Source of the DNA: an uncultured Candidatus Saccharibacteria bacterium
GTDB lineage: Bacteria > Patescibacteriota > Minisyncoccia > Phycocordibacterales > XYD1-FULL-46-19
Length of the DNA: 64,000 nt
Assembly: GCA_964655995.1 (NCBI GenBank)
Contig: CAZZPK010000003.1
Span: forward strand, 22,960-86,959
Direction: 5' to 3'
Of the stretch, positions 1 through 64,000 are shown one piece after another. Position 1 is the stretch's first letter, and each line of letters starts with the position of its first letter. The notes below the pieces were generated by a model. The model ran no database searches, was not told where the DNA came from, and saw nothing but the letters and a program-made list of their open reading frames with translations. The translations under genes and the position numbers were made by a program.

Positions 1-98
1 CAAACCTAGTATAATTTGCTATACTGGAAGAAGTGATATAAATGGGCCATGGGGCCTATTTTTAATTGGGACATTGTCAAGACAAGAAAGGAGGGAAA

Positions 99-371
99 AT
101 GAGGACTGTAGTCGTGGCAATTATTGTGGCTACGGTCGTTGTTTTGGTTGGTTGGAGTCTTCGACCAGCCAAGAACGACGAGCCATTGTTTGAGACTCCG
201 GTGGAAACGCCGGCGGTCGAAAAGCCGATCCTGCCCAAGAAGGCTACGCCTTCTCGGAAGGGACCCCAAACCGTCGCTTCCGCTCCATTGTCGGAGCGAG
301 AGCAAAAATTGAAAGATCTTGGTTTTGGCACGACGACTCATAATTGGGTTGTCAAAACGGAAGGGGAATAA
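99..371 (+). CDS. small membrane-anchored protein (N-terminal TM helix, Pro/Lys-rich tail)
   Basis: ORF 66..371; the internal ATG at 99 follows GGAGGG and gives MRTVVVAIIVATVVVLVGW (hydrophobic helix). Confidence 0.4.
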   Translation: MRTVVVAIIVATVVVLVGWSLRPAKNDEPLFETPVETPAVEKPILPKKATPSRKGPQTVASAPLSEREQKLKDLGFGTTTHNWVVKTEGE

Positions 372-374
372 CTA

Positions 375-1409
375 ATGAAGGCGAAATTTTTTACCGCAGT
401 ACTTGCAATTCTCGTTTCGACCATGGCCTCGGCTGGCATCGCCGGCACGGCAGTCTGTTGTGGCGGAGTTGACAGCGAGCAGGCGGCGCGAGCCTTTATC
501 TTGCGCGAGCAAGTCGCGCAGTATTGGGGGTACGCCGGTTTTACCCGCGTGTTAGGTGACGGCTCCAAAGAGCACGTCACGCAGGAATTCCGTCTCGGTC
601 AAGATCTCCGAGTTACTTACTTGGCGATCTGGGTCGATGACGGCCCCACTGTCGTCGTGATCGACGAAGGCGACAAACCACTAGATGGTTTGCCGGCTAA
701 CGAGGTGGGCACGGCCACACAGTTCTATTTGTGGCTCAATGCCTACGATAAAGCGGGGTACCCTGTCGCTTATGGCGGTACGGAGACAATCCCTCTGCTT
801 TTGCCGGGTGACCCGATTATGGTCACGCTTAGGCCGGAGTGGCTGGAGGAGTTTCTCTCATTCCAATTGCCGGCGGGAGCGGATGTGCGCGACGTTGTAC
901 TGTGGATGGGTGACCGCCCAACATACTACGACGAGTATCGAGGCGGGTTTAGTGTTTGGTACGATCCGCTTGACGACCTCGATTATGAGATTGTCAACAT
1001 GCGTACCGGCGAGCGTTATCAGTCCGGTCAAATCGATGTCCCGGCTCCGGCTGGCGACTCGCTGATCAGCGTCAAGTTGATTGGCGGAGTCGAGGAGATG
1101 TTCCTCGACGACAACACCTTCTACTCTCAACAAGAGAGTCTGGATGGCGCTGTCGAGAGAGATGGCGAGATGGTCCCAGCCAAGGTCTACATGGCCCGGC
1201 CACAGGGATTGAATTTCTACGTCTCGACTAGTAATGGTCTCGGCATCGAGATCCGAGCCGTAACTGAATCGGGTGAGGTGGTGCTAGTTGCCTCGAATCA
1301 AGAATCGGGCAACGCATGGCTTTATCTCCCTCCCGGGTTTGACAGGGTGATCGTGACGATCACCGGCGATACGGCTCAGGACTTTTACGTCTGGGCCGAG
1401 CGCTTCTAA
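375..1409 (+). CDS. secreted hypothetical protein (signal peptide MKAKFFTAVLAILVSTMASA)
   Basis: 344-aa ORF with an N-terminal signal-peptide-like segment; a hairpin plus T-tract terminator follows at about 1424-1460. Confidence 0.55.
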   Translation: MKAKFFTAVLAILVSTMASAGIAGTAVCCGGVDSEQAARAFILREQVAQYWGYAGFTRVLGDGSKEHVTQEFRLGQDLRVTYLAIWVDDGPTVVVIDEGDKPLDGLPANEVGTATQFYLWLNAYDKAGYPVAYGGTETIPLLLPGDPIMVTLRPEWLEEFLSFQLPAGADVRDVVLWMGDRPTYYDEYRGGFSVWYDPLDDLDYEIVNMRTGERYQSGQIDVPAPAGDSLISVKLIGGVEEMFLDDNTFYSQQESLDGAVERDGEMVPAKVYMARPQGLNFYVSTSNGLGIEIRAVTESGEVVLVASNQESGNAWLYLPPGFDRVIVTITGDTAQDFYVWAERF

Positions 1410-1423
1410 CCCCTATTTTGTTC

Positions 1424-1460
1424 TCTGGACCCCCGTCTGCTTTGCAGGCTGGGGTCTTGT
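1424..1460 (+). terminator. intrinsic terminator after the 375..1409 CDS
   Basis: ccccgtctgc-tttg-caggctgggg stem followed by tcttgtttttt. Confidence 0.5.
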
Positions 1461-1512
1461 TTTTTATACAACTATAATATATAGTAGTCGGGTACTAAAT
1501 AAATAAGCCCAT

Positions 1513-1671
1513 ATGTCGCAAGACCATTTAATCAAATTAACCTGCAAAAATTGCAAGCGGATCAACTACTGGAGTCGCAAAAATCGCAAGCGGGTAGAGC
1601 GCAAAATCGAGCTCAAAAAATACTGCAAGTGGTGCAAAAAGCAAACCACCCATAACGAGTCCAAAAAATAG
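1513..1671 (+). CDS. rpmG: 50S ribosomal protein L33 (absent from the supplied ORF track, below its size cutoff)
   Basis: Translation is MSQDHLIKLTCKNCKRINYWSRKNRKRVERKIELKKYCKWCKKQTTHNESKK, 52 aa. The CxxC...CxxC zinc ribbon and the LELKKYC core are typical of L33. Confidence 0.8.
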   Translation: MSQDHLIKLTCKNCKRINYWSRKNRKRVERKIELKKYCKWCKKQTTHNESKK

Positions 1672-1697
1672 GCTGGAAGACAGCCTATTTTTGTGCC
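1672..1697 (+). terminator. intrinsic terminator after rpmG
   Basis: ggctggaagacagcc hairpin followed by tatttttg. Confidence 0.55.
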
Positions 1698-1712
1698 ATA
1701 CTAACTTTACTT

Positions 1713-1786
1713 GGGTCCATAGTTTCAATGGTAAAACAGCGGTCTCCAAAACCGTCGTTCCCCGTTCGAGTCGGGGTGGACCCGCC
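1713..1786 (+). tRNA. tRNA-Trp (anticodon CCA)
   Basis: Cloverleaf GGGTCCA...TGGACCC acceptor stem, T-arm GTTCGAGTC, anticodon loop cTCCAaa. Confidence 0.85.
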
Positions 1787-1812
1787 TAGATTTGTGTTAT
1801 CATTAAAATTAC

Positions 1813-4158
1813 ATGGCTATGCCAAATTTTGAAAAACCATCAAATGATGAAAAGATACCGGAAATGAAGTTGATGTCCAATAAGAAGCCTAAAGAACTTA
1901 AATTGCCTGAGGTTATCGAATTACCCGATCTGCGTACCAAAGAGGAGCGCCTGATGGACAAGCGTATCGAGAGAGTGAGGAAAAAAATGGGTAAGCCGCC
2001 GCTAGGTTTACGCGCTCGTTATCCAATCACACCTGATACTCCTAAAGTAGAAGAGTCTAAGCCAAAACTCCGTCCGTCAGCCAATAAGCCGCGGCCACCA
2101 GTTCGCCGGCGCATACCACCGCCCCACGAGGTTACTGAGTATGATGATCAAGGTGATCCGGTCAGTTATTTAAAATCAATAGTTAAAAAGAAAAGTCGCT
2201 TATCTAAAAAGCCGGTTAAGCCACCGGCAAAATCTCAACCCAAATCCCAAAAAGCAAAAGCTAAAAACCCCAAGACCGTTGAGGAGGTCTATCAACAAAT
2301 GTTGATCGATGCCAAAAGAGGTAAAATTAAACCGCCGGAAGACTTGCCGATAGGCGATCCGTTTGATCTGAAAGTTCCCGCTTTTACCAAACCCAAAGAA
2401 GTGCCATTAACCGAGGAAGAGGAAAAATATTTTGAAACGCCGGAAATTAAATCCGTGGTAGATGAGGACATCAGCGAGCCGGAGCATGGCCCAGCAGAGT
2501 ACGAGCATGATTTGGAAGAGATGGATTATAATGAAGAATCTTCTATAACGCCAGAACATATACCACCGTCTGTTAGTCGACGTCCAACTCAAAAATCTAA
2601 AGTGCCGTCGCATTTGCCGGAGGTTGAAGTGGTCGAGCCTACCGCTCCGGTTTATCAAGAAAAAGACTTAGAAGAGGTTTTGCGTATTGGCCACGATAAT
2701 AGAAGAGACCGCGAGCGTGAAGCACAATTTGTTTTAGAGGCCGAGCGTCGGGCCATTGATCCACAAGGTCTAGATCAACCTATTTTAAAAGGTACTCCGG
2801 AGGGTGATGCTTTTGAAGCCTTGCGCGCAAAAGAAAAAGAATTAGAAACTCCCGAAATGCCACCATCTTTGCCAGAGATTAAGCCGGAGGTTGAGAGAGT
2901 GGATGAGGATTTTGGACGAATGATGGGAGAGAAGCCGGTTGGGGAGGAGGCTAAACAGTCGGCGTGGAAGAAGTTTAAGGAGGCTGGCGCCGATTTGGGT
3001 GGCGCCATCGCCGACGAGATTAAAGAAAAGTTTAAGCCGGTGGGCGAGAGATTGCAGAGCGGCGCCGAGAGGGCGGTCAATGCTTGGCGCTTTGCTCGCG
3101 AGCGGGTCAAGGGTGTGGCCACCTTCGGCTTTTGGGAGGTGCATGAGGCGGAATATTTGCGTTCGGAGGTTAAGGGTGTGTCTAAAGAGGCCAGTCGTAA
3201 TACCAAATTATTACAACGAGAACAAAATTTAACTTACGATGATGAGCATGAGGAAGCTAACCGAATGAATAATCTCTATGACCAGTTGGGTATTGAGGAG
3301 CGTAACGCTTTGCCGCCACAGGAATTGTATCGCAATATGGCCAACTGGGTTTCAGCGGAAAAGATCAGTCAAAATAAAGAAATTGAGCAAGAGTTGGTTG
3401 ACGGTGCTCTAAGTACTTTGCGCGAGCGTTTTGCCAAAAAAGTCGATTTTCGTGGCCGGCCGATTTTAACTGAAGAGAAATTATTTAATATTGAGTCCGA
3501 GTTGCGCCGAACCGCTTCCGTTGCTCGTTATACTCAAATTGACCGCGATATTATTAATTACAATAAATTAATCCGCAAAAATCTCGATCCGGAGTGGTAT
3601 CGGCGCTATGTGGCCGGCGGCATCGAGTTTGCATTGGCGAGTGTCGCTTTGGGAGCCGTTGCTTATACAAGCAGCGCCAAGATCGGCGCATGGTGGGGCG
3701 GCCGTATGGCCAAAAAAGCGCTCGGTACTGGTGTTAAACAGGCGGCTGAGCGAGTAATGCACGCCGATGCGCCAACCGGCACCGGCAGTAGTTACGTCCA
3801 AGATCTTATTAAAAAATTCCTTACTCCCACAGCCGCCGGCGGGGTGGAGTTGGAGGATTTGCCCATGCCCGACGAGGAGCTAATAGATAAAGGCGACAAT
3901 ATTTGGAATATTACCAAAGATTATTTGTCTAACCATGGCATTAAAAATCCGACCAATGCTCAAATTTTGGAGGCGGCCAAAGAGGTCGCCAAAGAGAACA
4001 ATATCGCGGTTAAAGAGTGGGGCATTAGCGGCGAGATCTCTGATAGGCAGTTACGTCCCGGTAAAGTCTTGTCGCTTAAGAGTTTAGCCGCCAAGGCGGC
4101 GCTCTTGGCCGGCAAAAAAGCAGTCAAAGCCGCGGTTAATATTGCAATGGAATCTTAA
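1813..4158 (+). CDS. large hypothetical protein, Lys/Pro-rich low-complexity N-terminal third, one predicted TM segment near residue 600
   Basis: 781-aa ORF; strongly biased N-terminal composition (KPK/PPV runs); hydrophobic stretch GGIEFALASVALGAVAYTSSAKIGAWWGG; no recognisable catalytic motif. Confidence 0.55.
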   Translation: MAMPNFEKPSNDEKIPEMKLMSNKKPKELKLPEVIELPDLRTKEERLMDKRIERVRKKMGKPPLGLRARYPITPDTPKVEESKPKLRPSANKPRPPVRRRIPPPHEVTEYDDQGDPVSYLKSIVKKKSRLSKKPVKPPAKSQPKSQKAKAKNPKTVEEVYQQMLIDAKRGKIKPPEDLPIGDPFDLKVPAFTKPKEVPLTEEEEKYFETPEIKSVVDEDISEPEHGPAEYEHDLEEMDYNEESSITPEHIPPSVSRRPTQKSKVPSHLPEVEVVEPTAPVYQEKDLEEVLRIGHDNRRDREREAQFVLEAERRAIDPQGLDQPILKGTPEGDAFEALRAKEKELETPEMPPSLPEIKPEVERVDEDFGRMMGEKPVGEEAKQSAWKKFKEAGADLGGAIADEIKEKFKPVGERLQSGAERAVNAWRFARERVKGVATFGFWEVHEAEYLRSEVKGVSKEASRNTKLLQREQNLTYDDEHEEANRMNNLYDQLGIEERNALPPQELYRNMANWVSAEKISQNKEIEQELVDGALSTLRERFAKKVDFRGRPILTEEKLFNIESELRRTASVARYTQIDRDIINYNKLIRKNLDPEWYRRYVAGGIEFALASVALGAVAYTSSAKIGAWWGGRMAKKALGTGVKQAAERVMHADAPTGTGSSYVQDLIKKFLTPTAAGGVELEDLPMPDEELIDKGDNIWNITKDYLSNHGIKNPTNAQILEAAKEVAKENNIAVKEWGISGEISDRQLRPGKVLSLKSLAAKAALLAGKKAVKAAVNIAMES

Positions 4159-4163
4159 AAATT

Positions 4164-4508
4164 ATGACTATCATGACCATCGCACAAAAAGCAGAAAAGA
4201 TTGGTGAGTTGCTCGCCGCCTCGCCGATCAGCGAGGAGCTTAAGACGGCGATTTTAAATAATTTGGGCGAGATGCCCGAGCGGGCGCTCGATGCTTTACT
4301 TACAGCTTTAACCAACGAGCATCAGCTGTTTGGCAATTTGGCCCTGGAGCTTGAAAAATTCACCGCTCACCAAAACGAGTATTGGCGCGACCTGGAGGAG
4401 GAGCAGCGTGAGGCCGTCGATGATGTGGTGGCCAAGCACGTTCGGGAGCTCGAGGAGGAGCTCACTAAAAGTGATTTGCGCAGCTCTTTAGACAAGTTGA
4501 CAAGCTAG
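4164..4508 (+). CDS. hypothetical acidic protein
   Basis: 114-aa ORF immediately after the 781-aa gene; 3' end overlaps the miaA stop convergently. Confidence 0.35.
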   Translation: MTIMTIAQKAEKIGELLAASPISEELKTAILNNLGEMPERALDALLTALTNEHQLFGNLALELEKFTAHQNEYWRDLEEEQREAVDDVVAKHVRELEEELTKSDLRSSLDKLTS

Positions 4509-5355
4509 GCGATTTAAGCCAGACAATTTGGTGATTACTTTTAAACCAAGTGCGTTGCCGCTTGGCAAAGCGCCAAATATCCTGCTCTAACTCTTTTACC
4601 AGTTCTTGTTTACTGATTTTGCCCTGGAGATGGCGGGCCACCGAGCGATACTCTAAGCCCAGCTCCCCAAGCCTTTTCCAGCTCAAGCCTTGCTGGTGCA
4701 ATTTTTTAACTTCGGCCACCAGCCCCTGCTTGAGGCGCGCCGTCAGCCGCCTGTTTATTTTTTGTTTTAAAATCTGATCGGGTAAATCAAGGCCGATAAA
4801 CAGCGGCTCATACTCGGGTTTGGCTTTAAGCTTAGGCACTCGGCCCAAAGCGCGCGCAATCTCAATGGCTCGGATCAGGCGGCGGGGATTATGCCGGTCG
4901 ATAGTTTTAGCCCGGGCGGGGTCAAGGGCGCGCAGTTTTTGGTACAGTTGGTCGGTTGGTAATTTGGCCAGGATTGCTCGCAATTTGTCATTGGGCGGCA
5001 CCTCGGGCCAAACGAGCCCGCCAACCAAAGCGTCGATATAAAAGCCGGTGCCGCCGACGATAATCGGCGTTTTGTTCTTCTTGATTATTTTAGCAATCGC
5101 TTTCTCGCCTAATTTTTTAAATTGATTTGCCGTAAAGCGCTTTTTAGGCGAGGCGACGTCCAAGAGATAGTGGGGGACGCCCTCCATTTCTTTCTTGCTG
5201 ATTTTTCCACTGCCGATGTTTAGGCCGCGGTAAACTTGGCGCGAGTCGGCCGAGATCACTTCGCCACCTATTTTTTTAGCCAGTTTTACCGCCAAGGCGC
5301 TTTTGCCGGTGGCGGTTGGGCCCACTATAACGATGATTTTTGGTTTAGTCTCCAC
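4465..5355 (-). CDS. miaA: tRNA dimethylallyltransferase
   Basis: P-loop GPTATGKS, the DSRQVYRGLNIGSGK motif and the overall MiaA layout. Confidence 0.85.
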   Translation of the reverse strand: METKPKIIVIVGPTATGKSALAVKLAKKIGGEVISADSRQVYRGLNIGSGKISKKEMEGVPHYLLDVASPKKRFTANQFKKLGEKAIAKIIKKNKTPIIVGGTGFYIDALVGGLVWPEVPPNDKLRAILAKLPTDQLYQKLRALDPARAKTIDRHNPRRLIRAIEIARALGRVPKLKAKPEYEPLFIGLDLPDQILKQKINRRLTARLKQGLVAEVKKLHQQGLSWKRLGELGLEYRSVARHLQGKISKQELVKELEQDIWRFAKRQRTWFKSNHQIVWLKSPSLSTCLKSCANHF

Positions 5356-5378
5356 CCTGCCACCGTAGCGTAAATAAA

Positions 5379-5410
5379 GAGCGCCGGCAAGGTGCAGCGC
5401 ACCTTGCCGG
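5379..5410 (-). terminator. intrinsic terminator (perfect 13-bp stem) downstream of the 5419..5757 transcript
   Basis: ccggcaaggtgcgctgcaccttgccgg followed on the minus strand by CGCUCUUUAUUU. Confidence 0.5.
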
Positions 5411-5418
5411 CTTAAATT

Positions 5419-5757
5419 CTAAAACCAAATTTCGGTATTGTCCTTATAAAGGCATACTTGCACTTCCTGTACTACTGGCCCGTCAACGGCGAGCAGCACG
5501 AGCCATCTCGGTTTGGCAAAGCCCAGACTATGCAGTCCGTCAGCCAATTGGCCGCGCTCCTCGTTCGTCATCAGTCGGCATTGTCCCGGCAAAATAAATT
5601 GGACCACCGACTGTCGGGATAATTTAAGCAAACAGCGCCGGAGCCTGGGGTTTCTGATTAAGGAATGAGCCCCGCGGATTTTTGACTTCCGTCGCCCTCT
5701 TTTTCTTTGTTGCTGGTCGTCTGTCGCCCAAAAGGGCACTACCGCATCTGCCGCCAT
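5419..5757 (-). CDS. hypothetical Arg-rich protein (it could instead be a non-coding transcript)
   Basis: 112-aa ORF; a perfect hairpin ccggcaaggtgc-gc-gcaccttgccgg (5379..5410) and a U-tract on the minus strand lie immediately downstream, supporting a transcript that ends here. Confidence 0.3.
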   Translation of the reverse strand: MAADAVVPFWATDDQQQRKRGRRKSKIRGAHSLIRNPRLRRCLLKLSRQSVVQFILPGQCRLMTNEERGQLADGLHSLGFAKPRWLVLLAVDGPVVQEVQVCLYKDNTEIWF

Positions 5758-5829
5758 ACTGCCTCCTTCTGGGGCACATTCTCGCCCCGCTATGATCTGA
5801 TTTGATTATAGCTAAATAGCCCCAATTGT

Positions 5830-6087
5830 CTAATTTTTAAAATATTTAGCTAACTGCTTCTTAATAAATCGATGCCCGGCGCCACTTTTTAAAAATTTTT
5901 CTCTTCCTAAGGCATCACCTTTATTTAAATACATTTCAGCATAAATGAGTTTTAGCTCGTTTTTAGTACTAGTGTAAGGGCTATGTTTTCTCTTGTGGTC
6001 TTTTAATCTTTGCTTTAAATCATGAGTAAAGCCAATATACCAGGTTTTATCAACTTGATCTTCAAGTATATACACAACAAAAGACAT
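5830..6087 (-). CDS. GIY-YIG nuclease family protein (UPF0213-like), in an AT-rich segment
   Basis: VVYILEDQVDKTWYIGFTHDLKQRLKDH is a GIY-YIG motif; about 33% GC against about 55% in the flanks. Confidence 0.65.
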   Translation of the reverse strand: MSFVVYILEDQVDKTWYIGFTHDLKQRLKDHKRKHSPYTSTKNELKLIYAEMYLNKGDALGREKFLKSGAGHRFIKKQLAKYFKN

Positions 6088-6227
6088 GCTCGTAAAATAA
6101 AATGGACTGACCCCATTTTATCACGAGCCACCTAAAACACTTGGTTACCTGTGGTCGCGCCAAACTTAATCTAGTTTTTGTGGCTGCGCCACGTGACACG
6201 TAGCGTCCTCGCTTTACGTGTTTTACG

Positions 6228-6314
6228 TGGTGCCGCGGGAGAGACTCGAACTCTCACAATCTTGCGATTAATAGATTTTGAGTCTATCGCGTCTACCAAT
6301 TCCGCCACCGCGGC
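6228..6314 (-). tRNA. tRNA-Leu (anticodon CAA), long variable arm, CCA encoded
   Basis: The reverse complement reads GCCGCGGTGGCGGAATTGGTAGACGC...cTCAAaa...GGTTCGAGTCTCTCCCGCGGCACCA. Confidence 0.85.
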
Positions 6315-6366
6315 AATACTCTGCCATCTTAGCAATTTTTAGCCCAAAATCAAACATGTTACAATA

Positions 6367-7323
6367 ATGCCAATGGAGCCCATTTCCCGCGGCGACTCGA
6401 TCTTTTGGATCGAGGTCGACAAAATCAAAGCCAACCCCTTCCAGCCTCGGCATGAGTTTAACGAGGATCGTTTGCGCGATTTGGCCGACTCGATCCGCCA
6501 ATACGGCGTACTCCAGCCTTTGGTAGTGACGCGCAAGGAGATTGAGCGCGAGGACGGCGGCCTCTCGGTGGAGTACGAGCTCATTGCCGGCGAGCGGCGT
6601 CTCCGCGCCTCTAAAATTGCCGGCATTAGCCAAGTGCCCGCTATTATCAAAAGCGGCGAGCAGACCGATAAGATGAAGTTGGAGCTCGCGATTATCGAGA
6701 ACCTCCAGCGCGAGGATCTTAATCCGCTCGATCGGGCGCAAGCGTTCCATCAACTGGTCAACGAGTTTGGCCTCAAACACACCGAGGTGGCCAAGCGCGT
6801 GGGCCGCAGCCGCGAGTACGTCTCCAACACCTTGCGCCTGCTTGCTTTGCCGCAGGTGGCGCTCGACGCTTTAATGTCCGGCCAAATTACCGAGGGCCAT
6901 ACTCGGCCGATTTTAATGTTGGTGGATCGGCCGGAGGAGCAGTTGGCCTTATTCCACGAGATCGTGACCAAGCGCTTAAATGTCCGCGAGTCCGAGCAAA
7001 TTGCCCGTCGCATCGCCTACGACAAAGTGCGCAAAAAAGACACTTTTATCCCGCCGGAGATCATTGAGTTGGAGGAGAAATTGACGGAAAAATTCGGTAC
7101 CCGGGTCAAGGTCGACCGCAAAGACAAGGGCGGGCGAGTGACCATCGACTTTTTTTCCGACGCTGATTTGCGGCACATTTTAGACTTGATGGCTCAAAGC
7201 GCCGAGGCCGCTCCGACTGCCGAGGCCGCCGAGGGTGATCAACAGGAGTCCGACCAGCCGCCGGCGGCGGAGCCCGCGGCGGGCGACGACGAGCTTTACT
7301 CCGTCAGGCATTTTTCCCTTTAA
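6367..7323 (+). CDS. parB: ParB-like partition/nucleoid-associated protein with an acidic C-terminal tail
   Basis: ParB box GERRLRASKIAG and an HTH; no parA/soj is adjacent. Confidence 0.8.
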   Translation: MPMEPISRGDSIFWIEVDKIKANPFQPRHEFNEDRLRDLADSIRQYGVLQPLVVTRKEIEREDGGLSVEYELIAGERRLRASKIAGISQVPAIIKSGEQTDKMKLELAIIENLQREDLNPLDRAQAFHQLVNEFGLKHTEVAKRVGRSREYVSNTLRLLALPQVALDALMSGQITEGHTRPILMLVDRPEEQLALFHEIVTKRLNVRESEQIARRIAYDKVRKKDTFIPPEIIELEEKLTEKFGTRVKVDRKDKGGRVTIDFFSDADLRHILDLMAQSAEAAPTAEAAEGDQQESDQPPAAEPAAGDDELYSVRHFSL

Positions 7324-8765
7324 TTTAATTTTTGGAGATAAGATTTGATATGTTTGCGGGCAAGGCCGGTTTTGACGTGCTCGAGCCACTTTACCGACGG
7401 CCGATTAGACTTTTTAGTCTCAATTAAGATCACGTCATCGTTTTTAAGTACTGTGGTGAGAGCCACAAATTTGCCGTTAACGGTAGCGCCGCTGGCGTGA
7501 TCGCCGATCTCGGAGTGGATCGCATAGGCAAAATCAAGCGCCGTGGCGCCGACCGGCAGCTCAATCACGTCGCCCTTGGGGGTAAAGACAAAAATCCGAT
7601 CCTCAAAAAAGTCGGTTTTAAGCGCGGTCAAATAATCCTCCGAGTGTTGGGCCTCTTTTTGCCATTCCAGCAATTTGTTAAGCCAGGCGAGCTTGGGGTC
7701 GTTTAGGCGCGGCTTTTTGGCTTTGCCGTTTTCGTCATAAATTAAGTGGGAGGCCAGGCCATACTCGGCCTCCTCATGCATATCCTCGGTCCTGATCTGG
7801 ATCTCGGCCATACTGCCGTCGCCGGCAAAGATGGTGGTATGGATGCTTTGATAACCGTTGGGTTTGGGATTGGCAATATAGTCTTTGAGGCGGCCGGAGA
7901 CCGGTTTCCATAAAGTGTGGATGAGGCCTAATACTTGGTAGCAGTCGGCCACCGTCGGCACAATCACTCGCAGGGCCGAGATGTCGTAAATCTGATCGAT
8001 ATTCATTTGGTGGCGCTTTAATTTTTCGTACAGACTATAAAGATACTTGATCCGATATTCGATCTTGATGTCCTTGATCCCTTGGGCTACGGCCTCGCGC
8101 GAGAGAGTGCGATACAATTTCTCTAGCCGCTTAATGCTCTCGCGGCCTTTGGTTTTGCGGAGAGCGGTGACCGCGGCGTACTCTTTAGGGTAAGCGTAGG
8201 GGAAGGCGCCGTCCTCCAAAGCGCCTTTGATCTTCCACATCCCGAGGCGATTGGCGAGCGGGGCGTATATCTCAAGCGTTTCCAGCGCGATCCGCTTTTG
8301 CTTGTCTTTGGGGACATGTTGGAGAGTGCGGATATTGTGCAGGCGATCAGCCAAGCGGATCATGATTACCCGCAGATCTTTGGCCATGGCGACAAATAAT
8401 TTACGCAAGCTCTCAACGTGGCGTTCGACGCCCTGGTATTTTAATTGGCCGAGTTTGGTTACCCCGTCCACCAAAAAGGCGACAGTCTCGCCAAATTCTC
8501 TAACCAAATCGTCGCGCGTTACCGTCGTGTCCTCTAAAACATCATGGAGCAGTCCGGCGGCGATAGTCTCATTGTCGGTCCGGAGGCCGGCTAAGATTTT
8601 GGCCACTTCGAGCGGGTGGGCGATATACTCCTCGCCGGAGAGGCGTTTTTGCCCGTCATGAGCCTTGAGAGCAAAGTGGTAGGCGCGCTCGATTAGTCCA
8701 CTGTCGGTATTTAGAGGCAATAAGTCGATTAACTCTTTAATTTGTGGGGATGGTGATTGGGGCAT
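7320..8765 (-). CDS. rel: bifunctional (p)ppGpp synthetase/hydrolase, short Rel/SpoT form (HD hydrolase, synthetase and TGS domains)
   Basis: HD motif HDVLEDT, synthetase motifs (RLKDYIANPKPNGYQSIHT) and a TGS-like C-terminus. Confidence 0.8.
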   Translation of the reverse strand: MPQSPSPQIKELIDLLPLNTDSGLIERAYHFALKAHDGQKRLSGEEYIAHPLEVAKILAGLRTDNETIAAGLLHDVLEDTTVTRDDLVREFGETVAFLVDGVTKLGQLKYQGVERHVESLRKLFVAMAKDLRVIMIRLADRLHNIRTLQHVPKDKQKRIALETLEIYAPLANRLGMWKIKGALEDGAFPYAYPKEYAAVTALRKTKGRESIKRLEKLYRTLSREAVAQGIKDIKIEYRIKYLYSLYEKLKRHQMNIDQIYDISALRVIVPTVADCYQVLGLIHTLWKPVSGRLKDYIANPKPNGYQSIHTTIFAGDGSMAEIQIRTEDMHEEAEYGLASHLIYDENGKAKKPRLNDPKLAWLNKLLEWQKEAQHSEDYLTALKTDFFEDRIFVFTPKGDVIELPVGATALDFAYAIHSEIGDHASGATVNGKFVALTTVLKNDDVILIETKKSNRPSVKWLEHVKTGLARKHIKSYLQKLN

Positions 8766-10954
8766 GTTTTGTCGCTGCAGCGCTCGGGGATGGTCTTGGT
8801 GCCCGTCATCATTAAGTGAGGGCAGGGACCCTGCTCGCGGGGGTAACCACAGATTTTGCCCGTCGGTTTGCTTTTAATAATATGTTTGCATTTGGGGTAA
8901 TTAGAGCAACCGTAAAAGAGGCCAAAGCGGCCGCGCTTCTCTACCATGGTACCTGATTTGCAAATCGGGCAGGTCACGCCGGTGTCACCCTGCTTCTCCG
9001 CATTCTCATCTTTTTTAATAAATTTGCATTTAGGGTAGCGACTGCAAGCCACAAACATACCGTAACGCCCCTCGCGCGAGACCAATTTGCCTTGGCCACA
9101 CTCCGGGCACATCTCGCCCGTCTCTTTGGGGCCCTCTAGCACATTACCTTCCAGGGTCCGGGCGCCGGTGCAGTCGGGGAAGCGGGCGCAACTGTAAAAC
9201 TTGCCGGTGCGGCCCAATTTAATAATCATTTTGCCGCCACATTCAGGACACTTCATCTCCGCCGGAGCGGGGCCCAAGTCGGTAATTTTAGGAATGTCTT
9301 TTTTCTCCTTTACCGCTTTGGTAAACGGTGTGTAAAAATCTTTTAAGGTTTTGGCGTACTCGCGTTTGCCGGCGGCAATCTCGTCGAGCTCATTTTCCAT
9401 CTCGGCGGTAAAGGAGTCGCTGATGTAATTGCCAAAATGATTCTCCAAAAAAGTGCTGACCACCTCGCCGGTCTCGGTGGGCTTGAGTGCGCGGCCGTCC
9501 TTCTCCACATAGCCGCGGTCAATAATGGTTTTGATGATGCTTGCATAAGTGCTGGGACGGCCGATGCCCCGCTTCTCAAGCTCTTTAACCAAACCGGCCT
9601 CGGTATAGCGCGGTGGCGGCAGAGTCTCTTTGCCCTCGGACTCTAGTTTAAGGAGCTTGGCCTCGTCGCCGACATTTACTTTGGGGAGCTCCACCTCCTC
9701 GCCGCGGGCTGCCGGGTCGGCCAGGAGCCAGCCCGGGGCGATCACGCGCGAGCCATTGGTGGCATAAAGCGGCACTCGAACATCGCTGGCCTTTAAAGTG
9801 ATTTTAGTCCGCTTGATTATCGCCGCCGGCATTTGGCTCGAGATGGCGCGCTGCCAAATGAGCTCGTAGAGCTTTTTTTCTTGAGCGCTAGCGCCGGCAC
9901 TTTTAACTAGAGCGTGAGTGGGGCGGATGGCCTCGTGGGCCTCCTGAGCATTTTTACTTTTTGTTTGATAAGCGTGTCGCTCAAATAAATTAGCGCCAAA
10001 TTGTTTGGCGATGGCCTGCTCGATCTCGGCAATGGCCACCGTACTTAAATTAGTACTGTCGGTGCGCATATAGGTAATGTGTCCGGCCTCGTAAAGTTTT
10101 TGAGCCAGGCGCATGGTGACGCTTGGCGAGTAGCCCAAGCGCGAGGAGGCCGTCTGTTGGAGGGTGGAGGTGGTAAACGGCGCGCGTGGCTGGCGCTTGG
10201 CCTCGCTCTCCTCCACATCATTAATTTGCCAAGTTGATTTTTGGCCACAAGCAACGATGTCGAGTGCCTCAGCCTCGGTCTTGGGCTCGACAGTGCAAGT
10301 GGCGGGCATCTCGGTACCGTCTTTCAGTTTAAAGAGTCCGGTAAGGACCCAAAAGGCCTCGGGGATAAAGGCTTTAATTTCGCGCTCGCGCTCGACTAAA
10401 ATGCGGAGCGCCGGCGATTGGACGCGCCCGGCCGAGAGGCCGTAGCGCACCTTTTGCCAAATGAGGCCCGACAAGTCGTAGCCGAACAAACGATCTAAAA
10501 CTCGACGAGCTTCTTGAGCTCGGCGGAGGTCGTCGTCAATGTCCCGCGGATTTTTAATCGCCTCCTGCACGGCCTCTTTAGTAATCTCATGGAAGACAAC
10601 CCTCTTAAGTTTGTTATTTGTTATTTCGGATTTTTTATTTCCGAGATTTAAAATCTCGGCGACGTGCCAAGCAATAGCCTCGCCCTCGCGATCCGGGTCG
10701 GTGGCCAGTAAGATCTCGCTAGACTTTTTAGCCAAGCTTTTTAAATCACTAACCACTTTCTCCTTCCCCTTGCTGATCTCGTAGTGGGGGATAAAGCCGC
10801 CTTTAATATCAATGGCGTTTTTATTTGATTTAGGCAGATCGCGAATGTGGCCCACCGACGCGCGGACGGTGTACTCATTATTTAAATATTTCGCAATCGT
10901 CTTGGCCTTCGCCGGTGACTCGACAATTAACAATTTTATTCCATTAGCGCTCAT
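8729..10954 (-). CDS. topA: DNA topoisomerase I with C-terminal multi-zinc-ribbon repeats
   Basis: Toprim N-terminus (LLIVESPAKAKTI), active-site region, and four CxxC...CxxC ribbons at the C-terminus. Confidence 0.9.
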   Translation of the reverse strand: MSANGIKLLIVESPAKAKTIAKYLNNEYTVRASVGHIRDLPKSNKNAIDIKGGFIPHYEISKGKEKVVSDLKSLAKKSSEILLATDPDREGEAIAWHVAEILNLGNKKSEITNNKLKRVVFHEITKEAVQEAIKNPRDIDDDLRRAQEARRVLDRLFGYDLSGLIWQKVRYGLSAGRVQSPALRILVEREREIKAFIPEAFWVLTGLFKLKDGTEMPATCTVEPKTEAEALDIVACGQKSTWQINDVEESEAKRQPRAPFTTSTLQQTASSRLGYSPSVTMRLAQKLYEAGHITYMRTDSTNLSTVAIAEIEQAIAKQFGANLFERHAYQTKSKNAQEAHEAIRPTHALVKSAGASAQEKKLYELIWQRAISSQMPAAIIKRTKITLKASDVRVPLYATNGSRVIAPGWLLADPAARGEEVELPKVNVGDEAKLLKLESEGKETLPPPRYTEAGLVKELEKRGIGRPSTYASIIKTIIDRGYVEKDGRALKPTETGEVVSTFLENHFGNYISDSFTAEMENELDEIAAGKREYAKTLKDFYTPFTKAVKEKKDIPKITDLGPAPAEMKCPECGGKMIIKLGRTGKFYSCARFPDCTGARTLEGNVLEGPKETGEMCPECGQGKLVSREGRYGMFVACSRYPKCKFIKKDENAEKQGDTGVTCPICKSGTMVEKRGRFGLFYGCSNYPKCKHIIKSKPTGKICGYPREQGPCPHLMMTGTKTIPERCSDKTCPNHHPHKLKS

Positions 10955-11080
10955 GTGTTATGTAAGTATTACCTAAAACCTAGTATGTTAGCAAATTAGT
11001 TACGCTTCTAACTTTCTATATTATTGTATTTTATTAAATTGCTCCATTTTGCTGCCATGGCATTATTTTGGTGCAATTAG

Positions 11081-11109
11081 TTGACGAAAAATGATATTAG
11101 GTGTATAAT
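11081..11109 (+). promoter_or_regulatory. consensus sigma70 promoter (TTGACG, 17-nt spacer, TGn TATAAT) for the 11198 gene
   Basis: ttgacg-aaaaatgatattaggtg-tataat. Confidence 0.55.
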
Positions 11110-11197
11110 AGATAATGGATGGTGAATTGGTCCAAGTATATACTTGTCCCTATATCATTAAGATAAATGGCAAAATTCCAAAAAGGAGAAAAACGCC

Positions 11198-11851
11198 ATG
11201 TTTGACAGACAGACCAAGAAGTTTGCGTCCGCAGTAGTTGATGCTCTGCCGGAGGTGGATGAGGATGTAATGCAGGGTTGGATCGGTAACCCAAAGGCTT
11301 TGCAAGAAGTCTTAAAAAAGGCTCTTTGTCCGCCAAACCCAACTCCCTCGATCCTCGAGTTCATCTCGACGATCGTCATTCCCGCAACCACCGGCAAGTT
11401 CGTCGCTCGCGAGAAGTTCGTTCGTGACACTGGTCGCAAAGCCAAGGTCAAGATCAGCTATCTCGGCGACAACTTCACCGAATGGTTCCTCTCGGACTCC
11501 GGCAAAACCGAAGACCCGATCAGCGAACAAACCCTGCGCTACTCAAAACTGCGCAAGGCATCGGTGGACGGTCCAATCATCGCCGAACTCGGCGGTGCGG
11601 AGAAGTCGGAAACGACGCTCTCCGAGATGTTTGCCCTCATGGAAAAGCAGGGCAAGGGCGAAGATGGTGTTCTCCTGAACAACGGCTACGCCAACATCTT
11701 CTACATCAAGGACCAAAATGGTGTGTTGCGTACCGTCGTCGTCATCTGGATTGATGTCGGCTGGGATGTCGATGCGGACTCCGTCGGGGACCCGGGCAGT
11801 TGGCGTGATGGCCGTCAGGTGTTTTCCCGCAATTCTGTTCTCGAATCCTAG
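11198..11851 (+). CDS. hypothetical protein
   Basis: 217-aa ORF with a strong ribosome-binding site (aaaaaggagaaaaacgcc ATG) and the consensus promoter upstream. Confidence 0.5.
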   Translation: MFDRQTKKFASAVVDALPEVDEDVMQGWIGNPKALQEVLKKALCPPNPTPSILEFISTIVIPATTGKFVAREKFVRDTGRKAKVKISYLGDNFTEWFLSDSGKTEDPISEQTLRYSKLRKASVDGPIIAELGGAEKSETTLSEMFALMEKQGKGEDGVLLNNGYANIFYIKDQNGVLRTVVVIWIDVGWDVDADSVGDPGSWRDGRQVFSRNSVLES

Positions 11852-11942
11852 GAACCTTTGGCTCCGGCGCAAGCCTGATCCTTTGTCCCTTGAACACTTT
11901 GACCCTCGGTCTGCTTCGGCGGATTGGGGGTCATTTTTTTAT

Positions 11943-12806
11943 TTACACTAATCGTAATTCGCCTAAGCTTTCGATAATTAAGCCTTTGATTTCCATCATC
12001 GCTAAAGTGGCGTTGGCGTCGCCGGTGGCCAGGCCCGAGCGGGCGATCACTTCGTCACGCGGCAGCGGCTCTATAGTCAATAATTCTAAAATAATCTTTT
12101 CTTTATCGGAAGCGTTATCAAATAAAGTGGGCTGGCTAACCACGCCCACTTGTATCAAATCAAAGACATCTAAAATATGTTCCGGTTTAGTTACCACCGT
12201 GGCGCCGCGGCGGATCAATTCGTTAGTGCCGGCAGTGCTCGGGCTAAAAATGGATCCCGGTACGGCCAGCACCTCGCGGTTATACTCAAGCGCCAAGCGC
12301 GCCGTAATTAAAGTGCCCGACTTTTCGCCTGCCTCGATTACCAGTGTCGCTTTAGCCAAACCGGCCATTAAGCGATTGCGGCGAGGGAAGGTGTGCAAAC
12401 CCGCCGGCATTTTGGGCTCAAACTCGGAGACGAGTGCACCGCCGCCGGCCACGATCTCATCCGCTAGACGGCGATTAGAGTGGGGGTGTAAAACCTGGCG
12501 ATCGAGTCCCGAGCCGGGGAAGGCGATGGTGGGTAGCCGTGCTTTTAACGCCGCCTGGTGAGCAATGGTGTCTATACCTAACGCGAGTCCGGACACAATC
12601 GCTACCGGATAGCCGCGGAGGCCGGCAATCAACTTCTCGCACACCTCGCGGCCATACTGCGAGAATTTGCGCGAGCCCACCACTGTGAGTAAATGATACT
12701 CTGGTCCGGGCAAAGCGCCCTCAATAAATAGCTTGGCCGGCGGCTCGGGGATCTCGGCTAGGTACGGTGGGTAGTCGTCGGCTGCCAGCGTCCTAATCTC
12801 GGCCAT
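11943..12806 (-). CDS. dprA: DNA processing protein DprA (Smf)
   Basis: Canonical DprA N-terminus MAEIRTLAADDYPPYL starting at 12806 and the Rossmann-like core GLALGIDTIAHQAAL. The ORF-track extension to 13244 would overlap serS on the opposite strand and is taken as non-coding. Confidence 0.8.
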   Translation of the reverse strand: MAEIRTLAADDYPPYLAEIPEPPAKLFIEGALPGPEYHLLTVVGSRKFSQYGREVCEKLIAGLRGYPVAIVSGLALGIDTIAHQAALKARLPTIAFPGSGLDRQVLHPHSNRRLADEIVAGGGALVSEFEPKMPAGLHTFPRRNRLMAGLAKATLVIEAGEKSGTLITARLALEYNREVLAVPGSIFSPSTAGTNELIRRGATVVTKPEHILDVFDLIQVGVVSQPTLFDNASDKEKIILELLTIEPLPRDEVIARSGLATGDANATLAMMEIKGLIIESLGELRLV

Positions 12807-12846
12807 ATGTGGTGTATTGTAACAAATTTTGCTATTCTGGGAGACA

Positions 12847-14124
12847 ATGTTAGACATTAAATTTATTAAGGAGAATCGCGAGTTGGTGGAGGAGGCGATC
12901 AAAAACAAGCGCGCCGAGGCGGTAGACTTGGATCGCTTACTCGAGTTGGCCGAGGAGCGGCGCTCTTTGCAGCAGGAGCTCTCCGAGTTAAACCAAAAGC
13001 GCAATGCCGTGGCGGCCGAGCGCAATATTGAGGAGGGTAACAAGTTAAAAACAGCCGGCCAAAACCTCAAAGACAAAATCGATACAGTAGAAAAGGAGTT
13101 TATTTCCCTGATGATCAAACTGCCCAATATCCCATCTCCGGATACGCCGCTGGGCGAGGATGAGTCCGGCAACAAAGTTGTCCGCGAGTGGGGCGAAAAG
13201 CCCGTCTTTGATTTTGAGCCTAAGCCGCATTGGGAGTTAGGCAAAGCCCTTGATTTAATTGATTCTGAGAGAGCGGGAGATATCTCCGGTGCTCGTTTTG
13301 CTTACCTTAAAAAAGATCTCGTTTTATTGCAGTTTGCTTTAATTCAATGGGTGTTTTCAATTTTAACTAATGAGGAGACTTTAAAAAACATTATCGACGA
13401 GGCCGGTTTAACTGTTAGTCCAAAAGCGTTTGTGCCGATACTGCCGCCCGTAATGATGAAGTCGGCGGTGATGAACCGGATGGCCCGCCTGCATCCCATC
13501 GATGATCGTTATTTTTTTGAGAAAGATGATCTGGTTTTAATTGGCAGCGCCGAGCACACCATGGGGCCGCTCCATATGGATGAGACTTTGCCGGAGGAGG
13601 CTTTGCCGATACGCTATGTCGGCTACTCGACCGCCTTTCGCCGCGAGGCTGGCTCTTACGGCAAGGATACCAAAGGGATTTTGCGCCAGCACCAGTTTGA
13701 TAAAATCGAGCTGGAGACTTTTTGCCTGCCCGAGCACTCGTATCAGGAGCAGGACTTGCTGGTGGCGATCCAAGAGTATTTGCTACGCAAATTAAAATTG
13801 CCTTATCAGGTGGTGCTGGTATGCACCGGCGATATGGGCAAACCTGATCATCGCCAAATCGATATTGAGACTTGGATGCCTGGGCAAAAAACTTACCGCG
13901 AGACGCATAGCGCCGATCTGATGCAGGGCTATCAGGCGCGACGGCTTAACACTCGGGTTAAGCGGGTAAGCGGGCAAACCGAGCATGTCCATATGAATGA
14001 TGCCACCGCTTTTGCTCTCGGTCGTACCCTGATCGCCATCATGGAGAACTATCAGCAGGCCGATGGTACGATTGCGGTGCCGGCGGTACTGCAGTCTTAT
14101 TTGGGGCGGTCAGTCATTTCCTAA
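12847..14124 (+). CDS. serS: seryl-tRNA synthetase
   Basis: MLDIKFIKENRELV N-terminal coiled coil plus class II aaRS motifs. Confidence 0.9.
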   Translation: MLDIKFIKENRELVEEAIKNKRAEAVDLDRLLELAEERRSLQQELSELNQKRNAVAAERNIEEGNKLKTAGQNLKDKIDTVEKEFISLMIKLPNIPSPDTPLGEDESGNKVVREWGEKPVFDFEPKPHWELGKALDLIDSERAGDISGARFAYLKKDLVLLQFALIQWVFSILTNEETLKNIIDEAGLTVSPKAFVPILPPVMMKSAVMNRMARLHPIDDRYFFEKDDLVLIGSAEHTMGPLHMDETLPEEALPIRYVGYSTAFRREAGSYGKDTKGILRQHQFDKIELETFCLPEHSYQEQDLLVAIQEYLLRKLKLPYQVVLVCTGDMGKPDHRQIDIETWMPGQKTYRETHSADLMQGYQARRLNTRVKRVSGQTEHVHMNDATAFALGRTLIAIMENYQQADGTIAVPAVLQSYLGRSVIS

Positions 14125-14130
14125 TTTTAT

Positions 14131-14994
14131 ATGTCTTTGTCGCGCAAGGAGCTTTTGGAGCGTTCCATTAAGCTGCGCCGCCGCGAGCGCTCGCGGCGGC
14201 GCTATCTCTCGCTTTTTTTGGCAGCGCTGGCCTTAATTTTGATTGTCTTTTTGGTCGAGGCGCCTTGGCTAAGGGTGCAAACGGTAGCTGTGTCCGGCAA
14301 CAAAGTGGTGCCAACCAGTGAGATCGTTGCCTTGGTCGAGTCGCTTACGGCCGGGCGCTATTTTTATCTGATCCCCAAAAACCACATCTTGTGGTATCCC
14401 ACCGAGAGCGTCCGCGCGGGTCTGCTCTCGGTTATACCGCGCCTCCACAATGTTTCCGTTTACCGCCAAGGTTTTACCGCCGTAGAGGTGGCGGTGGAGG
14501 AGCGCTCGCCGCTCGCGCTCTGGTGCGTTGGCGAGTCGCGAGACAAATGCTTTTTTATCGATCAAGCCGGTTTGGTATATGCCCCGGCGCCCTGGTTCTC
14601 CAGCGCTCTCTTTTTTGAGGTCAGAGCCACCAGCGCGCCCGCTGTTTTGCCGGCCGAGCCGGTACCGGCGATACATTTGCTTAAATTGGCGCGTTTTGCC
14701 GAGGCTGGCCAGGCGCTCCTGGGCTCAAGCACCAGCACGGCCACGCGCTTTGAGTCGGCGGAGCTCTTGCCGGCCGGCGATGCCGCTTTTACCGTTAGGC
14801 AATACGGCATCGGCGCGCCACTTTCTTGGCAGCTCCGTCTTAATTTAGACCAAGACTTGCTGATCGCCGGCCGCAATCTGGCCTCGGTTTGGCACTCTAA
14901 CGCTTTCCAAAAAGAGTTTGGCGCCAAACGCGGCCGACTCGAGTACATTGATATCCGCTTTGGCAACAAAGTATTTTACAAATTTGCGCCCTAA
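14131..14994 (+). CDS. ftsQ: FtsQ/DivIB-like cell division protein (Arg-rich cytoplasmic tail, one TM, POTRA-like region)
   Basis: RRRERSRRRYLSLFLAALALILIVFLV followed by a beta-rich periplasmic part. Confidence 0.5.
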   Translation: MSLSRKELLERSIKLRRRERSRRRYLSLFLAALALILIVFLVEAPWLRVQTVAVSGNKVVPTSEIVALVESLTAGRYFYLIPKNHILWYPTESVRAGLLSVIPRLHNVSVYRQGFTAVEVAVEERSPLALWCVGESRDKCFFIDQAGLVYAPAPWFSSALFFEVRATSAPAVLPAEPVPAIHLLKLARFAEAGQALLGSSTSTATRFESAELLPAGDAAFTVRQYGIGAPLSWQLRLNLDQDLLIAGRNLASVWHSNAFQKEFGAKRGRLEYIDIRFGNKVFYKFAP

Positions 14995-15009
14995 CGGCAT
15001 AGTAGGCTC

Positions 15010-15984
15010 ATGAGCACTATTTGGGAGACTTTACCGCGGCCGATCATCACCCTGGCCCCCATGGCCGACGTTACCGACTCGGCCTTCCGCCAAATTATTG
15101 CCGGCTGTGGGAGCCCGGATTTGTTTTTTACCGAGTTTGTCTCGGCCGACGGCTTGTGCTCGGACAAAGGGCGGGCCAAGCTCTTGCGCGAGCTTTACTT
15201 TACGCCCAGCGAGCAGCCGATCATTGCCCAACTGTTTAGCGCCAAACCGGAGAAAATGCTCGAGGCCGCTAAGTTGGTGGCCGGTCTTGGTTTTGCCGGT
15301 ATCGACATTAATATGGGCTGTCCCGATCGGACCATAGAGAAGCAGGGCGCCGGCGCCGCTTTAATCAAAAATCATTCACTCGCTCAAGAGGTCATTGCCG
15401 CGGCTAAAGAGGGGGCGGGCTCGCTCCCGGTCTCCGTCAAAACGCGTTTAGGTTACAATCAGCTAGAGTTTGAAAGTTGGGGCGCTAAATTACTCGAGGC
15501 TAAGCCGGCGGCGATTACTTGGCATTTGCGCACGCGCAAGGAGATGTCTAAAGTGGCGGCTCATTGGGAGTTGGCACGCGAGGTGGTGGCGCTCGCTAAA
15601 GATACTAGTGTTTTAACTTTAGCTAATGGCGATGTTAAAACGGTGGCCGAGGCCAAACAAAAAGCGGCGGAGTATGGTTTAGATGGCGTGATGTTGGGGC
15701 GCGCCATTTACGGTAACCCTTGGCTCTTTGCTGAAAAAGAGGTAACTCCCAAAGAACGTCTAAATAAACTACAAGAGCATGTAGAGCTGTTTGAAAAGCT
15801 GTATCGCCCCGGTCCCATCAATGACCAGCTCTTTGGCGGCCATACCAAAAACTTTGCCGTGATGCGCAAATTTTTTGGCGCTTATGTTAAAGATTTGCCT
15901 AATGCCGCTCGAGTGCGCGAGGCGCTAATGGCGGCCGAGACGGCGGCCCAAGTGTCTGCTATACTAAAAAGCGCCCATGTCTGA
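15010..15984 (+). CDS. dus: tRNA-dihydrouridine synthase
   Basis: LAPMADVTDSAFRQI, the NMGCP motif and a TIM-barrel Dus signature. Confidence 0.8.
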   Translation: MSTIWETLPRPIITLAPMADVTDSAFRQIIAGCGSPDLFFTEFVSADGLCSDKGRAKLLRELYFTPSEQPIIAQLFSAKPEKMLEAAKLVAGLGFAGIDINMGCPDRTIEKQGAGAALIKNHSLAQEVIAAAKEGAGSLPVSVKTRLGYNQLEFESWGAKLLEAKPAAITWHLRTRKEMSKVAAHWELAREVVALAKDTSVLTLANGDVKTVAEAKQKAAEYGLDGVMLGRAIYGNPWLFAEKEVTPKERLNKLQEHVELFEKLYRPGPINDQLFGGHTKNFAVMRKFFGAYVKDLPNAARVREALMAAETAAQVSAILKSAHV

Positions 15985-17026
15985 AACGACGCTTTATCGC
16001 AAATATCGGCCGGAGAGTTTTTCCAAAGTTATCGGCCAAGATCACATTGTCTCGGTGCTTAAGGGCTCGCTCAAAGAGGGCAACACCGCCCACGCTTATT
16101 TATTTTACGGCTCGCGCGGCACCGGTAAAACGAGCGTCGCCCGCATTTTGGCGCGCGAACTCGGCTGCCGCGGCCACGATTTATACGAGATCGACGCCGC
16201 CTCTAATCGGGGTATCGACGAGATCCGGGCGCTCCGCGAGGCAGTTAATACTCTACCTTTTGAGTCTAAGGTCAAAGTTTACATTATCGACGAGGTCCAC
16301 ATGCTCACCAAGGAGGCGTGGAATGCGCTCCTTAAAACGCTGGAGGAGCCGCCGGCGCACGTGGTGTTTATTTTAGCGACGACTGACTTGGCCAAGGTGC
16401 CCGACACTATCGTCTCGCGCTGCCAAACTTTTACCTTTAAAAAACCGTCAAACGAGGTGCTTAAAAAGTTGGTGGCCAGTGTCGGCAAAGAGGAGGGTTA
16501 CGCTTTTGACGAAGGGGCGGCCAGTATTTTGGCTTTTTTGGGCGAGGGCTCCTTCCGCGACACTCTCGGCTTGGTCCAAAAAGTAATTAGTGCAAGTTAT
16601 GATAAAAAAATTACCGCTAAAGAGGTGGAGCAGGTAACCGGCGCGCCAAACTCGTGGCTCGTTTACAATTTAATTTTAACCACGCTCAATCGCGATTTAG
16701 CCGGGGCTTTGAGCGTGGTGGCGCAGGCGGTGAGTGAGGATAAAGATATTAATTTGTTTATCAAACTGTTGCTCCGCGAGGTGCGGCTGGCAATGCTCCT
16801 TAAATACTCGCCAGCCTTGAAGACGGAAATTTTTAGCGAGACCGACAAAGAGGAGGAAAAGTTTTTAACCGAGGTGGTGGCCAAACCGGCAAGCACTATG
16901 CTTCCGGATCTCCTCCGCGAGCTCCTCGCCGCCTCGCTCCGATTGGAAAATCCCTATTTACCTCAACTCCCCCTGGAGCTGGCCTTGATTAAATTGTTGG
17001 GGGAAGACAAAACTAATTTGACATAA
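15977..17026 (+). CDS. dnaX: DNA polymerase III gamma/tau-like subunit (short form)
   Basis: YRPESFSKVIGQDHI, Walker A GSRGTGKTS, and the SRC motif (DTIVSRCQ). Confidence 0.75.
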   Translation: MSETTLYRKYRPESFSKVIGQDHIVSVLKGSLKEGNTAHAYLFYGSRGTGKTSVARILARELGCRGHDLYEIDAASNRGIDEIRALREAVNTLPFESKVKVYIIDEVHMLTKEAWNALLKTLEEPPAHVVFILATTDLAKVPDTIVSRCQTFTFKKPSNEVLKKLVASVGKEEGYAFDEGAASILAFLGEGSFRDTLGLVQKVISASYDKKITAKEVEQVTGAPNSWLVYNLILTTLNRDLAGALSVVAQAVSEDKDINLFIKLLLREVRLAMLLKYSPALKTEIFSETDKEEEKFLTEVVAKPASTMLPDLLRELLAASLRLENPYLPQLPLELALIKLLGEDKTNLT

Positions 17027-17098
17027 AATAACCTTTGGTTTATAATAAAAAAAGAAGCTGATCGCGGTGATCGGCTAGGAAAAATTGGGAGGAGAAAC

Positions 17099-17611
17099 AT
17101 GTCCACTTTGGAGTGGTTGCGGGAAGAGTTAGATAAGATCGACATGTCCGAAGTCGATTCGATCATTTTTCCAGAAGGCCCAGAGAAAGGTGAGGTCGAG
17201 GTCAGTGTTGTCGAGGATGCCGAGGTCAAGAAGATGTTTATTTTGATCAAACGTCTCCAAAACAAACTAGACGAGCTGGCTCTGGTTAATATCCCGATTT
17301 TACGGCGACAAATTAAGAAATTTTTTCTCGGTCAGGAGGGTGACAATGATGATGAACTGACCATTATTAACGCCAGGGCCGAGATTGATGTCTTGGGCCA
17401 ACAAATTTCCTTGGTCAAGAAGCTGAAATGGCTATCGATCAGAATGGGATTGACGCCGGAACAGCATATACTCACCTACCAATATGACAGTATCCGGATT
17501 GGTCGGGGTTGGAAGATTTTTGCCTACAATCATTCAGCTACTGTCTTGGTACCAACGGGTCTCGACGAATTAGCCGGTCTGATGAGTGAGGCACAGCCCA
17601 CTAGGCACTAA
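17099..17611 (+). CDS. hypothetical protein, paralog of the 18836..19315 gene
   Basis: 170 aa; the order WLREEL...KKMFILIKRLQ...RIGRGWKIFA is shared with the 18836 product (WLRLEL...KKLFVLSQQL...EIKAGWQVVA). Confidence 0.5.
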   Translation: MSTLEWLREELDKIDMSEVDSIIFPEGPEKGEVEVSVVEDAEVKKMFILIKRLQNKLDELALVNIPILRRQIKKFFLGQEGDNDDELTIINARAEIDVLGQQISLVKKLKWLSIRMGLTPEQHILTYQYDSIRIGRGWKIFAYNHSATVLVPTGLDELAGLMSEAQPTRH

Positions 17612-17639
17612 AAGTTTTCTTTGCCCTGCCTTGCGGGGC

Positions 17640-17683
17640 TTTTTATTGACTAAATTTTAAAAAATCGGTAGGGTGGGGGAGGA
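17640..17683 (+). promoter_or_regulatory. 44-bp conserved upstream element (copy 1) with a TTGACT -35-like box and a G-rich tail
   Basis: tttttattgactaaattttaaaaaatcggtagggtgggggagga is identical to 18556..18599. Confidence 0.5.
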
Positions 17684-17716
17684 AAATAACGAGGCCTTTA
17701 ATAAGGAGAAAAAACT

Positions 17717-18496
17717 GTGGAAAACAGCACCGCGATGCCAGTAATTATTGCACTGGATGTCAAAACACTTAAGGAAGTCGAGGGGCTGATCAGTTTGTTA
17801 GCTCCATTTGGCGTAATCTTCAAAATCGGTTTGGAGCTCATCAGCTCGGTGGGCGGTCCGCAGGCGATTAAGTTTGTCCAAAGTTTGGGTGGTCGGATTT
17901 TTTACGGCGGCAAATTTAAGGACATACCAAATACCGTTGCTGAGGCCAGTCGGGCGGTGGCGGCCCTCGGGGTGGATATGTTGAATGTCCACATTGATAG
18001 CGGTAGTAGGGCCCTCGAGCAAACGGCCGCCGCGGTTAAAGCGGAAAACCCCAACACTAAAGTGTTGGGAGTTACAGTTTTGACCTCGGAGGATTTTAAT
18101 GACTTGGTCGAGATTGGCTATCCCTATCTTGATCCTGCCGATCCAAGTTTGTATCAAGCGGCTGAAAAAAATTATATTGGACACTTGGTCTACAATATGG
18201 CTGATTTGGCCGCCGGTTATGGTTTGGATGGGGTAATCTGCTCGCCTCGCGAGTTACCAATAGTTGCCCGCTGGCACCATGAGAATCCGGTCCAACGCCA
18301 GTTGTTAAAAGTAACGCCGGGCGTGCGGCGAACTTGGGCCGCGGGCGACGAGCAAGCTCGTTTTACCGCGCCTCGTGGGGCGGCGGCGGTCGGTGCCGAT
18401 TATCTGGTAATCGGCCGGCCGATTACCAAACCACCTAAGGAGGTGGGCGGTCCGGTGGAGGCTCTCAAGCTCGTGCTTGATGAGTTGTCGCAGTAA
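17717..18496 (+). CDS. pyrF: orotidine 5'-phosphate decarboxylase
   Basis: The IIALDV start, the conserved K (FKIG) region and the DIPNT motif. Confidence 0.75.
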   Translation: MENSTAMPVIIALDVKTLKEVEGLISLLAPFGVIFKIGLELISSVGGPQAIKFVQSLGGRIFYGGKFKDIPNTVAEASRAVAALGVDMLNVHIDSGSRALEQTAAAVKAENPNTKVLGVTVLTSEDFNDLVEIGYPYLDPADPSLYQAAEKNYIGHLVYNMADLAAGYGLDGVICSPRELPIVARWHHENPVQRQLLKVTPGVRRTWAAGDEQARFTAPRGAAAVGADYLVIGRPITKPPKEVGGPVEALKLVLDELSQ

Positions 18497-18555
18497 TCTG
18501 ACGTCACTCAAGTAAAAATTTACGTTCCCTGGTCCGAGTAAATTGGATTAGGGAA

Positions 18556-18599
18556 TTTTTATTGACTAAATTTTAAAAAATCGGTAGGGTGGGGGAGGA
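18556..18599 (+). promoter_or_regulatory. 44-bp conserved upstream element (copy 2)
   Basis: Identical to 17640..17683. Confidence 0.5.
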
Positions 18600-18632
18600 T
18601 GTCCTTAACAACCAATGGAGGAAGAGAGGAAT

Positions 18633-18824
18633 ATGACCAAGAAAACAGAAGCAAACAATTTTCGTCCGATTCCGGCGGCCAAGCTGATGCGCTGTGAGGG
18701 TCGGTGTCGACGTCGTTATCCGGCCAATGAGCTAGGGCCGGGTGGTATCTGCCGCTCCTGCCACAAGCGTGTGTTTGACGAGCAGCTTGATCGCTGGGCG
18801 ATCGAGTCGTCCTGCGCCAGTTAG
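18633..18824 (+). CDS. small zinc-ribbon protein
   Basis: CEGRC...CRSCHKR (C-x3-C...C-x2-C); the ATG at 18633 follows GGAGGAAGAGAGGAA. Confidence 0.4.
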   Translation: MTKKTEANNFRPIPAAKLMRCEGRCRRRYPANELGPGGICRSCHKRVFDEQLDRWAIESSCAS

Positions 18825-18835
18825 GGGGGTGAACT

Positions 18836-19315
18836 ATGTTCATTATTTTTGATTGGCTGAGGCTCGAGCTTGATTTAATCAACGCGGAGGAGATTGCTCG
18901 TTATGCCCCAAATGAGCCGGTCCGGGAGGATGATGTCCTTTTGTTGACTATCAAAGAGGATGAGCAGCTTAAAAAGTTGTTTGTCCTCTCGCAACAGCTC
19001 ATTGAGCTACTACCCGCGCCGCCTCTGGTCCGCGGTCAGCTGACTGTCGAGGAGATCAAGTTGATCAGTCGGCTTAGTTATCGCATCGCCTTTGTCGATG
19101 AGTTGATGAAGGCCGAGATCTGCGATCGGTTGTCTGGTGATCAGCTGGTCAACTTCCAGCAATACGCTGGCTTTGAGATCAAGGCTGGCTGGCAAGTGGT
19201 GGCGATGCCAGAGCCGGAGCAAGTCCCGGCGCCGGCGATCAGGCAAGAAATTCCCATTCGGCGCTCGCCCGACAGAGTTTTGGCCGATCGTCTTATCGAC
19301 CCCGTGTACCACTAA
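18836..19315 (+). CDS. hypothetical protein, paralog of the 17099..17611 gene
   Basis: 159 aa; ribosome-binding site gggggg; shares its motif order with the 17099 product. Confidence 0.5.
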   Translation: MFIIFDWLRLELDLINAEEIARYAPNEPVREDDVLLLTIKEDEQLKKLFVLSQQLIELLPAPPLVRGQLTVEEIKLISRLSYRIAFVDELMKAEICDRLSGDQLVNFQQYAGFEIKAGWQVVAMPEPEQVPAPAIRQEIPIRRSPDRVLADRLIDPVYH

Positions 19316-19391
19316 TGTCAAGGCGAGACATGGTAATCAAAGGAAATAAGAGATAAGGCGCCCGTGTCCCACGGGCGCCGTTTTTATTTTA

Positions 19392-19922
19392 TTAAAACCG
19401 CCAAGTTTTTTCTGTCTGCCAAATTTTATCGGCCAATCGGAACAAAGTTAAATTATCAAAATTAAGCTCAAAATGTGGCGGCGGTAAGGTTTGTAAATAG
19501 TTCCAAATAGCCGCTGATTGTTCCGAGGTCAAATGTCGGGCAATCGAGGCGTGTAATCTAAAATTATCCGGCAGAGGCTTTTTCTTTTCGCCAAAGTCTT
19601 TAATTTGGTCTATTATTTTTAAAATTTTATTATTCAATCCGTCGTCTTTTCTAACGTTTAAATAAATCGTTTTGCTGTCTAGTCCATAGCGATCAAAACC
19701 ATCAATATCTATAGGTAAAGAGGTTTGGCTGGAAGCAATATCACCCAGAGTTTTTTTAAAAGGATTTATGTTGTCGCTTTCAAACGGTGGCTTAAAAGTA
19801 AAGTGAGGCGGTATCCGTAAAGATAAATTAGCAATTCCAAACCGTGCCGCTAGGTCGGTAGTGATCTGTTGGTAATACTTTGCCGCCTCACCCTCAATTA
19901 AATACCCCACAAAATAGATCAT
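19392..19922 (-). CDS. thpR: 2H phosphoesterase (LigT/ThpR, RNA 2',3'-cyclic phosphodiesterase)
   Basis: Two H-x-T/S-x motifs (HFTFK and HASIARH); the start at 19922 (MIYFVGY) avoids overlap with the tRNA. Confidence 0.65.
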   Translation of the reverse strand: MIYFVGYLIEGEAAKYYQQITTDLAARFGIANLSLRIPPHFTFKPPFESDNINPFKKTLGDIASSQTSLPIDIDGFDRYGLDSKTIYLNVRKDDGLNNKILKIIDQIKDFGEKKKPLPDNFRLHASIARHLTSEQSAAIWNYLQTLPPPHFELNFDNLTLFRLADKIWQTEKTWRF

Positions 19923-19926
19923 AAGT

Positions 19927-20000
19927 TGGCTGCCGGTCAGGGACTCGAACCCCAATACCATCCTCCAGAGGGATGTGTCCTACCATTAGACGAACCGGCA
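19927..20000 (-). tRNA. tRNA-Gln (anticodon CUG)
   Basis: The reverse complement reads TGCCGGTTCGTCTAATGGTAGGAC...cTCTGga...GGTTCGAGTCCCTGACCGGCAGCCA, with a U1:A72 pair. Confidence 0.8.
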
Positions 20001-20141
20001 ATACCCTTAGACTATGCCATAAAATACTCAAGATTCCAAACTGTTATTTAGTTTATAATATGTCCATGGAACCATTCGCCCGAATCGTAGATGGGAAATA
20101 GGGGGGTGGCGTTTTGGCTCAAAGTGCTATAATAAGGGTAT

Positions 20142-21032
20142 ATGAAAAACGCCATTATTTTTATTGTCATTATTTTAATTATTGCCGGCGGGGCTTACTG
20201 GCTCTGGACTAATCAGGCGGCCGCTCCGGCGCCGGTAGAGCCGGGGGCAGGGGCTACCACCACGCCACCGGTAGTAGAGGACAAGACCAAGACGGTCATC
20301 GGTCAGTCGGTGGAGGGGAGGGACATTGTGGCTTACCACTTTGGCGAGGGGGCGGATCGCATCCTCTTTGTGGGCGGTATACACGGTGGCTACTCGTGGA
20401 ATACACCTCTCCTCGCTTACGAGCTGATGGATTATTTAAAAGCTAATCCTAGCGCCGTACCCAGCAATATTACGGTAACGGTGATCCCGGTGCTTAACCC
20501 CGATGGTCTCACTAAAGTGGTGGGTACCACGACCAAGTTTGCCGCCGCCGATGTGGCTAAAAGCAAAGAGACGCAGGTGGCTGGCCGCTTTAACGCTAAC
20601 GAGGTGGACTTAAATCGCAACTTTGACTGCGAGTGGCAACCGGAGGCCACTTGGCAGAGTAAAAAGGTGAGTGGCGGTAGCGCCGCCTTCTCCGAGCCGG
20701 AGAGCCGCGCCGTTAAAAATTATATCGAGGCTAATAAGCCCAAGGCCGCCGTGGTGTGGTACAGCGCGGCTGGCGGCGTCTTTGCCTCCAATTGTCGCAA
20801 TGGCGATGGGGTAATGCCCGAGACTTTGGCCCTCACTAACACCTACGCCAAAGCGGCCGGCTACAAGGCCTATGAGAGCTTTGACTTTTACGAGACGACG
20901 GGTGACATGGTCAATTGGCTCGCTAAAAATAATATCCCGGCGATCAGCGTCCTCCTCACTAACTACAGCGCTACCGAGTGGAGTAAAAATAAAGCGGGCA
21001 TTGAGTCGATCCTAAAATACTACGCTAAATAA
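20142..21032 (+). CDS. M14 zinc-carboxypeptidase-like protein, probably catalytically inactive
   Basis: Signal/TM N-terminus and the DLNRNF motif. The HxxE glutamate is replaced (HGGYSW), the second His ligand is Tyr (VVWYSAAG) and the catalytic Glu is Leu (ISVLLTN). Confidence 0.6.
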   Translation: MKNAIIFIVIILIIAGGAYWLWTNQAAAPAPVEPGAGATTTPPVVEDKTKTVIGQSVEGRDIVAYHFGEGADRILFVGGIHGGYSWNTPLLAYELMDYLKANPSAVPSNITVTVIPVLNPDGLTKVVGTTTKFAAADVAKSKETQVAGRFNANEVDLNRNFDCEWQPEATWQSKKVSGGSAAFSEPESRAVKNYIEANKPKAAVVWYSAAGGVFASNCRNGDGVMPETLALTNTYAKAAGYKAYESFDFYETTGDMVNWLAKNNIPAISVLLTNYSATEWSKNKAGIESILKYYAK

Positions 21033-21907
21033 TGTGGTCGTTACGTCAGCTCCTGATCGGTGCGCTCGCGGTGCTCATTTTGGCCGGCGGGGGCATTGGC
21101 GCGCTTAAGTGGTACCGGTCGCGCCAGGCGGCCGTTTTGCCGCCGGCTCCGGCCGTCGCCACCTCCACCAAGCAAGTTATCGGCTACTCGGTGCAAGGGC
21201 GAGCGATTGAGAGTTACACCTTTGGCACCGGCGCGACCAATCTTTTGTTTGTTGGCGGTGTGCACGGCGGCTATGAGTGGAATAGTGTTTTACTTGCCTA
21301 CGCGGTAATTGATTATTTAAACGCGAGCCCCGGCGTGGTGCCGGCTAATGTGAGCGTAACGGTGGTGCCTAATTTAAATCCCGACGGCGTCTACAAGGTG
21401 GTGGGTAAAGAGGGGCGCTTTGCGGCCGGCGACGTACCGGCCGACAAGGTCGTCCGCGCCGCCGGCCGCTTTAACTCCCGCGCCGTCGACCTAAACCGCA
21501 ACTTTGACTGCAAGTGGCAGGCCACCAGCACCTGGCAGGGGCGCGAGGTGAGCGCGGGCACGGCCGCCTTCTCCGAGCCCGAGGCGGCGGCCCTGCGCAA
21601 TTTGGTTTTAAAAATCAAGCCTAAAGCGGCTGTCTTTTGGCACTCGCAGGCCGGCGCCGTCTACGCCTCGGAGTGCGAGCAGGGGATACTGCCCGCCACT
21701 TTAACCTTAATGAGCACTTACGCCCAAGCCGCCGACTACCCGGCCGTTAAAACCTTTGACGCTTACGCTATCACCGGCGACGCCGAGGGCTGGCTGGCCT
21801 CCCTCGGCATCCCGGCCATCACGGTGGAATTTAAAACCCACGACTCTCCCGACCTCCCCCAAAACCTCGCTGGCGTTAAGGCTGTCCTTAACCTCTATCG
21901 CCCTTAA
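21032..21907 (+). CDS. M14 zinc carboxypeptidase-like protein with an intact catalytic set
   Basis: HGGYEW, FWHSQAG, DLNRNF and ITVEFKTH (catalytic-Glu position) line up with carboxypeptidase A landmarks. Confidence 0.65.
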   Translation: MWSLRQLLIGALAVLILAGGGIGALKWYRSRQAAVLPPAPAVATSTKQVIGYSVQGRAIESYTFGTGATNLLFVGGVHGGYEWNSVLLAYAVIDYLNASPGVVPANVSVTVVPNLNPDGVYKVVGKEGRFAAGDVPADKVVRAAGRFNSRAVDLNRNFDCKWQATSTWQGREVSAGTAAFSEPEAAALRNLVLKIKPKAAVFWHSQAGAVYASECEQGILPATLTLMSTYAQAADYPAVKTFDAYAITGDAEGWLASLGIPAITVEFKTHDSPDLPQNLAGVKAVLNLYRP

Positions 21908-21999
21908 GAAAAATTTTGTTTTATGGTTAGATCAGGATACTTGTTTTTTAACTTAAAAAGTCTATTATCTGAGTAGTTGTATAAAAAATTAGTATTAAT

Positions 22000-22575
22000 A
22001 TGATAAAACAAGAGTCAAGTGAGAGATGGTGGTATCGGTTAATTAAGGTCATTTTTATAACAATGATCCTTTTTTCCTTACTAATTCCAGCTATAATTTT
22101 TCTTGAAAGTAAACCAGTTCTTGATAGATATGAAAGTCGCTTTAGTTTAAAGTGTGCTGACGGTAGGTTCCGAGGTGATTTTGATGGTTCTGATTTGGCG
22201 TACTATGATCTTAAATCTTTTGATAATTCTTATTACAATAAAGATAAATTTACCAATCTAGATAGAATGGCAAAGATTGCTTGCCATTATCAAGAAACTG
22301 GCGATGAATTAAAACCAATTGTAGAGTCAGAAAGTACTTTTGTCCCAACGGAAAAAAATTATGAGATTTTCTTGAGAAAACCATCTTATAGTAATTCGTG
22401 GGTAGAAACAATTAGCTACACAGTCTTAGCGTTTTTAGGGGTAATTCTATTTTTTAGCTTATTAAGAGCAATTTTCCTTTACATTATTTTTGGTGAAAAT
22501 TTTGGCAAAAATCTAGTATTTATATTTTGTTTATTTAAAAGTAAAAGAAAAATCATTGTTGAAAAACAAAAATAG
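22000..22575 (+). CDS. hypothetical two-TM membrane protein (AT-rich island)
   Basis: 191 aa with hydrophobic helices near both ends; about 30% GC. Confidence 0.45.
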   Translation: MIKQESSERWWYRLIKVIFITMILFSLLIPAIIFLESKPVLDRYESRFSLKCADGRFRGDFDGSDLAYYDLKSFDNSYYNKDKFTNLDRMAKIACHYQETGDELKPIVESESTFVPTEKNYEIFLRKPSYSNSWVETISYTVLAFLGVILFFSLLRAIFLYIIFGENFGKNLVFIFCLFKSKRKIIVEKQK

Positions 22576-22608
22576 GTATAAAAATAATAAATTAACTTAA
22601 AAGCTAAT

Positions 22609-22788
22609 ATGAATAAAGAATTTAGAGAAATAATAACAGGGTTAATAATTTTCGGTATAGTAATTCTATTAGCGTGGTTCTTGTTTGGTAGAGATATAGA
22701 ACCAGATTTATCTTCTAATTATAGTGGTTCATTAGAAGATCAATATTATGAGGGTGAAGGGTCTGGTCATCCGCTTTGGAATAATTAG
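22609..22788 (+). CDS. small single-TM protein (absent from the supplied ORF track)
   Basis: MNKEFREIITGLIIFGIVILLAWFLFG..., 59 aa, inside the AT-rich island. Confidence 0.3.
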   Translation: MNKEFREIITGLIIFGIVILLAWFLFGRDIEPDLSSNYSGSLEDQYYEGEGSGHPLWNN

Positions 22789-22836
22789 AGACCTCCGTCA
22801 AGGCGAGGCCTTGGCGCTGGTACGGTATGAACTTCT

Positions 22837-23592
22837 ATGATGAATATTGGAAGAAATGATCTGTGCCTATGTGGAAGTAATAAAAAATTCAAAAAGTGCT
22901 ATGGTGCAGTAAATAGTACTTGTTCCATTTTCTTGAAAGAACAGTGTCAAAAATTCATAAACGAGCACAACGAAAGAGAAAAATTTGTTTTTAGGTTTTT
23001 TAATGAGGTTCTTGAAGATACAAATGTAATTCTTCTCAAGAATAAAGAAGGAGATGACAAACTTCCTTTGCGGGTACAAATGATCATTGCCTTCAGTTTG
23101 ATAGATGTTCTTGGCAGTTATTGGTATGAGTATTTAGGTAAAACAGGAAAGACGAGCGAAAGAGCTCAAAAATGGTACGAACAGTTCTGTTTGAACGATA
23201 AAAATCCTAATCTGCTAACCCCTCAAGACTGGTCAAGAATTTCTAGTGATAGGTTATATCAATTTAGGAATTCACTCGTTCATTTCTTTGGTCTTTCAGA
23301 AAAAAGCGATGGGATTTACTTTGCATTAGCACCTAATAACCTTCCTGACGATAAACACAAGGATTGGCAAAAGCAGTTTAGTAAGAAAGGTGATGAGTCT
23401 TTTATCATCAAACCAGCTAACTTTTACGACCTAATCAGAGAAGGAGCGGTTTTGATGCTTAATGAGTGGTCGGAAGTTATCAAAAATGCTCAAACCAGCC
23501 CAGAGCATGAAAAAAGTCATATTGAGGGGATCGAGAGGATTTTTAACAAGATAAACAAAGAGGGTGCAGTCAAAGTAATGCAGGAAAAATGA
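22837..23592 (+). CDS. SEC-C motif protein with an uncharacterised C-terminal domain
   Basis: The N-terminal GRNDLCLCGSNKKFKKCYG matches the SecA C-terminal metal-binding (SEC-C) motif; the remaining roughly 220 aa are unrecognised; low GC. Confidence 0.55.
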   Translation: MMNIGRNDLCLCGSNKKFKKCYGAVNSTCSIFLKEQCQKFINEHNEREKFVFRFFNEVLEDTNVILLKNKEGDDKLPLRVQMIIAFSLIDVLGSYWYEYLGKTGKTSERAQKWYEQFCLNDKNPNLLTPQDWSRISSDRLYQFRNSLVHFFGLSEKSDGIYFALAPNNLPDDKHKDWQKQFSKKGDESFIIKPANFYDLIREGAVLMLNEWSEVIKNAQTSPEHEKSHIEGIERIFNKINKEGAVKVMQEK

Positions 23593-23709
23593 GAACCTTT
23601 GGTGGGGTGAGACCTTGAGTCTTTGAGGGACTATTTGGGAGGAGGGGAGGGTGGGGAGTTTTGGTATAATTGGGAGATGAGGTGACTGGAGGGGTGGTAA
23701 GATAGGGAT

Positions 23710-24525
23710 ATGACTAAAAATAAGATAATAATCCTAATGGTTTTGGTTGGGGTCGCCGTGGCGGTTGGGGTGGCGTTTTATACGGGCTACTTTTCTTACT
23801 CCACGACCTACTCATACACCGATGGCCTAGGTGAGAGTTGTAATGTTTTAGCTCTATCACTAAATGGCTACTTAACTACTTACTCGTCGGCCGAGGAGGC
23901 TGAGGCTACGGAGGTGGAGACAGCCTCGGAGGATATTGTTTACAGTATAGAGCAGGCCGATAAGGACGAGGAGATAAGGGGCGTGCTCTTGTTGGTGGAC
24001 TCGGATGGTGGTTCCGGTGTAGCGGGTGAGGAGATCGCCAATGCTTTAAAAAGATTAAGTAAACCTAATGTGGCGGTAATACGGGGCTCAGGTCTCTCGG
24101 CGGCCTACTGGGCAGCCACGGGGGCCGACAGGGTGTTTGCCTCCAGCCTCTCGGATGTGGGCAGTATTGGGGTAACATCCTCTTATCTTGATGAATCTCA
24201 GGTTAAACAAAAAGAGGGTTATCGTTTTATTGAGTTAGCCTCTGGTAAATACAAAGATGTGTGGAATCCGGAAAAGCCGATCACTGAGGAGGATAAGGCG
24301 ATAATCATGGAAGGTATTTTAAAGATGCACGACATTTTTGTTAAGCAGGTGGCGACTAATCGTAATTTAGATCTGGAGGAGGTTAAAAAGTTGGCCAATG
24401 GTTTAAGTTACATCGGCGAGGATGCTTTAAAGCTCGGTTTGATCGATGAGATCGGCGATATGTCCACCGCCACTAAATACTTAGAGAGTCAGATCGGCGA
24501 GGAGGCGGAGATCTGCTGGCAATAA
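23710..24525 (+). CDS. sppA: signal peptide peptidase SppA (S49, short 36K type)
   Basis: N-terminal TM plus a ClpP/crotonase-like core (VLLLVDSDGGSG...GSGLSAAYWAA). Confidence 0.7.
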   Translation: MTKNKIIILMVLVGVAVAVGVAFYTGYFSYSTTYSYTDGLGESCNVLALSLNGYLTTYSSAEEAEATEVETASEDIVYSIEQADKDEEIRGVLLLVDSDGGSGVAGEEIANALKRLSKPNVAVIRGSGLSAAYWAATGADRVFASSLSDVGSIGVTSSYLDESQVKQKEGYRFIELASGKYKDVWNPEKPITEEDKAIIMEGILKMHDIFVKQVATNRNLDLEEVKKLANGLSYIGEDALKLGLIDEIGDMSTATKYLESQIGEEAEICWQ

Positions 24526-24609
24526 TTATCTGTTATGGAACCATTCGCGCGAATGGTAGAAGGGGATTTGGTTTATTGGGATATTGGGGTTATTCTGTAA
24601 TTAAAATTT

Positions 24610-25359
24610 ATGTCCGAGTATTATAACCCCAACAGAGGCGAGGCGTGGAATTATGGCGGCAAAAATTGGAAGTTGAGCCGGTCTAAGATCGACCTGTTTT
24701 TGGAGTGCCCGCGCTGTTTTTATCTGGATAACAAGTTGGGAGTTAAGCGGGTGCCGGGATTCCCTTTCTCTATCAACAGCGCGGTGGATTATCTGTTAAA
24801 ACAGGAGTTTGACTCATACCGGGTAAAAAACGAGCAACACCCGCTACAAAAGGAGTATGGCATCGATGCGCGGCCGATGTCGCACGCCGAGCTCGACGAG
24901 TGGCGGAGAAATTTTGGCGGCATTAAGTACCAGCACGAGCCGACCGGACTTTTGGTCACTGGGGCCATTGATGACCTGTGGATCAACGGCCGGGGCGAGT
25001 ATATCGTGGTTGATTACAAGGCCACCGCCAAAGATGAGGCTGTAAAAGCGTTAGATAAAGAGTGGCAGGACGGCTACAAGCGGCAGATGGAGGTTTATCA
25101 ATGGCTCTTGCGCCAAAACGGGCTAAAGGTCTCTAACACCGGCTACTTTGTTTACTGCACCGGCAAAATGGACCGGCAGGCCTTTGATAAGCGCATTGAT
25201 TTTGACGTTAATTTGATAGAGCACCAGGGCGATGACTCCTGGGTCGAAAAAACGTTGTTTGAAATTAAAAAATGTTTGGCGAGCGACGCTATACCCGCCA
25301 CGGGCGAGCAGTGCGACTGGTGCGCCTATTGGCGCGCGCGCCGGCAGTTTGAGGATTAA
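24610..25359 (+). CDS. Cas4-like PD-(D/E)XK nuclease with a four-Cys cluster (DUF83-like), standalone
   Basis: The N-terminal IDLFLECPRCFYL resembles the Cas4 N-terminus; the catalytic core is IDDLW...VVDYK and the C-terminus has CDWC. Confidence 0.55.
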   Translation: MSEYYNPNRGEAWNYGGKNWKLSRSKIDLFLECPRCFYLDNKLGVKRVPGFPFSINSAVDYLLKQEFDSYRVKNEQHPLQKEYGIDARPMSHAELDEWRRNFGGIKYQHEPTGLLVTGAIDDLWINGRGEYIVVDYKATAKDEAVKALDKEWQDGYKRQMEVYQWLLRQNGLKVSNTGYFVYCTGKMDRQAFDKRIDFDVNLIEHQGDDSWVEKTLFEIKKCLASDAIPATGEQCDWCAYWRARRQFED

Positions 25360-25376
25360 AGCTATTATTTTTTAAT

Positions 25377-26537
25377 TTAGTGAGCGGCAAAGACCATTTG
25401 GGAGATGCCGAGAGCGGTGCCGTCAAAGGGTTGCTGGAGGGTAAAGTTTAGCTCCGGATTGGCCGCTTGTTGGGCGGCGAGGAGGGTGGGCGCTTGGGTG
25501 ATGCCGCCGTCTAAGATAATTTTAGCGGGCGGCGGCGTTAATTTGTTTAACACTTGGCCAGCGGCCGCTGTCATCTCGCTTACCACCTCGTCGAGCGGCT
25601 CGTGCCCCGCCAAAAGTGCGTCAATACGCGCGGCGTATGTGCCCACTTTAGCCTCGAGGGCGTAAATGGGCCCGGCCGGCGCCGCCGCCAGCGTGGTAAA
25701 AAAGCCGTCTTGCAGTTTAAACTCCGCGCCCAACTCGCTCATGATAAAAGTGCCGGTGCCGTAAGTGATTTTGGCGGCGGCGCCAGCCTCACGTGCGGCG
25801 TAAAAGCTCGCTTGTTGATCGCCACACACGGCCAAGAGCGGTAAAGGCCAGCCCAGCACTTTAGCGTCGAGGGTGCCAAAGAGGGCAAGCGAGTGTTTAA
25901 CCTCGGGCAGTAAAGGCGCCGGTATCCGCCACATTTTTAAAAGCTCCTCATCCCAAGTTTTGGTTTTAATGTTAAAGAGGAGAGTACGCGAGGCATTGGT
26001 GTAGTCGGTGAGATGCGGCCGGCCCTCAAGTAAATTCCACAGCAACCAGGTGTCGATAGTGCCGGCGAGTAATTGGCTGGTGTCGGCTGGAGCGGCATGA
26101 GCCAGGATCCAAGCGATTTTAGAGGCCGAAAAGTAGCTATCGAGCGTTAACCCCGTTTTTTCTCTAACTAATTGGCTGTAGGTGGGCGCGAGTGTGGCAC
26201 ACTCATCTTTGGTGCGGCTGTCCTCCCACACAATGGCAGGGTAAATCGGCTGGCCACTAATTTTACTCCACACCACTACCGTCTCGCGCTGATTAGTGAG
26301 GCCGAGGCCGGCACAATTTTCCGTCGTGAGGCCGGCCGCCGCCACCACCTCGCGCAGAGCCTCCGTGGCGGCGGTTAAGATGTCGTTTGCGTCTTGCTCC
26401 ACCTGCACGCCAGCGGCCGAAATTTTTTTAGCGATAGTGCGCGCGCTCTTGGCCACGATCTCGCCGCTTGCTTTAAACACCAGCGCTTTAATGCCGGTGG
26501 TGCCGGCGTCGAGCACCAAGGCTAATTTGTTACTCAT
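25377..26537 (-). CDS. FGGY-family carbohydrate kinase (short, glycerol kinase-like)
   Basis: The LALVLDAGTTGIKALVF N-terminus is the FGGY actin-fold ATPase signature; start taken at 26537. Confidence 0.65.
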   Translation of the reverse strand: MSNKLALVLDAGTTGIKALVFKASGEIVAKSARTIAKKISAAGVQVEQDANDILTAATEALREVVAAAGLTTENCAGLGLTNQRETVVVWSKISGQPIYPAIVWEDSRTKDECATLAPTYSQLVREKTGLTLDSYFSASKIAWILAHAAPADTSQLLAGTIDTWLLWNLLEGRPHLTDYTNASRTLLFNIKTKTWDEELLKMWRIPAPLLPEVKHSLALFGTLDAKVLGWPLPLLAVCGDQQASFYAAREAGAAAKITYGTGTFIMSELGAEFKLQDGFFTTLAAAPAGPIYALEAKVGTYAARIDALLAGHEPLDEVVSEMTAAAGQVLNKLTPPPAKIILDGGITQAPTLLAAQQAANPELNFTLQQPFDGTALGISQMVFAAH

Positions 26538-27408
26538 GGTAAAGCGTCTCGATAAGCGAGCGCGGGTCGGCGCCGGCGGTAATAATTTGTTGCAGGGCGG
26601 TAAAGAGGGGGAGGCTCGCCGTTTGGTCGTCCAAGCGCGCGTGCAAATATTTAATCGCGTGCACACCCTCGGAGACGGGTGGAGTCTCGCCGCGGGCGAG
26701 AGCCAAGCCCACTTGGCGATTTAGCGAGCCGGGGCTTAAACCGGTGGCCAGCAAGTCGCCCAAGCCCGGCAAGTCGTAGGCGAGGAGGGTGGGCGCTTGC
26801 TCGAGCTCTAAAATCTTAACCATTTCTTTAAGAGCGGCGGTAGTAAAAACGGCTTGAGTATTGGTGCCGGCCTCTAAACCGGCCAGGAGCCCAAAGCCGA
26901 TAGCGTAGATATTTTTTAAAGCCGAGAGGAGGGCGAGCGCTTTAATCTCGCTGGTGGTGGTGAGTTTAATTTTGGTTTGATCTAAAACAGCGCTAATTAA
27001 ATCGGCCGAGGCGCCGGGGCCGGCCGCCACTAGGGCGGCGGTGTGGCGGCCGGCCAAAATCTCCTCGGCAATCATCGGCCCGGCCAAGAGGGCCCAGGGA
27101 CGGCCGGGCAAAACCTCGGCTAAAATCTCGGGCACTAATTTATTACTCCCTTGCTCTAAGCCTTTGGTTAAAGCCACCACTATGGCCTCCGGTTTAAGGT
27201 GAGGCAGGTACTCGCTTAAAGCGGCCCGGATAAACTGGGAGGGCACACCCACAAACACTACTAGGGCTCCCGCCAGCTCGGCCGGCTCCGCCAGGGTAGA
27301 GCGGCTAGCCTCTTTATCTAAAATGCCGATTAAACTGCCGGGGACTAACAAGGCTTTAATTGCCTGCCCAATCTCACCTCCGCCGATTATGGCTACTTGA
27401 GGACTCAT
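26530..27408 (-). CDS. gpsA: NAD(P)H-dependent glycerol-3-phosphate dehydrogenase
   Basis: VAIIGGGEIGQAIA Rossmann motif and the GpsA layout. Confidence 0.8.
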   Translation of the reverse strand: MSPQVAIIGGGEIGQAIKALLVPGSLIGILDKEASRSTLAEPAELAGALVVFVGVPSQFIRAALSEYLPHLKPEAIVVALTKGLEQGSNKLVPEILAEVLPGRPWALLAGPMIAEEILAGRHTAALVAAGPGASADLISAVLDQTKIKLTTTSEIKALALLSALKNIYAIGFGLLAGLEAGTNTQAVFTTAALKEMVKILELEQAPTLLAYDLPGLGDLLATGLSPGSLNRQVGLALARGETPPVSEGVHAIKYLHARLDDQTASLPLFTALQQIITAGADPRSLIETLYHE

Positions 27409-27452
27409 TTATCAACATCATAACATAGCCCCTCATGGTAGAATATGGGTAT

Positions 27453-28688
27453 ATGAAAAAACTCACTTTATTGTTAATTGTTTTGGTTTTGGTCGGGGCG
27501 GCGGCGGTAGTGCCGGCGCAGGCGTCTACTAAATGCGACTTTTTGCGCGACTTGGAGCTTGGAGTTAATGGCGAGGATGTGCGCTGTCTCCAAAAGTATT
27601 TAAACAGCGCCGGATTTATTATTGCCACCAGCGGGGCGGGGGCGCCGGGGCAAGAGACCTCACTCTTCCGCCAGTTAACTAAAGAGGCCATCGCCCGGTG
27701 GCAGGCGGCCAATGGTATTACTCCGGCCAGCGGCTACTTTGGCCAATTGTCGCGCAAAAAATATCTGGAGTTAATGGGTGGCGGCAGTTCAGGCTCGTCC
27801 AATGTTGAGGCGCTCAAAAATCAAGCGGCTCAATTGGCGGCTCAACTCGAGGCTCTAAAAAATAAAAATAAAAGCCAAGATGACGACGATGATGACGATG
27901 ATGGCAATAAGGGAGTAATAGTCTCCTCGTCTAATAAAACGGCCAATGAGGCGACGGTGCGCGCCAAGATCAAGCAGGCACTAAAAATGATCGATACCGC
28001 CGATGATGAGATCGATGACAATAATAGTGGTGCCGATATTGAGCAAGCAAAAAATAATTTAGCCGACGCCAAAGATGATTTATTTAAGGCGATGGAGGCT
28101 TATTTTGATAGCGACTATGAGGAGGCGTTGGAGCTGGCCACTGATGCTTACAGCAATGCGGAGGATGCGTTTGAGGATGCCGGCGGCGAGACTAAGGAGG
28201 ACGAGGTTGATAACTTAATTGATAAAGTGGAGGACGAGATTGCTGAGGCTTGGGAGACAATTGAAGAGGCTAACGATAATGACGAGAGTACCGACGAGGC
28301 CGAGGAGATCTTAGAGCAAGCCGAGGATAAATTAGACGAGGCTAAAGAGCAATTGGATGAGGAGAATTTTGACGAGGCCGAGGAGTTGGCCGACGAGGCA
28401 CGCGACTTGGTAGACGACGCTATTGATGCTATTGGCGATGAGAGCGACAAGGACAAAGCCAAGGAGGCGATCCAAGATGCCCAGGAGGCCATCGATGATG
28501 CCGAGGAGGAGATTGATGATGCCGATGACGACGGTGAGGATGTCGACGAGGCCGAGGATTTACTAAGCGAGGCTGAAGATAAGCTGGAGGAGGCCAAAGA
28601 CGCTTACAATGACGGCGACTATGACGAGGCTAAGGAGTTAGCCGAGGAGGCGGAGGACTTGGCCGACGACGCCGTTGATGAACTATAA
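27453..28688 (+). CDS. secreted protein with a peptidoglycan-binding-like domain followed by a long poly-acidic repeat region
   Basis: Signal peptide; PG_binding_1-like segment (CLQKYLNSAGF...AIARWQAANGIT); a run of eight Asp; then internally repeated D/E-rich helical units (DEAEELADEARDLVDDAIDA / DEAKELAEEAEDLADDAVDE). Confidence 0.55.
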   Translation: MKKLTLLLIVLVLVGAAAVVPAQASTKCDFLRDLELGVNGEDVRCLQKYLNSAGFIIATSGAGAPGQETSLFRQLTKEAIARWQAANGITPASGYFGQLSRKKYLELMGGGSSGSSNVEALKNQAAQLAAQLEALKNKNKSQDDDDDDDDGNKGVIVSSSNKTANEATVRAKIKQALKMIDTADDEIDDNNSGADIEQAKNNLADAKDDLFKAMEAYFDSDYEEALELATDAYSNAEDAFEDAGGETKEDEVDNLIDKVEDEIAEAWETIEEANDNDESTDEAEEILEQAEDKLDEAKEQLDEENFDEAEELADEARDLVDDAIDAIGDESDKDKAKEAIQDAQEAIDDAEEEIDDADDDGEDVDEAEDLLSEAEDKLEEAKDAYNDGDYDEAKELAEEAEDLADDAVDEL

Positions 28689-29600
28689 TTGATGTCTAAT
28701 TTAGAGCAGGTAGTATTTGGCGGTGGATGCTTTTGGTGTACCGAGGCGGTGTTTAAGATGCTTAAGGGGGTGGGTAATGTCACTCCCGGTTATGCCGGCG
28801 GTACCAAACCCAACCCGACTTACGAGGAGGTCTCTTCGGGGGCGACCGGTTATGTGGAGGTAATTAAATTGGAGTTTGATCCGGTTATTATTAGCTATGA
28901 GAATTTATTAACCGTCTTTTTTGGCTCGCACGATCCAACTACGCTTAATCGCCAAGGTAATGACGTTGGCACCCAGTACCGCTCGGTTATTTTTTACACT
29001 ACGCCGGAGCAAAAAGAAAAAGCCGAAAAATTTATTGCCGATTTAAACCGCTCAAACGGGGAGGGACAGGCGATTGTCACCAAAGTGGAACCGTTAACCA
29101 CTTTTTACCCGGCCGAAAATTATCATCAAGATTATTATGCTAATCATCAAAACGAGCCCTATTGCCAAGTGATTATTAATCCCAAGTTGGAGAAGGTGCA
29201 AAAACAATTTGCCGATTTGTTGGTCGAGAATGAGTGGCGACAAAAATTAACCCCCGAGCAGTATGCGGTGTTGCGGGAGAGGGGGACGGAGGCGCCTTTT
29301 AGTGGCAAACTTTTGCACGAGAAGCGGGAGGGCACTTACAATTGCGCTGCCTGCGGCCAGGCGCTTTTTGCCTCGACGGCCAAGTTTGACTCCGGTACCG
29401 GCTGGCCCTCGTTTGACGAGGCTTTGCCTGGAGCGGTTAAAGAGATCGCCGATGACTCACATGGCATGAGCCGCACCGAGGTGGTGTGCTCTCGGTGCGG
29501 CTCACATTTGGGTCACGTTTTTCCTGATGGTCCCACGGCCACCGGTCAACGCTTTTGCCTCAACTCGGTGTGCTTAGACTTAAAGCCTAAAGATGATTAA
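28689..29600 (+). CDS. msrAB: bifunctional peptide methionine sulfoxide reductase MsrA-MsrB
   Basis: GCFWC (MsrA) and CxxC...CxxC plus the RC-x-SHLGH motif (MsrB). Confidence 0.85.
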   Translation: MMSNLEQVVFGGGCFWCTEAVFKMLKGVGNVTPGYAGGTKPNPTYEEVSSGATGYVEVIKLEFDPVIISYENLLTVFFGSHDPTTLNRQGNDVGTQYRSVIFYTTPEQKEKAEKFIADLNRSNGEGQAIVTKVEPLTTFYPAENYHQDYYANHQNEPYCQVIINPKLEKVQKQFADLLVENEWRQKLTPEQYAVLRERGTEAPFSGKLLHEKREGTYNCAACGQALFASTAKFDSGTGWPSFDEALPGAVKEIADDSHGMSRTEVVCSRCGSHLGHVFPDGPTATGQRFCLNSVCLDLKPKDD

Positions 29601-29608
29601 ATAAAGCT

Positions 29609-30031
29609 ATGAAAATATTTTACCTTACCGTTTTGTTGGTTTTGGTTATTTTAGGGGCAGGTTTTTGGTTTTATCTTGATGCTGATCAATTACCCCAAAA
29701 GACGACGGATGAGCGCATTAGGGTGGCCAGTCCGCGGCCCGGGCAAGCCATCGCCTCGCCGGTGGTTATTACCGGTGAGGCGCGGGGGACTTGGTATTTT
29801 GAGGCCACTTTCCCAGTGGTGCTCGTTAATTGGGATGGTTTGATTATCGCGGAGGGTTATGCCGAGGCCGAGAGCGACTGGATGACCGAGGAGTTTGTGC
29901 CTTTTAAGGCGACGCTCGAGTTTACCAAGCCCGAGTATGGCGAGCGGGGAGCGCTTATTTTACAGCGCTCTAATGCCTCGGGTTTGCCCGAGCATGATGC
30001 GGCGGTGGAGATCCCGATTGTTTTTAAATAA
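29609..30031 (+). CDS. secreted Gmad2-like Ig-fold protein
   Basis: TM/signal N-terminus, then the pattern IASPVVITGEARGTWYFEATFPV. Confidence 0.45.
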   Translation: MKIFYLTVLLVLVILGAGFWFYLDADQLPQKTTDERIRVASPRPGQAIASPVVITGEARGTWYFEATFPVVLVNWDGLIIAEGYAEAESDWMTEEFVPFKATLEFTKPEYGERGALILQRSNASGLPEHDAAVEIPIVFK

Positions 30032-30037
30032 ACAGAG

Positions 30038-30337
30038 TTAACGATTTTTAAATTCGGTAATAGTGGTGCTGGTGATCTGATTGATCAGCTGGTTGAGCTC
30101 GGGGATTTTGTTGTTAATGTATTCGATTACTCGCTGATTGTTGTCCTGGTCGGCAAGCTCAAGCAGGTCGCGCTGCTCCTCGGTAGTTAGCCGCTCAAAA
30201 ATGGCTACATTAACGCGGGAGGAGATGGCCTCGCGGAGCAGCTCGATAATTTGATCTTGTTCAGACGTCGAATAAGCGGCCAAATCAAGGCCGCGCACAA
30301 TTTGCTCTCTTACTTGGTCGTGATCAATAACAGTCAT
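30038..30337 (-). CDS. hypothetical small acidic protein (downstream gene of an overlapping pair)
   Basis: 99-aa ORF; its start overlaps the stop of the upstream 66-aa ORF by 1 nt. Confidence 0.3.
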   Translation of the reverse strand: MTVIDHDQVREQIVRGLDLAAYSTSEQDQIIELLREAISSRVNVAIFERLTTEEQRDLLELADQDNNQRVIEYINNKIPELNQLINQITSTTITEFKNR

Positions 30338-30537
30338 TAGTGATGGGTTGTCTCGTCTATTTGTACCGGGACCATGCTTTTAGCTAAATGCTCATGAACG
30401 ATAATGCCTAAAGCGGTGATTATTTTCTCATGTTTTAACTCGGGCGGGATTTGCGCTTTAAGCTCTTCCAAATATTTAACATCAGAGTTAAAATTTCGTC
30501 CGCGGCTCTCGAAAGTTGGTGTCTGTTCGATCGTCAT
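30337..30537 (-). CDS. hypothetical small protein (upstream gene of the pair)
   Basis: 66-aa ORF, co-directional and overlapping. Confidence 0.3.
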   Translation of the reverse strand: MTIEQTPTFESRGRNFNSDVKYLEELKAQIPPELKHEKIITALGIIVHEHLAKSMVPVQIDETTHH

Positions 30538-30567
30538 GTATCTTTATGATATCCTGTCTAAAATTAA

Positions 30568-31404
30568 ATGCAACTTGTTATCCCCAAATCATTGTGGTCT
30601 AAAATATTTTTAAGTGTAGGGCTTGTTATCGGCCTGTCTATTTTGGTCGTAGCCGGGGTGTTAATCGCCAATAATTTAGGTTGGACCAATGTGGGCGGTG
30701 AGGAGGATCCCAATAACGACTGGCCGGCAAAAATTTTAGGCCCTAATGTAAGGCTCCCCTGGCGTGAGTCAGCCGAGTGGGAGACTTTGCGTGAGGCGCT
30801 TAAGCGTGATGCGGCTGTAATCCAAAGAGTTAGTCAGGAGACCGGCGTGCCGGCCCGTCTTATCGCCGCTTTGGTTATCCCCGAGCAGCTCCGCCTTTAC
30901 ACCTCGGAACGCGAGATTTACAAGCAAGTGTTTAAGCCGCTGGCATTGCTTGGAGTGCAAACGCAATTTTCCTGGGGTGTGGCGGGCATCAAGGAGGAGA
31001 CGGCGCGGGAGATCGAGGCCAATTTGCTTAATCGCGAGTCTCCGCGCTACCCGGGACGGGAGTACGAGCATTTACTCGATTTTGGTCCGGGCGACATAAA
31101 CTCGCTCCGTTTTGATCGCCTAACCAATGAGCATGATCATTACTATAGCTATTTGTATGCCGCGCTTTTTGTCCGCCAAGTGCGTGTCGAGTGGGAGCGG
31201 GCCGGTTACCCCATCCACAATCGGCCGGAGATTATGAGTACCTTATTTAATATTGGTTTTGCCAACTCGCATCCCAATCCCGAGCCGCAGGCCGGCGGGG
31301 CGCTCATTGAGGTGGGCGGCGCGAAATACACTTTTGGCCGCTTGGCTTACGAGTTTTACTACTCGACCGAGCTTACTAGTGACTTCCCTCAAGTAACGTG
31401 GTAA
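30568..31404 (+). CDS. membrane-anchored hypothetical protein
   Basis: 278 aa with an N-terminal TM (IFLSVGLVIGLSILVVAGVLIA). Confidence 0.45.
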   Translation: MQLVIPKSLWSKIFLSVGLVIGLSILVVAGVLIANNLGWTNVGGEEDPNNDWPAKILGPNVRLPWRESAEWETLREALKRDAAVIQRVSQETGVPARLIAALVIPEQLRLYTSEREIYKQVFKPLALLGVQTQFSWGVAGIKEETAREIEANLLNRESPRYPGREYEHLLDFGPGDINSLRFDRLTNEHDHYYSYLYAALFVRQVRVEWERAGYPIHNRPEIMSTLFNIGFANSHPNPEPQAGGALIEVGGAKYTFGRLAYEFYYSTELTSDFPQVTW

Positions 31405-31416
31405 AGTAGCAACACC

Positions 31417-31680
31417 ATGTCTCATTTGCTGATGTTTTACGGCACGGAGTGTCCGCACTGCCACACCATGATGCCATTATTGGATCGCTTGGAGAGCGAG
31501 GCGGGCTTAAAAGTGGATCGTCTTGAGACTTGGCATAATGAGGCCAATGCCAAAACTCTAGCGACTTATGACGACGGCAGTAAGTGTGGTGGCGTGCCCT
31601 TTTTTATCAATACCAAAAGCAATCAATGGTTGTGCGGCTCGGTCGCTTATGAGGAGTTAAAAACTTGGGCGCTTAATTAA
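31417..31680 (+). CDS. thioredoxin/glutaredoxin-fold protein (CPHC active site)
   Basis: FYGTECPHCHTMMP. Confidence 0.6.
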   Translation: MSHLLMFYGTECPHCHTMMPLLDRLESEAGLKVDRLETWHNEANAKTLATYDDGSKCGGVPFFINTKSNQWLCGSVAYEELKTWALN

Positions 31681-31688
31681 TTTTTTTT

Positions 31689-32558
31689 ATGAGTTGGTTA
31701 TTAGTCAGCAACATTCTCGATGTTTTAATTGTCGCCTTTATTATTTATTTGGCGCTGATCTTTATCCGCCAGACGCGGTCCTATTTTATTTTGACAGCTC
31801 TGGCCTCGCTGGTTTTGATCAATTTGGTGGCCAAGACGCTCGATTTGGGCTTAACCGAGAGGATTTTTGAGCCGCTGGTCACCTTTTTTCTGATCATTTT
31901 TGTGGTGGTCTTTCAGCGGGAGATTAGGCGTTTTCTCGAGTGGTTTACGGTTAAGGGGCGCAATTTGGCGCGGGCGCGGACACGGCTTCTCTCGCGCAAT
32001 GCGGCCAATGCCATTGTTGAGGCGGTTTTTGATTTGGCTAAAAATCAGCGCGGAGCGATTATTGTTTTTCCGCGCGAGTATCCGCTCGACAATTTGTTGG
32101 AGGGCGGCTTTGCTTTGGACGGACGCATTTCCTCGGCGCTCTTGCTTAGTATTTTTGATCCATCCTCGCCAGGACATGATGGGGCGGTGATTATCGAGGA
32201 GAATCGGATCAAGCGTTTTGGTGTCCACTTGCCGTTAGCTGAGAACTTTGTCGATTTTAACAAGGTGGGTACCAGGCATCGCGCCGCCGCCGGTATTACC
32301 GAAAAGTCGGATGCTTTGGCCCTGGTGGTCTCGGAGGAGCGGGGAGTGATCTCTAAATCGGAGGGAGGAATTTTGACGCCGCTGGCCGATCGGCCAGCGG
32401 TGGAGACACTGGTCCATCAATTTTTTGCCGACGAGCTTGAGGAGACGATTTTGACTAGCCCGTGGCAATATTTGGTGGTTAATAACTGGTCCATCAAATT
32501 AATTTCGCTTATTTTGGCGGCGCTATTGTGGTTTAGTTTAGTCTATCAAAATGGCTAA
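31689..32558 (+). CDS. cdaA: diadenylate cyclase (c-di-AMP synthase, CdaA type: three TM helices plus a DAC domain)
   Basis: The DAC motifs HDGAVII and GTRHRAAAGIT follow three N-terminal TM helices. Confidence 0.8.
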   Translation: MSWLLVSNILDVLIVAFIIYLALIFIRQTRSYFILTALASLVLINLVAKTLDLGLTERIFEPLVTFFLIIFVVVFQREIRRFLEWFTVKGRNLARARTRLLSRNAANAIVEAVFDLAKNQRGAIIVFPREYPLDNLLEGGFALDGRISSALLLSIFDPSSPGHDGAVIIEENRIKRFGVHLPLAENFVDFNKVGTRHRAAAGITEKSDALALVVSEERGVISKSEGGILTPLADRPAVETLVHQFFADELEETILTSPWQYLVVNNWSIKLISLILAALLWFSLVYQNG

Positions 32559-33792
32559 AGCGCCGATTAAATTTAAAATAACCAAAGAGTTAAATAATAC
32601 TTTGGGCCGGGCGGGCGTTATCAGCACGCCGCACGGTGAGATCGAGACCCCGGCGTTTGTAACAGTGGGTACCAAGGCGACGGTCAAAGCCCTAACCACC
32701 GAGCAAGTTAAAGCCACCGGCGCCCAAGTGGTGCTGGCCAATACTTATCACTTATATTTACAACCCGGCGCCGATTTGGTGGCTCGCGCCGGCGGTCTGC
32801 ACAATTTTATGAAGTGGGATGGGCCGATTATGACCGACTCAGGCGGCTTCCAAGTGTTTTCGCTCGGTGCCGCTTTTGGCCAAGGCGGAGTGAGTAAGGT
32901 TGCGAGCGCCAAGCCGACAAATTTTGACAGCTTTACTCCAGAGGAGTCTCACGCTGATCAAAATTTGCCCGGCTCGGCTAATCATCAGCTCGCTAAAATA
33001 GATAATGACGGCGTGACGTTTAGATCACATTTGGATGGTAGCGAGCATCGCTTTACCCCCGAGAGCTCAATGGAGATACAGCATAAGTTGGGCGCAGACA
33101 TTATTTTTGCTTTTGACGAGTGCACCTCGCCCGGGGCCAGTTACGAGTATCAACAAGAGGCTTTGGCCCGGACTCACGCTTGGGCGGAGCGGAGTTTAGC
33201 TGCTCATTTAGCCAATGGCGAGGCGGCTAGTAAACAAGGTTTATTTGGGATAGTGCAGGGTGGGCGGCATCAAGACCTGCGCGAAGAGTCGGCTAAATTT
33301 ATTGGCCAGATGGACGGCTTTGCCGGCTTTGGTATTGGCGGCTCATTTACTAAAGAGGATTTGGGTACGGCAGTGGGTTGGGTTAATGCGATCCTGCCTA
33401 AAGATAAACCGCGCCACCTACTGGGCATTGGCGAGCCGCTCGACTTTTTTGCCGGTGTAGAAAATGGCGCTGACACGTTTGACTGTGTGATCCCGACGCG
33501 TTTTGCTCGCAATGGCACCTTGTTTACTAATCAAGGTCGCTTACATTTATTAAATAGTGAGTATCGTGATGATCTTGGGCCAATTGAGGAAGGGTGCGGT
33601 TGCTATGCTTGTAAAAATTATTCTCGGGCTTATGTTGGTTATTTGTTAAAAGCCAAAGAGATTTTGGGTGCCACCTTAGCCTCGATCCATAATGTTTACT
33701 TTCTGGTCAATCTCGTTGCCCGCATCCGCCAAGCAATTTTAGATGATAATTATAATGAGTTTAAACGGGAATTTTTGGCCAATTACCACTAA
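32551..33792 (+). CDS. tgt: queuine tRNA-ribosyltransferase
   Basis: TPAFVTVGT, DSGGFQV and the zinc site CGCYACKNYSRAY. Confidence 0.8.
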   Translation: MAKAPIKFKITKELNNTLGRAGVISTPHGEIETPAFVTVGTKATVKALTTEQVKATGAQVVLANTYHLYLQPGADLVARAGGLHNFMKWDGPIMTDSGGFQVFSLGAAFGQGGVSKVASAKPTNFDSFTPEESHADQNLPGSANHQLAKIDNDGVTFRSHLDGSEHRFTPESSMEIQHKLGADIIFAFDECTSPGASYEYQQEALARTHAWAERSLAAHLANGEAASKQGLFGIVQGGRHQDLREESAKFIGQMDGFAGFGIGGSFTKEDLGTAVGWVNAILPKDKPRHLLGIGEPLDFFAGVENGADTFDCVIPTRFARNGTLFTNQGRLHLLNSEYRDDLGPIEEGCGCYACKNYSRAYVGYLLKAKEILGATLASIHNVYFLVNLVARIRQAILDDNYNEFKREFLANYH

Positions 33793-33846
33793 CTTGCTTT
33801 TGGGATTAAAGATGGTATAAATAAAACTAGAAAGGAGGGTCTCAAG

Positions 33847-34134
33847 ATGGCTGAAGTGTGGCAGTTGGTAAGACGGTTGAGTTTTTACAGTCTAAAGCTG
33901 TTCCCGATTGCTGTGTTTTTGGTCGTCGGGCTTATCCTCGCTTTTTTGTCGGAGAAGCGCTGGTGGAAGTATTTGATTGCCATCGGCGCGGCAATACTTT
34001 TGGTTTTGGCCCAGCTCGGGCTATCGATCTTGGCGGCAATCGCCTCGACGCTGGCCAGCTTAACGGCACTTGTTTTAACTAGCGCGGCAGGGGTTTTGTA
34101 CTACCGCTTTTACCGCGACCCCCGGATGTTTTAA
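33847..34134 (+). CDS. small membrane protein (three predicted TM helices)
   Basis: Ribosome-binding site aaaggaggg; hydrophobic throughout. Confidence 0.4.
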   Translation: MAEVWQLVRRLSFYSLKLFPIAVFLVVGLILAFLSEKRWWKYLIAIGAAILLVLAQLGLSILAAIASTLASLTALVLTSAAGVLYYRFYRDPRMF

Positions 34135-34145
34135 AGGAGGGAATT

Positions 34146-34376
34146 ATGTCAAAAGTAATTACCGAACAAGAAGTGGCTTCTAAGGTGGCCGAATTGGCCA
34201 ACTTTTTGCAAGCGTATGGTATGGAGCGGGGGCATTGCCAGCCCAGTTTGGAAATGGTGGCTTGGTTTAAAATTGCCGAGCTCCACTTTCCTCACTTGTT
34301 GATACCGATTTTACGGCAATTTGATCCGCAAGCGGCCGCCGCGCCGATCACCTTTGTCCACCGGGCTTCACTGTAA
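34146..34376 (+). CDS. hypothetical small protein
   Basis: Ribosome-binding site aaggaggg 6 nt upstream of the ATG. Confidence 0.35.
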   Translation: MSKVITEQEVASKVAELANFLQAYGMERGHCQPSLEMVAWFKIAELHFPHLLIPILRQFDPQAAAAPITFVHRASL

Positions 34377-34420
34377 GCCCGGTTTTTCTTTTGCTTAAAA
34401 ATATTGTAAAATGCGGGACC

Positions 34421-36442
34421 ATGTCGTTGTTTACGCTTAAGAGTGAGTTTGCGCCGGCGGGCGATCAACCTAAGGCAATTGCCGCTTTAGCGAGCGGGCT
34501 TAAAAAAGGCGAGCGTCACCAAACTCTGCTCGGTGTCACCGGTAGCGGTAAAACTTTTACCGTGGCTAATGTCATCGCCGGGGGCGATCAGCCGGTGCTG
34601 GTGATCGCGCACAATAAGACGTTGGCGGCGCAATTGGCGCAGGAGTACAAATCATTTTTCCCCGACGCGGCGGTGCATTACTTTGTCTCATACTATGACT
34701 ACTATCAACCCGAGGCATATCTGCCCACCACCGACACTTATATTGAAAAGGATGCCCAGATTAACAAAGAGATTGATCGTTTGCGCCACGCCAGTACTCA
34801 GTCGCTGCTTACCCGCCGCGATGTGATCGTTGTCGCCTCCGTTTCTTGTATTTACGGCTTAGGCAGTCCGGCGGAGTACCAGGAGAGTCATCTTAAATTG
34901 GCGGCGGGAGACAAACTGGCGCGCCAAGAGCTCATGACCAAATTGGTCTCGATTTATTACGAGCGCACTAATGCCGACTTAAAGCCGGGCACCTTCCGCG
35001 CTATTGGCAGTGTGGTGGAGGTAATGCCGCCGTCGGAGACGGAGGTGTATGCTATTCATCTCGGACGAGAGGGTATTGAGGAGATAGTCCAACTGGATGC
35101 CGTCTCGCGGGTAGAGCTTGATCGGCCACGGAGTTTTTTTCTTTTCCCGGCTAAGCATTTTATTACCAGCAAGGCGGAGCGGGAGCGGGCGATCGCTTCA
35201 ATCAAGGCCGAACTCGAAGCTCATTTAAAGTTGCTTAATTCCCGCGGTCAGATCTTAGAGGCGGAGCGGCTTAAGCGCCGCACTAATTACGACTTGGCAA
35301 TGATTGCCGAGGTGGGCTATTGCACCGGGATCGAGAATTACTCGCGCCACTTGTCCGGCCGGCCGGCCGGTGAGCCGCCTGCCACCTTACTTGACTACTT
35401 TCCGCATCATGCCGATGGGAGCCCGGACTTTTTAACGGTAATCGACGAGTCGCATGTCACGATACCGCAATTGGGCGGGATGTATGCCGGCGATGAGAGC
35501 CGCAAAAAGACATTGGTCGAGCACGGCTTCCGTCTACCCTCGGCGCTCGACAACCGTCCACTCAAATTTTACGAGTTTGAGGAGCGAGTGGGGCAGGTTA
35601 TTTACACCAGTGCCACGCCCGGTGAGTATGAGCTGGCCCACTCGGGCAAACCGGTGGAGCAGATTATCCGTCCCACCGGTCTCGTGGACCCGGAGCTTAC
35701 GGTACGGGGCGTAATGGCTCGGGGCGATTATGCCGGACAAGTCAAAGACTTTATTAACGAGGCGATAGCCGAGATTGGCCGTGGCCACCGTGTGATCGCC
35801 ACCACCCTGACTAAAAAAATGGCTGAGGACTTAAGCGAGTTTTTGAAAGGGCAGGGGATCAAGGCCGAGTACTTGCACAGTGAGATCAAAACTATTGAGC
35901 GAATTAAAATTTTAACCGAGTTCCGCAAAGGCTCGGCGGCGGGCGGCTTTGATTGCTTGGTCGGAGTCAACTTGTTGCGTGAGGGCTTGGACTTGCCCGA
36001 GGTGTCGCTGATCGGTATTTTGGATGCGGACAAAGAGGGCTTTTTGCGTTCGGAGGTGTCGCTTATCCAAACGATTGGTCGCGCCGCGCGTAATGTGGAG
36101 GGCCGGGTTATTTTATATGCGGATGCCTCGACTGGGTCGCTCGAGCGGGCGATAGGCGAAACTAATCGCCGCCGGGCAAAGCAGCTCGCTTACAATAAAG
36201 AGCATGGTATTACCCCTAAAACGATTTACAAAAAAATCCACGACATCACCGAGAGCTTGGAGGCCCAAAGGACTAAAACCCTGCGCACTCTGCTTGAGCT
36301 TGATACCAAAACGGCTGGCGGTAATCTCAAAAAACTAATTAAGCAAAAAGAGAAGGAGATGTCCCAAGCGGTCAAAGAGCTCGATTTTGAAACCGCCGCC
36401 CTCATCCGCGATGAGCTAAAAGAACTCGCTAAACTACAATAA
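34421..36442 (+). CDS. uvrB: excinuclease ABC subunit B
   Basis: GVTGSGKTFT Walker A, helicase motifs, C-terminal UVR domain; the ATG at 34421 is preferred over the TTG at 34391. Confidence 0.9.
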   Translation: MSLFTLKSEFAPAGDQPKAIAALASGLKKGERHQTLLGVTGSGKTFTVANVIAGGDQPVLVIAHNKTLAAQLAQEYKSFFPDAAVHYFVSYYDYYQPEAYLPTTDTYIEKDAQINKEIDRLRHASTQSLLTRRDVIVVASVSCIYGLGSPAEYQESHLKLAAGDKLARQELMTKLVSIYYERTNADLKPGTFRAIGSVVEVMPPSETEVYAIHLGREGIEEIVQLDAVSRVELDRPRSFFLFPAKHFITSKAERERAIASIKAELEAHLKLLNSRGQILEAERLKRRTNYDLAMIAEVGYCTGIENYSRHLSGRPAGEPPATLLDYFPHHADGSPDFLTVIDESHVTIPQLGGMYAGDESRKKTLVEHGFRLPSALDNRPLKFYEFEERVGQVIYTSATPGEYELAHSGKPVEQIIRPTGLVDPELTVRGVMARGDYAGQVKDFINEAIAEIGRGHRVIATTLTKKMAEDLSEFLKGQGIKAEYLHSEIKTIERIKILTEFRKGSAAGGFDCLVGVNLLREGLDLPEVSLIGILDADKEGFLRSEVSLIQTIGRAARNVEGRVILYADASTGSLERAIGETNRRRAKQLAYNKEHGITPKTIYKKIHDITESLEAQRTKTLRTLLELDTKTAGGNLKKLIKQKEKEMSQAVKELDFETAALIRDELKELAKLQ

Positions 36443-36464
36443 TTATCATAGCTATTAATTATAT

Positions 36465-36500
36465 TCCTAACTTGAGACGGTCGTCTGAGATTAGGAAAGA
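36465..36500 (+). repeat. direct repeat copy 1 carrying the AGACGGTCGTC motif
   Basis: tgagACGGTCGTCtgagATTAGGAAAGAG, compared with 37058..37090 aaACGGTCGTCaaaaGTTAGGAAAGAG. Confidence 0.5.
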
Positions 36501-36501
36501 G

Positions 36502-37107
36502 CTAAGAAAGATTAAATATTTTCTTTAACCAGCTATCATTTTCTAAATAAGATACTTCCATATACAACACCTCTTTGCCAATATGATAGTTAGCCTTTAA
36601 TAGGGCTACTACTTCTTGGCAATCGTATGGATAAACCCAAACACTATTTTGGAGCCTTATTAAGCCTAAGTGCTGAAACCAAGCTCGCAATTTGTTTCTA
36701 GTGGATCGTTTCCATTCCTTAATATCAAAAATAATAATTCGATATTTACCATCCCAGCGTTTTGGTTTATTTATGGTTAATTTTTCTAACTCATATTCTT
36801 TTAACTTAATTTTGCCACTTTTGGTCAATCGGACAACTTTCTGTCTTTTACTATTATTTTCTATTTTAACTAAACCCTGTTTCTCTAGGCGGCCAACCAC
36901 TTGATTAATGTAATTCCTTTTCTTTGATTCTTGTTTTGGTAGAAAACGGAGTAATTTTAGGCAATTTGGTGCCACTACTGCTAAAGCAATAATCCCAGTT
37001 AGGCCAATAACACTAAGAATTATTTGTTGATAGTCTGAATTTGGTGATCTCATACCTATTCCTAAGTATAAACGGTCGTCAAAAGTTAGGAAAGAGGTGT
37101 TTGACAA
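36502..37107 (-). CDS. membrane-anchored PaaX-like wHTH regulator with a Cas2/VapD-fold middle domain, lacking the PaaX C-terminal domain
   Basis: N-terminal TM, wHTH (QVVGRLEKQGLVK...VVRLTKSGKIKL), then RWDGKYRIIIFDIKEWKRSTRNKLRAWFQHLGLIRLQNSVWVYP. This resembles the E. coli PaaX segment PPWDGKWLLLLSEGLD...LIWQGFG and the Cas2 consensus (YDI...R.Q.SVFE). AT-rich. Confidence 0.5.
   Translation of the reverse strand: MSNTSFLTFDDRLYLGIGMRSPNSDYQQIILSVIGLTGIIALAVVAPNCLKLLRFLPKQESKKRNYINQVVGRLEKQGLVKIENNSKRQKVVRLTKSGKIKLKEYELEKLTINKPKRWDGKYRIIIFDIKEWKRSTRNKLRAWFQHLGLIRLQNSVWVYPYDCQEVVALLKANYHIGKEVLYMEVSYLENDSWLKKIFNLS
37058..37090 (+). repeat. direct repeat copy 2 carrying the ACGGTCGTC motif
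   Basis: See copy 1; together they bracket the PaaX-like gene. Confidence 0.5.
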
Positions 37108-37162
37108 AAATTTAATAAAAAGGTTTACTTAAATTGGAAAATAAACAGGAGGGTCTCTAAAT

Positions 37163-37426
37163 ATGAGATTTACAGCTTTACTGATCGGGCGCTACTGGGT
37201 CGGGTTAATAAAGGAGCAGTCCCATCTAGTTGTTATTATCTTGGTACTTGGGTATCTAACCGTTGGTATTGCTCGGGTGCTCGAGTATGGTTGGGGCTCA
37301 ATTGGCGCCGGCCTCTTGGTTTATCTGATCTTTGTTCCTTTACTTTCTTCGTCTTGGAATTGGTTTTTAAGAAGGCTGATCCTTTATTGTCAAAAAAGAT
37401 CAGATGTTTTGGGCAATCAACAATAA
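37163..37426 (+). CDS. small membrane protein
   Basis: Ribosome-binding site aggagggtc; two hydrophobic helices. Confidence 0.4.
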   Translation: MRFTALLIGRYWVGLIKEQSHLVVIILVLGYLTVGIARVLEYGWGSIGAGLLVYLIFVPLLSSSWNWFLRRLILYCQKRSDVLGNQQ

Positions 37427-37437
37427 GGAGAAAAAAA

Positions 37438-37653
37438 ATGACGTTTTTGGCAATGATGTCATCGGGCTTGTGCTTGATGGCGATTTACCTCTCGATCTAT
37501 GTGCCGCAAAGCGGCGGGCTGATCGGGCTGATTTTGACCATTGCGATCCTAAACATTATGGCCTTGTGGGCATCACTGAAGCTGGGCATCGATTATCCTG
37601 GTCGGCCCCTCAATCTGACTGAGGTGATTGGCCAACGGTTTTGGGTGATGTAG
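37438..37653 (+). CDS. small membrane protein
   Basis: Ribosome-binding site aaggagaaaaaaa; MTFLAMMSSGLCLMAIYLSIYV... The track ORF 37291..37653 starts further upstream in the same frame. Confidence 0.4.
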   Translation: MTFLAMMSSGLCLMAIYLSIYVPQSGGLIGLILTIAILNIMALWASLKLGIDYPGRPLNLTEVIGQRFWVM

Positions 37654-37881
37654 CAAATCAAGCTCCGAGACGAGTCCACTGTCTTGGTGCTATCGCAGGG
37701 GCAAAAAATTTTATGCCTCTTGGTCCCTGGCGATTACGGCAATATGCCGGATTTCCCACTGGCCTCACTGGTAGAGGTAGTGGATCCGGGGCATAATCAA
37801 AAGCCTCAGATCAAGCAGGTCCACATAGACCTGCTCACCTAAAAGAAACTGGTTTTCTTGCGGATGGCCCAGCCATCCGCT

Positions 37882-38457
37882 TTATTTTTTGGTGACTAAC
37901 GACTGGGCATTGCCTTGGAGGCCGGTGGCGTCGCCCTCGAGACCGGAGACATTGCCCGAGAGGCCTGAGACATCCCCGGTAATATTGGTCACAATACCAG
38001 CAATGCGGCTAACATCGCCTTTAATATTAGTGACCGTGCCGGAGATATTGGTGGCATCGCCCGTGAGATCATCGACATTACCCACCAGGTCGCTGACATT
38101 GCCTTTTAGCTTGCTGGCATCGCCGCGGATATTGCTGACCGAGCCGCGGATAAAACTGACATTGCCCAAGAGGCCCGAGATATCGCCGGAGATATTGCTC
38201 ACATCGCCACGGAGAGGGGTTACGTCACCTTTAATGTTGCTAACATCGCCTTGGATTTTGGAGACATCGCCCAAAATGCCGGTAATATTGCCGCGGATGG
38301 CGCTGGCATCGCCGGTAATTTTATGGAGCGAGACGTCGCCGTAAATACCGTGGACGCTGCCGCGCAAATTGGCAAAATCGCCCCAGACATTGGGGTGGAG
38401 ATTGGTAACATTTTTGGTGTTAAGCTGGGTTTTGTTGGTGCTTGGTTGTAAGGTCAT
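37882..38457 (-). CDS. 7-residue tandem-repeat protein (about 22 consecutive GD[VAI]S.I. heptads)
   Basis: GDVSNIKGDVTPLRGDVSNISGDISGLLGNVSFIRGSVSNIRGDASKLKGNVSDLVGNV...; the DNA has a 21-nt periodicity across about 37930..38400. Confidence 0.55.
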   Translation of the reverse strand: MTLQPSTNKTQLNTKNVTNLHPNVWGDFANLRGSVHGIYGDVSLHKITGDASAIRGNITGILGDVSKIQGDVSNIKGDVTPLRGDVSNISGDISGLLGNVSFIRGSVSNIRGDASKLKGNVSDLVGNVDDLTGDATNISGTVTNIKGDVSRIAGIVTNITGDVSGLSGNVSGLEGDATGLQGNAQSLVTKK

Positions 38458-38552
38458 AATATGTAAATTATATCACCTTGACTTCAGATAGTAATATATG
38501 TATTATAAAAGTTGGGGATAACCGGTCTTTGACTAGGAAGGAGGTGCCGAAG

Positions 38553-38927
38553 GTGAAAACCCAACAAGTAGATATTAAGATGGATCAGGAGTTAAAGCAG
38601 AGGTCGTGGCTCATGTTGAGTCACCGAGGTCTTGATTTGGAGACCGCGACGATCCCTCAACTGCATGAGTACCTGACCGAGCTCGACGAGCAAATCTTTG
38701 TGGCGATCGGACTCGCGCTTAATGCTGGGGAGACGGAGATACCAGAGGCGGTGATAGAGGAGATCCGCAATTGTAATGCCGTGGTCAATTTTATCAATCG
38801 CCATCATTGGGCTCAAAACCCAAATACTCCCGCTTTGTTTTACCAACGGGAGTGGAAAATGGAATATTTTACCAAACCGGAAGAGAGGGCCAATGGTCGC
38901 CAACAAGGGGAAGCAACTTGTAATTAA
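38553..38927 (+). CDS. hypothetical protein
   Basis: A GTG start after ggaaggagg is preferred over the TTG at 38478; no recognisable motif. Confidence 0.35.
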   Translation: MKTQQVDIKMDQELKQRSWLMLSHRGLDLETATIPQLHEYLTELDEQIFVAIGLALNAGETEIPEAVIEEIRNCNAVVNFINRHHWAQNPNTPALFYQREWKMEYFTKPEERANGRQQGEATCN

Positions 38928-39039
38928 GATTCGGCCGGGGGTGGTGCGTAAACCACCGATGGCCAAGTTGATCGCTCGGCTCACGCGCCGAGCCGCCTAA
39001 TACTAGCCCTGAGACGTACGTCGTCTCGGGGCTAAATTT

Positions 39040-39561
39040 ATGCTACAATTGCCCATTATGACTTTAGGGACGCACGCGGCGGTGGGGGCGGTGGTGGCGG
39101 GCTTGGTGCCGGCTAATCCGGTACTTGGCTTTGGCTTGGCTTTTGCCAGCCACTTTGTTTTGGATATGATCCCGCACTGGGACTATCAGTTGGGATCGGC
39201 TAGGCGCGACGAGGACAATGCTCTTAACGACGATTTGGTAATTGGCCGCGCTTTTGTCTACGATTTGGCTAAAATCGGCACGGACTTTGCGCTCGGTTTA
39301 TTTGGTGCCCTTATCATTTTGGCCACTTTTTATGATTGGACAGTATGGACCTGGGTACTTGCGGGGGCAGTGGGCGGGGCGTTGCCCGATGCGCTCCAAT
39401 TTGCCTATTTTAAGTGCCGCCGCGAGCCGCTGGTCTCTCTGCAGCGCTTTCACCAATGGGTGCACACCAAAGTGCGTCTCGATGGCCGGCCGCTCTTAGG
39501 AGCCTCCCTGCAAGTATTATTGGCCGGGGTCGTCATCGGGGTGTATATTTTACTGTACTAG
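39040..39561 (+). CDS. hypothetical multi-pass membrane protein
   Basis: 173 aa with four or five hydrophobic helices. Confidence 0.45.
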   Translation: MLQLPIMTLGTHAAVGAVVAGLVPANPVLGFGLAFASHFVLDMIPHWDYQLGSARRDEDNALNDDLVIGRAFVYDLAKIGTDFALGLFGALIILATFYDWTVWTWVLAGAVGGALPDALQFAYFKCRREPLVSLQRFHQWVHTKVRLDGRPLLGASLQVLLAGVVIGVYILLY

Positions 39562-39614
39562 ATTTTAGTCAAAGAGCGTGTTATATTAGCTTATTAGTTT
39601 AATTAATAAAAAAT

Positions 39615-40406
39615 ATGTTTAACGATTTGACACCAAATATGCGCAAGGGGGTACTCGCGATTTTGTTAGTGGTTTTAGTGGCGGTGGGTTACTCGGTGGT
39701 CCGCTACGCCGAGACTTACAGCAAGTCCATTCAGCCGGGCTCTTTCCGCAGCTTTTCGGCTACGGGTGAGGGTAAGGTGGTGGCCGTGCCGGATGTGGCC
39801 ACTTTTAGCTACAGCGTGGTAAATCAAGGTGGTAAAGATTTAGCCACACTCCAAGAGCAAAACTCCACCAAAACGCAAAAGATCAATGACTTTTTAAAGT
39901 CCAAAGGTGTTGATGAAAAGGATATTAAAACCGAAAATTACTCTGTCGAGCCGCGTTACCAGTATTACAGTTGTCCGGAAAAGGGCGGCGCTTGTCCGCC
40001 AGCCGATATTGTGGGCTATACGATCCGTCAGTCGGTAACGGTTAAAGTCCGTGATTTTAAACAAGTGGGCGAGCTTTTGGCCGGAGTAGTCTCGGCCGGG
40101 GCCAATACCGTCTCCCAACTCTCCTTTACTATCGACGATCCAAGCAAGGTTAAAGACGAGGCGCGAGCGTTGGCGATCACCAAGGCCCGTGCGCAAGCCG
40201 AGTCTATTGCCGAGGCGGGTGGTTTCCGTTTGGGACAGCTCCTCTCGGTGGATGAGGCTTATCAGCCAGTACCGTACTATGGTTTGGGAATGGGTGGTGC
40301 GATGGAAAAAGATGTGCGGATGTCAGCTCCAGCCGCATTGCCGGCTATTGAGCCCGGCAGCCAGGAGGTAGTGGTTAACGTTGTTCTCCGTTACGAAATA
40401 AAATAA
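39615..40406 (+). CDS. SIMPL/DUF541 (YggE-like) periplasmic protein
   Basis: N-terminal TM then the DUF541 pattern (GEGKVVAVPDVATFSYSV...TQKINDFLKSKGVDEKDIKT). Confidence 0.65.
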   Translation: MFNDLTPNMRKGVLAILLVVLVAVGYSVVRYAETYSKSIQPGSFRSFSATGEGKVVAVPDVATFSYSVVNQGGKDLATLQEQNSTKTQKINDFLKSKGVDEKDIKTENYSVEPRYQYYSCPEKGGACPPADIVGYTIRQSVTVKVRDFKQVGELLAGVVSAGANTVSQLSFTIDDPSKVKDEARALAITKARAQAESIAEAGGFRLGQLLSVDEAYQPVPYYGLGMGGAMEKDVRMSAPAALPAIEPGSQEVVVNVVLRYEIK

Positions 40407-40436
40407 ATTTTATTAGCTGTTAGCACAATTAAATAA

Positions 40437-41846
40437 ATGTATCGTAAAAAGACCAAAATAGTGGCCACGATCGGACCCGTGACCGCTAATGAAAAGATGA
40501 TGACTGATTTGGCCAAAGCAGGGATGAATGTGGTCCGCATCAACTTCTCCCATGGCGATTTTGCCGAGCATGAGCCCAAAGTCCATTTGGCGCGCCAAAT
40601 CAGCCAAAAATTAAAGCAACCGATCGCCATTCTCCAAGATTTGGGCGGGCCCAAAATCCGGATCGGCGACTTTGGTGTGGAGTCGGTAATGCTTAAGCCG
40701 GGCGCCACTTTTACCTTAACCACCGACAAGGTGGTGGGTGACGACAAGCGCGTGAGTATTAACTACCCGCTTTTACCCAAAGAGGTTAAGGTGGGTGGGC
40801 TGATTTTACTCCACGACGGCAAAAAAAAACTCCAAATCGCCGAGATCAAAGGTAATGACGTTATTTGCAAAGTAATCGTGGGTGGCGAGATCAAGTCGCG
40901 GCGCGGCGTAAATTTGCCGGGTGCGTATCTCTCGATCAGCTCAATTACCGACAAAGATAAAAAAGATTTGGAATTTGGCTTGAAACACAAAGTCGATTTT
41001 ATTGCGCTGTCGTTTGTGCGTCGGCCCAGCGATATTTTAGAGCTCCGCGAGATCCTAAAAAAGCGCAAATCAAGCGCCGGCATTATTGCCAAAATCGAGA
41101 CGCCGGAGGCGCTTGAGAATATTGATGAGATTATTAAATTAGCCGACGGTATTATGGTGGCACGCGGCGACTTGGCCATTGAGATCCCGGCCGAGGAGGT
41201 GCCGTTGGTCCAAAAAATGTTGATCCAAAAGTGCCACCAGGCCGGCAAGCCGGTAATTACCGCGACGCAGATGTTGGAGTCAATGATCAAGTCGCCGGTG
41301 CCGACGCGCGCCGAGGTCTCCGATGTGGCCAATGCCATTTTAGACGGGACGGACGCTATTATGCTCTCGGAGGAGACGACATTGGGCGACTATCCAGTTG
41401 AGGCTGTTAAAATGATGCGGACCATTGCCGAGCGGATGGAGCGCGAGCTCTCGCATCGAGCCGATAAGGCGGAGAGTTTTAATCACGGCATGGCTGATGT
41501 GGTTAGTCGGGCGGTGACGGCATCCGCCAACGAGTTGGGGGCCAAGCTGATTGTTGCCCTAACCAACTCCGGACACACCGCGCGGATGATCTCGCGCTAT
41601 CGGCCCAAGCAAGCGGTGATCGCGCTGACACCAGATGAGGCAGCGGTGGGTAAGATGGTGCTCTCTTACGGCTGTTATCCGATGAGTATTAAAAAATTTA
41701 AAACTTTAGACAGCGTTTTGCCATTGGTGCGCCAATTGGCTTTAGAAAATAAGCTGGCTAAAAAAGGGGACAAGGTGGTAGTGGTGGCGGGTATGCCCTT
41801 TGGCCACTCGATTGACACCAATATGATGCTGATTGAAGAGATCTAA
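40437..41846 (+). CDS. pyk: pyruvate kinase
   Basis: KTKIVATIGP, the NFSHG motif and MVARGDLAIE. Confidence 0.85.
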   Translation: MYRKKTKIVATIGPVTANEKMMTDLAKAGMNVVRINFSHGDFAEHEPKVHLARQISQKLKQPIAILQDLGGPKIRIGDFGVESVMLKPGATFTLTTDKVVGDDKRVSINYPLLPKEVKVGGLILLHDGKKKLQIAEIKGNDVICKVIVGGEIKSRRGVNLPGAYLSISSITDKDKKDLEFGLKHKVDFIALSFVRRPSDILELREILKKRKSSAGIIAKIETPEALENIDEIIKLADGIMVARGDLAIEIPAEEVPLVQKMLIQKCHQAGKPVITATQMLESMIKSPVPTRAEVSDVANAILDGTDAIMLSEETTLGDYPVEAVKMMRTIAERMERELSHRADKAESFNHGMADVVSRAVTASANELGAKLIVALTNSGHTARMISRYRPKQAVIALTPDEAAVGKMVLSYGCYPMSIKKFKTLDSVLPLVRQLALENKLAKKGDKVVVVAGMPFGHSIDTNMMLIEEI

Positions 41847-41867
41847 CTTGAGGGCTATAATAGGGGT

Positions 41868-42224
41868 ATGAAAATATCTATTAAGGCCACCGGCCTCGCA
41901 CTTACTCCAGCGTTACAAGGGTATGTCGAAAAGCGCCTCGCTGCCGTGGGGCGCTTTGTGGATACGGCGCAGAATGTAGCCTTTGCCGCGGTGGAAATCG
42001 GCAAAACCACCAGGCATCATAAGCGGGGGGAGGTTTATCTGGCCGAGGTGACGATTAAAGCGAGCGGCGCCAACTATCGCGCCGAGAGCACGGCCGACGA
42101 CTTGCACGCCGCCATTGACGATATGCGCGACGAAATTTTGGAGGTTATCAAAAAGCGCCGCGGCAAACAAACTGACCTCAAAAAACGCGGCGGCCGCCAA
42201 GCCAAAAAAATGTTAAGGGGGTAA
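41868..42224 (+). CDS. hpf: ribosome hibernation promoting factor (RaiA/YfiA family)
   Basis: MKISIKATGLALTPALQGYVEKRL has the sigma54-modulation-protein fold signature. Confidence 0.7.
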   Translation: MKISIKATGLALTPALQGYVEKRLAAVGRFVDTAQNVAFAAVEIGKTTRHHKRGEVYLAEVTIKASGANYRAESTADDLHAAIDDMRDEILEVIKKRRGKQTDLKKRGGRQAKKMLRG

Positions 42225-42251
42225 AATGTCGTAAAATAAGGTTTTTTAAAT

Positions 42252-42287
42252 TATACCAAGTAGCCGCGATCGCGGTCAGATGGTATA
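42252..42287. repeat. REP-like palindrome R1 (TATACCA...CCGCGATCGCGG...TGGTATA)
   Basis: tataccaagtagCCGCGATCGCGGtcagatggtata; the inner 12 bp are a perfect palindrome. Confidence 0.6.
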
Positions 42288-42385
42288 GTTGACAATATTG
42301 GTAAGGGTATGCTATAATGGTAGGTAGAGTTGTTTGAAAGTAAATAACACGGAACCATAATCCCCAAAGGGAGAGGAGATTGAAG

Positions 42386-42811
42386 ATGAGTTGGATTTTG
42401 GCGGTGGCACTTTGCTTTATACTTTGGAGTACCTACGCAATCCCGGGCAACTTAGCCGAGAAGACGCACGGGGTCTCGGTCAATATGCTTTTTGAGACCT
42501 TGGCGTTTATTGGGGTGACGCTTCTCCTCGGTAGTAAGATTATCGAGGGGTTACCCAAAGTTACTTTGAGCTCAGCCGCTCTCGCCTCAATGATGGGGGC
42601 CGGATCGGCGCTCGGATTTTACTTTTTTCTCACCGCGCTTAGTTTGGCGCCGGGAACAAAAGGTATTGTCCTGGTCGTTTTGATCGCCGGGGTCACCTTC
42701 CCGGTGCAGAGTGCTCTCTTCAGCTTTTTTGGAGAGGCGCTGAGCACCCAGCAGTGGGTAGCGATCATTGGCATGGGGGCGTCCCTCGTCCTCTATAACT
42801 GGAAGTTTTAA
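42386..42811 (+). CDS. small four-TM membrane protein (DMT/EamA-half-like)
   Basis: Ribosome-binding site gggagaggag; four hydrophobic helices; bracketed by R1 and R2. Confidence 0.45.
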   Translation: MSWILAVALCFILWSTYAIPGNLAEKTHGVSVNMLFETLAFIGVTLLLGSKIIEGLPKVTLSSAALASMMGAGSALGFYFFLTALSLAPGTKGIVLVVLIAGVTFPVQSALFSFFGEALSTQQWVAIIGMGASLVLYNWKF

Positions 42812-42840
42812 ATTCCAGCATTTACTCACATATTTCCACT

Positions 42841-42886
42841 CCGCACATGTTGCTTCCGGCAACCTCTGTGCGGTTTTGTTTTTTAA
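42841..42886 (+). terminator. intrinsic terminator after the 42386..42811 gene
   Basis: ccgcaca-tgttgcttccggcaacc-tctgtgcgg followed by ttttgtttttt. Confidence 0.55.
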
Positions 42887-42888
42887 AT

Positions 42889-42924
42889 TATACCAAGTAG
42901 CCGCGATCGCGGGGAGATGGTATA
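42889..42924. repeat. REP-like palindrome R2
   Basis: tataccaagtagccgcgatcgcggggagatggtata; its 5' 34 nt, including the ttttttaaat lead-in, are identical to R1. Confidence 0.6.
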
Positions 42925-43072
42925 GTTTTGTTTTTTATTAATTCCGGTTAATCTTGATTGTTCCACTTGCTCACGATCGTATAAAAGTGGAATAATCAGT
43001 AAGGAGAGGTGGTTGATTTTTGTGGTTTTTTGTTTAATAATGTCTTTAGATTAACCTAGAAGGAGACAAGAG

Positions 43073-43336
43073 ATGTCAAAAATAAATGAGAAGAGACTCA
43101 AACTTTTAACACCCCGTGAATTTGTTTTTATGCGACAGTTGAAAAGAGGTTTAATAACACCTCTTTCTGATGATGTTGTCGCTTGTAAATTAGCTTCTCT
43201 GGGCCTCATAACTTTGCGGACGGGAAAATTAACGGACATAGGAGCACACATTCTGTGGGAAGAAGAACTTGAGCAAAGGCCGTTACTTAAGCTAATTTAC
43301 TTAATTTACGGCCCACTTTTTTGCAGGGTCTCTTGA
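43073..43336 (+). CDS. hypothetical small protein (AT-rich)
   Basis: Strong ribosome-binding site gaaggagacaagag ATG; its 3' end overlaps the fmt stop convergently. Confidence 0.35.
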   Translation: MSKINEKRLKLLTPREFVFMRQLKRGLITPLSDDVVACKLASLGLITLRTGKLTDIGAHILWEEELEQRPLLKLIYLIYGPLFCRVS

Positions 43337-44163
43337 GTGTTGAATTGCTCCCAACTCATCTCGCGTCTACCTTCGGGGACGACGCGGTCGAGGACGAGCT
43401 CACCTTGCGAGAGGTGGGCTTTTATTATTTTTAAACGGATGGATTTGCCGTTTTTGGCGACAAAGGTAAAAGCCCCGGGGCGGGGAGTAAAGGCGCGGAT
43501 TTTTTGGTAATTGACAATTGGATTATCCGCTAAATTAATCTCCGCTTCTGATTTATCATATTTTTTAGTAAAAGTGGCTTTGGTGTGATCTTGCTCTTGA
43601 CCGGCAATTTTGCCGGCTAAGTAATCCGGCAAAATATCAGCGATCATTTCCGCGCCGCGTTTAAATAAAATGTGACCCAGCTCGCCGGTGGTCTCGGTGG
43701 TTAAAGTATATTTCTCTTGCGCAATTATCGGCCCATGATCAAGCTCCGGATCCACTCGGAGTATAGTCACGCCCGTTTCCGTCTCGCCGGCTAAAATCGC
43801 CGACTCGAGCGGCGAGGGCCCGCGATACTTGGGCAAGAGCGAGGGGTGGATATTAAGCGCGCCGTGTTTGGGTAAATTTAAAATTTCAGCCGGGATAATT
43901 TTGCCATAGGAGGCGACGATAAATAAATCCCATTCTCGCTCCGCCAGTTCCGGCGGAGTAATTTTTAAACTGGCCGGTTGGACGAGGGGCCAGTTGTGCG
44001 CTTTGACATATTGAGCCAGCGGCGGGGGAGTTAAAGCGAGTCCGCGACCGGCCGGCTTGTCGGGAGTACTTATCACTAAACCAGGCGTTAAACCGCGTTT
44101 AATTAAAATATCTAAAGCAGTGACGGCATACTCGTCGGTGCCTAAAAAAGCAAATTTAGTCAT
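43306..44163 (-). CDS. fmt: methionyl-tRNA formyltransferase
   Basis: KFAFLGTDEYAV N-terminus and the HPSLLPKYRG motif. Confidence 0.85.
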   Translation of the reverse strand: MTKFAFLGTDEYAVTALDILIKRGLTPGLVISTPDKPAGRGLALTPPPLAQYVKAHNWPLVQPASLKITPPELAEREWDLFIVASYGKIIPAEILNLPKHGALNIHPSLLPKYRGPSPLESAILAGETETGVTILRVDPELDHGPIIAQEKYTLTTETTGELGHILFKRGAEMIADILPDYLAGKIAGQEQDHTKATFTKKYDKSEAEINLADNPIVNYQKIRAFTPRPGAFTFVAKNGKSIRLKIIKAHLSQGELVLDRVVPEGRREMSWEQFNTQETLQKSGP

Positions 44164-44665
44164 TGGTGGGGACAATAGTTTCTAAATCGGTGGCGTGATC
44201 GGTAAATAAAACACCGTTTAAGTGGTCCACCTCGTGCTGAAAGACTTGCGCCATCAGGCCACGTCCGGTCCAGGTAAATTTTTTGCCCAGCTCATTATAC
44301 GCCTCGACGGTGGCGGTTACTGCTCGCTTGGTTTTGCCGTAAATATGGCGCACCGAGAGACAGCCCTCGTCCAAAATGATTTTCTTTTTTGAGAGCTTGG
44401 TGATTTTGGGATTGATAAAAATCAAATGCGCGGGCCGAGCCTCGGGATTAGCCTCGACCATTTTCATCGAGACGACAAAGATCGGCAAAGAGACGCCGAT
44501 TTGCGGTGCGGCAATGGCCACGCCGTCCGGGCAAGAGTCTAAGGCCTCGATCATCGCGGCGATTGTTTTTTGAATTTTAGGCGAGGCAATCTCGCTTAGG
44601 CTAAGCGGCTTGGTCTTGGCGCGTAAGACCGGGTGCTCATTTTGGAGAATTGGCGGCGGAGTCAT
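44156..44665 (-). CDS. def: peptide deformylase
   Basis: GVAIAAPQIG, the EGCLS motif and HEVDHLNG. Confidence 0.85.
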   Translation of the reverse strand: MTPPPILQNEHPVLRAKTKPLSLSEIASPKIQKTIAAMIEALDSCPDGVAIAAPQIGVSLPIFVVSMKMVEANPEARPAHLIFINPKITKLSKKKIILDEGCLSVRHIYGKTKRAVTATVEAYNELGKKFTWTGRGLMAQVFQHEVDHLNGVLFTDHATDLETIVPTND

Positions 44666-44677
44666 GGCGTCTTTATA

Positions 44678-46543
44678 TTACATCAGATTAGTAGGTTCAA
44701 TGTCAATTTGCCACGCCGGTTTTAGGCCGTTGAGTATTGCGAGTAATTGCTCATCAGGCCAGGCCGCCGGCTCAATTTTAAGTAAAAAATTATTCGGCTC
44801 GTAAAAGATGGCGCCCCACGAGGCTAAAGCGGTCTCGGCTTTAACGCCATCGTTTTTATGTTTGGGATTGACGAGTGTGCCTTTAATTAATAATTTAAAC
44901 GGCGGGTAAGCGAGGCGCTCCCGCAGGGAAAGCTCTTGGCGGTAAAAATCTAAAATATTGCCCTCGAGCGCTTGTTTAAATAAAGCGGTGTCGGGGTGCC
45001 TGGTCTGGATCAAAAAGCGGCGGCTGGCTCGGCTTTTTAAATCAATCAACAAATTAAAAATGCGCTCATTCATATTGTAATTTGGTACCATAAACAATGA
45101 GTCAATGCCTATCACCGCCACGAGCGGTATGGCTGCCGGCAAATAATTAAGCGCCTGCTCGGTGCCAACCACAATGCCGCCCGGCTCGGCCAGGGCGGCT
45201 AAAGCGGCTTTGATTTTAGCCGGGGTGGGAGTATGGTCGGCATCCACGATATTTACCGTCCGCTCGGGGAAAGCTTGGCTCAAAGTTAAAGCGACGCGCT
45301 CGCTACCGATCCCCAGGGTGGCCAGCCGCCAGCCGCCGCAGACGGCGCACTTGTCCTCGATTTCCCTTTTGGCACCGCATTGATGGCAGTAAAAGATATT
45401 TTTTACCGGAGTTTGGCGGTGGACCACTAGCGGCGCCGCGCATAGCGGACAAACAACAGTGGTGCCGCAGTCATTGCAAATGGTGGTTGGAGTGAGGCCT
45501 TTGCGGGCGGTAAAAATAAAAGCGCTGCCGCCGCTTTGGCAAATCTCGTTTATTTGCTCTAGAGTCTCAGCGGCGACCACGGCAAATTTTTTTCGGTCGT
45601 GGTCGCCGCTTTGGTCGCGTCCGTCAATAAGCTTAAGCTTGGCCGGCGAGATCACGCGGTGATTCAAAGTCCCGGCCGGAGCGTAATTTTTTTGCTCGGT
45701 TTGGTACAAAGCATCGAGTGAGAGCGAGCTATCGCCAAGTAGCAATTGCCAGCCGGCGGCGCGGGCCAAATGTTGGATCACGCGCCTCAAATCCAAAAAA
45801 GGCGGCAGAAATTGTTTGTAGCCGGGGCTGTTTTCTTGATCCAAAATTACCAGGCCGATATCGGTTCGGGGTAAAGATAAAATCAGCGGGCTGCCGATCG
45901 CCACTATCGGTTTGACCGCCTTGAGCGCATTATTCCAAACAGAGCGGGTTTTGGCTTTAGTTTCCTGGCCGGTAAAAATCTGGGCGTAATCCTCCAGGCC
46001 GCGACTTAAAAACGGCGCCACTTGGGCGATGTCGGCCGAGCCAGGCAAGACAATTAAAACGGATTGATTTTTTGCCAGCATCTCGCGGATCATCCCTTTG
46101 TAAGAGGCGAGTCGCTCGCCGGGCGGTTGTTGGAGGACTTTGATTTCGGTTTTAAATACTGCCGGCTCGGCCGCCACATCAATTGGCTTTTTGGTTTTGC
46201 GTTCCATCTTTTGATCCAAAATAGCCGCCGGGACCAATGATTTCAAAATTAAACCGGGCGCCACGCCGTACCACTTGCTCGCGCTTTTTACGCCGGCGAC
46301 AAACGAGGGTAAAAATAAACCCGGACTGATAACGCGCTTGATTTTTTTGAGCGTAAAGTCGCTCTGCCTTAGCGACTGCTTAATGGCGCTGGCCTCTTTG
46401 GCCGCCAAAACTAAGGCGGGTACCTCTCGATGGCCCAATGGGACGGCCACAATCGCTCCCGGACTTACCGGCTCTTTGGTAAAATAAGCCAACTCATCAA
46501 AGGGGAGCGAGCTGGCGATAGGCGTAACCGTGAGGACGTACAT
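44678..46543 (-). CDS. priA: primosomal protein N' (replication restart helicase)
   Basis: Helicase motifs plus two Cys4 zinc modules (CNDCGTTVVCPLCAAPL...CHQCG...CAVCGG). Confidence 0.8.
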   Translation of the reverse strand: MYVLTVTPIASSLPFDELAYFTKEPVSPGAIVAVPLGHREVPALVLAAKEASAIKQSLRQSDFTLKKIKRVISPGLFLPSFVAGVKSASKWYGVAPGLILKSLVPAAILDQKMERKTKKPIDVAAEPAVFKTEIKVLQQPPGERLASYKGMIREMLAKNQSVLIVLPGSADIAQVAPFLSRGLEDYAQIFTGQETKAKTRSVWNNALKAVKPIVAIGSPLILSLPRTDIGLVILDQENSPGYKQFLPPFLDLRRVIQHLARAAGWQLLLGDSSLSLDALYQTEQKNYAPAGTLNHRVISPAKLKLIDGRDQSGDHDRKKFAVVAAETLEQINEICQSGGSAFIFTARKGLTPTTICNDCGTTVVCPLCAAPLVVHRQTPVKNIFYCHQCGAKREIEDKCAVCGGWRLATLGIGSERVALTLSQAFPERTVNIVDADHTPTPAKIKAALAALAEPGGIVVGTEQALNYLPAAIPLVAVIGIDSLFMVPNYNMNERIFNLLIDLKSRASRRFLIQTRHPDTALFKQALEGNILDFYRQELSLRERLAYPPFKLLIKGTLVNPKHKNDGVKAETALASWGAIFYEPNNFLLKIEPAAWPDEQLLAILNGLKPAWQIDIEPTNLM

Positions 46544-46633
46544 GCCGCCATTATAGCGAGGCCGTGCTTACTTATCCACATTGCATTTAAGGGGCAAAAT
46601 AAGGCTTAACGGCCGAATGTTATTATTAAGTAA

Positions 46634-47749
46634 ATGAACATCGCTGATGAGCTTTTTTATAATGGGAAAAAGTATGTCAAACTAAACGTGGCTAGTAAAC
46701 GTTTAGGTTTGTCTGACGAAGCGCTCGATAAGGAGTGCCGCCAAAAAAAGCTCGAGGCCGAGCGTATCGCCGACCAATGGTTTGTCTTGGAGTCGTCGTT
46801 GTCGCGCCTGTTGCCAACCGTGAACCAATATCACCCGGGCTATTTGCAATCAAGTACCGTTACTTTGGCCAAGTTGGGTTCGGCATTAACCGGCTTGATT
46901 GGCGTTTTAGCTTATCTTACTTTGCTCTCAATTATGCCCAGCCAGTTGTTAAATCTGCCCGAGTTGGCGCATTACCAATTGCTGGCCTCAAGCAATGAGG
47001 CTCTCAAGCAGGGAGCCATTACTATCGATCAAACTGCCGGCCGCCTGGCTTGGGGAGCAGAGCAATTGGCTTTTACCAGCGCCTCGGCTTTAACCGCGGG
47101 ACAAATGCTTTTAATCGAGGCGGCGGCGAGCGCCGGCGATCAAGCGCTTTTGCTCGGTTATCAAAGTTTATTCTGGTTTGAGTCGCGGCTCGTTTTGGCC
47201 GAGGCATTGCCAGCCGATCTTTTGTTGACCAAAGAACGGCTGGTGACTGCCGCCGCTCTGACCACCAATTTAGGAAGCACGACCGCAATTGAAATGGCGG
47301 CGCGTTTTAGTGATCAGGTTTTGGCTATTGCCGGCTGGTTTGTTGATGGCGTAGCGCGATTATGGGATAAAATTGTTTTAAATTGGTCGCGCTTTTTGGG
47401 CAAAGAGGAGGCGTTGCCGGTTAATGTTGAAGCTCCGATGCCAAACTCAAATATCAATCAAATCCAAGCCGATATCAAAGAGATTAAAACCGGTATCAAT
47501 GAGATTTTGCGCCGCCTGCCGGCAGGCGGCGGCGCTCCCGCGCCGTCTGCTTTGCCTAGCCAGGGCATAGTGGTGGCGCCACTAGCCAGCACCACTCCCG
47601 AGGCGCTAAAGAGCCGGGTGGCGGAAATGTTTTCTGATCAGGTTAAGGTTAATGTCGATCCGTCGGGCAAAGCCGGGGTGGTGACACCCATTTTCCGCGA
47701 TCGGACCGGCGATGATTACATCTTTGTTTTGACGCCGATAAATCAATGA
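46634..47749 (+). CDS. hypothetical protein with an N-terminal excisionase/MerR-like HTH followed by a TM segment
   Basis: KKYVKLNVASKRLGLSDEALDKECRQKKLEAERIADQWFV is an HTH_17-like pattern; the hydrophobic stretch is LIGVLAYLTLLSIM. Confidence 0.45.
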   Translation: MNIADELFYNGKKYVKLNVASKRLGLSDEALDKECRQKKLEAERIADQWFVLESSLSRLLPTVNQYHPGYLQSSTVTLAKLGSALTGLIGVLAYLTLLSIMPSQLLNLPELAHYQLLASSNEALKQGAITIDQTAGRLAWGAEQLAFTSASALTAGQMLLIEAAASAGDQALLLGYQSLFWFESRLVLAEALPADLLLTKERLVTAAALTTNLGSTTAIEMAARFSDQVLAIAGWFVDGVARLWDKIVLNWSRFLGKEEALPVNVEAPMPNSNINQIQADIKEIKTGINEILRRLPAGGGAPAPSALPSQGIVVAPLASTTPEALKSRVAEMFSDQVKVNVDPSGKAGVVTPIFRDRTGDDYIFVLTPINQ

Positions 47750-48597
47750 TTGTTTTACGCCTATTGTTAGCGTTTTTTCTCGGATTTGTTTTGGCGGCGC
47801 CGGCGCAGGCGGCGCCGCCTGGTTTTGTCTCAATTACGCCGACCAAGCGCGAGATCACTGTTAATCCCGGCGAGACGCGCCTAGTTGAATTGACTGTCGA
47901 AAGCACCTTGGACCAAGCTATCTCTTTTGAGCTCCGGGTCTCCGATTTAATTGCCGGCGAACACTCTTTAATTAATGAGGTAACGGCGCCTGACACCATT
48001 TTTACCTTAGCGCCCGGGCAGTCGCTCTCGGTGCCGATCGAGATCAAAATGCCAGCTACAGCTTACCCCGGGACGCGTCATGGCCAGATCAGTGTAGTCA
48101 TCAAAAATCAATCAGCTAATCTCGGTAATGCCCAAGCGGCAGTCACTACTGCACTTAACTCATTGCTGTTTATCCGCGTGCCGGGAGAGGTTAAAGAATC
48201 AGGCCGTCTGGATCGCTTTGGTCTTTTGGGCGGCTCGCCGCTGCTTAACGCAGGGGAGCGGACTGGTTTTTACATCGCTTTCCATAATGATGGTAACAGT
48301 TATTTAAATCCTTACGGCTTGATCAAGATTTTAAATTGGCGTGGCCGAGAGCTCGGTTTTGCCGTTATTGATCCATGGTACGTTTTGCCGGGGACAACGC
48401 GTATCCGCGACATACCGGATCTGATTTTGCCGGCCGGTATCTACCGCGCCACACTCGATCTTAACCGAGGCTATGACAATGTCATCGACTCCAAGCAAAT
48501 TTGGTTTGCCGTGTACCCGCTCTGGGCCAAATACTTGGTGGCCGGCATCGTTGTTTTACTAATCCTGGCGGCAATTTATCGTATAATTAGAGTATGA
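47746..48597 (+). CDS. cell-surface protein, DUF916/DUF3324-like (signal peptide, two beta-rich domains, C-terminal TM anchor)
   Basis: Signal peptide; C-terminal TM LVAGIVVLLILAAIY; the layout resembles DUF916-DUF3324 proteins of Gram-positive WxL (csc) clusters. Confidence 0.5.
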   Translation: MIVLRLLLAFFLGFVLAAPAQAAPPGFVSITPTKREITVNPGETRLVELTVESTLDQAISFELRVSDLIAGEHSLINEVTAPDTIFTLAPGQSLSVPIEIKMPATAYPGTRHGQISVVIKNQSANLGNAQAAVTTALNSLLFIRVPGEVKESGRLDRFGLLGGSPLLNAGERTGFYIAFHNDGNSYLNPYGLIKILNWRGRELGFAVIDPWYVLPGTTRIRDIPDLILPAGIYRATLDLNRGYDNVIDSKQIWFAVYPLWAKYLVAGIVVLLILAAIYRIIRV

Positions 48598-49352
48598 TGG
48601 GACGATTATTCATACTAATATTGGCAATGGTGCTGGGGTCGTCACTGACTCCGTTTGCTCTTGCTTATGTCGCCTCGAGCACCAATTATCGCATCCAAAG
48701 CGACAGTATTAATTTTGCCGGCGGTCGCTCCACCTCGACAAATTTTGTGATGGAAGACACGGTCGGGGAGGTCGGTACCGGCACCTCAACCAGTGCCAGC
48801 TATAATTTACATGCTGGTTATCAGGCAATGCAGACCGGCGGGACCATCTCCATTAGCGCACCAAGCGATGTTACTTTAAGTGGGGCCATTACTACCGAGT
48901 CCGGCGGCCAAGCTAATGGTAGCGTGGTTTGGACGGTAATTACCGACAACTCCGCCGGCTATACTTTGGCGATTAAGGCTGCTGCCAGTCCGGCCTTTGT
49001 TTCCAGTAGCAATAGTTTTGCCGATTACACGCCGGTTAGCGGCTCGGATCCTGATTACACTTGGTCGGTTGATGATAACGTCAAAGAATTTGGCTTTACA
49101 CCGGAGGGGACTGATATCGTGGCTAAATACAAAGATAACGGCGCAAGTTGCAATACCGGCAGTGGCAATACAGCAAGCGCCTGCTGGGACGATTTAACCA
49201 CCAGCGATCAGACCATTAGCCAGCGGGCCTCGGCTACCGGTGGCAGTGGGGTTAGCACCACGGTGCGTTTTAGGGCCGAAGCCGGGGCCAGCTCCGCACC
49301 GGCCGCCGGCACTTATACCGCCAGCATCACCGTGACGGCGACAGCGCTTTGA
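48594..49352 (+). CDS. secreted Gly/Ser/Thr-rich protein with a WxL-domain-like C-terminus
   Basis: Signal peptide; the C-terminal ...VRFRAEAG...APAAGTYTASITVTATAL resembles the WxL C-terminal signature (GTYTxxLTWTL). Confidence 0.45.
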   Translation: MMGRLFILILAMVLGSSLTPFALAYVASSTNYRIQSDSINFAGGRSTSTNFVMEDTVGEVGTGTSTSASYNLHAGYQAMQTGGTISISAPSDVTLSGAITTESGGQANGSVVWTVITDNSAGYTLAIKAAASPAFVSSSNSFADYTPVSGSDPDYTWSVDDNVKEFGFTPEGTDIVAKYKDNGASCNTGSGNTASACWDDLTTSDQTISQRASATGGSGVSTTVRFRAEAGASSAPAAGTYTASITVTATAL

Positions 49353-49364
49353 TATTTTTGATTT

Positions 49365-51326
49365 ATGAGACGCTTTCTTTTTTTACTTAGTCTGTTTATT
49401 TTGATTTTTGGCGTGGCGGCCGATAGTTGGGCAATTACCGACTCGATCAATGTCAGTGGGACGGTAACTACCGAGGATGATGGTGGTGGTAGTGATCCGG
49501 TTTACGGCTGTACCGATCCGGCCGCGACTAACTATAATCCTGACGCTACTGCTAGTGATGGTAGTTGCCAGTATCCCACTTTAGTGCCGACGGTTATGAA
49601 TTTTGAAGCGGTTTACGACGAAGACAATGATGAGGTCGATTTAACATGGGTTAATCCTAGTTTTGCCGAATTTGCCGCGGTGCGCATTGTCCGCTCTACC
49701 ACTTTTTTCCCTAACTCGCCCAATGAGGGGACTTTAATTTATGATGGACCGGGAGAAGAAGCGGTGGATGATAATGTGAGTCTGGGCAGCACTTATTATT
49801 ACACCGCTTTTGTCCGTTCCACCGCTAACGAGTATTCAGCCGGGGCGGTGGCGCAGGTCACTATCCCAACTGAGCCGCCGTGCGAGGGCGATGAGTGCGA
49901 TCCAGCCGATCCGTTTGAGGATTTGCCCGAGGGAGGCGGCGGCGGATTTGAAATCGGCGGATTTATCTTTTTCCAACCTGGAGAGGAGCCGCAATATCTG
50001 CGGGCCGGCGGCGAGACCATTTTGCTCCGCGCCGACAAAACTACCACTATTTATTTGCCGTACGATCAGGCGCCGGAGGTGTTAAAAACCATCGGCGTTA
50101 CGGTGATGAGTCCAATTAATCCTAAAAGCAGCTTTTCTTTCCTGTTGCGATTGACTCCAGATAAAAAAGGTTATGCCGCGACGATCGCGCCGCTCGGTGC
50201 GAGCGGCAAGTATCCGGTGGCTATCTATGTGATCAACTATCAAAATCAGAGCCTCAAGCGTTTGACCGGCAATTTGGAGGTCCAGGGTGGTGCGGCTATG
50301 GTTGGACTGGTGCCGGCGACAATTATTGAGCAAACCGTGGCTCCATTAGTGGTGGGGACCGGTCTACTCATCGGCTTAGGCCAGGCCTTGGTGCCGCTGG
50401 CCGCGGTTACTTCCTGGTATGATATTTACTTGATTATTTTGCGGGCTCTGGGCGCGCTCTCGGGCTACTTTGGTCTGCGTAAAAAATACAAGCCGTGGGG
50501 AACGGTTTATGATGCGGTGACCAAACAGCCGATTGATCCGGCTTATGTCACTATCGAGGCGAATGGCAAAGAGATCTCTAGCGCCATTACCGACATTGAG
50601 GGGCGGTATGGCTTTTTCCTCCCACCTGGCACCTATACTCTTAAGGCCGGCAAGACTCATTATCAATTCCCCTCCGCTAAGTTGGCGGGGCGTTCGGCCG
50701 ACGAGCTCTATAATAATCTCTATTTTGGCGAGCCGTTTGAGACCAAGCCGGATGAGGTGATTGACCGCAACATACCCCTCGATCCAATCGGTTTTGACTG
50801 GAATGAGTTTGTTAAAAGCCAGTCCGCCACCTTGGTGGCCAATAGCAAAAAGGAGTTAAGTCGAGCTCGGATTCATAAAAGCATTTACGCCGTGGGCTTG
50901 CTTACCGCCGTGGGCAGTGCTGTATATACCCCCAGTTGGCTCTCATTTAGTTTATTTGGGGCCTATGTTTTGCTGGCGATTTTTGAGCGAGTTTGGGGGA
51001 TTAGGCGCCATGTGCGGACTATTACTTGGAGCGATACTAAATTGCCGCTACCGTTTGCTATTGTTCGCGTCTCGATCCCGGATTTGAATCAGGAGGTCAA
51101 GCATGTGGTGGCCGATCAGCTGGGGCGCTTTTACGTCTTAGTGCGACCGGGGGTTTACAGTTTGTCGGTGGAGGAGAAGCAAGCCGACGGCTCTTACAAA
51201 AAAGTGTATCAGTCGCCGCCAACCAACTTACCCCGCGGTACTTGGGACAGCGACCTTAAACTCAATCGTAATGTCTTACCACCCGAGCCAGCGTCAGTTA
51301 TTTCTACTCCTAACTTGACTAAATAG
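49365..51326 (+). CDS. large surface/membrane protein (signal peptide, FN3-like domain, two carboxypeptidase-regulatory-like beta-sandwich domains, several TM helices)
   Basis: FN3-like segment (DLTWVNPSFAEFAAVRIVRS...YYYTAFVRS) and CarbopepD_reg-like segments (GTVYDAVTKQPIDPAYVTIEANGKE...GRYGFFLPPGTYTL; GRFYVLVRPGVYSL). Confidence 0.55.
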   Translation: MRRFLFLLSLFILIFGVAADSWAITDSINVSGTVTTEDDGGGSDPVYGCTDPAATNYNPDATASDGSCQYPTLVPTVMNFEAVYDEDNDEVDLTWVNPSFAEFAAVRIVRSTTFFPNSPNEGTLIYDGPGEEAVDDNVSLGSTYYYTAFVRSTANEYSAGAVAQVTIPTEPPCEGDECDPADPFEDLPEGGGGGFEIGGFIFFQPGEEPQYLRAGGETILLRADKTTTIYLPYDQAPEVLKTIGVTVMSPINPKSSFSFLLRLTPDKKGYAATIAPLGASGKYPVAIYVINYQNQSLKRLTGNLEVQGGAAMVGLVPATIIEQTVAPLVVGTGLLIGLGQALVPLAAVTSWYDIYLIILRALGALSGYFGLRKKYKPWGTVYDAVTKQPIDPAYVTIEANGKEISSAITDIEGRYGFFLPPGTYTLKAGKTHYQFPSAKLAGRSADELYNNLYFGEPFETKPDEVIDRNIPLDPIGFDWNEFVKSQSATLVANSKKELSRARIHKSIYAVGLLTAVGSAVYTPSWLSFSLFGAYVLLAIFERVWGIRRHVRTITWSDTKLPLPFAIVRVSIPDLNQEVKHVVADQLGRFYVLVRPGVYSLSVEEKQADGSYKKVYQSPPTNLPRGTWDSDLKLNRNVLPPEPASVISTPNLTK

Positions 51327-51343
51327 ATATAGGGGTGTATAAT
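51315..51343 (+). promoter_or_regulatory. perfect-consensus sigma70 promoter (TTGACT, 17-nt spacer, TGn TATAAT)
   Basis: ttgact-aaatagatataggggtg-tataat. Confidence 0.6.
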
Positions 51344-51367
51344 TAAAGGTAGAAGGGAGGTGAAGAT

Positions 51368-51601
51368 ATGCTTGGTTGGGAAATAGTTTTTGAAGATAGC
51401 GCGAAAAAAACAGAAAGGATGAAGGTTCCTGGCGGTTGGTTGGTTTTAACTAGCACATTTTTACCACCGACTGATCTTCATAAGCCTGTTCCTCCAATTG
51501 CTCAGACTTTTCTGCCTGATCCGAAACACAATTGGCAGAGCAAATACTGGAGAGAATATGGCGAACCACCACCGTTAGATAACGAACCTGTGCAGGACTA
51601 A
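51368..51601 (+). CDS. small hypothetical protein (cassette 1)
   Basis: 77 aa with ribosome-binding site gggagg; its own promoter and terminator. Confidence 0.4.
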   Translation: MLGWEIVFEDSAKKTERMKVPGGWLVLTSTFLPPTDLHKPVPPIAQTFLPDPKHNWQSKYWREYGEPPPLDNEPVQD

Positions 51602-51603
51602 TT

Positions 51604-51658
51604 CCCGCCCGGAGACAACGACCCAAATCGTCTGTCACGAGGCGGGTTTGTTGTTTTT
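51604..51658 (+). terminator. conserved intrinsic terminator module, copy A
   Basis: cccgcccggagacaacgacccaaatcgtctgtcacgaggcggg followed by tttgttgttttt. Confidence 0.6.
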
Positions 51659-51736
51659 GCCTAAAATGTAAACTAATTAGACGGTCGTCAAACTATTTCA
51701 CATTCTCAATCGTAAACGGTCGTGAACAGTTGGGAT

Positions 51737-51765
51737 GTTTAGAATTTGACAAGATAACTTTATGG
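51737..51765 (+). promoter_or_regulatory. perfect-consensus sigma70 promoter (TTGACA, 17-nt spacer, TGn TATAAT)
   Basis: ttgaca-agataactttatgggtg-tataat. Confidence 0.6.
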
Positions 51766-51806
51766 GTGTATAATCAAAGTTAGAAGTGTTAACAGGAGGA
51801 GCGGAC

Positions 51807-52046
51807 ATGAAGAAAATTGTCTTGTTTTTTGTGGTAGTAATTCTGGTAATGGTGTTTTACACTGGTATTGAAAAGGAGCCAGCTTACCAGTATCACATTA
51901 CCACCTGGGATGGTCGTGAGGCTATCGGTAAATTGAATCGCGATCAAACCTATACATTTTTTCGATTTTATAGGGTGGGAGAAGTGGTTTACATCGACCA
52001 GGAGATTGCCACTTTTCCAGCTGCAGAAGCGGCCAAACTCCATTGA
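51807..52046 (+). CDS. small single-TM protein (cassette 2)
   Basis: Ribosome-binding site aggagg; MKKIVLFFVVVILVMVFYTG... Confidence 0.4.
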   Translation: MKKIVLFFVVVILVMVFYTGIEKEPAYQYHITTWDGREAIGKLNRDQTYTFFRFYRVGEVVYIDQEIATFPAAEAAKLH

Positions 52047-52106
52047 CCCGCCAACGGACAACGACCCGAATCGTCTGTCGCGAGGCGGGTTTGTTGTTTT
52101 TATTTT
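52047..52106 (+). terminator. conserved intrinsic terminator module, copy B
   Basis: cccgccaacggacaacgacccgaatcgtctgtcgcgaggcgggtttgttgtttttatttttc; about 90% identical to copy A. Confidence 0.6.
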
Positions 52107-52161
52107 TCTATATTTTAGTCAAGTTGCCCCCAAGGCCATAATCGGCCATAATGGCGGGGAA

Positions 52162-53175
52162 ATGGCTATCAACTTTAAACCTAAGTTGGGCATCGATTTG
52201 GGGACGGCTAACACCCTGGTTTTTGTGCCGGGGCAGGGGATAGTTTTAAACGAGCCCTCGGTGGTGGCGATCTCCGAGATCGATAATAAGGTGGTGGCGG
52301 TAGGGGTGGAGGCCAAAGAGATGGTGGGCAAAACGCCCGACAGCATCATCGCTTACCGGCCGATGAAGGATGGCGTCATTGCCGATTATCGCGTTACCGA
52401 GGTGATGCTTAAATATTATATTTCCAAAGCGCTCGGCAAATGGAATATTTTTAAACCCGATGTCTTAGTCTCGGTGCCGGCCGGCGTCACCTCTACCGAG
52501 CGGCGCGCGGTGATCGAAGCGGCGGTTAAAGCCGGCGCTAAAAATGCTTATGTGGTTAAGGAGCCGATTTTGGCGGCGATTGGCGCGGGCATACCCATTT
52601 ACGAGGCGCATGGCCACATGGTTGTTGACATTGGCGGCGGTACCACCGATGTGGCGGTAATTTCTTTGGGCGGTATTGTCGCCTCGACCTCGGTCAAGTA
52701 TGCCGGCAATAAAATCGATCAGGCGATTGCCGATTACATCAAAAAAACTTTCAATTTGGCAATTGGCGACAAAACGGCCGAGGAGGTTAAAATCGCCATC
52801 GGCAGCGCGGTGCCGGTAGAGGAGGAGCTGGTTTACACTATTAAAGGGCGCGACTTTATGACCGGCCTGCCGCGCTCGGTAGAGGTTAAAACTAATGAGA
52901 TTTGTCGGGCCATCGACAATGAGCTCCGCGAGATGATCAAGGCGATTAAAACTGTCTTCCATGACACGCCGCCCGAGCTCTCGTCCGACATTATTGACCG
53001 GGGCATTACCATGACCGGCGGCTCGTCCCAATTGCGCCATTTGCCCGAGCTGGTGTATCGCCGTACCGGCGTTAAGGCGGTGTTGGCCCCCGACCCGCTC
53101 TATTGCGTGGTTAAGGGGACGGGCATTGCGCTTGAGCATTTGGATACTTACAAAAAAAGCATTATCTCAAAGTAA
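52162..53175 (+). CDS. mreB: rod shape-determining protein MreB (paralog 1)
   Basis: GIDLGTANTLVFV and the actin-fold motifs. Confidence 0.85.
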   Translation: MAINFKPKLGIDLGTANTLVFVPGQGIVLNEPSVVAISEIDNKVVAVGVEAKEMVGKTPDSIIAYRPMKDGVIADYRVTEVMLKYYISKALGKWNIFKPDVLVSVPAGVTSTERRAVIEAAVKAGAKNAYVVKEPILAAIGAGIPIYEAHGHMVVDIGGGTTDVAVISLGGIVASTSVKYAGNKIDQAIADYIKKTFNLAIGDKTAEEVKIAIGSAVPVEEELVYTIKGRDFMTGLPRSVEVKTNEICRAIDNELREMIKAIKTVFHDTPPELSSDIIDRGITMTGGSSQLRHLPELVYRRTGVKAVLAPDPLYCVVKGTGIALEHLDTYKKSIISK

Positions 53176-53176
53176 A

Positions 53177-53878
53177 ATGGATTCTTTATCGATGCTTGCA
53201 ACCGGCGATTGGCATCATGCTTACATTTTAAAAGGCGATCGGGTTTTGGTCCGGGAGGCTTTGCTCCGGCTGATCAGCGAGCGTTGGCTGGGCGGGGCGC
53301 CGGTCACCAGTTGCCCCGACTTCCATTTGCGGGAGTACGAGCGCTTGAGTATTGAGGCCAGCCGGGAGCTTGCGGTTTTGCAGTCGCGTCAGCCGCTGGC
53401 CGGAGGCAAAAAGTTTTTTGTCATCATTTGTTCGGCTTTATTGCGGGAGGCCCAAAACGCTTTACTTAAGACGCTGGAGGAGCCGGCCGGCGCTGCCCAT
53501 TTCTTTTTTATTATCGAGGGGCAAACCGAGATTTTACCCACTTTGCTTTCGCGGGTCAGGGTAATTGAGACCGGCCTGTGGCCTGGCGAGGGAGGCGAGT
53601 TATATCGTTTGGCCCAACAATTTTTAGCAGCGTCGCCGACCAAACGCTTGGCGCTCATTGAGCCGCTCTTGGCCGAGAGCGATCATCTTTTGCGTCGGAC
53701 CCAGCTCGAGCGCTGGCTCGCTTTGTTGGAGAAGGAGCTGGCCCCCAATATGACTCCCCGGGCCGGCGAGGCGGTGGCGCACGCGCGGTATTTGCTCACG
53801 ATACCGGGCAGCGTCCCTAAATTACTGCTCGAGGAGCTTGCACTGGTCCTGCCGGTAGCTTACAATCAAACTAAATAA
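53177..53878 (+). CDS. holB: DNA polymerase III delta' subunit-like
   Basis: ALLKTLEEPAGAAHFFFII and the LLSRVRV motif. Confidence 0.55.
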   Translation: MDSLSMLATGDWHHAYILKGDRVLVREALLRLISERWLGGAPVTSCPDFHLREYERLSIEASRELAVLQSRQPLAGGKKFFVIICSALLREAQNALLKTLEEPAGAAHFFFIIEGQTEILPTLLSRVRVIETGLWPGEGGELYRLAQQFLAASPTKRLALIEPLLAESDHLLRRTQLERWLALLEKELAPNMTPRAGEAVAHARYLLTIPGSVPKLLLEELALVLPVAYNQTK

Positions 53879-53884
53879 AATCTA

Positions 53885-54439
53885 ATGTCTTATTCTTTTA
53901 CGTCTTTTAGTGGGCGGACGGCGGCGATTGCCGATTGGTTTAATCAAGAGTCGGCGGCGCTGCGCACCGGCCGAGCCACGCCGGCCTTGCTCGATAATGT
54001 TGTCGTGGAGTCATACGGCACTATGACACCACTTAAGCATGTGGCCAATATCTCCATTGAGGATGCTCGGACGCTCCGGATTACTCCCTGGGATAAAAGC
54101 CAAGTCAAAGCCATTGAGACAGCCATTGCCGCCGCCAACTTGGGGGTCGGCGCGGTGGCTGATGGCGCCAGTTTGCGGCTTAATTTTCCGCCGCTCACCG
54201 AGGAGCGGCGCAAACTGCTGGTTAAGACCTTAAAAACCAAATTGGAGGAAGCCAAAATTTCCATCCGCCAAGAGCGGGAGAAGGTGTTGTCTGACTTGGC
54301 CGGCAAGCGCAAAGAGGGCCAGATCAGCGAGGATGACGAGCGCCGCCATAAAACCGAATTGCAAAAATTAGTCGATGAGGCCAATGACAAGCTGGAGGCG
54401 GCGGCGACCAAGCGCGAGTCTGAGATTTTAAACGAATGA
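53885..54439 (+). CDS. frr: ribosome recycling factor
   Basis: RTGRATPALLD and SIEDARTLRITPWD. Confidence 0.85.
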   Translation: MSYSFTSFSGRTAAIADWFNQESAALRTGRATPALLDNVVVESYGTMTPLKHVANISIEDARTLRITPWDKSQVKAIETAIAAANLGVGAVADGASLRLNFPPLTEERRKLLVKTLKTKLEEAKISIRQEREKVLSDLAGKRKEGQISEDDERRHKTELQKLVDEANDKLEAAATKRESEILNE

Positions 54440-55539
54440 CCGTTGTTATTTTTTTAATCATTTTGGCATTACTCGTCTTTGTCCACGAGTTGGGCCATTT
54501 TGCAGTGGCTAAGTGGTCGGGGATCAGGGTCGACGAGTTTGGTCTCGGCTTTCCGCCGCGCTTGGTTAGTTTTAAACGGGGCGATACTTTATATTCGCTT
54601 AATTTGATCCCGTTTGGTGGTTTTGTCCGGATCTTTGGCGAGACACCGGAGGAGTTGCCGGAGGGCGTTATGCCGGCCGGTGACAGTTTGGTAGCCAAAT
54701 CCAAATTAACTCAAGCGGCTGTTTTGGTAGCTGGTGTGGTGGCCAATATGATTTTAGCCTGGCTTTTTTTGGCGCTGGCTTTGGGTATCGGTGTGCCGAT
54801 GAGTGTTGATGATTTGCCGGCCGGCGCCCAAGTGGCGGGTTCGCACTTGACCATTTTAACCGTGGTGCCCGGTACGCCGGCCGATGAGGCCGGCCTCAAA
54901 GTGGGCGACAAAATTATCGCCCTTGGTCGCGGCGGGGAGGAGCTCGCGCCAACTGGCGCCGATGAGGCGATTAAATTTATCAGCCGAGCAAACGACCCGC
55001 TCGTGATTACCATTGAGCGTCCGACCGGCGAGCGGGAAAATATCTCGGCCACGCCGGCCACCGGCATTATTACCGAGGCTCCGGGACAGCCAGCTCTCGG
55101 CGTAGTTTTAGGGCAAGTGGGAGTAACCTCCTTTGCCTGGTGGCAAGCGCCATGGCAGGCGCTTAAAATGACCGGCTCATTAACGGTATTAACGGTCAAT
55201 GGTTTGTGGCAATTATTACTCCAAGCGGTTGCAGGCGAGGCCTCGCTTAGCGCTGTGACCGGACCGGTCGGCCTGGCCGGTTTGGTGGGCGATGCGCGGA
55301 CGCTCGGCTTTGCTTATTTGCTGTCTTTTGTCGCTTTTATTTCCATCAATTTGGCGGTGCTTAATTTGATCCCGTTCCCGGCGCTCGACGGCGGACGGCT
55401 GTTGTTTGTGTTGATCGAGTCGATCAAGGGCTCGGCGATTAAGCCGCAAGTCGCCAATATTTTAAATTTACTCGGTTTTATTTTACTGATCAGCTTGATG
55501 CTGGTCGTCACCTGGCACGACATCAGCCGATTGTTTTAG
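54436..55539 (+). CDS. rseP: RIP site-2 zinc metalloprotease RseP
   Basis: HELGHF (HExxH), a PDZ-like segment and the C-terminal LDGG motif. Confidence 0.8.
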   Translation: MTVVIFLIILALLVFVHELGHFAVAKWSGIRVDEFGLGFPPRLVSFKRGDTLYSLNLIPFGGFVRIFGETPEELPEGVMPAGDSLVAKSKLTQAAVLVAGVVANMILAWLFLALALGIGVPMSVDDLPAGAQVAGSHLTILTVVPGTPADEAGLKVGDKIIALGRGGEELAPTGADEAIKFISRANDPLVITIERPTGERENISATPATGIITEAPGQPALGVVLGQVGVTSFAWWQAPWQALKMTGSLTVLTVNGLWQLLLQAVAGEASLSAVTGPVGLAGLVGDARTLGFAYLLSFVAFISINLAVLNLIPFPALDGGRLLFVLIESIKGSAIKPQVANILNLLGFILLISLMLVVTWHDISRLF

Positions 55540-55582
55540 GTACTTTTTGACCAAAGTCGGTTTTGGGTTAAGATAGGAGGAT

Positions 55583-56836
55583 ATGTTGCAATCCAAGCTG
55601 TTTACCAAAGTCCGCCGAGAGGACCCCAAAGACGAGCTGGCTAAAAACGCCAAACTCCTGATCCGCGGAGGTTTTATTGCCAAGTCGCTGGCGGGGGTTT
55701 ATGTGCTCTTGCCTTTGGGCTTGCGGGTGCTCGATAAAATCAGTCAGATTATTCGCGAGGAGATGGACAAAATCGGTGGCCAGGAGCTCCGTTTGGCCGC
55801 GCTCCAGGATCCAGCGGTGTGGCAGGCCTCCGGCCGCTGGAGCGACGAGGTGGTCGACAATTGGTTTAAAACCAAATTAAAAAATGATACCGAGCTCGGT
55901 TTGGGTTTTACCCACGAGGAGCCACTGGCCAAATTGATGGCTGATCATATCCAGTCATACCGCGACCTGCCGGCGTATGTCTATCAAATCCAGACCAAGT
56001 TCCGCAATGAGGCGCGGGCCAAAAGTGGCATTTTGCGCGGGCGCGAGTTTTTGATGAAGGATTTGTACTCATTTAATGTCGACCAGGCCGGCCTGGACGC
56101 TTTTTACGATCAAGCCAAAGAGGCTTATCGACGAGTGTTTGACCGGGTGGGCATCGGGGCGCAAACTTTTTTAACTTTTGCTTCAGGTGGTACCTTCAGC
56201 AAATATAGCCACGAATTCCAAGCGGTATGCCCGGCCGGCGAGGACACCATTTACTTGTCGCGCGATAAAGAGATCGCGATCAACGAGGAGGTTTACGGCC
56301 CTGATGTTTTGGCCGAACTTGGTCTTGAGGAACAAGAATTGGTTAAAGAGACGGCGATCGAGGTTGGTAATATTTTTAAATTAGGTACCAAATATTCTGA
56401 GGCTCTGGGTTTGACTTACAGCACCGAGACCGGCGAGCGCCTACCGGTGGTGATGGGCAGTTACGGCCTAGGGGTAACGCGGCTGCTTGGCACTATTGCC
56501 GAGTTGACCGGCACCGATAGCGGCCTTAATTGGCCCAAGGCGGTGGCACCGTTTAAAGTCCATTTACTTGCTTTGGGCAATGATGAGGCGGTACACGCCA
56601 AGTCTCGCGCTTTATACGAAACGTTGGTCGCCCAAGGGGCAGAAGTGCTTTTTGATGACCGCGAACTTAGCGCCGGGGAAAAATTTGGCGATGCCGATTT
56701 GATTGGCATTCCAGTGCGCTTGGTGTTAAGTGCCAAAACCGCCGCGCTTGAGGCGGTGGAGTGGTTTGACCGCTCTCAAGGCAAGACGGAGTCGGTGCCC
56801 ATTAGCGAGGTACCGGCCCGCATTTTAGCTTTATGA
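55583..56836 (+). CDS. proS: prolyl-tRNA synthetase (short form)
   Basis: IRGGFI...AGVYVLLPLG and class II motifs. Confidence 0.75.
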   Translation: MLQSKLFTKVRREDPKDELAKNAKLLIRGGFIAKSLAGVYVLLPLGLRVLDKISQIIREEMDKIGGQELRLAALQDPAVWQASGRWSDEVVDNWFKTKLKNDTELGLGFTHEEPLAKLMADHIQSYRDLPAYVYQIQTKFRNEARAKSGILRGREFLMKDLYSFNVDQAGLDAFYDQAKEAYRRVFDRVGIGAQTFLTFASGGTFSKYSHEFQAVCPAGEDTIYLSRDKEIAINEEVYGPDVLAELGLEEQELVKETAIEVGNIFKLGTKYSEALGLTYSTETGERLPVVMGSYGLGVTRLLGTIAELTGTDSGLNWPKAVAPFKVHLLALGNDEAVHAKSRALYETLVAQGAEVLFDDRELSAGEKFGDADLIGIPVRLVLSAKTAALEAVEWFDRSQGKTESVPISEVPARILAL

Positions 56837-56853
56837 TTAAACGCTGGTATGAA

Positions 56854-57888
56854 ATGTTTTCCCACGATCTGGGGATCGACTTGGGCACAGCCACCACCTT
56901 AATTTACGTTAAGGGGCACGGTATTGTCTTGCTTGAGCCCTCGATTGTGGCTTTAAATCAAAAAACCGGCCGGGTGGTGGCGGTGGGGGCCGATGCCAAC
57001 AAAATGATCGGCCGGACGCCGGCGCACATCAGCGCGGTTAAGCCACTCTCCGGCGGCGTGATCTCCAATTTTGAGGTGGCCGAGGAGATGCTCGCTTATT
57101 TTATGAAAAAGGCCGTGGCGCAAATACCCGGTAAAATATTTTTCCGCCCGCGGGTGGTGATCAGCGTCCCTTCGGGCATTACCAATGTTGAGCGTCGCGC
57201 AGTGCGCGACGCGGCGCGCAATGCCGGCGCCCGCACCGTCCATATTATTGAAAAGCCGATGGCCGCCGCTTTCGGCGTCCGTTTGCCGGTGCATGATCCG
57301 GTGGGGACGATGTTGGTAGATATCGGCGGCGGTACCGTCGATATTGCGGTGTTGTCCTTGGGCGGTATCGTCAAGTCGCGCAATCTCCATGTGGCCGGCG
57401 ATCATCTTAATCAGGATATTATTTCTTATATCCGGGACGAGTTTAAAATTTTATTGGGCGAGCGGACGGCCGAGGATGTCAAAATGGCCATTGGCTCGGT
57501 GATTAAGGGCAAAGAGCCGGAGGAGGCCTCAATTCGCGGCCGCGATCTGGTGACCGGCCTGCCGCGCGAGGTTATCGTTACCGACAGCGATATCCGCGAG
57601 GCGATCATGCCCTCGGTTAATTTATTAATTGAGGCGATCAAAGAGGTGTTGGAGACCACGCCGCCGGAGGTGATCGCCGACATCATGCATCGAGGGCTCA
57701 TTTTAGTGGGTGGCGGGGCTTTGTTGACGGGTCTCCCTGCATTGCTCGAGAAAGAGCTTGGCCTGCCGGTAATCCTGGTTGACGAGCCGACGACGGCCGT
57801 AGTCCGCGGCACCGGAGTTATCCTTGAGGATATTAACGCTTATCGTGATATTCTACTTGATAATGAAGACCAATTACCAGCGCGATAA
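56854..57888 (+). CDS. mreB: rod shape-determining protein MreB (paralog 2)
   Basis: GIDLGTATTLIYV and the actin fold. Confidence 0.8.
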   Translation: MFSHDLGIDLGTATTLIYVKGHGIVLLEPSIVALNQKTGRVVAVGADANKMIGRTPAHISAVKPLSGGVISNFEVAEEMLAYFMKKAVAQIPGKIFFRPRVVISVPSGITNVERRAVRDAARNAGARTVHIIEKPMAAAFGVRLPVHDPVGTMLVDIGGGTVDIAVLSLGGIVKSRNLHVAGDHLNQDIISYIRDEFKILLGERTAEDVKMAIGSVIKGKEPEEASIRGRDLVTGLPREVIVTDSDIREAIMPSVNLLIEAIKEVLETTPPEVIADIMHRGLILVGGGALLTGLPALLEKELGLPVILVDEPTTAVVRGTGVILEDINAYRDILLDNEDQLPAR

Positions 57889-58669
57889 TTTAACCAAATT
57901 TTTTTTAAAACAGCGGGCAAGGCAATGGGCATTGATTGCCGGGCTAGCGGTTTTGATTTTGGTATTGGGCTGGGCCGGATGGCGGCTGTTTGGCGTCTTG
58001 GCTTGGTGGTCGCGGCCGCTGTGGCTGGCCGGCGCGGCGGCCGATGCCCGGATTGATGTTTTGGCCGAGGTGGGCAAAACGCGCCGGACGCTGATTGCGG
58101 AGAATCGCTCATTTAAAGCCGAGACTGATGAGTTAAAAACCCAATTGGTCGTTAAAGATGCTGAGCTGGCCAAGTGGCGGGCACTCGCGTCAGCTTGGGG
58201 GCGGGCCGACTCGGCTCGCTCCGGTTTGGCCGCTTTGGTAATCAGCCAGCCTAATCACTCACCTTACGATACTTTGATTATCGATTTGGGCCGTGATAAT
58301 GCCACTAAGGAGATTGCGCCCGGCATGGCTGTCGCCCATGACGATGTTTTGCTGGGCCGGGTAACGCGAGTCAGCGGCCAGACCAGCCAAGTGCGTTTGT
58401 TGTCCTCGCCGGGAGAGGAAACGGCCGTTTTGGTCGGCGACAATCGGATCCCGGCGCTCGCCACCGGGCGCGGCGGCGGCAACTTTATTATCTCTTTGCC
58501 GCGCACGGTGGAGGTTAAGGTGGGCGACGTGATCGCCGTCCCGACGACCACGCCGTCGGTGCTGGGAGTGGTCGGAGCGGTCAATAATGATCCTAAAAAT
58601 CCATTCCAGACCATTTTATTCCGTTCGCCGCTTAATATTTTTGAATTGCCGGCCGTAACCGTCCTATGA
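57863..58669 (+). CDS. mreC: rod shape-determining protein MreC
   Basis: TM, coiled coil, then a beta-barrel domain (LIIDLGRDNATKEIAPGMAV). Confidence 0.65.
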   Translation: MKTNYQRDNLTKFFLKQRARQWALIAGLAVLILVLGWAGWRLFGVLAWWSRPLWLAGAAADARIDVLAEVGKTRRTLIAENRSFKAETDELKTQLVVKDAELAKWRALASAWGRADSARSGLAALVISQPNHSPYDTLIIDLGRDNATKEIAPGMAVAHDDVLLGRVTRVSGQTSQVRLLSSPGEETAVLVGDNRIPALATGRGGGNFIISLPRTVEVKVGDVIAVPTTTPSVLGVVGAVNNDPKNPFQTILFRSPLNIFELPAVTVL

Positions 58670-58935
58670 TTTGGCGACATTTTATTACCCTGATTATTTT
58701 TTTGTCTCTGGCTTGGGGGCCATGGTGGCTCTCGGCCGCTCTGCTCGGGGCGGCGATATTAACACTCCCTTATTATTTTGAAGCGGCGTTTTTGGTTTTG
58801 GTGTTTGAGTGGTGGTATCGGACGGCTCCGGCCGGCGAGGCTGTTGTTTGGCCGTGGCTTGCGGTGGCTACTTTGGCGCTGGTGGTGATAATCAATAAGA
58901 TCTATGAACATCTTCGATTTTTTGCGGCGGCGTAG
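58666..58935 (+). CDS. mreD: MreD-like small membrane protein
   Basis: Its position between mreC and the PBP2 gene, and hydrophobic helices. Confidence 0.4.
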   Translation: MIWRHFITLIIFLSLAWGPWWLSAALLGAAILTLPYYFEAAFLVLVFEWWYRTAPAGEAVVWPWLAVATLALVVIINKIYEHLRFFAAA

Positions 58936-60586
58936 GCGCCATTACGAGCCTCTGGATCCTGATCAGGTAATGCTCGACTCGAGCAATTTGCCCTCTTTTG
59001 ATAATCAGCAATTTGAGGGGCGGATTGAGCGGCCGATCCCCAAAACGACTCTTTATTGGCTGTTTGGTTTTTTTATTTTTATTTGTCTGGCATTTGTCGG
59101 CCAGCTCGGCTATCTCCAGATTATCAAGGGCGAGGCTTATGCCAAACGGAGTCAAAACAATCACTTGCGCCATATCGACATTTTCCCCGAGCGGGGGATT
59201 ATTTACGATCGCAATAATGTAGAATTGGCCTGGAATGATAATGGCCGGCAATACATTGATCAGGGTGGTTTTGCCCATGTCTTAGGTTATCTGGGCTATC
59301 CTACCGAGGAGGAATTGGCGACCGGCTTGTACTCCACCAAGGAGTATTTGGGCAAGGTTGGGATCGAAAAAGTTTTCAATCAAGAATTAAGGGGCGTCAA
59401 GGGTATTAAAATCGAGGAGGTGGATGCCACCGGCGATGTCGCCTCCGACCACATCTTGCAATTGCCGGAGAGCGGCCAAAGTATCACGCTCTCAATTGAT
59501 GCTCGAGTCCAAGCCGAGCTTTATCGTCAAATCGAGGCCTTGGCCCAAGCGCGTGGTTTTAGTGGCGGCTCGGCCGTGTTGATGGATGTAGAGACCGGCG
59601 AATTATTGGCCCTGATTAGTTATCCGGAATATAATCCGACAATTGTGACCCAAGGCGATGACCGGGAGAAGATTGCCGCCTATTTTAAAGACAAATCAAA
59701 TCCGTTTTTGAATCGGGCGGTCTCCGGGCTTTATACTCCCGGCTCGGTGGTCAAGCCGATGGTGGCGCTCGCGGCGCTGACTGAGAAGGTGATTACGCCG
59801 GAGAAAACCATTTTTAGCAGTGGCGAGCTCTCGGTGCCCAATCCCTATGATCCCAAACTTAAAACCGTGTTTAAAGATTGGAAGGCGCATGGCGTGGTGG
59901 ATATGCGTCGGGCTTTGGCGGTATCTTCCAACGTTTATTTTTACCAAATTGGCGGCGGTTTCCCCGGGCAGCTCGGTTTGGGTATTGAGCGGCTGGCTAA
60001 ATATTTTGGCCTTTTTGGCTTGGGTGAGCCGACTACTCTCGGTTTGGCGAGCGAGCCGGAGGGCAGTATCCCGACACCGGAGTGGAAAGCGGAAAATTTT
60101 GACGGCGAGCCTTGGCGTATCGGCGACACCTATCACACGACTATCGGCCAATACGGCATGCAAGTAACGCCGCTCCAAATGGCGCGAGTGGTATCGGCGG
60201 TGGCTAATAGCGGCAAAGTATTGCCACCCAGGATTACCCGAGTGACGGAGACGGTAAAACCAATTAGAGTAATTGAAGCACCGGCCAGCGCCTGGCAAGT
60301 GGTACGGGAGGGAATGCGCCTGGGCGTTAAAGAGGGGACGGCTAAAGGTCTGGATATCGGCGCGGTGGCGGTGGCGGCCAAGACCGGTACCGCGGAGCTG
60401 GGGGTCAGTAAAGAGCGAGTTAACTCCTGGATTACCGGATTTTTCCCTTACGAGTCGCCGCGTTACGCCTTTGTGGTGGTGATGGAGAAGGGTCCAAGGG
60501 AAAACTTGATCGGTGGCGTCTTTGTGATGCGCGGTCTCCTCGACTGGATGACCCTAAACACCCCGGAGTATTTGAAAATAAATTGA
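58904..60586 (+). CDS. mrdA: penicillin-binding protein 2 (elongasome transpeptidase)
   Basis: SxxK (SVVKP), SSN and KTGT motifs; TM plus dimerisation domain. Confidence 0.8.
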   Translation: MNIFDFLRRRRRHYEPLDPDQVMLDSSNLPSFDNQQFEGRIERPIPKTTLYWLFGFFIFICLAFVGQLGYLQIIKGEAYAKRSQNNHLRHIDIFPERGIIYDRNNVELAWNDNGRQYIDQGGFAHVLGYLGYPTEEELATGLYSTKEYLGKVGIEKVFNQELRGVKGIKIEEVDATGDVASDHILQLPESGQSITLSIDARVQAELYRQIEALAQARGFSGGSAVLMDVETGELLALISYPEYNPTIVTQGDDREKIAAYFKDKSNPFLNRAVSGLYTPGSVVKPMVALAALTEKVITPEKTIFSSGELSVPNPYDPKLKTVFKDWKAHGVVDMRRALAVSSNVYFYQIGGGFPGQLGLGIERLAKYFGLFGLGEPTTLGLASEPEGSIPTPEWKAENFDGEPWRIGDTYHTTIGQYGMQVTPLQMARVVSAVANSGKVLPPRITRVTETVKPIRVIEAPASAWQVVREGMRLGVKEGTAKGLDIGAVAVAAKTGTAELGVSKERVNSWITGFFPYESPRYAFVVVMEKGPRENLIGGVFVMRGLLDWMTLNTPEYLKIN

Positions 60587-60620
60587 CCTAAATTAGGTCT
60601 TGCGCTATAATGTCTCGACC

Positions 60621-61085
60621 ATGAATAGCGCCAAGGAGTATCTCTCGCAGGAAAAATACGACGCTTTGCTCAAAGAGCTTGAGCAGTTAAAAACAGTGGA
60701 TCGCCGCGAGGTGGCAGCCCAGCTCGAATTTGCCAAATCGCTCGGCGACCTCTCGGAGAATGCCGAGTATCACGAGGCGCGCGATCGCCAAGCCGACATT
60801 GAGGACCGGATCGCCAAATTAGAGGAGATTTTAAAGCACGCCGAGATTATCGGCGGCGGCTCGCACTCGCAAGTGGAGATCGGCTCCAAAGTGACAGTTA
60901 AGAAGTCCGGTGGTAAGGAAGAGGAGTTTGCCTTAGTTGGCTCCGAGGAGGCCGATATTACTGCCGGCAAAATCTCTTATCAATCGCCCCTGGGCAGTGC
61001 CCTAATGGGGAAGAAGAAGGGCGATACTGTTGTCGTCTCTACCCCCAAAGGGGATGTTAATTATACGATTAGTGCGATAAAATAA
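60621..61085 (+). CDS. greA: transcription elongation factor GreA
   Basis: N-terminal coiled coil (LSQEKYDALLKELEQLK) and the GDLSENAEY motif. Confidence 0.8.
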   Translation: MNSAKEYLSQEKYDALLKELEQLKTVDRREVAAQLEFAKSLGDLSENAEYHEARDRQADIEDRIAKLEEILKHAEIIGGGSHSQVEIGSKVTVKKSGGKEEEFALVGSEEADITAGKISYQSPLGSALMGKKKGDTVVVSTPKGDVNYTISAIK

Positions 61086-61091
61086 AGCCTA

Positions 61092-62549
61092 ATGGCCTCA
61101 CTTGAAGAATTGCGCGCGGAGCGGCTTAAAAAATTAGCGGCCCTTAAAGCGGCCGGCATTGAGGCGTATCCAATCTCGAGCGGACGTACTGATGAGATTG
61201 CCGAGATTTTAAAAAAATTTGACCGTTTGGCAGGTAAAAGGGTGGTGGTGGCCGGCCGGGTGCTCTCGGTGCGTGGCCAAGGGGCGCTCGTTTTTGCGGA
61301 CTTAAACGACGGCACCGGTAAAATCCAGGCACTTTTTAAAGAGGGGGAGATTAGCGGCGAGCAGTTTAATTTATTTAAAGACACAGTAGATATTGGCGAC
61401 TTTATTGAGGTCGGTGGCAGTTTAATGACGACCAATCGTGGGGAGAGGTCGGTGGCAGTGGAGAGCTGGGCCATGCTTACTAAAAGTCTGCGCCCCTTGC
61501 CCGACAAGTGGCACGGCTTGGCCGATGCCGATGAGCGCTATCGCCATCGCTACTTAGACAGCCTAGCTAACCCTGAGGTCAAAGAGCGTTTTGTAGTGCG
61601 CTCTAAAATAATCTCGTTGATCCGTAAATTATTAGACAAAGACGGCTTTTTGGAGGTGGAGACGCCGATGCTCCAGCCTCAGCCGGGCGGGGCCACCGCG
61701 CTGCCTTTTGTGACGCATCATAATGCTTTGGATATTGATTTGTTTTTGCGCATCGCGCCGGAACTTTATTTAAAACAGATGATTATTGGCGGCTTCCCTC
61801 AAGTGTATGAGGTATCGCGCAACTTTCGCAACGAGGGGATCGATGCCACGCATAATCCGGAGTTTACGATGCTTGAGTGGTATCGGGCCTACAGCGACGC
61901 CAAGACGGAGCAAAAATTTGTCGAGAAGTTTATTAAAACCATAGTTAAAACGATTACCGGCGGCACAACGCTTACTTACGACGGGCAAGAAATTGATTTT
62001 GGCGCTAAGTTTAATAAAGTCTCCTATCTTGATCTGCTTAAGGGGGCAGGGGTAGCTAAGCCGCTTACGGCGACGCTCGCGGAGGTCGCCGATCAAGCGC
62101 GCGAGCTTGGGGTAAAAGTGGAGCCAGCCGATAGTAAGGCTAAAATTTTAGATAATATTTATAAAAAAGTATGCCGGCCCAAGATTATCCAGCCGACTTT
62201 TATTGTGGAGTATCCGGTGGATTATTTGCCGCTGGCCAAGCGCTCGGCTAAAAATCCTAACTTGGTAGACGCCTTCCAATTAGTGGTTGGGGGGATGGAG
62301 TTGGTTAAAGCCTTCTCCGAGCTTAATGATCCGGTGGATCAGCGCGAGCGTTTTGCCGAGCAGGACAAAGTTAAAGCCGGCGGCGACGCCGAGGCCCAGA
62401 CGACCAATGAGTCCTTCCTCGAGGCGCTCGAGCATGGCTTGCCGCCCACCGGCGGCGTAGGTATCGGCCTGGATCGTTTGACCATGCTCCTCACCAACAC
62501 CAAAAACATCCGTGAGGTAATCTTTTTCCCCACTTTACGGCCAAGGTAG
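61092..62549 (+). CDS. lysS: lysyl-tRNA synthetase (class II)
   Basis: OB-fold N-terminus, FLEVETPMLQ, GGMEL...NDP, and the GLPPTGGVGIGLDRL motif. Confidence 0.9.
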   Translation: MASLEELRAERLKKLAALKAAGIEAYPISSGRTDEIAEILKKFDRLAGKRVVVAGRVLSVRGQGALVFADLNDGTGKIQALFKEGEISGEQFNLFKDTVDIGDFIEVGGSLMTTNRGERSVAVESWAMLTKSLRPLPDKWHGLADADERYRHRYLDSLANPEVKERFVVRSKIISLIRKLLDKDGFLEVETPMLQPQPGGATALPFVTHHNALDIDLFLRIAPELYLKQMIIGGFPQVYEVSRNFRNEGIDATHNPEFTMLEWYRAYSDAKTEQKFVEKFIKTIVKTITGGTTLTYDGQEIDFGAKFNKVSYLDLLKGAGVAKPLTATLAEVADQARELGVKVEPADSKAKILDNIYKKVCRPKIIQPTFIVEYPVDYLPLAKRSAKNPNLVDAFQLVVGGMELVKAFSELNDPVDQRERFAEQDKVKAGGDAEAQTTNESFLEALEHGLPPTGGVGIGLDRLTMLLTNTKNIREVIFFPTLRPR

Positions 62550-62580
62550 AATTTTAGGTAGAATTAAAATCACTTGTTTT

Positions 62581-62636
62581 TATTTGTTTAAAAACTATAC
62601 CATCTAGCCGCGATCGCTGGCAGATGGAATAATTTA
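62581..62636. repeat. REP-like palindrome R3 plus shared flank (55-bp unit)
   Basis: aaactataccatctagccgcgatcgctggcagatggaataatttaaaacaataaa, identical to 63693..63747. Confidence 0.65.
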
Positions 62637-62660
62637 AAACAATAAACCAGCTAGTTTGCA

Positions 62661-63620
62661 CTAGCTGGTGACAAAATCGCTCGAAAGAATTGGTAGCCAT
62701 TCATGTTCGGCGACGATAAGATCAACCACTCTTTTTGTCTCATATTCAGAAGCCTCATTAAAGTCATAAAGAACAATGACTTCATATGAGAATTCCTCAG
62801 GTGGATCAGTAAACAGGAGGCCGAACAAGACAACACCATCACGCATTTTTTCATTCAGACTTAGGTCAGGATACTCAAAATGGGCAATCTCAAGATGGTG
62901 CCAAAGAGTATCTATGCAGCTCCTGTGGGAACCAAATCCCCAAGACATTCGCCATTCTAAGAGGCTGGTATGAATAGCAAACCCCTTAACACTATTACCT
63001 AGAGAGACAGCATATCCATTGCTCTCTAGTAATTTGTCAGCCAATCTCTTCTTTTGTATTTTAGACAGGGAGTTTATTTTTTCCAGTTGTTGTTGGTACT
63101 CTTTATTTACTATAGTTGCAGGTGGTGATAATTTAGCTAAGTTGCCCGATCGCCAGCTTGCCTGCAAGGACCTTGCCCATTCTTGTAGCTCAGGATCATG
63201 ATGCCTCAGACTCAACGCGCTTCCTGTTTTTTGAGGACATAAATCATCTTCATGTCGGTCTAAAGGTTTGACGAAAATGAGCGGTACTCCTGGCAAAAGT
63301 TCTTTTTGGAGATAATTCACGCCCTTCTCAAACTCAAGTTCGTTTGTTGCCATTATTGCACCAATGAGTCGGCCGCAGTCTCTGGCTTCTTTGATTCGAT
63401 TGAGTTTTCTGACTAACCCGCGGTTTCCTCTGGTGTCTTTCAGATCAAACCAGGATTCAACAATTAGGACATCAAGCCCCAATCGTTGCCTTAATACTAG
63501 GGCGAGTATATCCCTGTCTGTATTATTGGTGTAAGTAAAATCATTAGAACGCTCGAGTATCAAAATCAGCGGTCTATTATCCATCTGCCCTCCTCCATTT
63601 TGTTTTTGAGGTGCTTCCAA
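62661..63620 (-). CDS. hypothetical protein (AT-rich, bracketed by the 55-bp perfect direct repeats)
   Basis: 319-aa ORF, about 40% GC; no confident domain assignment. Confidence 0.45.
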   Translation of the reverse strand: MEAPQKQNGGGQMDNRPLILILERSNDFTYTNNTDRDILALVLRQRLGLDVLIVESWFDLKDTRGNRGLVRKLNRIKEARDCGRLIGAIMATNELEFEKGVNYLQKELLPGVPLIFVKPLDRHEDDLCPQKTGSALSLRHHDPELQEWARSLQASWRSGNLAKLSPPATIVNKEYQQQLEKINSLSKIQKKRLADKLLESNGYAVSLGNSVKGFAIHTSLLEWRMSWGFGSHRSCIDTLWHHLEIAHFEYPDLSLNEKMRDGVVLFGLLFTDPPEEFSYEVIVLYDFNEASEYETKRVVDLIVAEHEWLPILSSDFVTS

Positions 63621-63692
63621 AACGGATTATGTACTTTTTGTATAAAAAGTCAATATTGTGTCATGGCCCAATACCAAAAACATCTATATTCT

Positions 63693-63747
63693 AAACTATA
63701 CCATCTAGCCGCGATCGCTGGCAGATGGAATAATTTAAAACAATAAA
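63693..63747. repeat. REP-like palindrome R4 plus shared flank (55-bp unit)
   Basis: Identical to R3. Confidence 0.65.
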
Positions 63748-63756
63748 TATTTAATA

Positions 63757-63808
63757 AAACAACAAACCCGCCTCGTAACAGACGATTTGGGTCGTTGTCG
63801 CTGGCGGG
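63757..63808 (-). terminator. conserved intrinsic terminator module, copy C (reverse orientation)
   Basis: The reverse complement ...cccgccagcgacaacgacccaaatcgtctgttacgaggcgggtttgttgtt matches copies A and B; it lies immediately 3' of the partial minus-strand CDS. Confidence 0.55.
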
Positions 63809-63812
63809 TGGT

Positions 63813-64000
63813 TTATGTGGTTGTGGGTTTAGAGAAAGACTTTTTTATTTCATCAATTATGCATTCAATTGAATCAATTGAATTGCTGTCAATTTGTATG
63901 GTTTGCCCTGTTTGCCAAACATAGTTCATTGCCCAGGTATCCAGATTTGAACGAACCCACTCCTGTACTCGTTCAGGGTGATTGATCAATGTTTCCAGCA
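63813..64000 (-). CDS. partial CDS (C-terminal 62 aa; 5' end beyond the window), AT-rich
   Basis: Open frame from the window edge to the TAA at 63813..63815 (...IDEIKKSFSKPTTT*). Confidence 0.3.
   Translation of the reverse strand, partial: LETLINHPERVQEWVRSNLDTWAMNYVWQTGQTIQIDSNSIDSIECIIDEIKKSFSKPTTT

Follow-up and report, generated by a model that had tools for sequence, protein, structure and literature searches.

Two small genes in the window, i.e. the whole 64-kb stretch of DNA that was analysed, are each bracketed by two copies of one palindromic repeat, which raises the question of whether these repeats delimit mobile genes, regulate the genes between them, or have been copied into the spacers on their own account.

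Copies and structure of the repeat

The repeat is about 50 nt long and present in four copies, all strictly intergenic and each situated just 3' of a gene; the copies are paired, and each pair (R3/R4 and R1/R2) encloses one small gene (Table 1). R3 and R4 are identical over exactly 55 nt (the maximal exact match), in agreement with the initial annotation of this DNA, which had given the correct coordinates for R4 but had placed R3 about 11 nt too low (62581-62636). R1 and R2 match in 48 of 50 positions: 35 exact positions are followed by two mismatches and another 13 exact positions. Both pairs are direct repeats with identities of 96-100% within the pair, and outside the palindrome this identity reaches only into a T-rich tail. 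Between the lysS pair (R3/R4) and the 4TM pair (R1/R2), 28 of the 36 palindrome positions are identical in the orientation of the enclosed gene.

Table 1. Coordinates of the repeat copies and of the neighbouring features
Feature	Position	Strand	Remarks
hpf (ribosome hibernation factor)	41868..42224	+	gene upstream of R1
R1, variant copy	42241..42290	+	between hpf and 4TM gene; palindrome 42252-42287; right end overlaps -35 box TTGACA (42289-42294) of 4TM promoter
4TM gene (141-aa four-helix membrane protein)	42386..42811	+	DMT-like by JGI name; consensus promoter 42289-42318; terminator hairpin 42841-42873
R2, variant copy	42878..42927	+	directly behind 4TM terminator hairpin; palindrome 42889-42924; followed by GTTTTGTTTTTT
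lysS	61092..62549	+	convergent with 307-aa gene; anchor for comparison with relatives
R3, 55-nt copy	62592..62646	-	downstream of 307-aa gene; palindrome 62596-62631; exact match to R4; hairpin fold as DNA and RNA
307-aa gene	62661..63584	-	fast-evolving; promoter TTGACT-16-CATAAT (63653-63626); terminator 62669-62646; syntenic in L001 and L004
R4, 55-nt copy	63693..63747	-	upstream of 307-aa gene promoter; palindrome 63697-63732; just 3' of terminator of next minus-strand gene
Terminator module of minus-strand gene running off the window	63756..63810	-	stop codon of the gene at 63828-63830

In each unit, a T-rich tail (TTTTAAAT) precedes the imperfect palindrome of 36 nt, which is centred on GCGATCGC and followed by GTT(T), and this orientation is the same in all four copies, whether read along the enclosed gene or along the gene upstream of the copy. 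The inverted arms (AAAYTATACCATCT and AGATGGTATARTTT) are 10-14 nt long, with 10 conserved nucleotides each and a distance of 16 nt between these conserved parts. The right half of the palindrome, GCGATCGCGG-NN-AGATGGTATAGTT, is common to all copies, and on the 5' side of the stem R1 and R2 have GTAG-CCGCGATCGCGG while R3 and R4 have CTAG-CCGCGATCGC; the imperfect palindromes of R3/R4 and the perfect CCGCGATCGCGG core of R1/R2 are as originally described. The right ends of the four copies read GTTGACA, GTTTTGT, GTTTTTA and GTTTAGA. A check for target duplications found T runs on both sides of three of the four copies (GTTTTGTTTTTT on either side of R2), which may be part of the palindrome or of a terminator tract. 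All copies are predicted to fold into hairpins (z-scores of -3.0 to -3.9 relative to shuffled sequences). The differences between the pairs in the left arm disrupt base pairs and are not compensated, and there is therefore no sign of selection on the hairpin itself.

When four elements were placed at random, weighted by length, into the 31 spacers between genes that measure 40 nt or more, an arrangement of two pairs that each flank one gene was obtained in 0.27% of the trials (p about 0.003). The pattern TATACCANNTAGCCGCGATCGC has six matches with up to three mismatches (0.00 expected), and the central GCGATCGC has six sites in 64 kb (2.1 expected), four of which are within the elements; this octamer is not generally enriched in the window. 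The 10-mer of the arm occurs only once outside the elements. An nhmmer profile built from the four copies did not identify a fifth copy in the window (E = 0.36 for the next best match), nor any match in 95 fetched loci (about 1 Mb of related loci). Scans with exact patterns of either half of the element had no match in the GTDB representative genomes and in IMG/VR; the one match in the JGI metagenomes (L093) is within a coding region, comprises one arm only and is due to chance. Plasmids had no match to the element, and Rfam searches of both loci returned only noise (gathering threshold; E up to 10). No autonomous insertion sequence with the same ends was found in the window, and the collections searched yielded no real copy of the element. 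The initial annotation had proposed a search for a nearby RAYT or integrase: among the about 60 open reading frames of the window, none was found to have a transposase, integrase, resolvase, Xer, RAYT/Y1_Tnp, TnpA or TnpB domain.

The enclosed genes and their relatives

The gene between R3 and R4 is AT-rich, as had been noted (42.2% GC, compared to 50.5% in the window), but its product has 307 rather than 319 amino acids: the open reading frame has 319 codons from a TTG, while the database product and both homologues start from an ATG. In the two genomes L001 and L004, whose LysS proteins are 86% and 82% identical to LysS of the window, a homologous gene likewise adjoins lysS in convergent orientation and even the hairpin CAGCTAG..CTAGCTG between the two genes is the same. 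Neither of these relatives has the palindrome on either side of the gene, or any flanking repeat of more than 19 nt. The distance from the lysS stop codon to the hairpin is 2 nt in L001, which is without the segment that contains R3, and 99 nt in the window; R4 is absent from L001, L004 and L006, with spacers too diverged for the ends of the element to be mapped. The 307-aa protein has diverged to a similar extent in every pair of the three genomes (48%, 43-46% and 53% identity, at 82-86% for LysS), as would be expected of a fast-evolving gene with vertical inheritance.

Since L001 and L004 carry the gene at the same place without the repeat, the comparison shows that the repeat did not arrive with the 307-aa gene, and that it was gained in the source lineage after the split from the nearest sequenced relatives, in spacers between pre-existing genes. 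For the lysS pair, this speaks against the initial idea of recombination sites that delimit insertable cassettes, as both the gene and its terminator hairpin stand beside lysS in repeat-free genomes. An empty site, for which the initial annotation had proposed to look in relatives, does exist in L006, with mraZ 204 bp behind lysS; gene and repeat are both missing and half of a terminator module is retained, and the site therefore looks like a deletion and not like an unoccupied attachment site. The spacer between lysS and mraZ is different in each of the four related genomes compared.

The largest default k-mer of metaSPAdes is 55, the exact length of the match between R3 and R4, and the window is from a metagenome-assembled contig (92,848 nt); the lysS pair could thus be an artefact, with the 1046-nt core being a loop wrongly threaded into the chromosome. 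However, even a loop at one 55-mer of the assembly graph presupposes genuine reads in which each end of the core is linked to the repeat, the order in the assembly preserves the synteny of lysS and the gene seen in L001 and L004, and R1/R2 have the same architecture with two mismatches, which is impossible from a k-mer overlap. We regard an artefact as barely credible.

The 307-aa protein has no meaningful match in Pfam, in PHROG or in tblastn searches of phages and plasmids, and the best PADLOC (E = 0.035) and PDB profile (E of at least 0.19) matches are not significant; its AlphaFold model is poor (pLDDT 49.5). An exhaustive profile search assigned 54 representative clusters to its family. 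Pfam scans of nine family members revealed no domain; surface-repeat domains were found only in a marginal match of 1261 amino acids.

At the second locus, no terminator-like hairpin other than R1 itself lies between the hpf stop codon and R1. None of six other genomes with a 4TM gene (L008, L009, L010, L012, L094 and L095) has such a palindrome around it, and flanking repeats around the homologous genes of L001, L004, L008, L009 and L012 are never longer than 22 nt and never related to the element. For a comparison of empty sites at the hpf-4TM-fmt locus, pyruvate kinase served as anchor in GTDB genomes: Hpf, 4TM, Fmt, Def and PriA were found near it in none of 34 Patescibacteria loci, the relatives are at most 70% identical, and no sufficiently close relative was found. 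The 4TM protein is 75-80% identical to proteins from quite different gene neighbourhoods, whereas for LysS the identities to database entries do not exceed 65% outside three close relatives, which weakly suggests horizontal movement of the 4TM gene.

Such movement would be expected if the repeats were attachment or recombination sites, at which transcription units of a single gene are integrated and excised as circles with one copy left on each side; the agent would be a recombinase whose gene lies elsewhere, or RecA, for which the 50-55 nt of identity would be the substrate. Integron cassettes, pdif modules and IS605-type PATEs with a passenger gene are comparable arrangements. A cassette mechanism, too, would be expected to give repeats that lie so close to the borders of two self-contained transcription units and that are paired around exactly one gene each (p about 0.003): on its inner side R1 coincides with the -35 box, as do R2 and R3 with terminator hairpins, the members of a pair are direct repeats with the same orientation towards the enclosed gene in both pairs, and they are more alike than copies of different pairs. 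We nevertheless consider cassettes clearly unlikely, given the 307-aa gene at the same locus in repeat-free L001 and L004 with a divergence that fits vertical descent, the lack of flanking palindromes at all six other 4TM loci, an own promoter in front of each enclosed gene, and the absence of integrase, resolvase, Y1 transposase and Xer domains from the about 60 open reading frames. Single genes bracketed by imperfect palindromic repeats are also what is seen with integron attC sites and pdif modules. However, none of the four right ends fits the attC consensus GTTRRRY (there is no GTTRRRY / RYYYAAC core), integrase, attI and Pc are absent and the genes have their own promoters; a dif site is about 28 nt long with two 11-nt arms around a centre of 6-8 nt (11-6-11), while the 10-nt arms found here are 16 nt apart.

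The pairs also resemble PATEs, the transposase-free derivatives of elements of the IS200/IS605 type: a unit of 0.6-1.1 kb carries an imperfect palindrome close to each end, the two palindromes are near-identical and directly repeated, and long inverted repeats at the ends are lacking. Identical palindromes close to the termini and a repeat-mediated loss of the core have been documented for PATEs of the IS605 type, and 52-bp terminal-only forms are known for HqIRS46 and ISHwa23 (PMC3119063); at the loci described here, such a deletion would reduce the unit to a single element of about 50 nt, comparable to these forms. Unlike in a PATE, the gene at the core of the lysS unit occupied its locus ancestrally and without palindromes, so the unit was not moved as a whole; moreover, no TnpA or TnpB was found in the window and no conserved target of 4-6 nt could be identified from the only two independent left ends. 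A bolder version of the cassette reading can be formulated: the palindrome may be the recombination site of an undescribed cassette-shuffling system of Patescibacteria, with transcription units looped out and re-inserted at solo copies behind terminators by a recombinase that is encoded elsewhere or is the 307-aa family itself; repeat-free relatives would then carry fixed cassettes with decayed sites. We think this very improbable.

Promoter- and terminator-like features

The arms of the palindrome are extended -10 motifs (TGGTATAAT and TGGTATAGT). Outside the elements, TGNTATAAT occurs at four sites, all directly 5' of a start codon and in the right orientation, and a small gene has AGATGGTATAAAT (33810) as its -10 region; as judged from these sites, the arms match the predicted promoter motif of the source organism. 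Both enclosed genes have sigma-70-type promoters of their own, with 12/12 and 10/12 consensus positions. R2, R3 and R4 follow a separate canonical terminator hairpin, to which R2 and R3 supply the T tract: the T-rich tail of R3 (62632-62646) is the T tract of the terminator of the 307-aa gene, and R3 abuts the hairpin (62646-62669). As regards the hairpin of the element itself, R2 (GTTTTGTTTTTT) and the minus strand of R3 (GTTTTT) have an immediate U tract, whereas R1 (GTTGAC) and R4 (GTTTAG) do not.

These features could mean that the palindrome is primarily a cis-regulatory site, maintained by selection and not spread as a selfish element. It could be an operator to which a dimeric protein binds, or a compact block of promoter and terminator acting in both directions, by which the enclosed genes are insulated or regulated together. 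The twofold symmetry with 10-nt arms and a right half conserved in all four copies is consistent with an operator, as is a PaaX_M-like regulator gene of the same window that is flanked by palindromes in a likely operator arrangement, with an analogous case in L095; arms of the type that marks real promoters in the window, the contact of R1 with the 4TM promoter and the good T run behind the R2 hairpin are consistent with a promoter/terminator block. We still think a regulatory site rather unlikely: it is conserved neither at the orthologous lysS locus of three relatives nor upstream of the 4TM homologues, the distance from the centre of the palindrome to the predicted start downstream of it varies (about 55 nt for R1, about 96 nt for R4), two copies are behind genes and not in front of them, no regulator gene is adjacent, and a perfect identity over 55 nt that includes the non-palindromic T-rich tail exceeds the needs of an operator.

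The explanation that we prefer, and to which we give an even chance, is that of a small palindromic intergenic repeat of the REP/MITE/PATE kind that is private to this lineage and was copied locally, with the four copies representing only two independent sequences in the window. Each pair would stem from one local copying event, in which a copy lying against the T tract of a terminator gave rise, together with this tract, to a second copy 3' of the adjacent gene with the same direction. Such local copying would account for near-identical members of a pair, for 8 differences in 36 positions between the pairs and for a single orientation relative to the upstream gene, and the restriction of the identity to the palindrome and the T-rich tail fits copying of a T tract plus palindrome. 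Copying may be due to a transposase that acts in trans from another part of the genome, or to processes of recombination and repair. Likely side effects would be an additional hairpin behind the terminator, outward extended -10 boxes (TGGTATAGT, TGGTATAAT) that may start transcription into the neighbouring genes, and direct repeats of 50-55 nt that may render the enclosed gene deletable by homologous recombination.

Relation to known repeat families

The initial label of REP/MITE-like elements remains the best description in kind, as the repeats are short imperfect palindromes that lie only between genes and that relatives lack at the orthologous sites. Like REP/BIME sequences, which are mobilised by RAYTs, they are imperfect palindromes (36 nt) with a G+C-rich stem, strictly extragenic, positioned behind genes beside terminators and species-specific. 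The GTAG/GTGG head of REPs has a counterpart in R1 and R2, where GTAG is directly 5' of the 12-nt CCGCGATCGCGG, while R3 and R4 have CTAG. Unlike REPs, the element includes AT-rich outer arms and a T-rich tail and forms direct pairs around genes rather than inverted doublets; also, REPs reach tens to hundreds of copies per genome, compared to four copies seen in 64 kb here, and no RAYT was found in the window.

Terminal inverted repeats, a MITE trait, are present (AAAYTATACCATCT / AGATGGTATARTTT). Correia elements, MITEs of Neisseria, have inverted ends that start with TATA; one end or both can supply promoter boxes, and the transcript can form a hairpin (PMC2649163, PMC2229807). The repeat resembles them, as well as ERIC, RUP and BOX, in being palindromic with promoter-box ends and a transcript hairpin, and apparently also in filled and empty sites that differ between close relatives. 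It differs from Correia elements in its length (about 46-55 nt instead of 100-160 nt), in having no separate core between terminal repeats, and in that neither a TA target duplication could be made out nor copies were found in other genomes.

Several further candidates were rejected. The central octamer GCGATCGC is identical to HIP1 of cyanobacteria, a stand-alone octamer that occurs about once per kb and also inside genes (PMC5861425); the window has six per 64 kb with four in the elements, and the host is a Patescibacterium. CRISPR arrays do not fit spacings of 637 and 1101 nt that enclose whole genes, parS sites were ruled out on geometry and core motifs, and a DNA-uptake sequence is incompatible with an arm 10-mer that occurs only once outside the elements.

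We found no description of small interspersed palindromic repeats in the reduced genomes of Patescibacteria in the literature searched. A repeat that brings extended -10 boxes and a hairpin to the side of terminators, and by which accessory genes come to lie between direct repeats of 50-55 nt, would help to explain the turnover of spacers and accessory genes in these organisms; with four copies known from a single genome and an activity that is predicted, the value of the family is mainly that of a pointer for follow-up at the level of whole genomes and reads.

Finally, the repeat is similar to putative mobile promoters, which are reused promoter-containing spacers of 50-100 nt (PMC3488235): 50-55 nt with promoter-like boxes are found at 96% identity or more beside unrelated genes of one genome. 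Unlike mobile promoters, two of the four copies are behind genes, and promoter activity of the arms is predicted. A clear example of such a putative mobile promoter in the window is a 49-bp promoter module that is present on both sides of a single gene (17635-17683 and 18551-18599). A 55-bp terminator module is likewise duplicated around a single gene; it belongs to a second repeat family that comprises the module next to R4 and copies at 51604-51658 and 52047-52101, and sequence homologous to the module next to R4 is present at this position in L006 and L001. Because promoter and terminator modules are also duplicated around single genes, local copying of spacer modules appears to be general in the source genome.

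Four palindromic repeats in two pairs

The window has four copies of a palindromic element. R3 and R4, next to lysS, are identical over 55 nt, and the common block of R1 and R2, on either side of the gene for a four-helix membrane protein (4TM), is identical at 48 of 50 positions; this bears out the four copies of the initial annotation, which had placed R3 about 11 nt too low. Every copy has a 36-nt imperfect palindrome centred on GCGATCGC and, as single-stranded DNA, folds better than shuffled sequences by 3.0-3.9 standard deviations. Within the window, matches to a degenerate 22-mer (up to three mismatches) are confined to the element sites (expected 0.00) and an nhmmer profile built on the four copies identified no fifth (next best E = 0.36). 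When four elements are placed at random into the 31 spacers that measure 40 nt or more, two pairs around one gene each are obtained in 0.27% of the placements. Pair identity, scans and placement statistic together show that the arrangement is real and non-random. The one hint at an assembly artefact in the lysS pair is that 55 is a common k-mer size; such an artefact is unlikely, because the assembled order keeps the synteny of relatives and the design recurs, with two mismatches, in the R1/R2 pair.

Positions of features in the window and in loci of relatives
Feature	Position	Remark
R1, R2 common block	42241-42290, 42878-42927	50 nt
R3, R4	62592-62646, 63693-63747	55 nt
hpf	41868-42224 (+)	upstream of R1
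4TM gene	42386-42811 (+)	141 aa
lysS	61092-62549 (+)	
307-aa gene	62661-63584 (-)	between R3 and R4
lysS-mraZ variable spot	window 62550-64000; L001 900-2600; L004 5450-6900; L006 2127-2330	
49-nt promoter module	17635-17683, 18551-18599	both sides of pyrF; 96% identical
55-nt terminator module	51604-51658, 52047-52101; 63756-63804 (minus)	two unrelated small genes; inverted beside R4
Terminator module elsewhere	L006 2168-2215; L001 ~1060-1110; L009 4434-4500; L094 905-950	
TTCCTAA..ACGGTCGT..TTAGGAA	36463-36496, 37058-37091, 51702-51735	palindromes
PaaX_M-like gene	36502-37107 (minus)	
ACGCATATGCGT palindromes	L095 4548-4575, 5193-5220	
4TM leaders	window 42319-42385; L008 3890-4000; L009 3925-4000	
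R2-fmt stretch	42925-43336	87-aa ORF at 43073-43336
Serine recombinase	L008 1-1230	
64-nt perfect palindrome	L012 3636-3699	region 3620-3700

Oriented along the enclosed gene (R1 and R2 on the plus strand, R3 and R4 on the minus strand), all four copies have the structure TTTTAAAT - TAT[A/T]CCA..GCGATCGCGG-NN-AGATGGTATA - GTT. The right half of the palindrome is common to all copies and the left half is pair-specific, with 8 of 36 nt differing between pairs; as these differences disrupt base pairs and no change compensates for them, the alignment gives no sign of selection on the hairpin itself. Past the palindrome, within-pair identity reaches the T-rich tail only. R2 and R3 abut the terminator hairpin of the enclosed gene, the tail of the element being the T tract of that terminator; R4 is located after the terminator of the next minus-strand gene and R1 after hpf, which has no terminator-like hairpin other than R1. 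Thus, every copy flanks a transcription unit on its 3' side and has a fixed orientation to that unit. The right end of R1 overlaps the -35 box of the consensus promoter of the 4TM gene (12/12 positions).

Read outwards, the outer arm on the downstream side is TGGTATAGT in all four copies; on the upstream side it is TGGTATAAT in R1 and R2 and TGGAATAAT in R3 and R4. The window has six TGNTATAAT sites; the four outside the elements are all immediately 5' of a start codon in the correct orientation, and AGATGGTATAAAT at 33810 provides the -10 region for a small gene. From these outside sites, the arms are plausible as predicted extended -10 boxes. Symmetry and promoter-like arms would also suit a purely regulatory site, but this explanation does not fit other observations: the element is not conserved in relatives, its position relative to promoters varies and the non-palindromic tail is identical too.

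The lysS locus in relatives

Only two proteins among 5.8 billion are close homologues of the 307-aa protein, and the genes of both adjoin lysS in the two nearest genomes (L001 and L004, LysS 86% and 82%). There, gene and lysS are convergent, with the hairpin of the window (CAGCTAG..CTAGCTG) again at the end of the gene, and both loci lack the palindrome and flanking direct repeats. In L001 the hairpin begins 2 nt past the stop codon of lysS; in the window the two lie 99 nt apart, with R3 in between. The three proteins are about equidistant (pairwise 48, 43-46 and 53%, their LysS being 82-86% identical) and the GC content of all three genes is ~42%, independent of host-genome GC. The presence of the same gene and hairpin at repeat-free loci, the even divergence and the constant GC indicate a fast-evolving gene that is inherited in place, and no repeat-borne cassette. 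A cassette or attachment-site mechanism, as proposed in the initial annotation, would be consistent with the pairing of the repeats, their common orientation and their coincidence with transcription-unit edges, but it is contradicted by the relatives at the lysS pair, where it can be tested. Moreover, domains of transposases, integrases, resolvases or Y1/RAYT proteins occur in none of the ~60 window ORFs, so that the nearby RAYT or integrase looked for is absent from them.

An empty site in a relative would have been expected for an inserted cassette. In L006 (LysS 80%), mraZ follows 204 bp after lysS, with neither the 307-aa gene nor the repeat; this junction looks like a deletion product, since it retains half of the terminator module found after R4 in the window. 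The lysS-mraZ spacer is different in all four genomes, with 330-aa and 95-aa genes in L001, 53-aa and 288-aa genes in L004 and, in the window, the 307-aa gene and at least one further AT-rich minus-strand gene (37% GC) that continues past the window end. The family of the 307-aa protein is uncharacterised (54 representative clusters, mostly 370-400 aa, matching in two stretches); the protein has no Pfam or PHROGs match and its PADLOC and PDB matches are non-significant. The predicted structure has an N-terminal alpha/beta domain of ~105 residues (pLDDT ~70), the remainder being of low confidence.

The 4TM gene and duplicated spacer modules

The 4TM protein has ~35 homologues at 60-80% identity. 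The six loci examined have six different neighbourhoods, each time with an own promoter and terminator, and the palindrome flanks the gene in none of the six other loci. Either gene movement or decayed synteny could account for these neighbourhoods, the genomes being too distant to tell the two apart; a pyruvate-kinase-anchored scan found no relative with a conserved 4TM neighbourhood.

In L008, a large serine recombinase (Resolvase, Recombinase, Zn_ribbon_recom) is encoded ~2.8 kb upstream of the 4TM homologue and near a T5orf172 gene, and the neighbourhood may be a mobile island. In L012 (3620-3700 and 3876-3889), a perfect palindrome is located downstream of smpB, and TCGACCCCGCCCAC is repeated upstream of the 4TM gene and just after it; this motif is possibly the 3' end of a tmRNA gene, and its repetition could mark integration at ssrA. 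The 4TM leaders have a hairpin together with an ACGR motif shortly before the ribosome-binding site. They might be small riboswitches, small exporters with four helices being under the control of guanidine-II riboswitches; no Rfam family matched, even with E allowed up to 10. Between R2 and fmt, an AT-rich stretch (36-41% GC) with an ORF without family match may be another accessory insertion.

In the window, spacer modules are often duplicated around single genes. The 49-nt block (T tract, TTGACT-17-TAGGGT and GGGGGAGGA ribosome-binding site) is located before pyrF and again before an unrelated Cys-rich ORF of 63 aa (18634-18825); it is clearly a promoter and 5'-UTR module that has been reused and brackets one gene. 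Promoter spacers of 50-100 nt are widely reused (PMC3488235). The window copies of the terminator module (CCCGCC..ACAACGACCCAAATCGTCTGT..CGAGGCGGGTTTGTTGTTTT) are 89-94% identical, and its 3' half, CGAGGCGGGTTTGTTGTTTT, also follows unrelated genes in several other Paceibacteria genomes. TTCCTAA..TTAGGAA palindromes are found on both sides of a PaaX_M-like gene, with a third between two small genes, and in L095 other palindromes flank a PaaX_M gene adjoining the 4TM gene; those around the PaaX_M-like genes are probably operators of these regulators.

Distribution and nature of the element

Exact-pattern scans with either element half had no match in 185,579 representative genomes and none in IMG/VR. 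The single match in JGI metagenomes is within a coding sequence and has one arm only, and was rejected as chance for these reasons. Neither ~1 Mb of fetched loci nor plasmids contain related elements and, judged by public data, the element is confined to the lineage of the window.

The data are best explained by a lineage-private REP/MITE/PATE-like palindromic repeat, a very small new family of an already known kind; in this, the REP/MITE-like part of the initial proposal is plausible. On this reading, the repeat was added to spacers already in existence, and local copying placed the element, along with the T tract beside it, 3' of the neighbouring co-directional gene. Side effects may be an additional hairpin behind terminators, outward promoters from the element and enclosed genes made deletable by the 50-55-nt direct repeats. 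Correia elements create promoters at either end and form processed hairpins (PMC2649163). IS605-type PATEs have identical near-terminal palindromes, and repeat-mediated core loss leaves ~52-nt solo elements (PMC3119063); the deletability predicted from the direct repeats of the window would resemble this documented loss. The significance of the element is modest and would increase if recombination at the sites emerged in whole-genome or read-level data.

The window is ordinary chromosome, with topA, relA/spoT, dprA, serS, pyrF, tgt, uvrB, pyk, hpf, fmt, def, priA, two mreB, mreC, a PBP2-type penicillin-binding protein gene, greA and lysS. Best matches of LysS, 4TM protein and pyruvate kinase are all from Patescibacteria (Paceibacteria), one close LysS match carrying the name Candidatus Vogelbacteria. 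The window also has tandem M14 carboxypeptidase paralogues (20142-21907; DNA stretches 75-81% identical), a gene for a coiled-coil protein, with repeats of 21-nt periodicity, and an acidic repeat protein whose repeats are of DEAEE type (37882-38457; 27435-28688).
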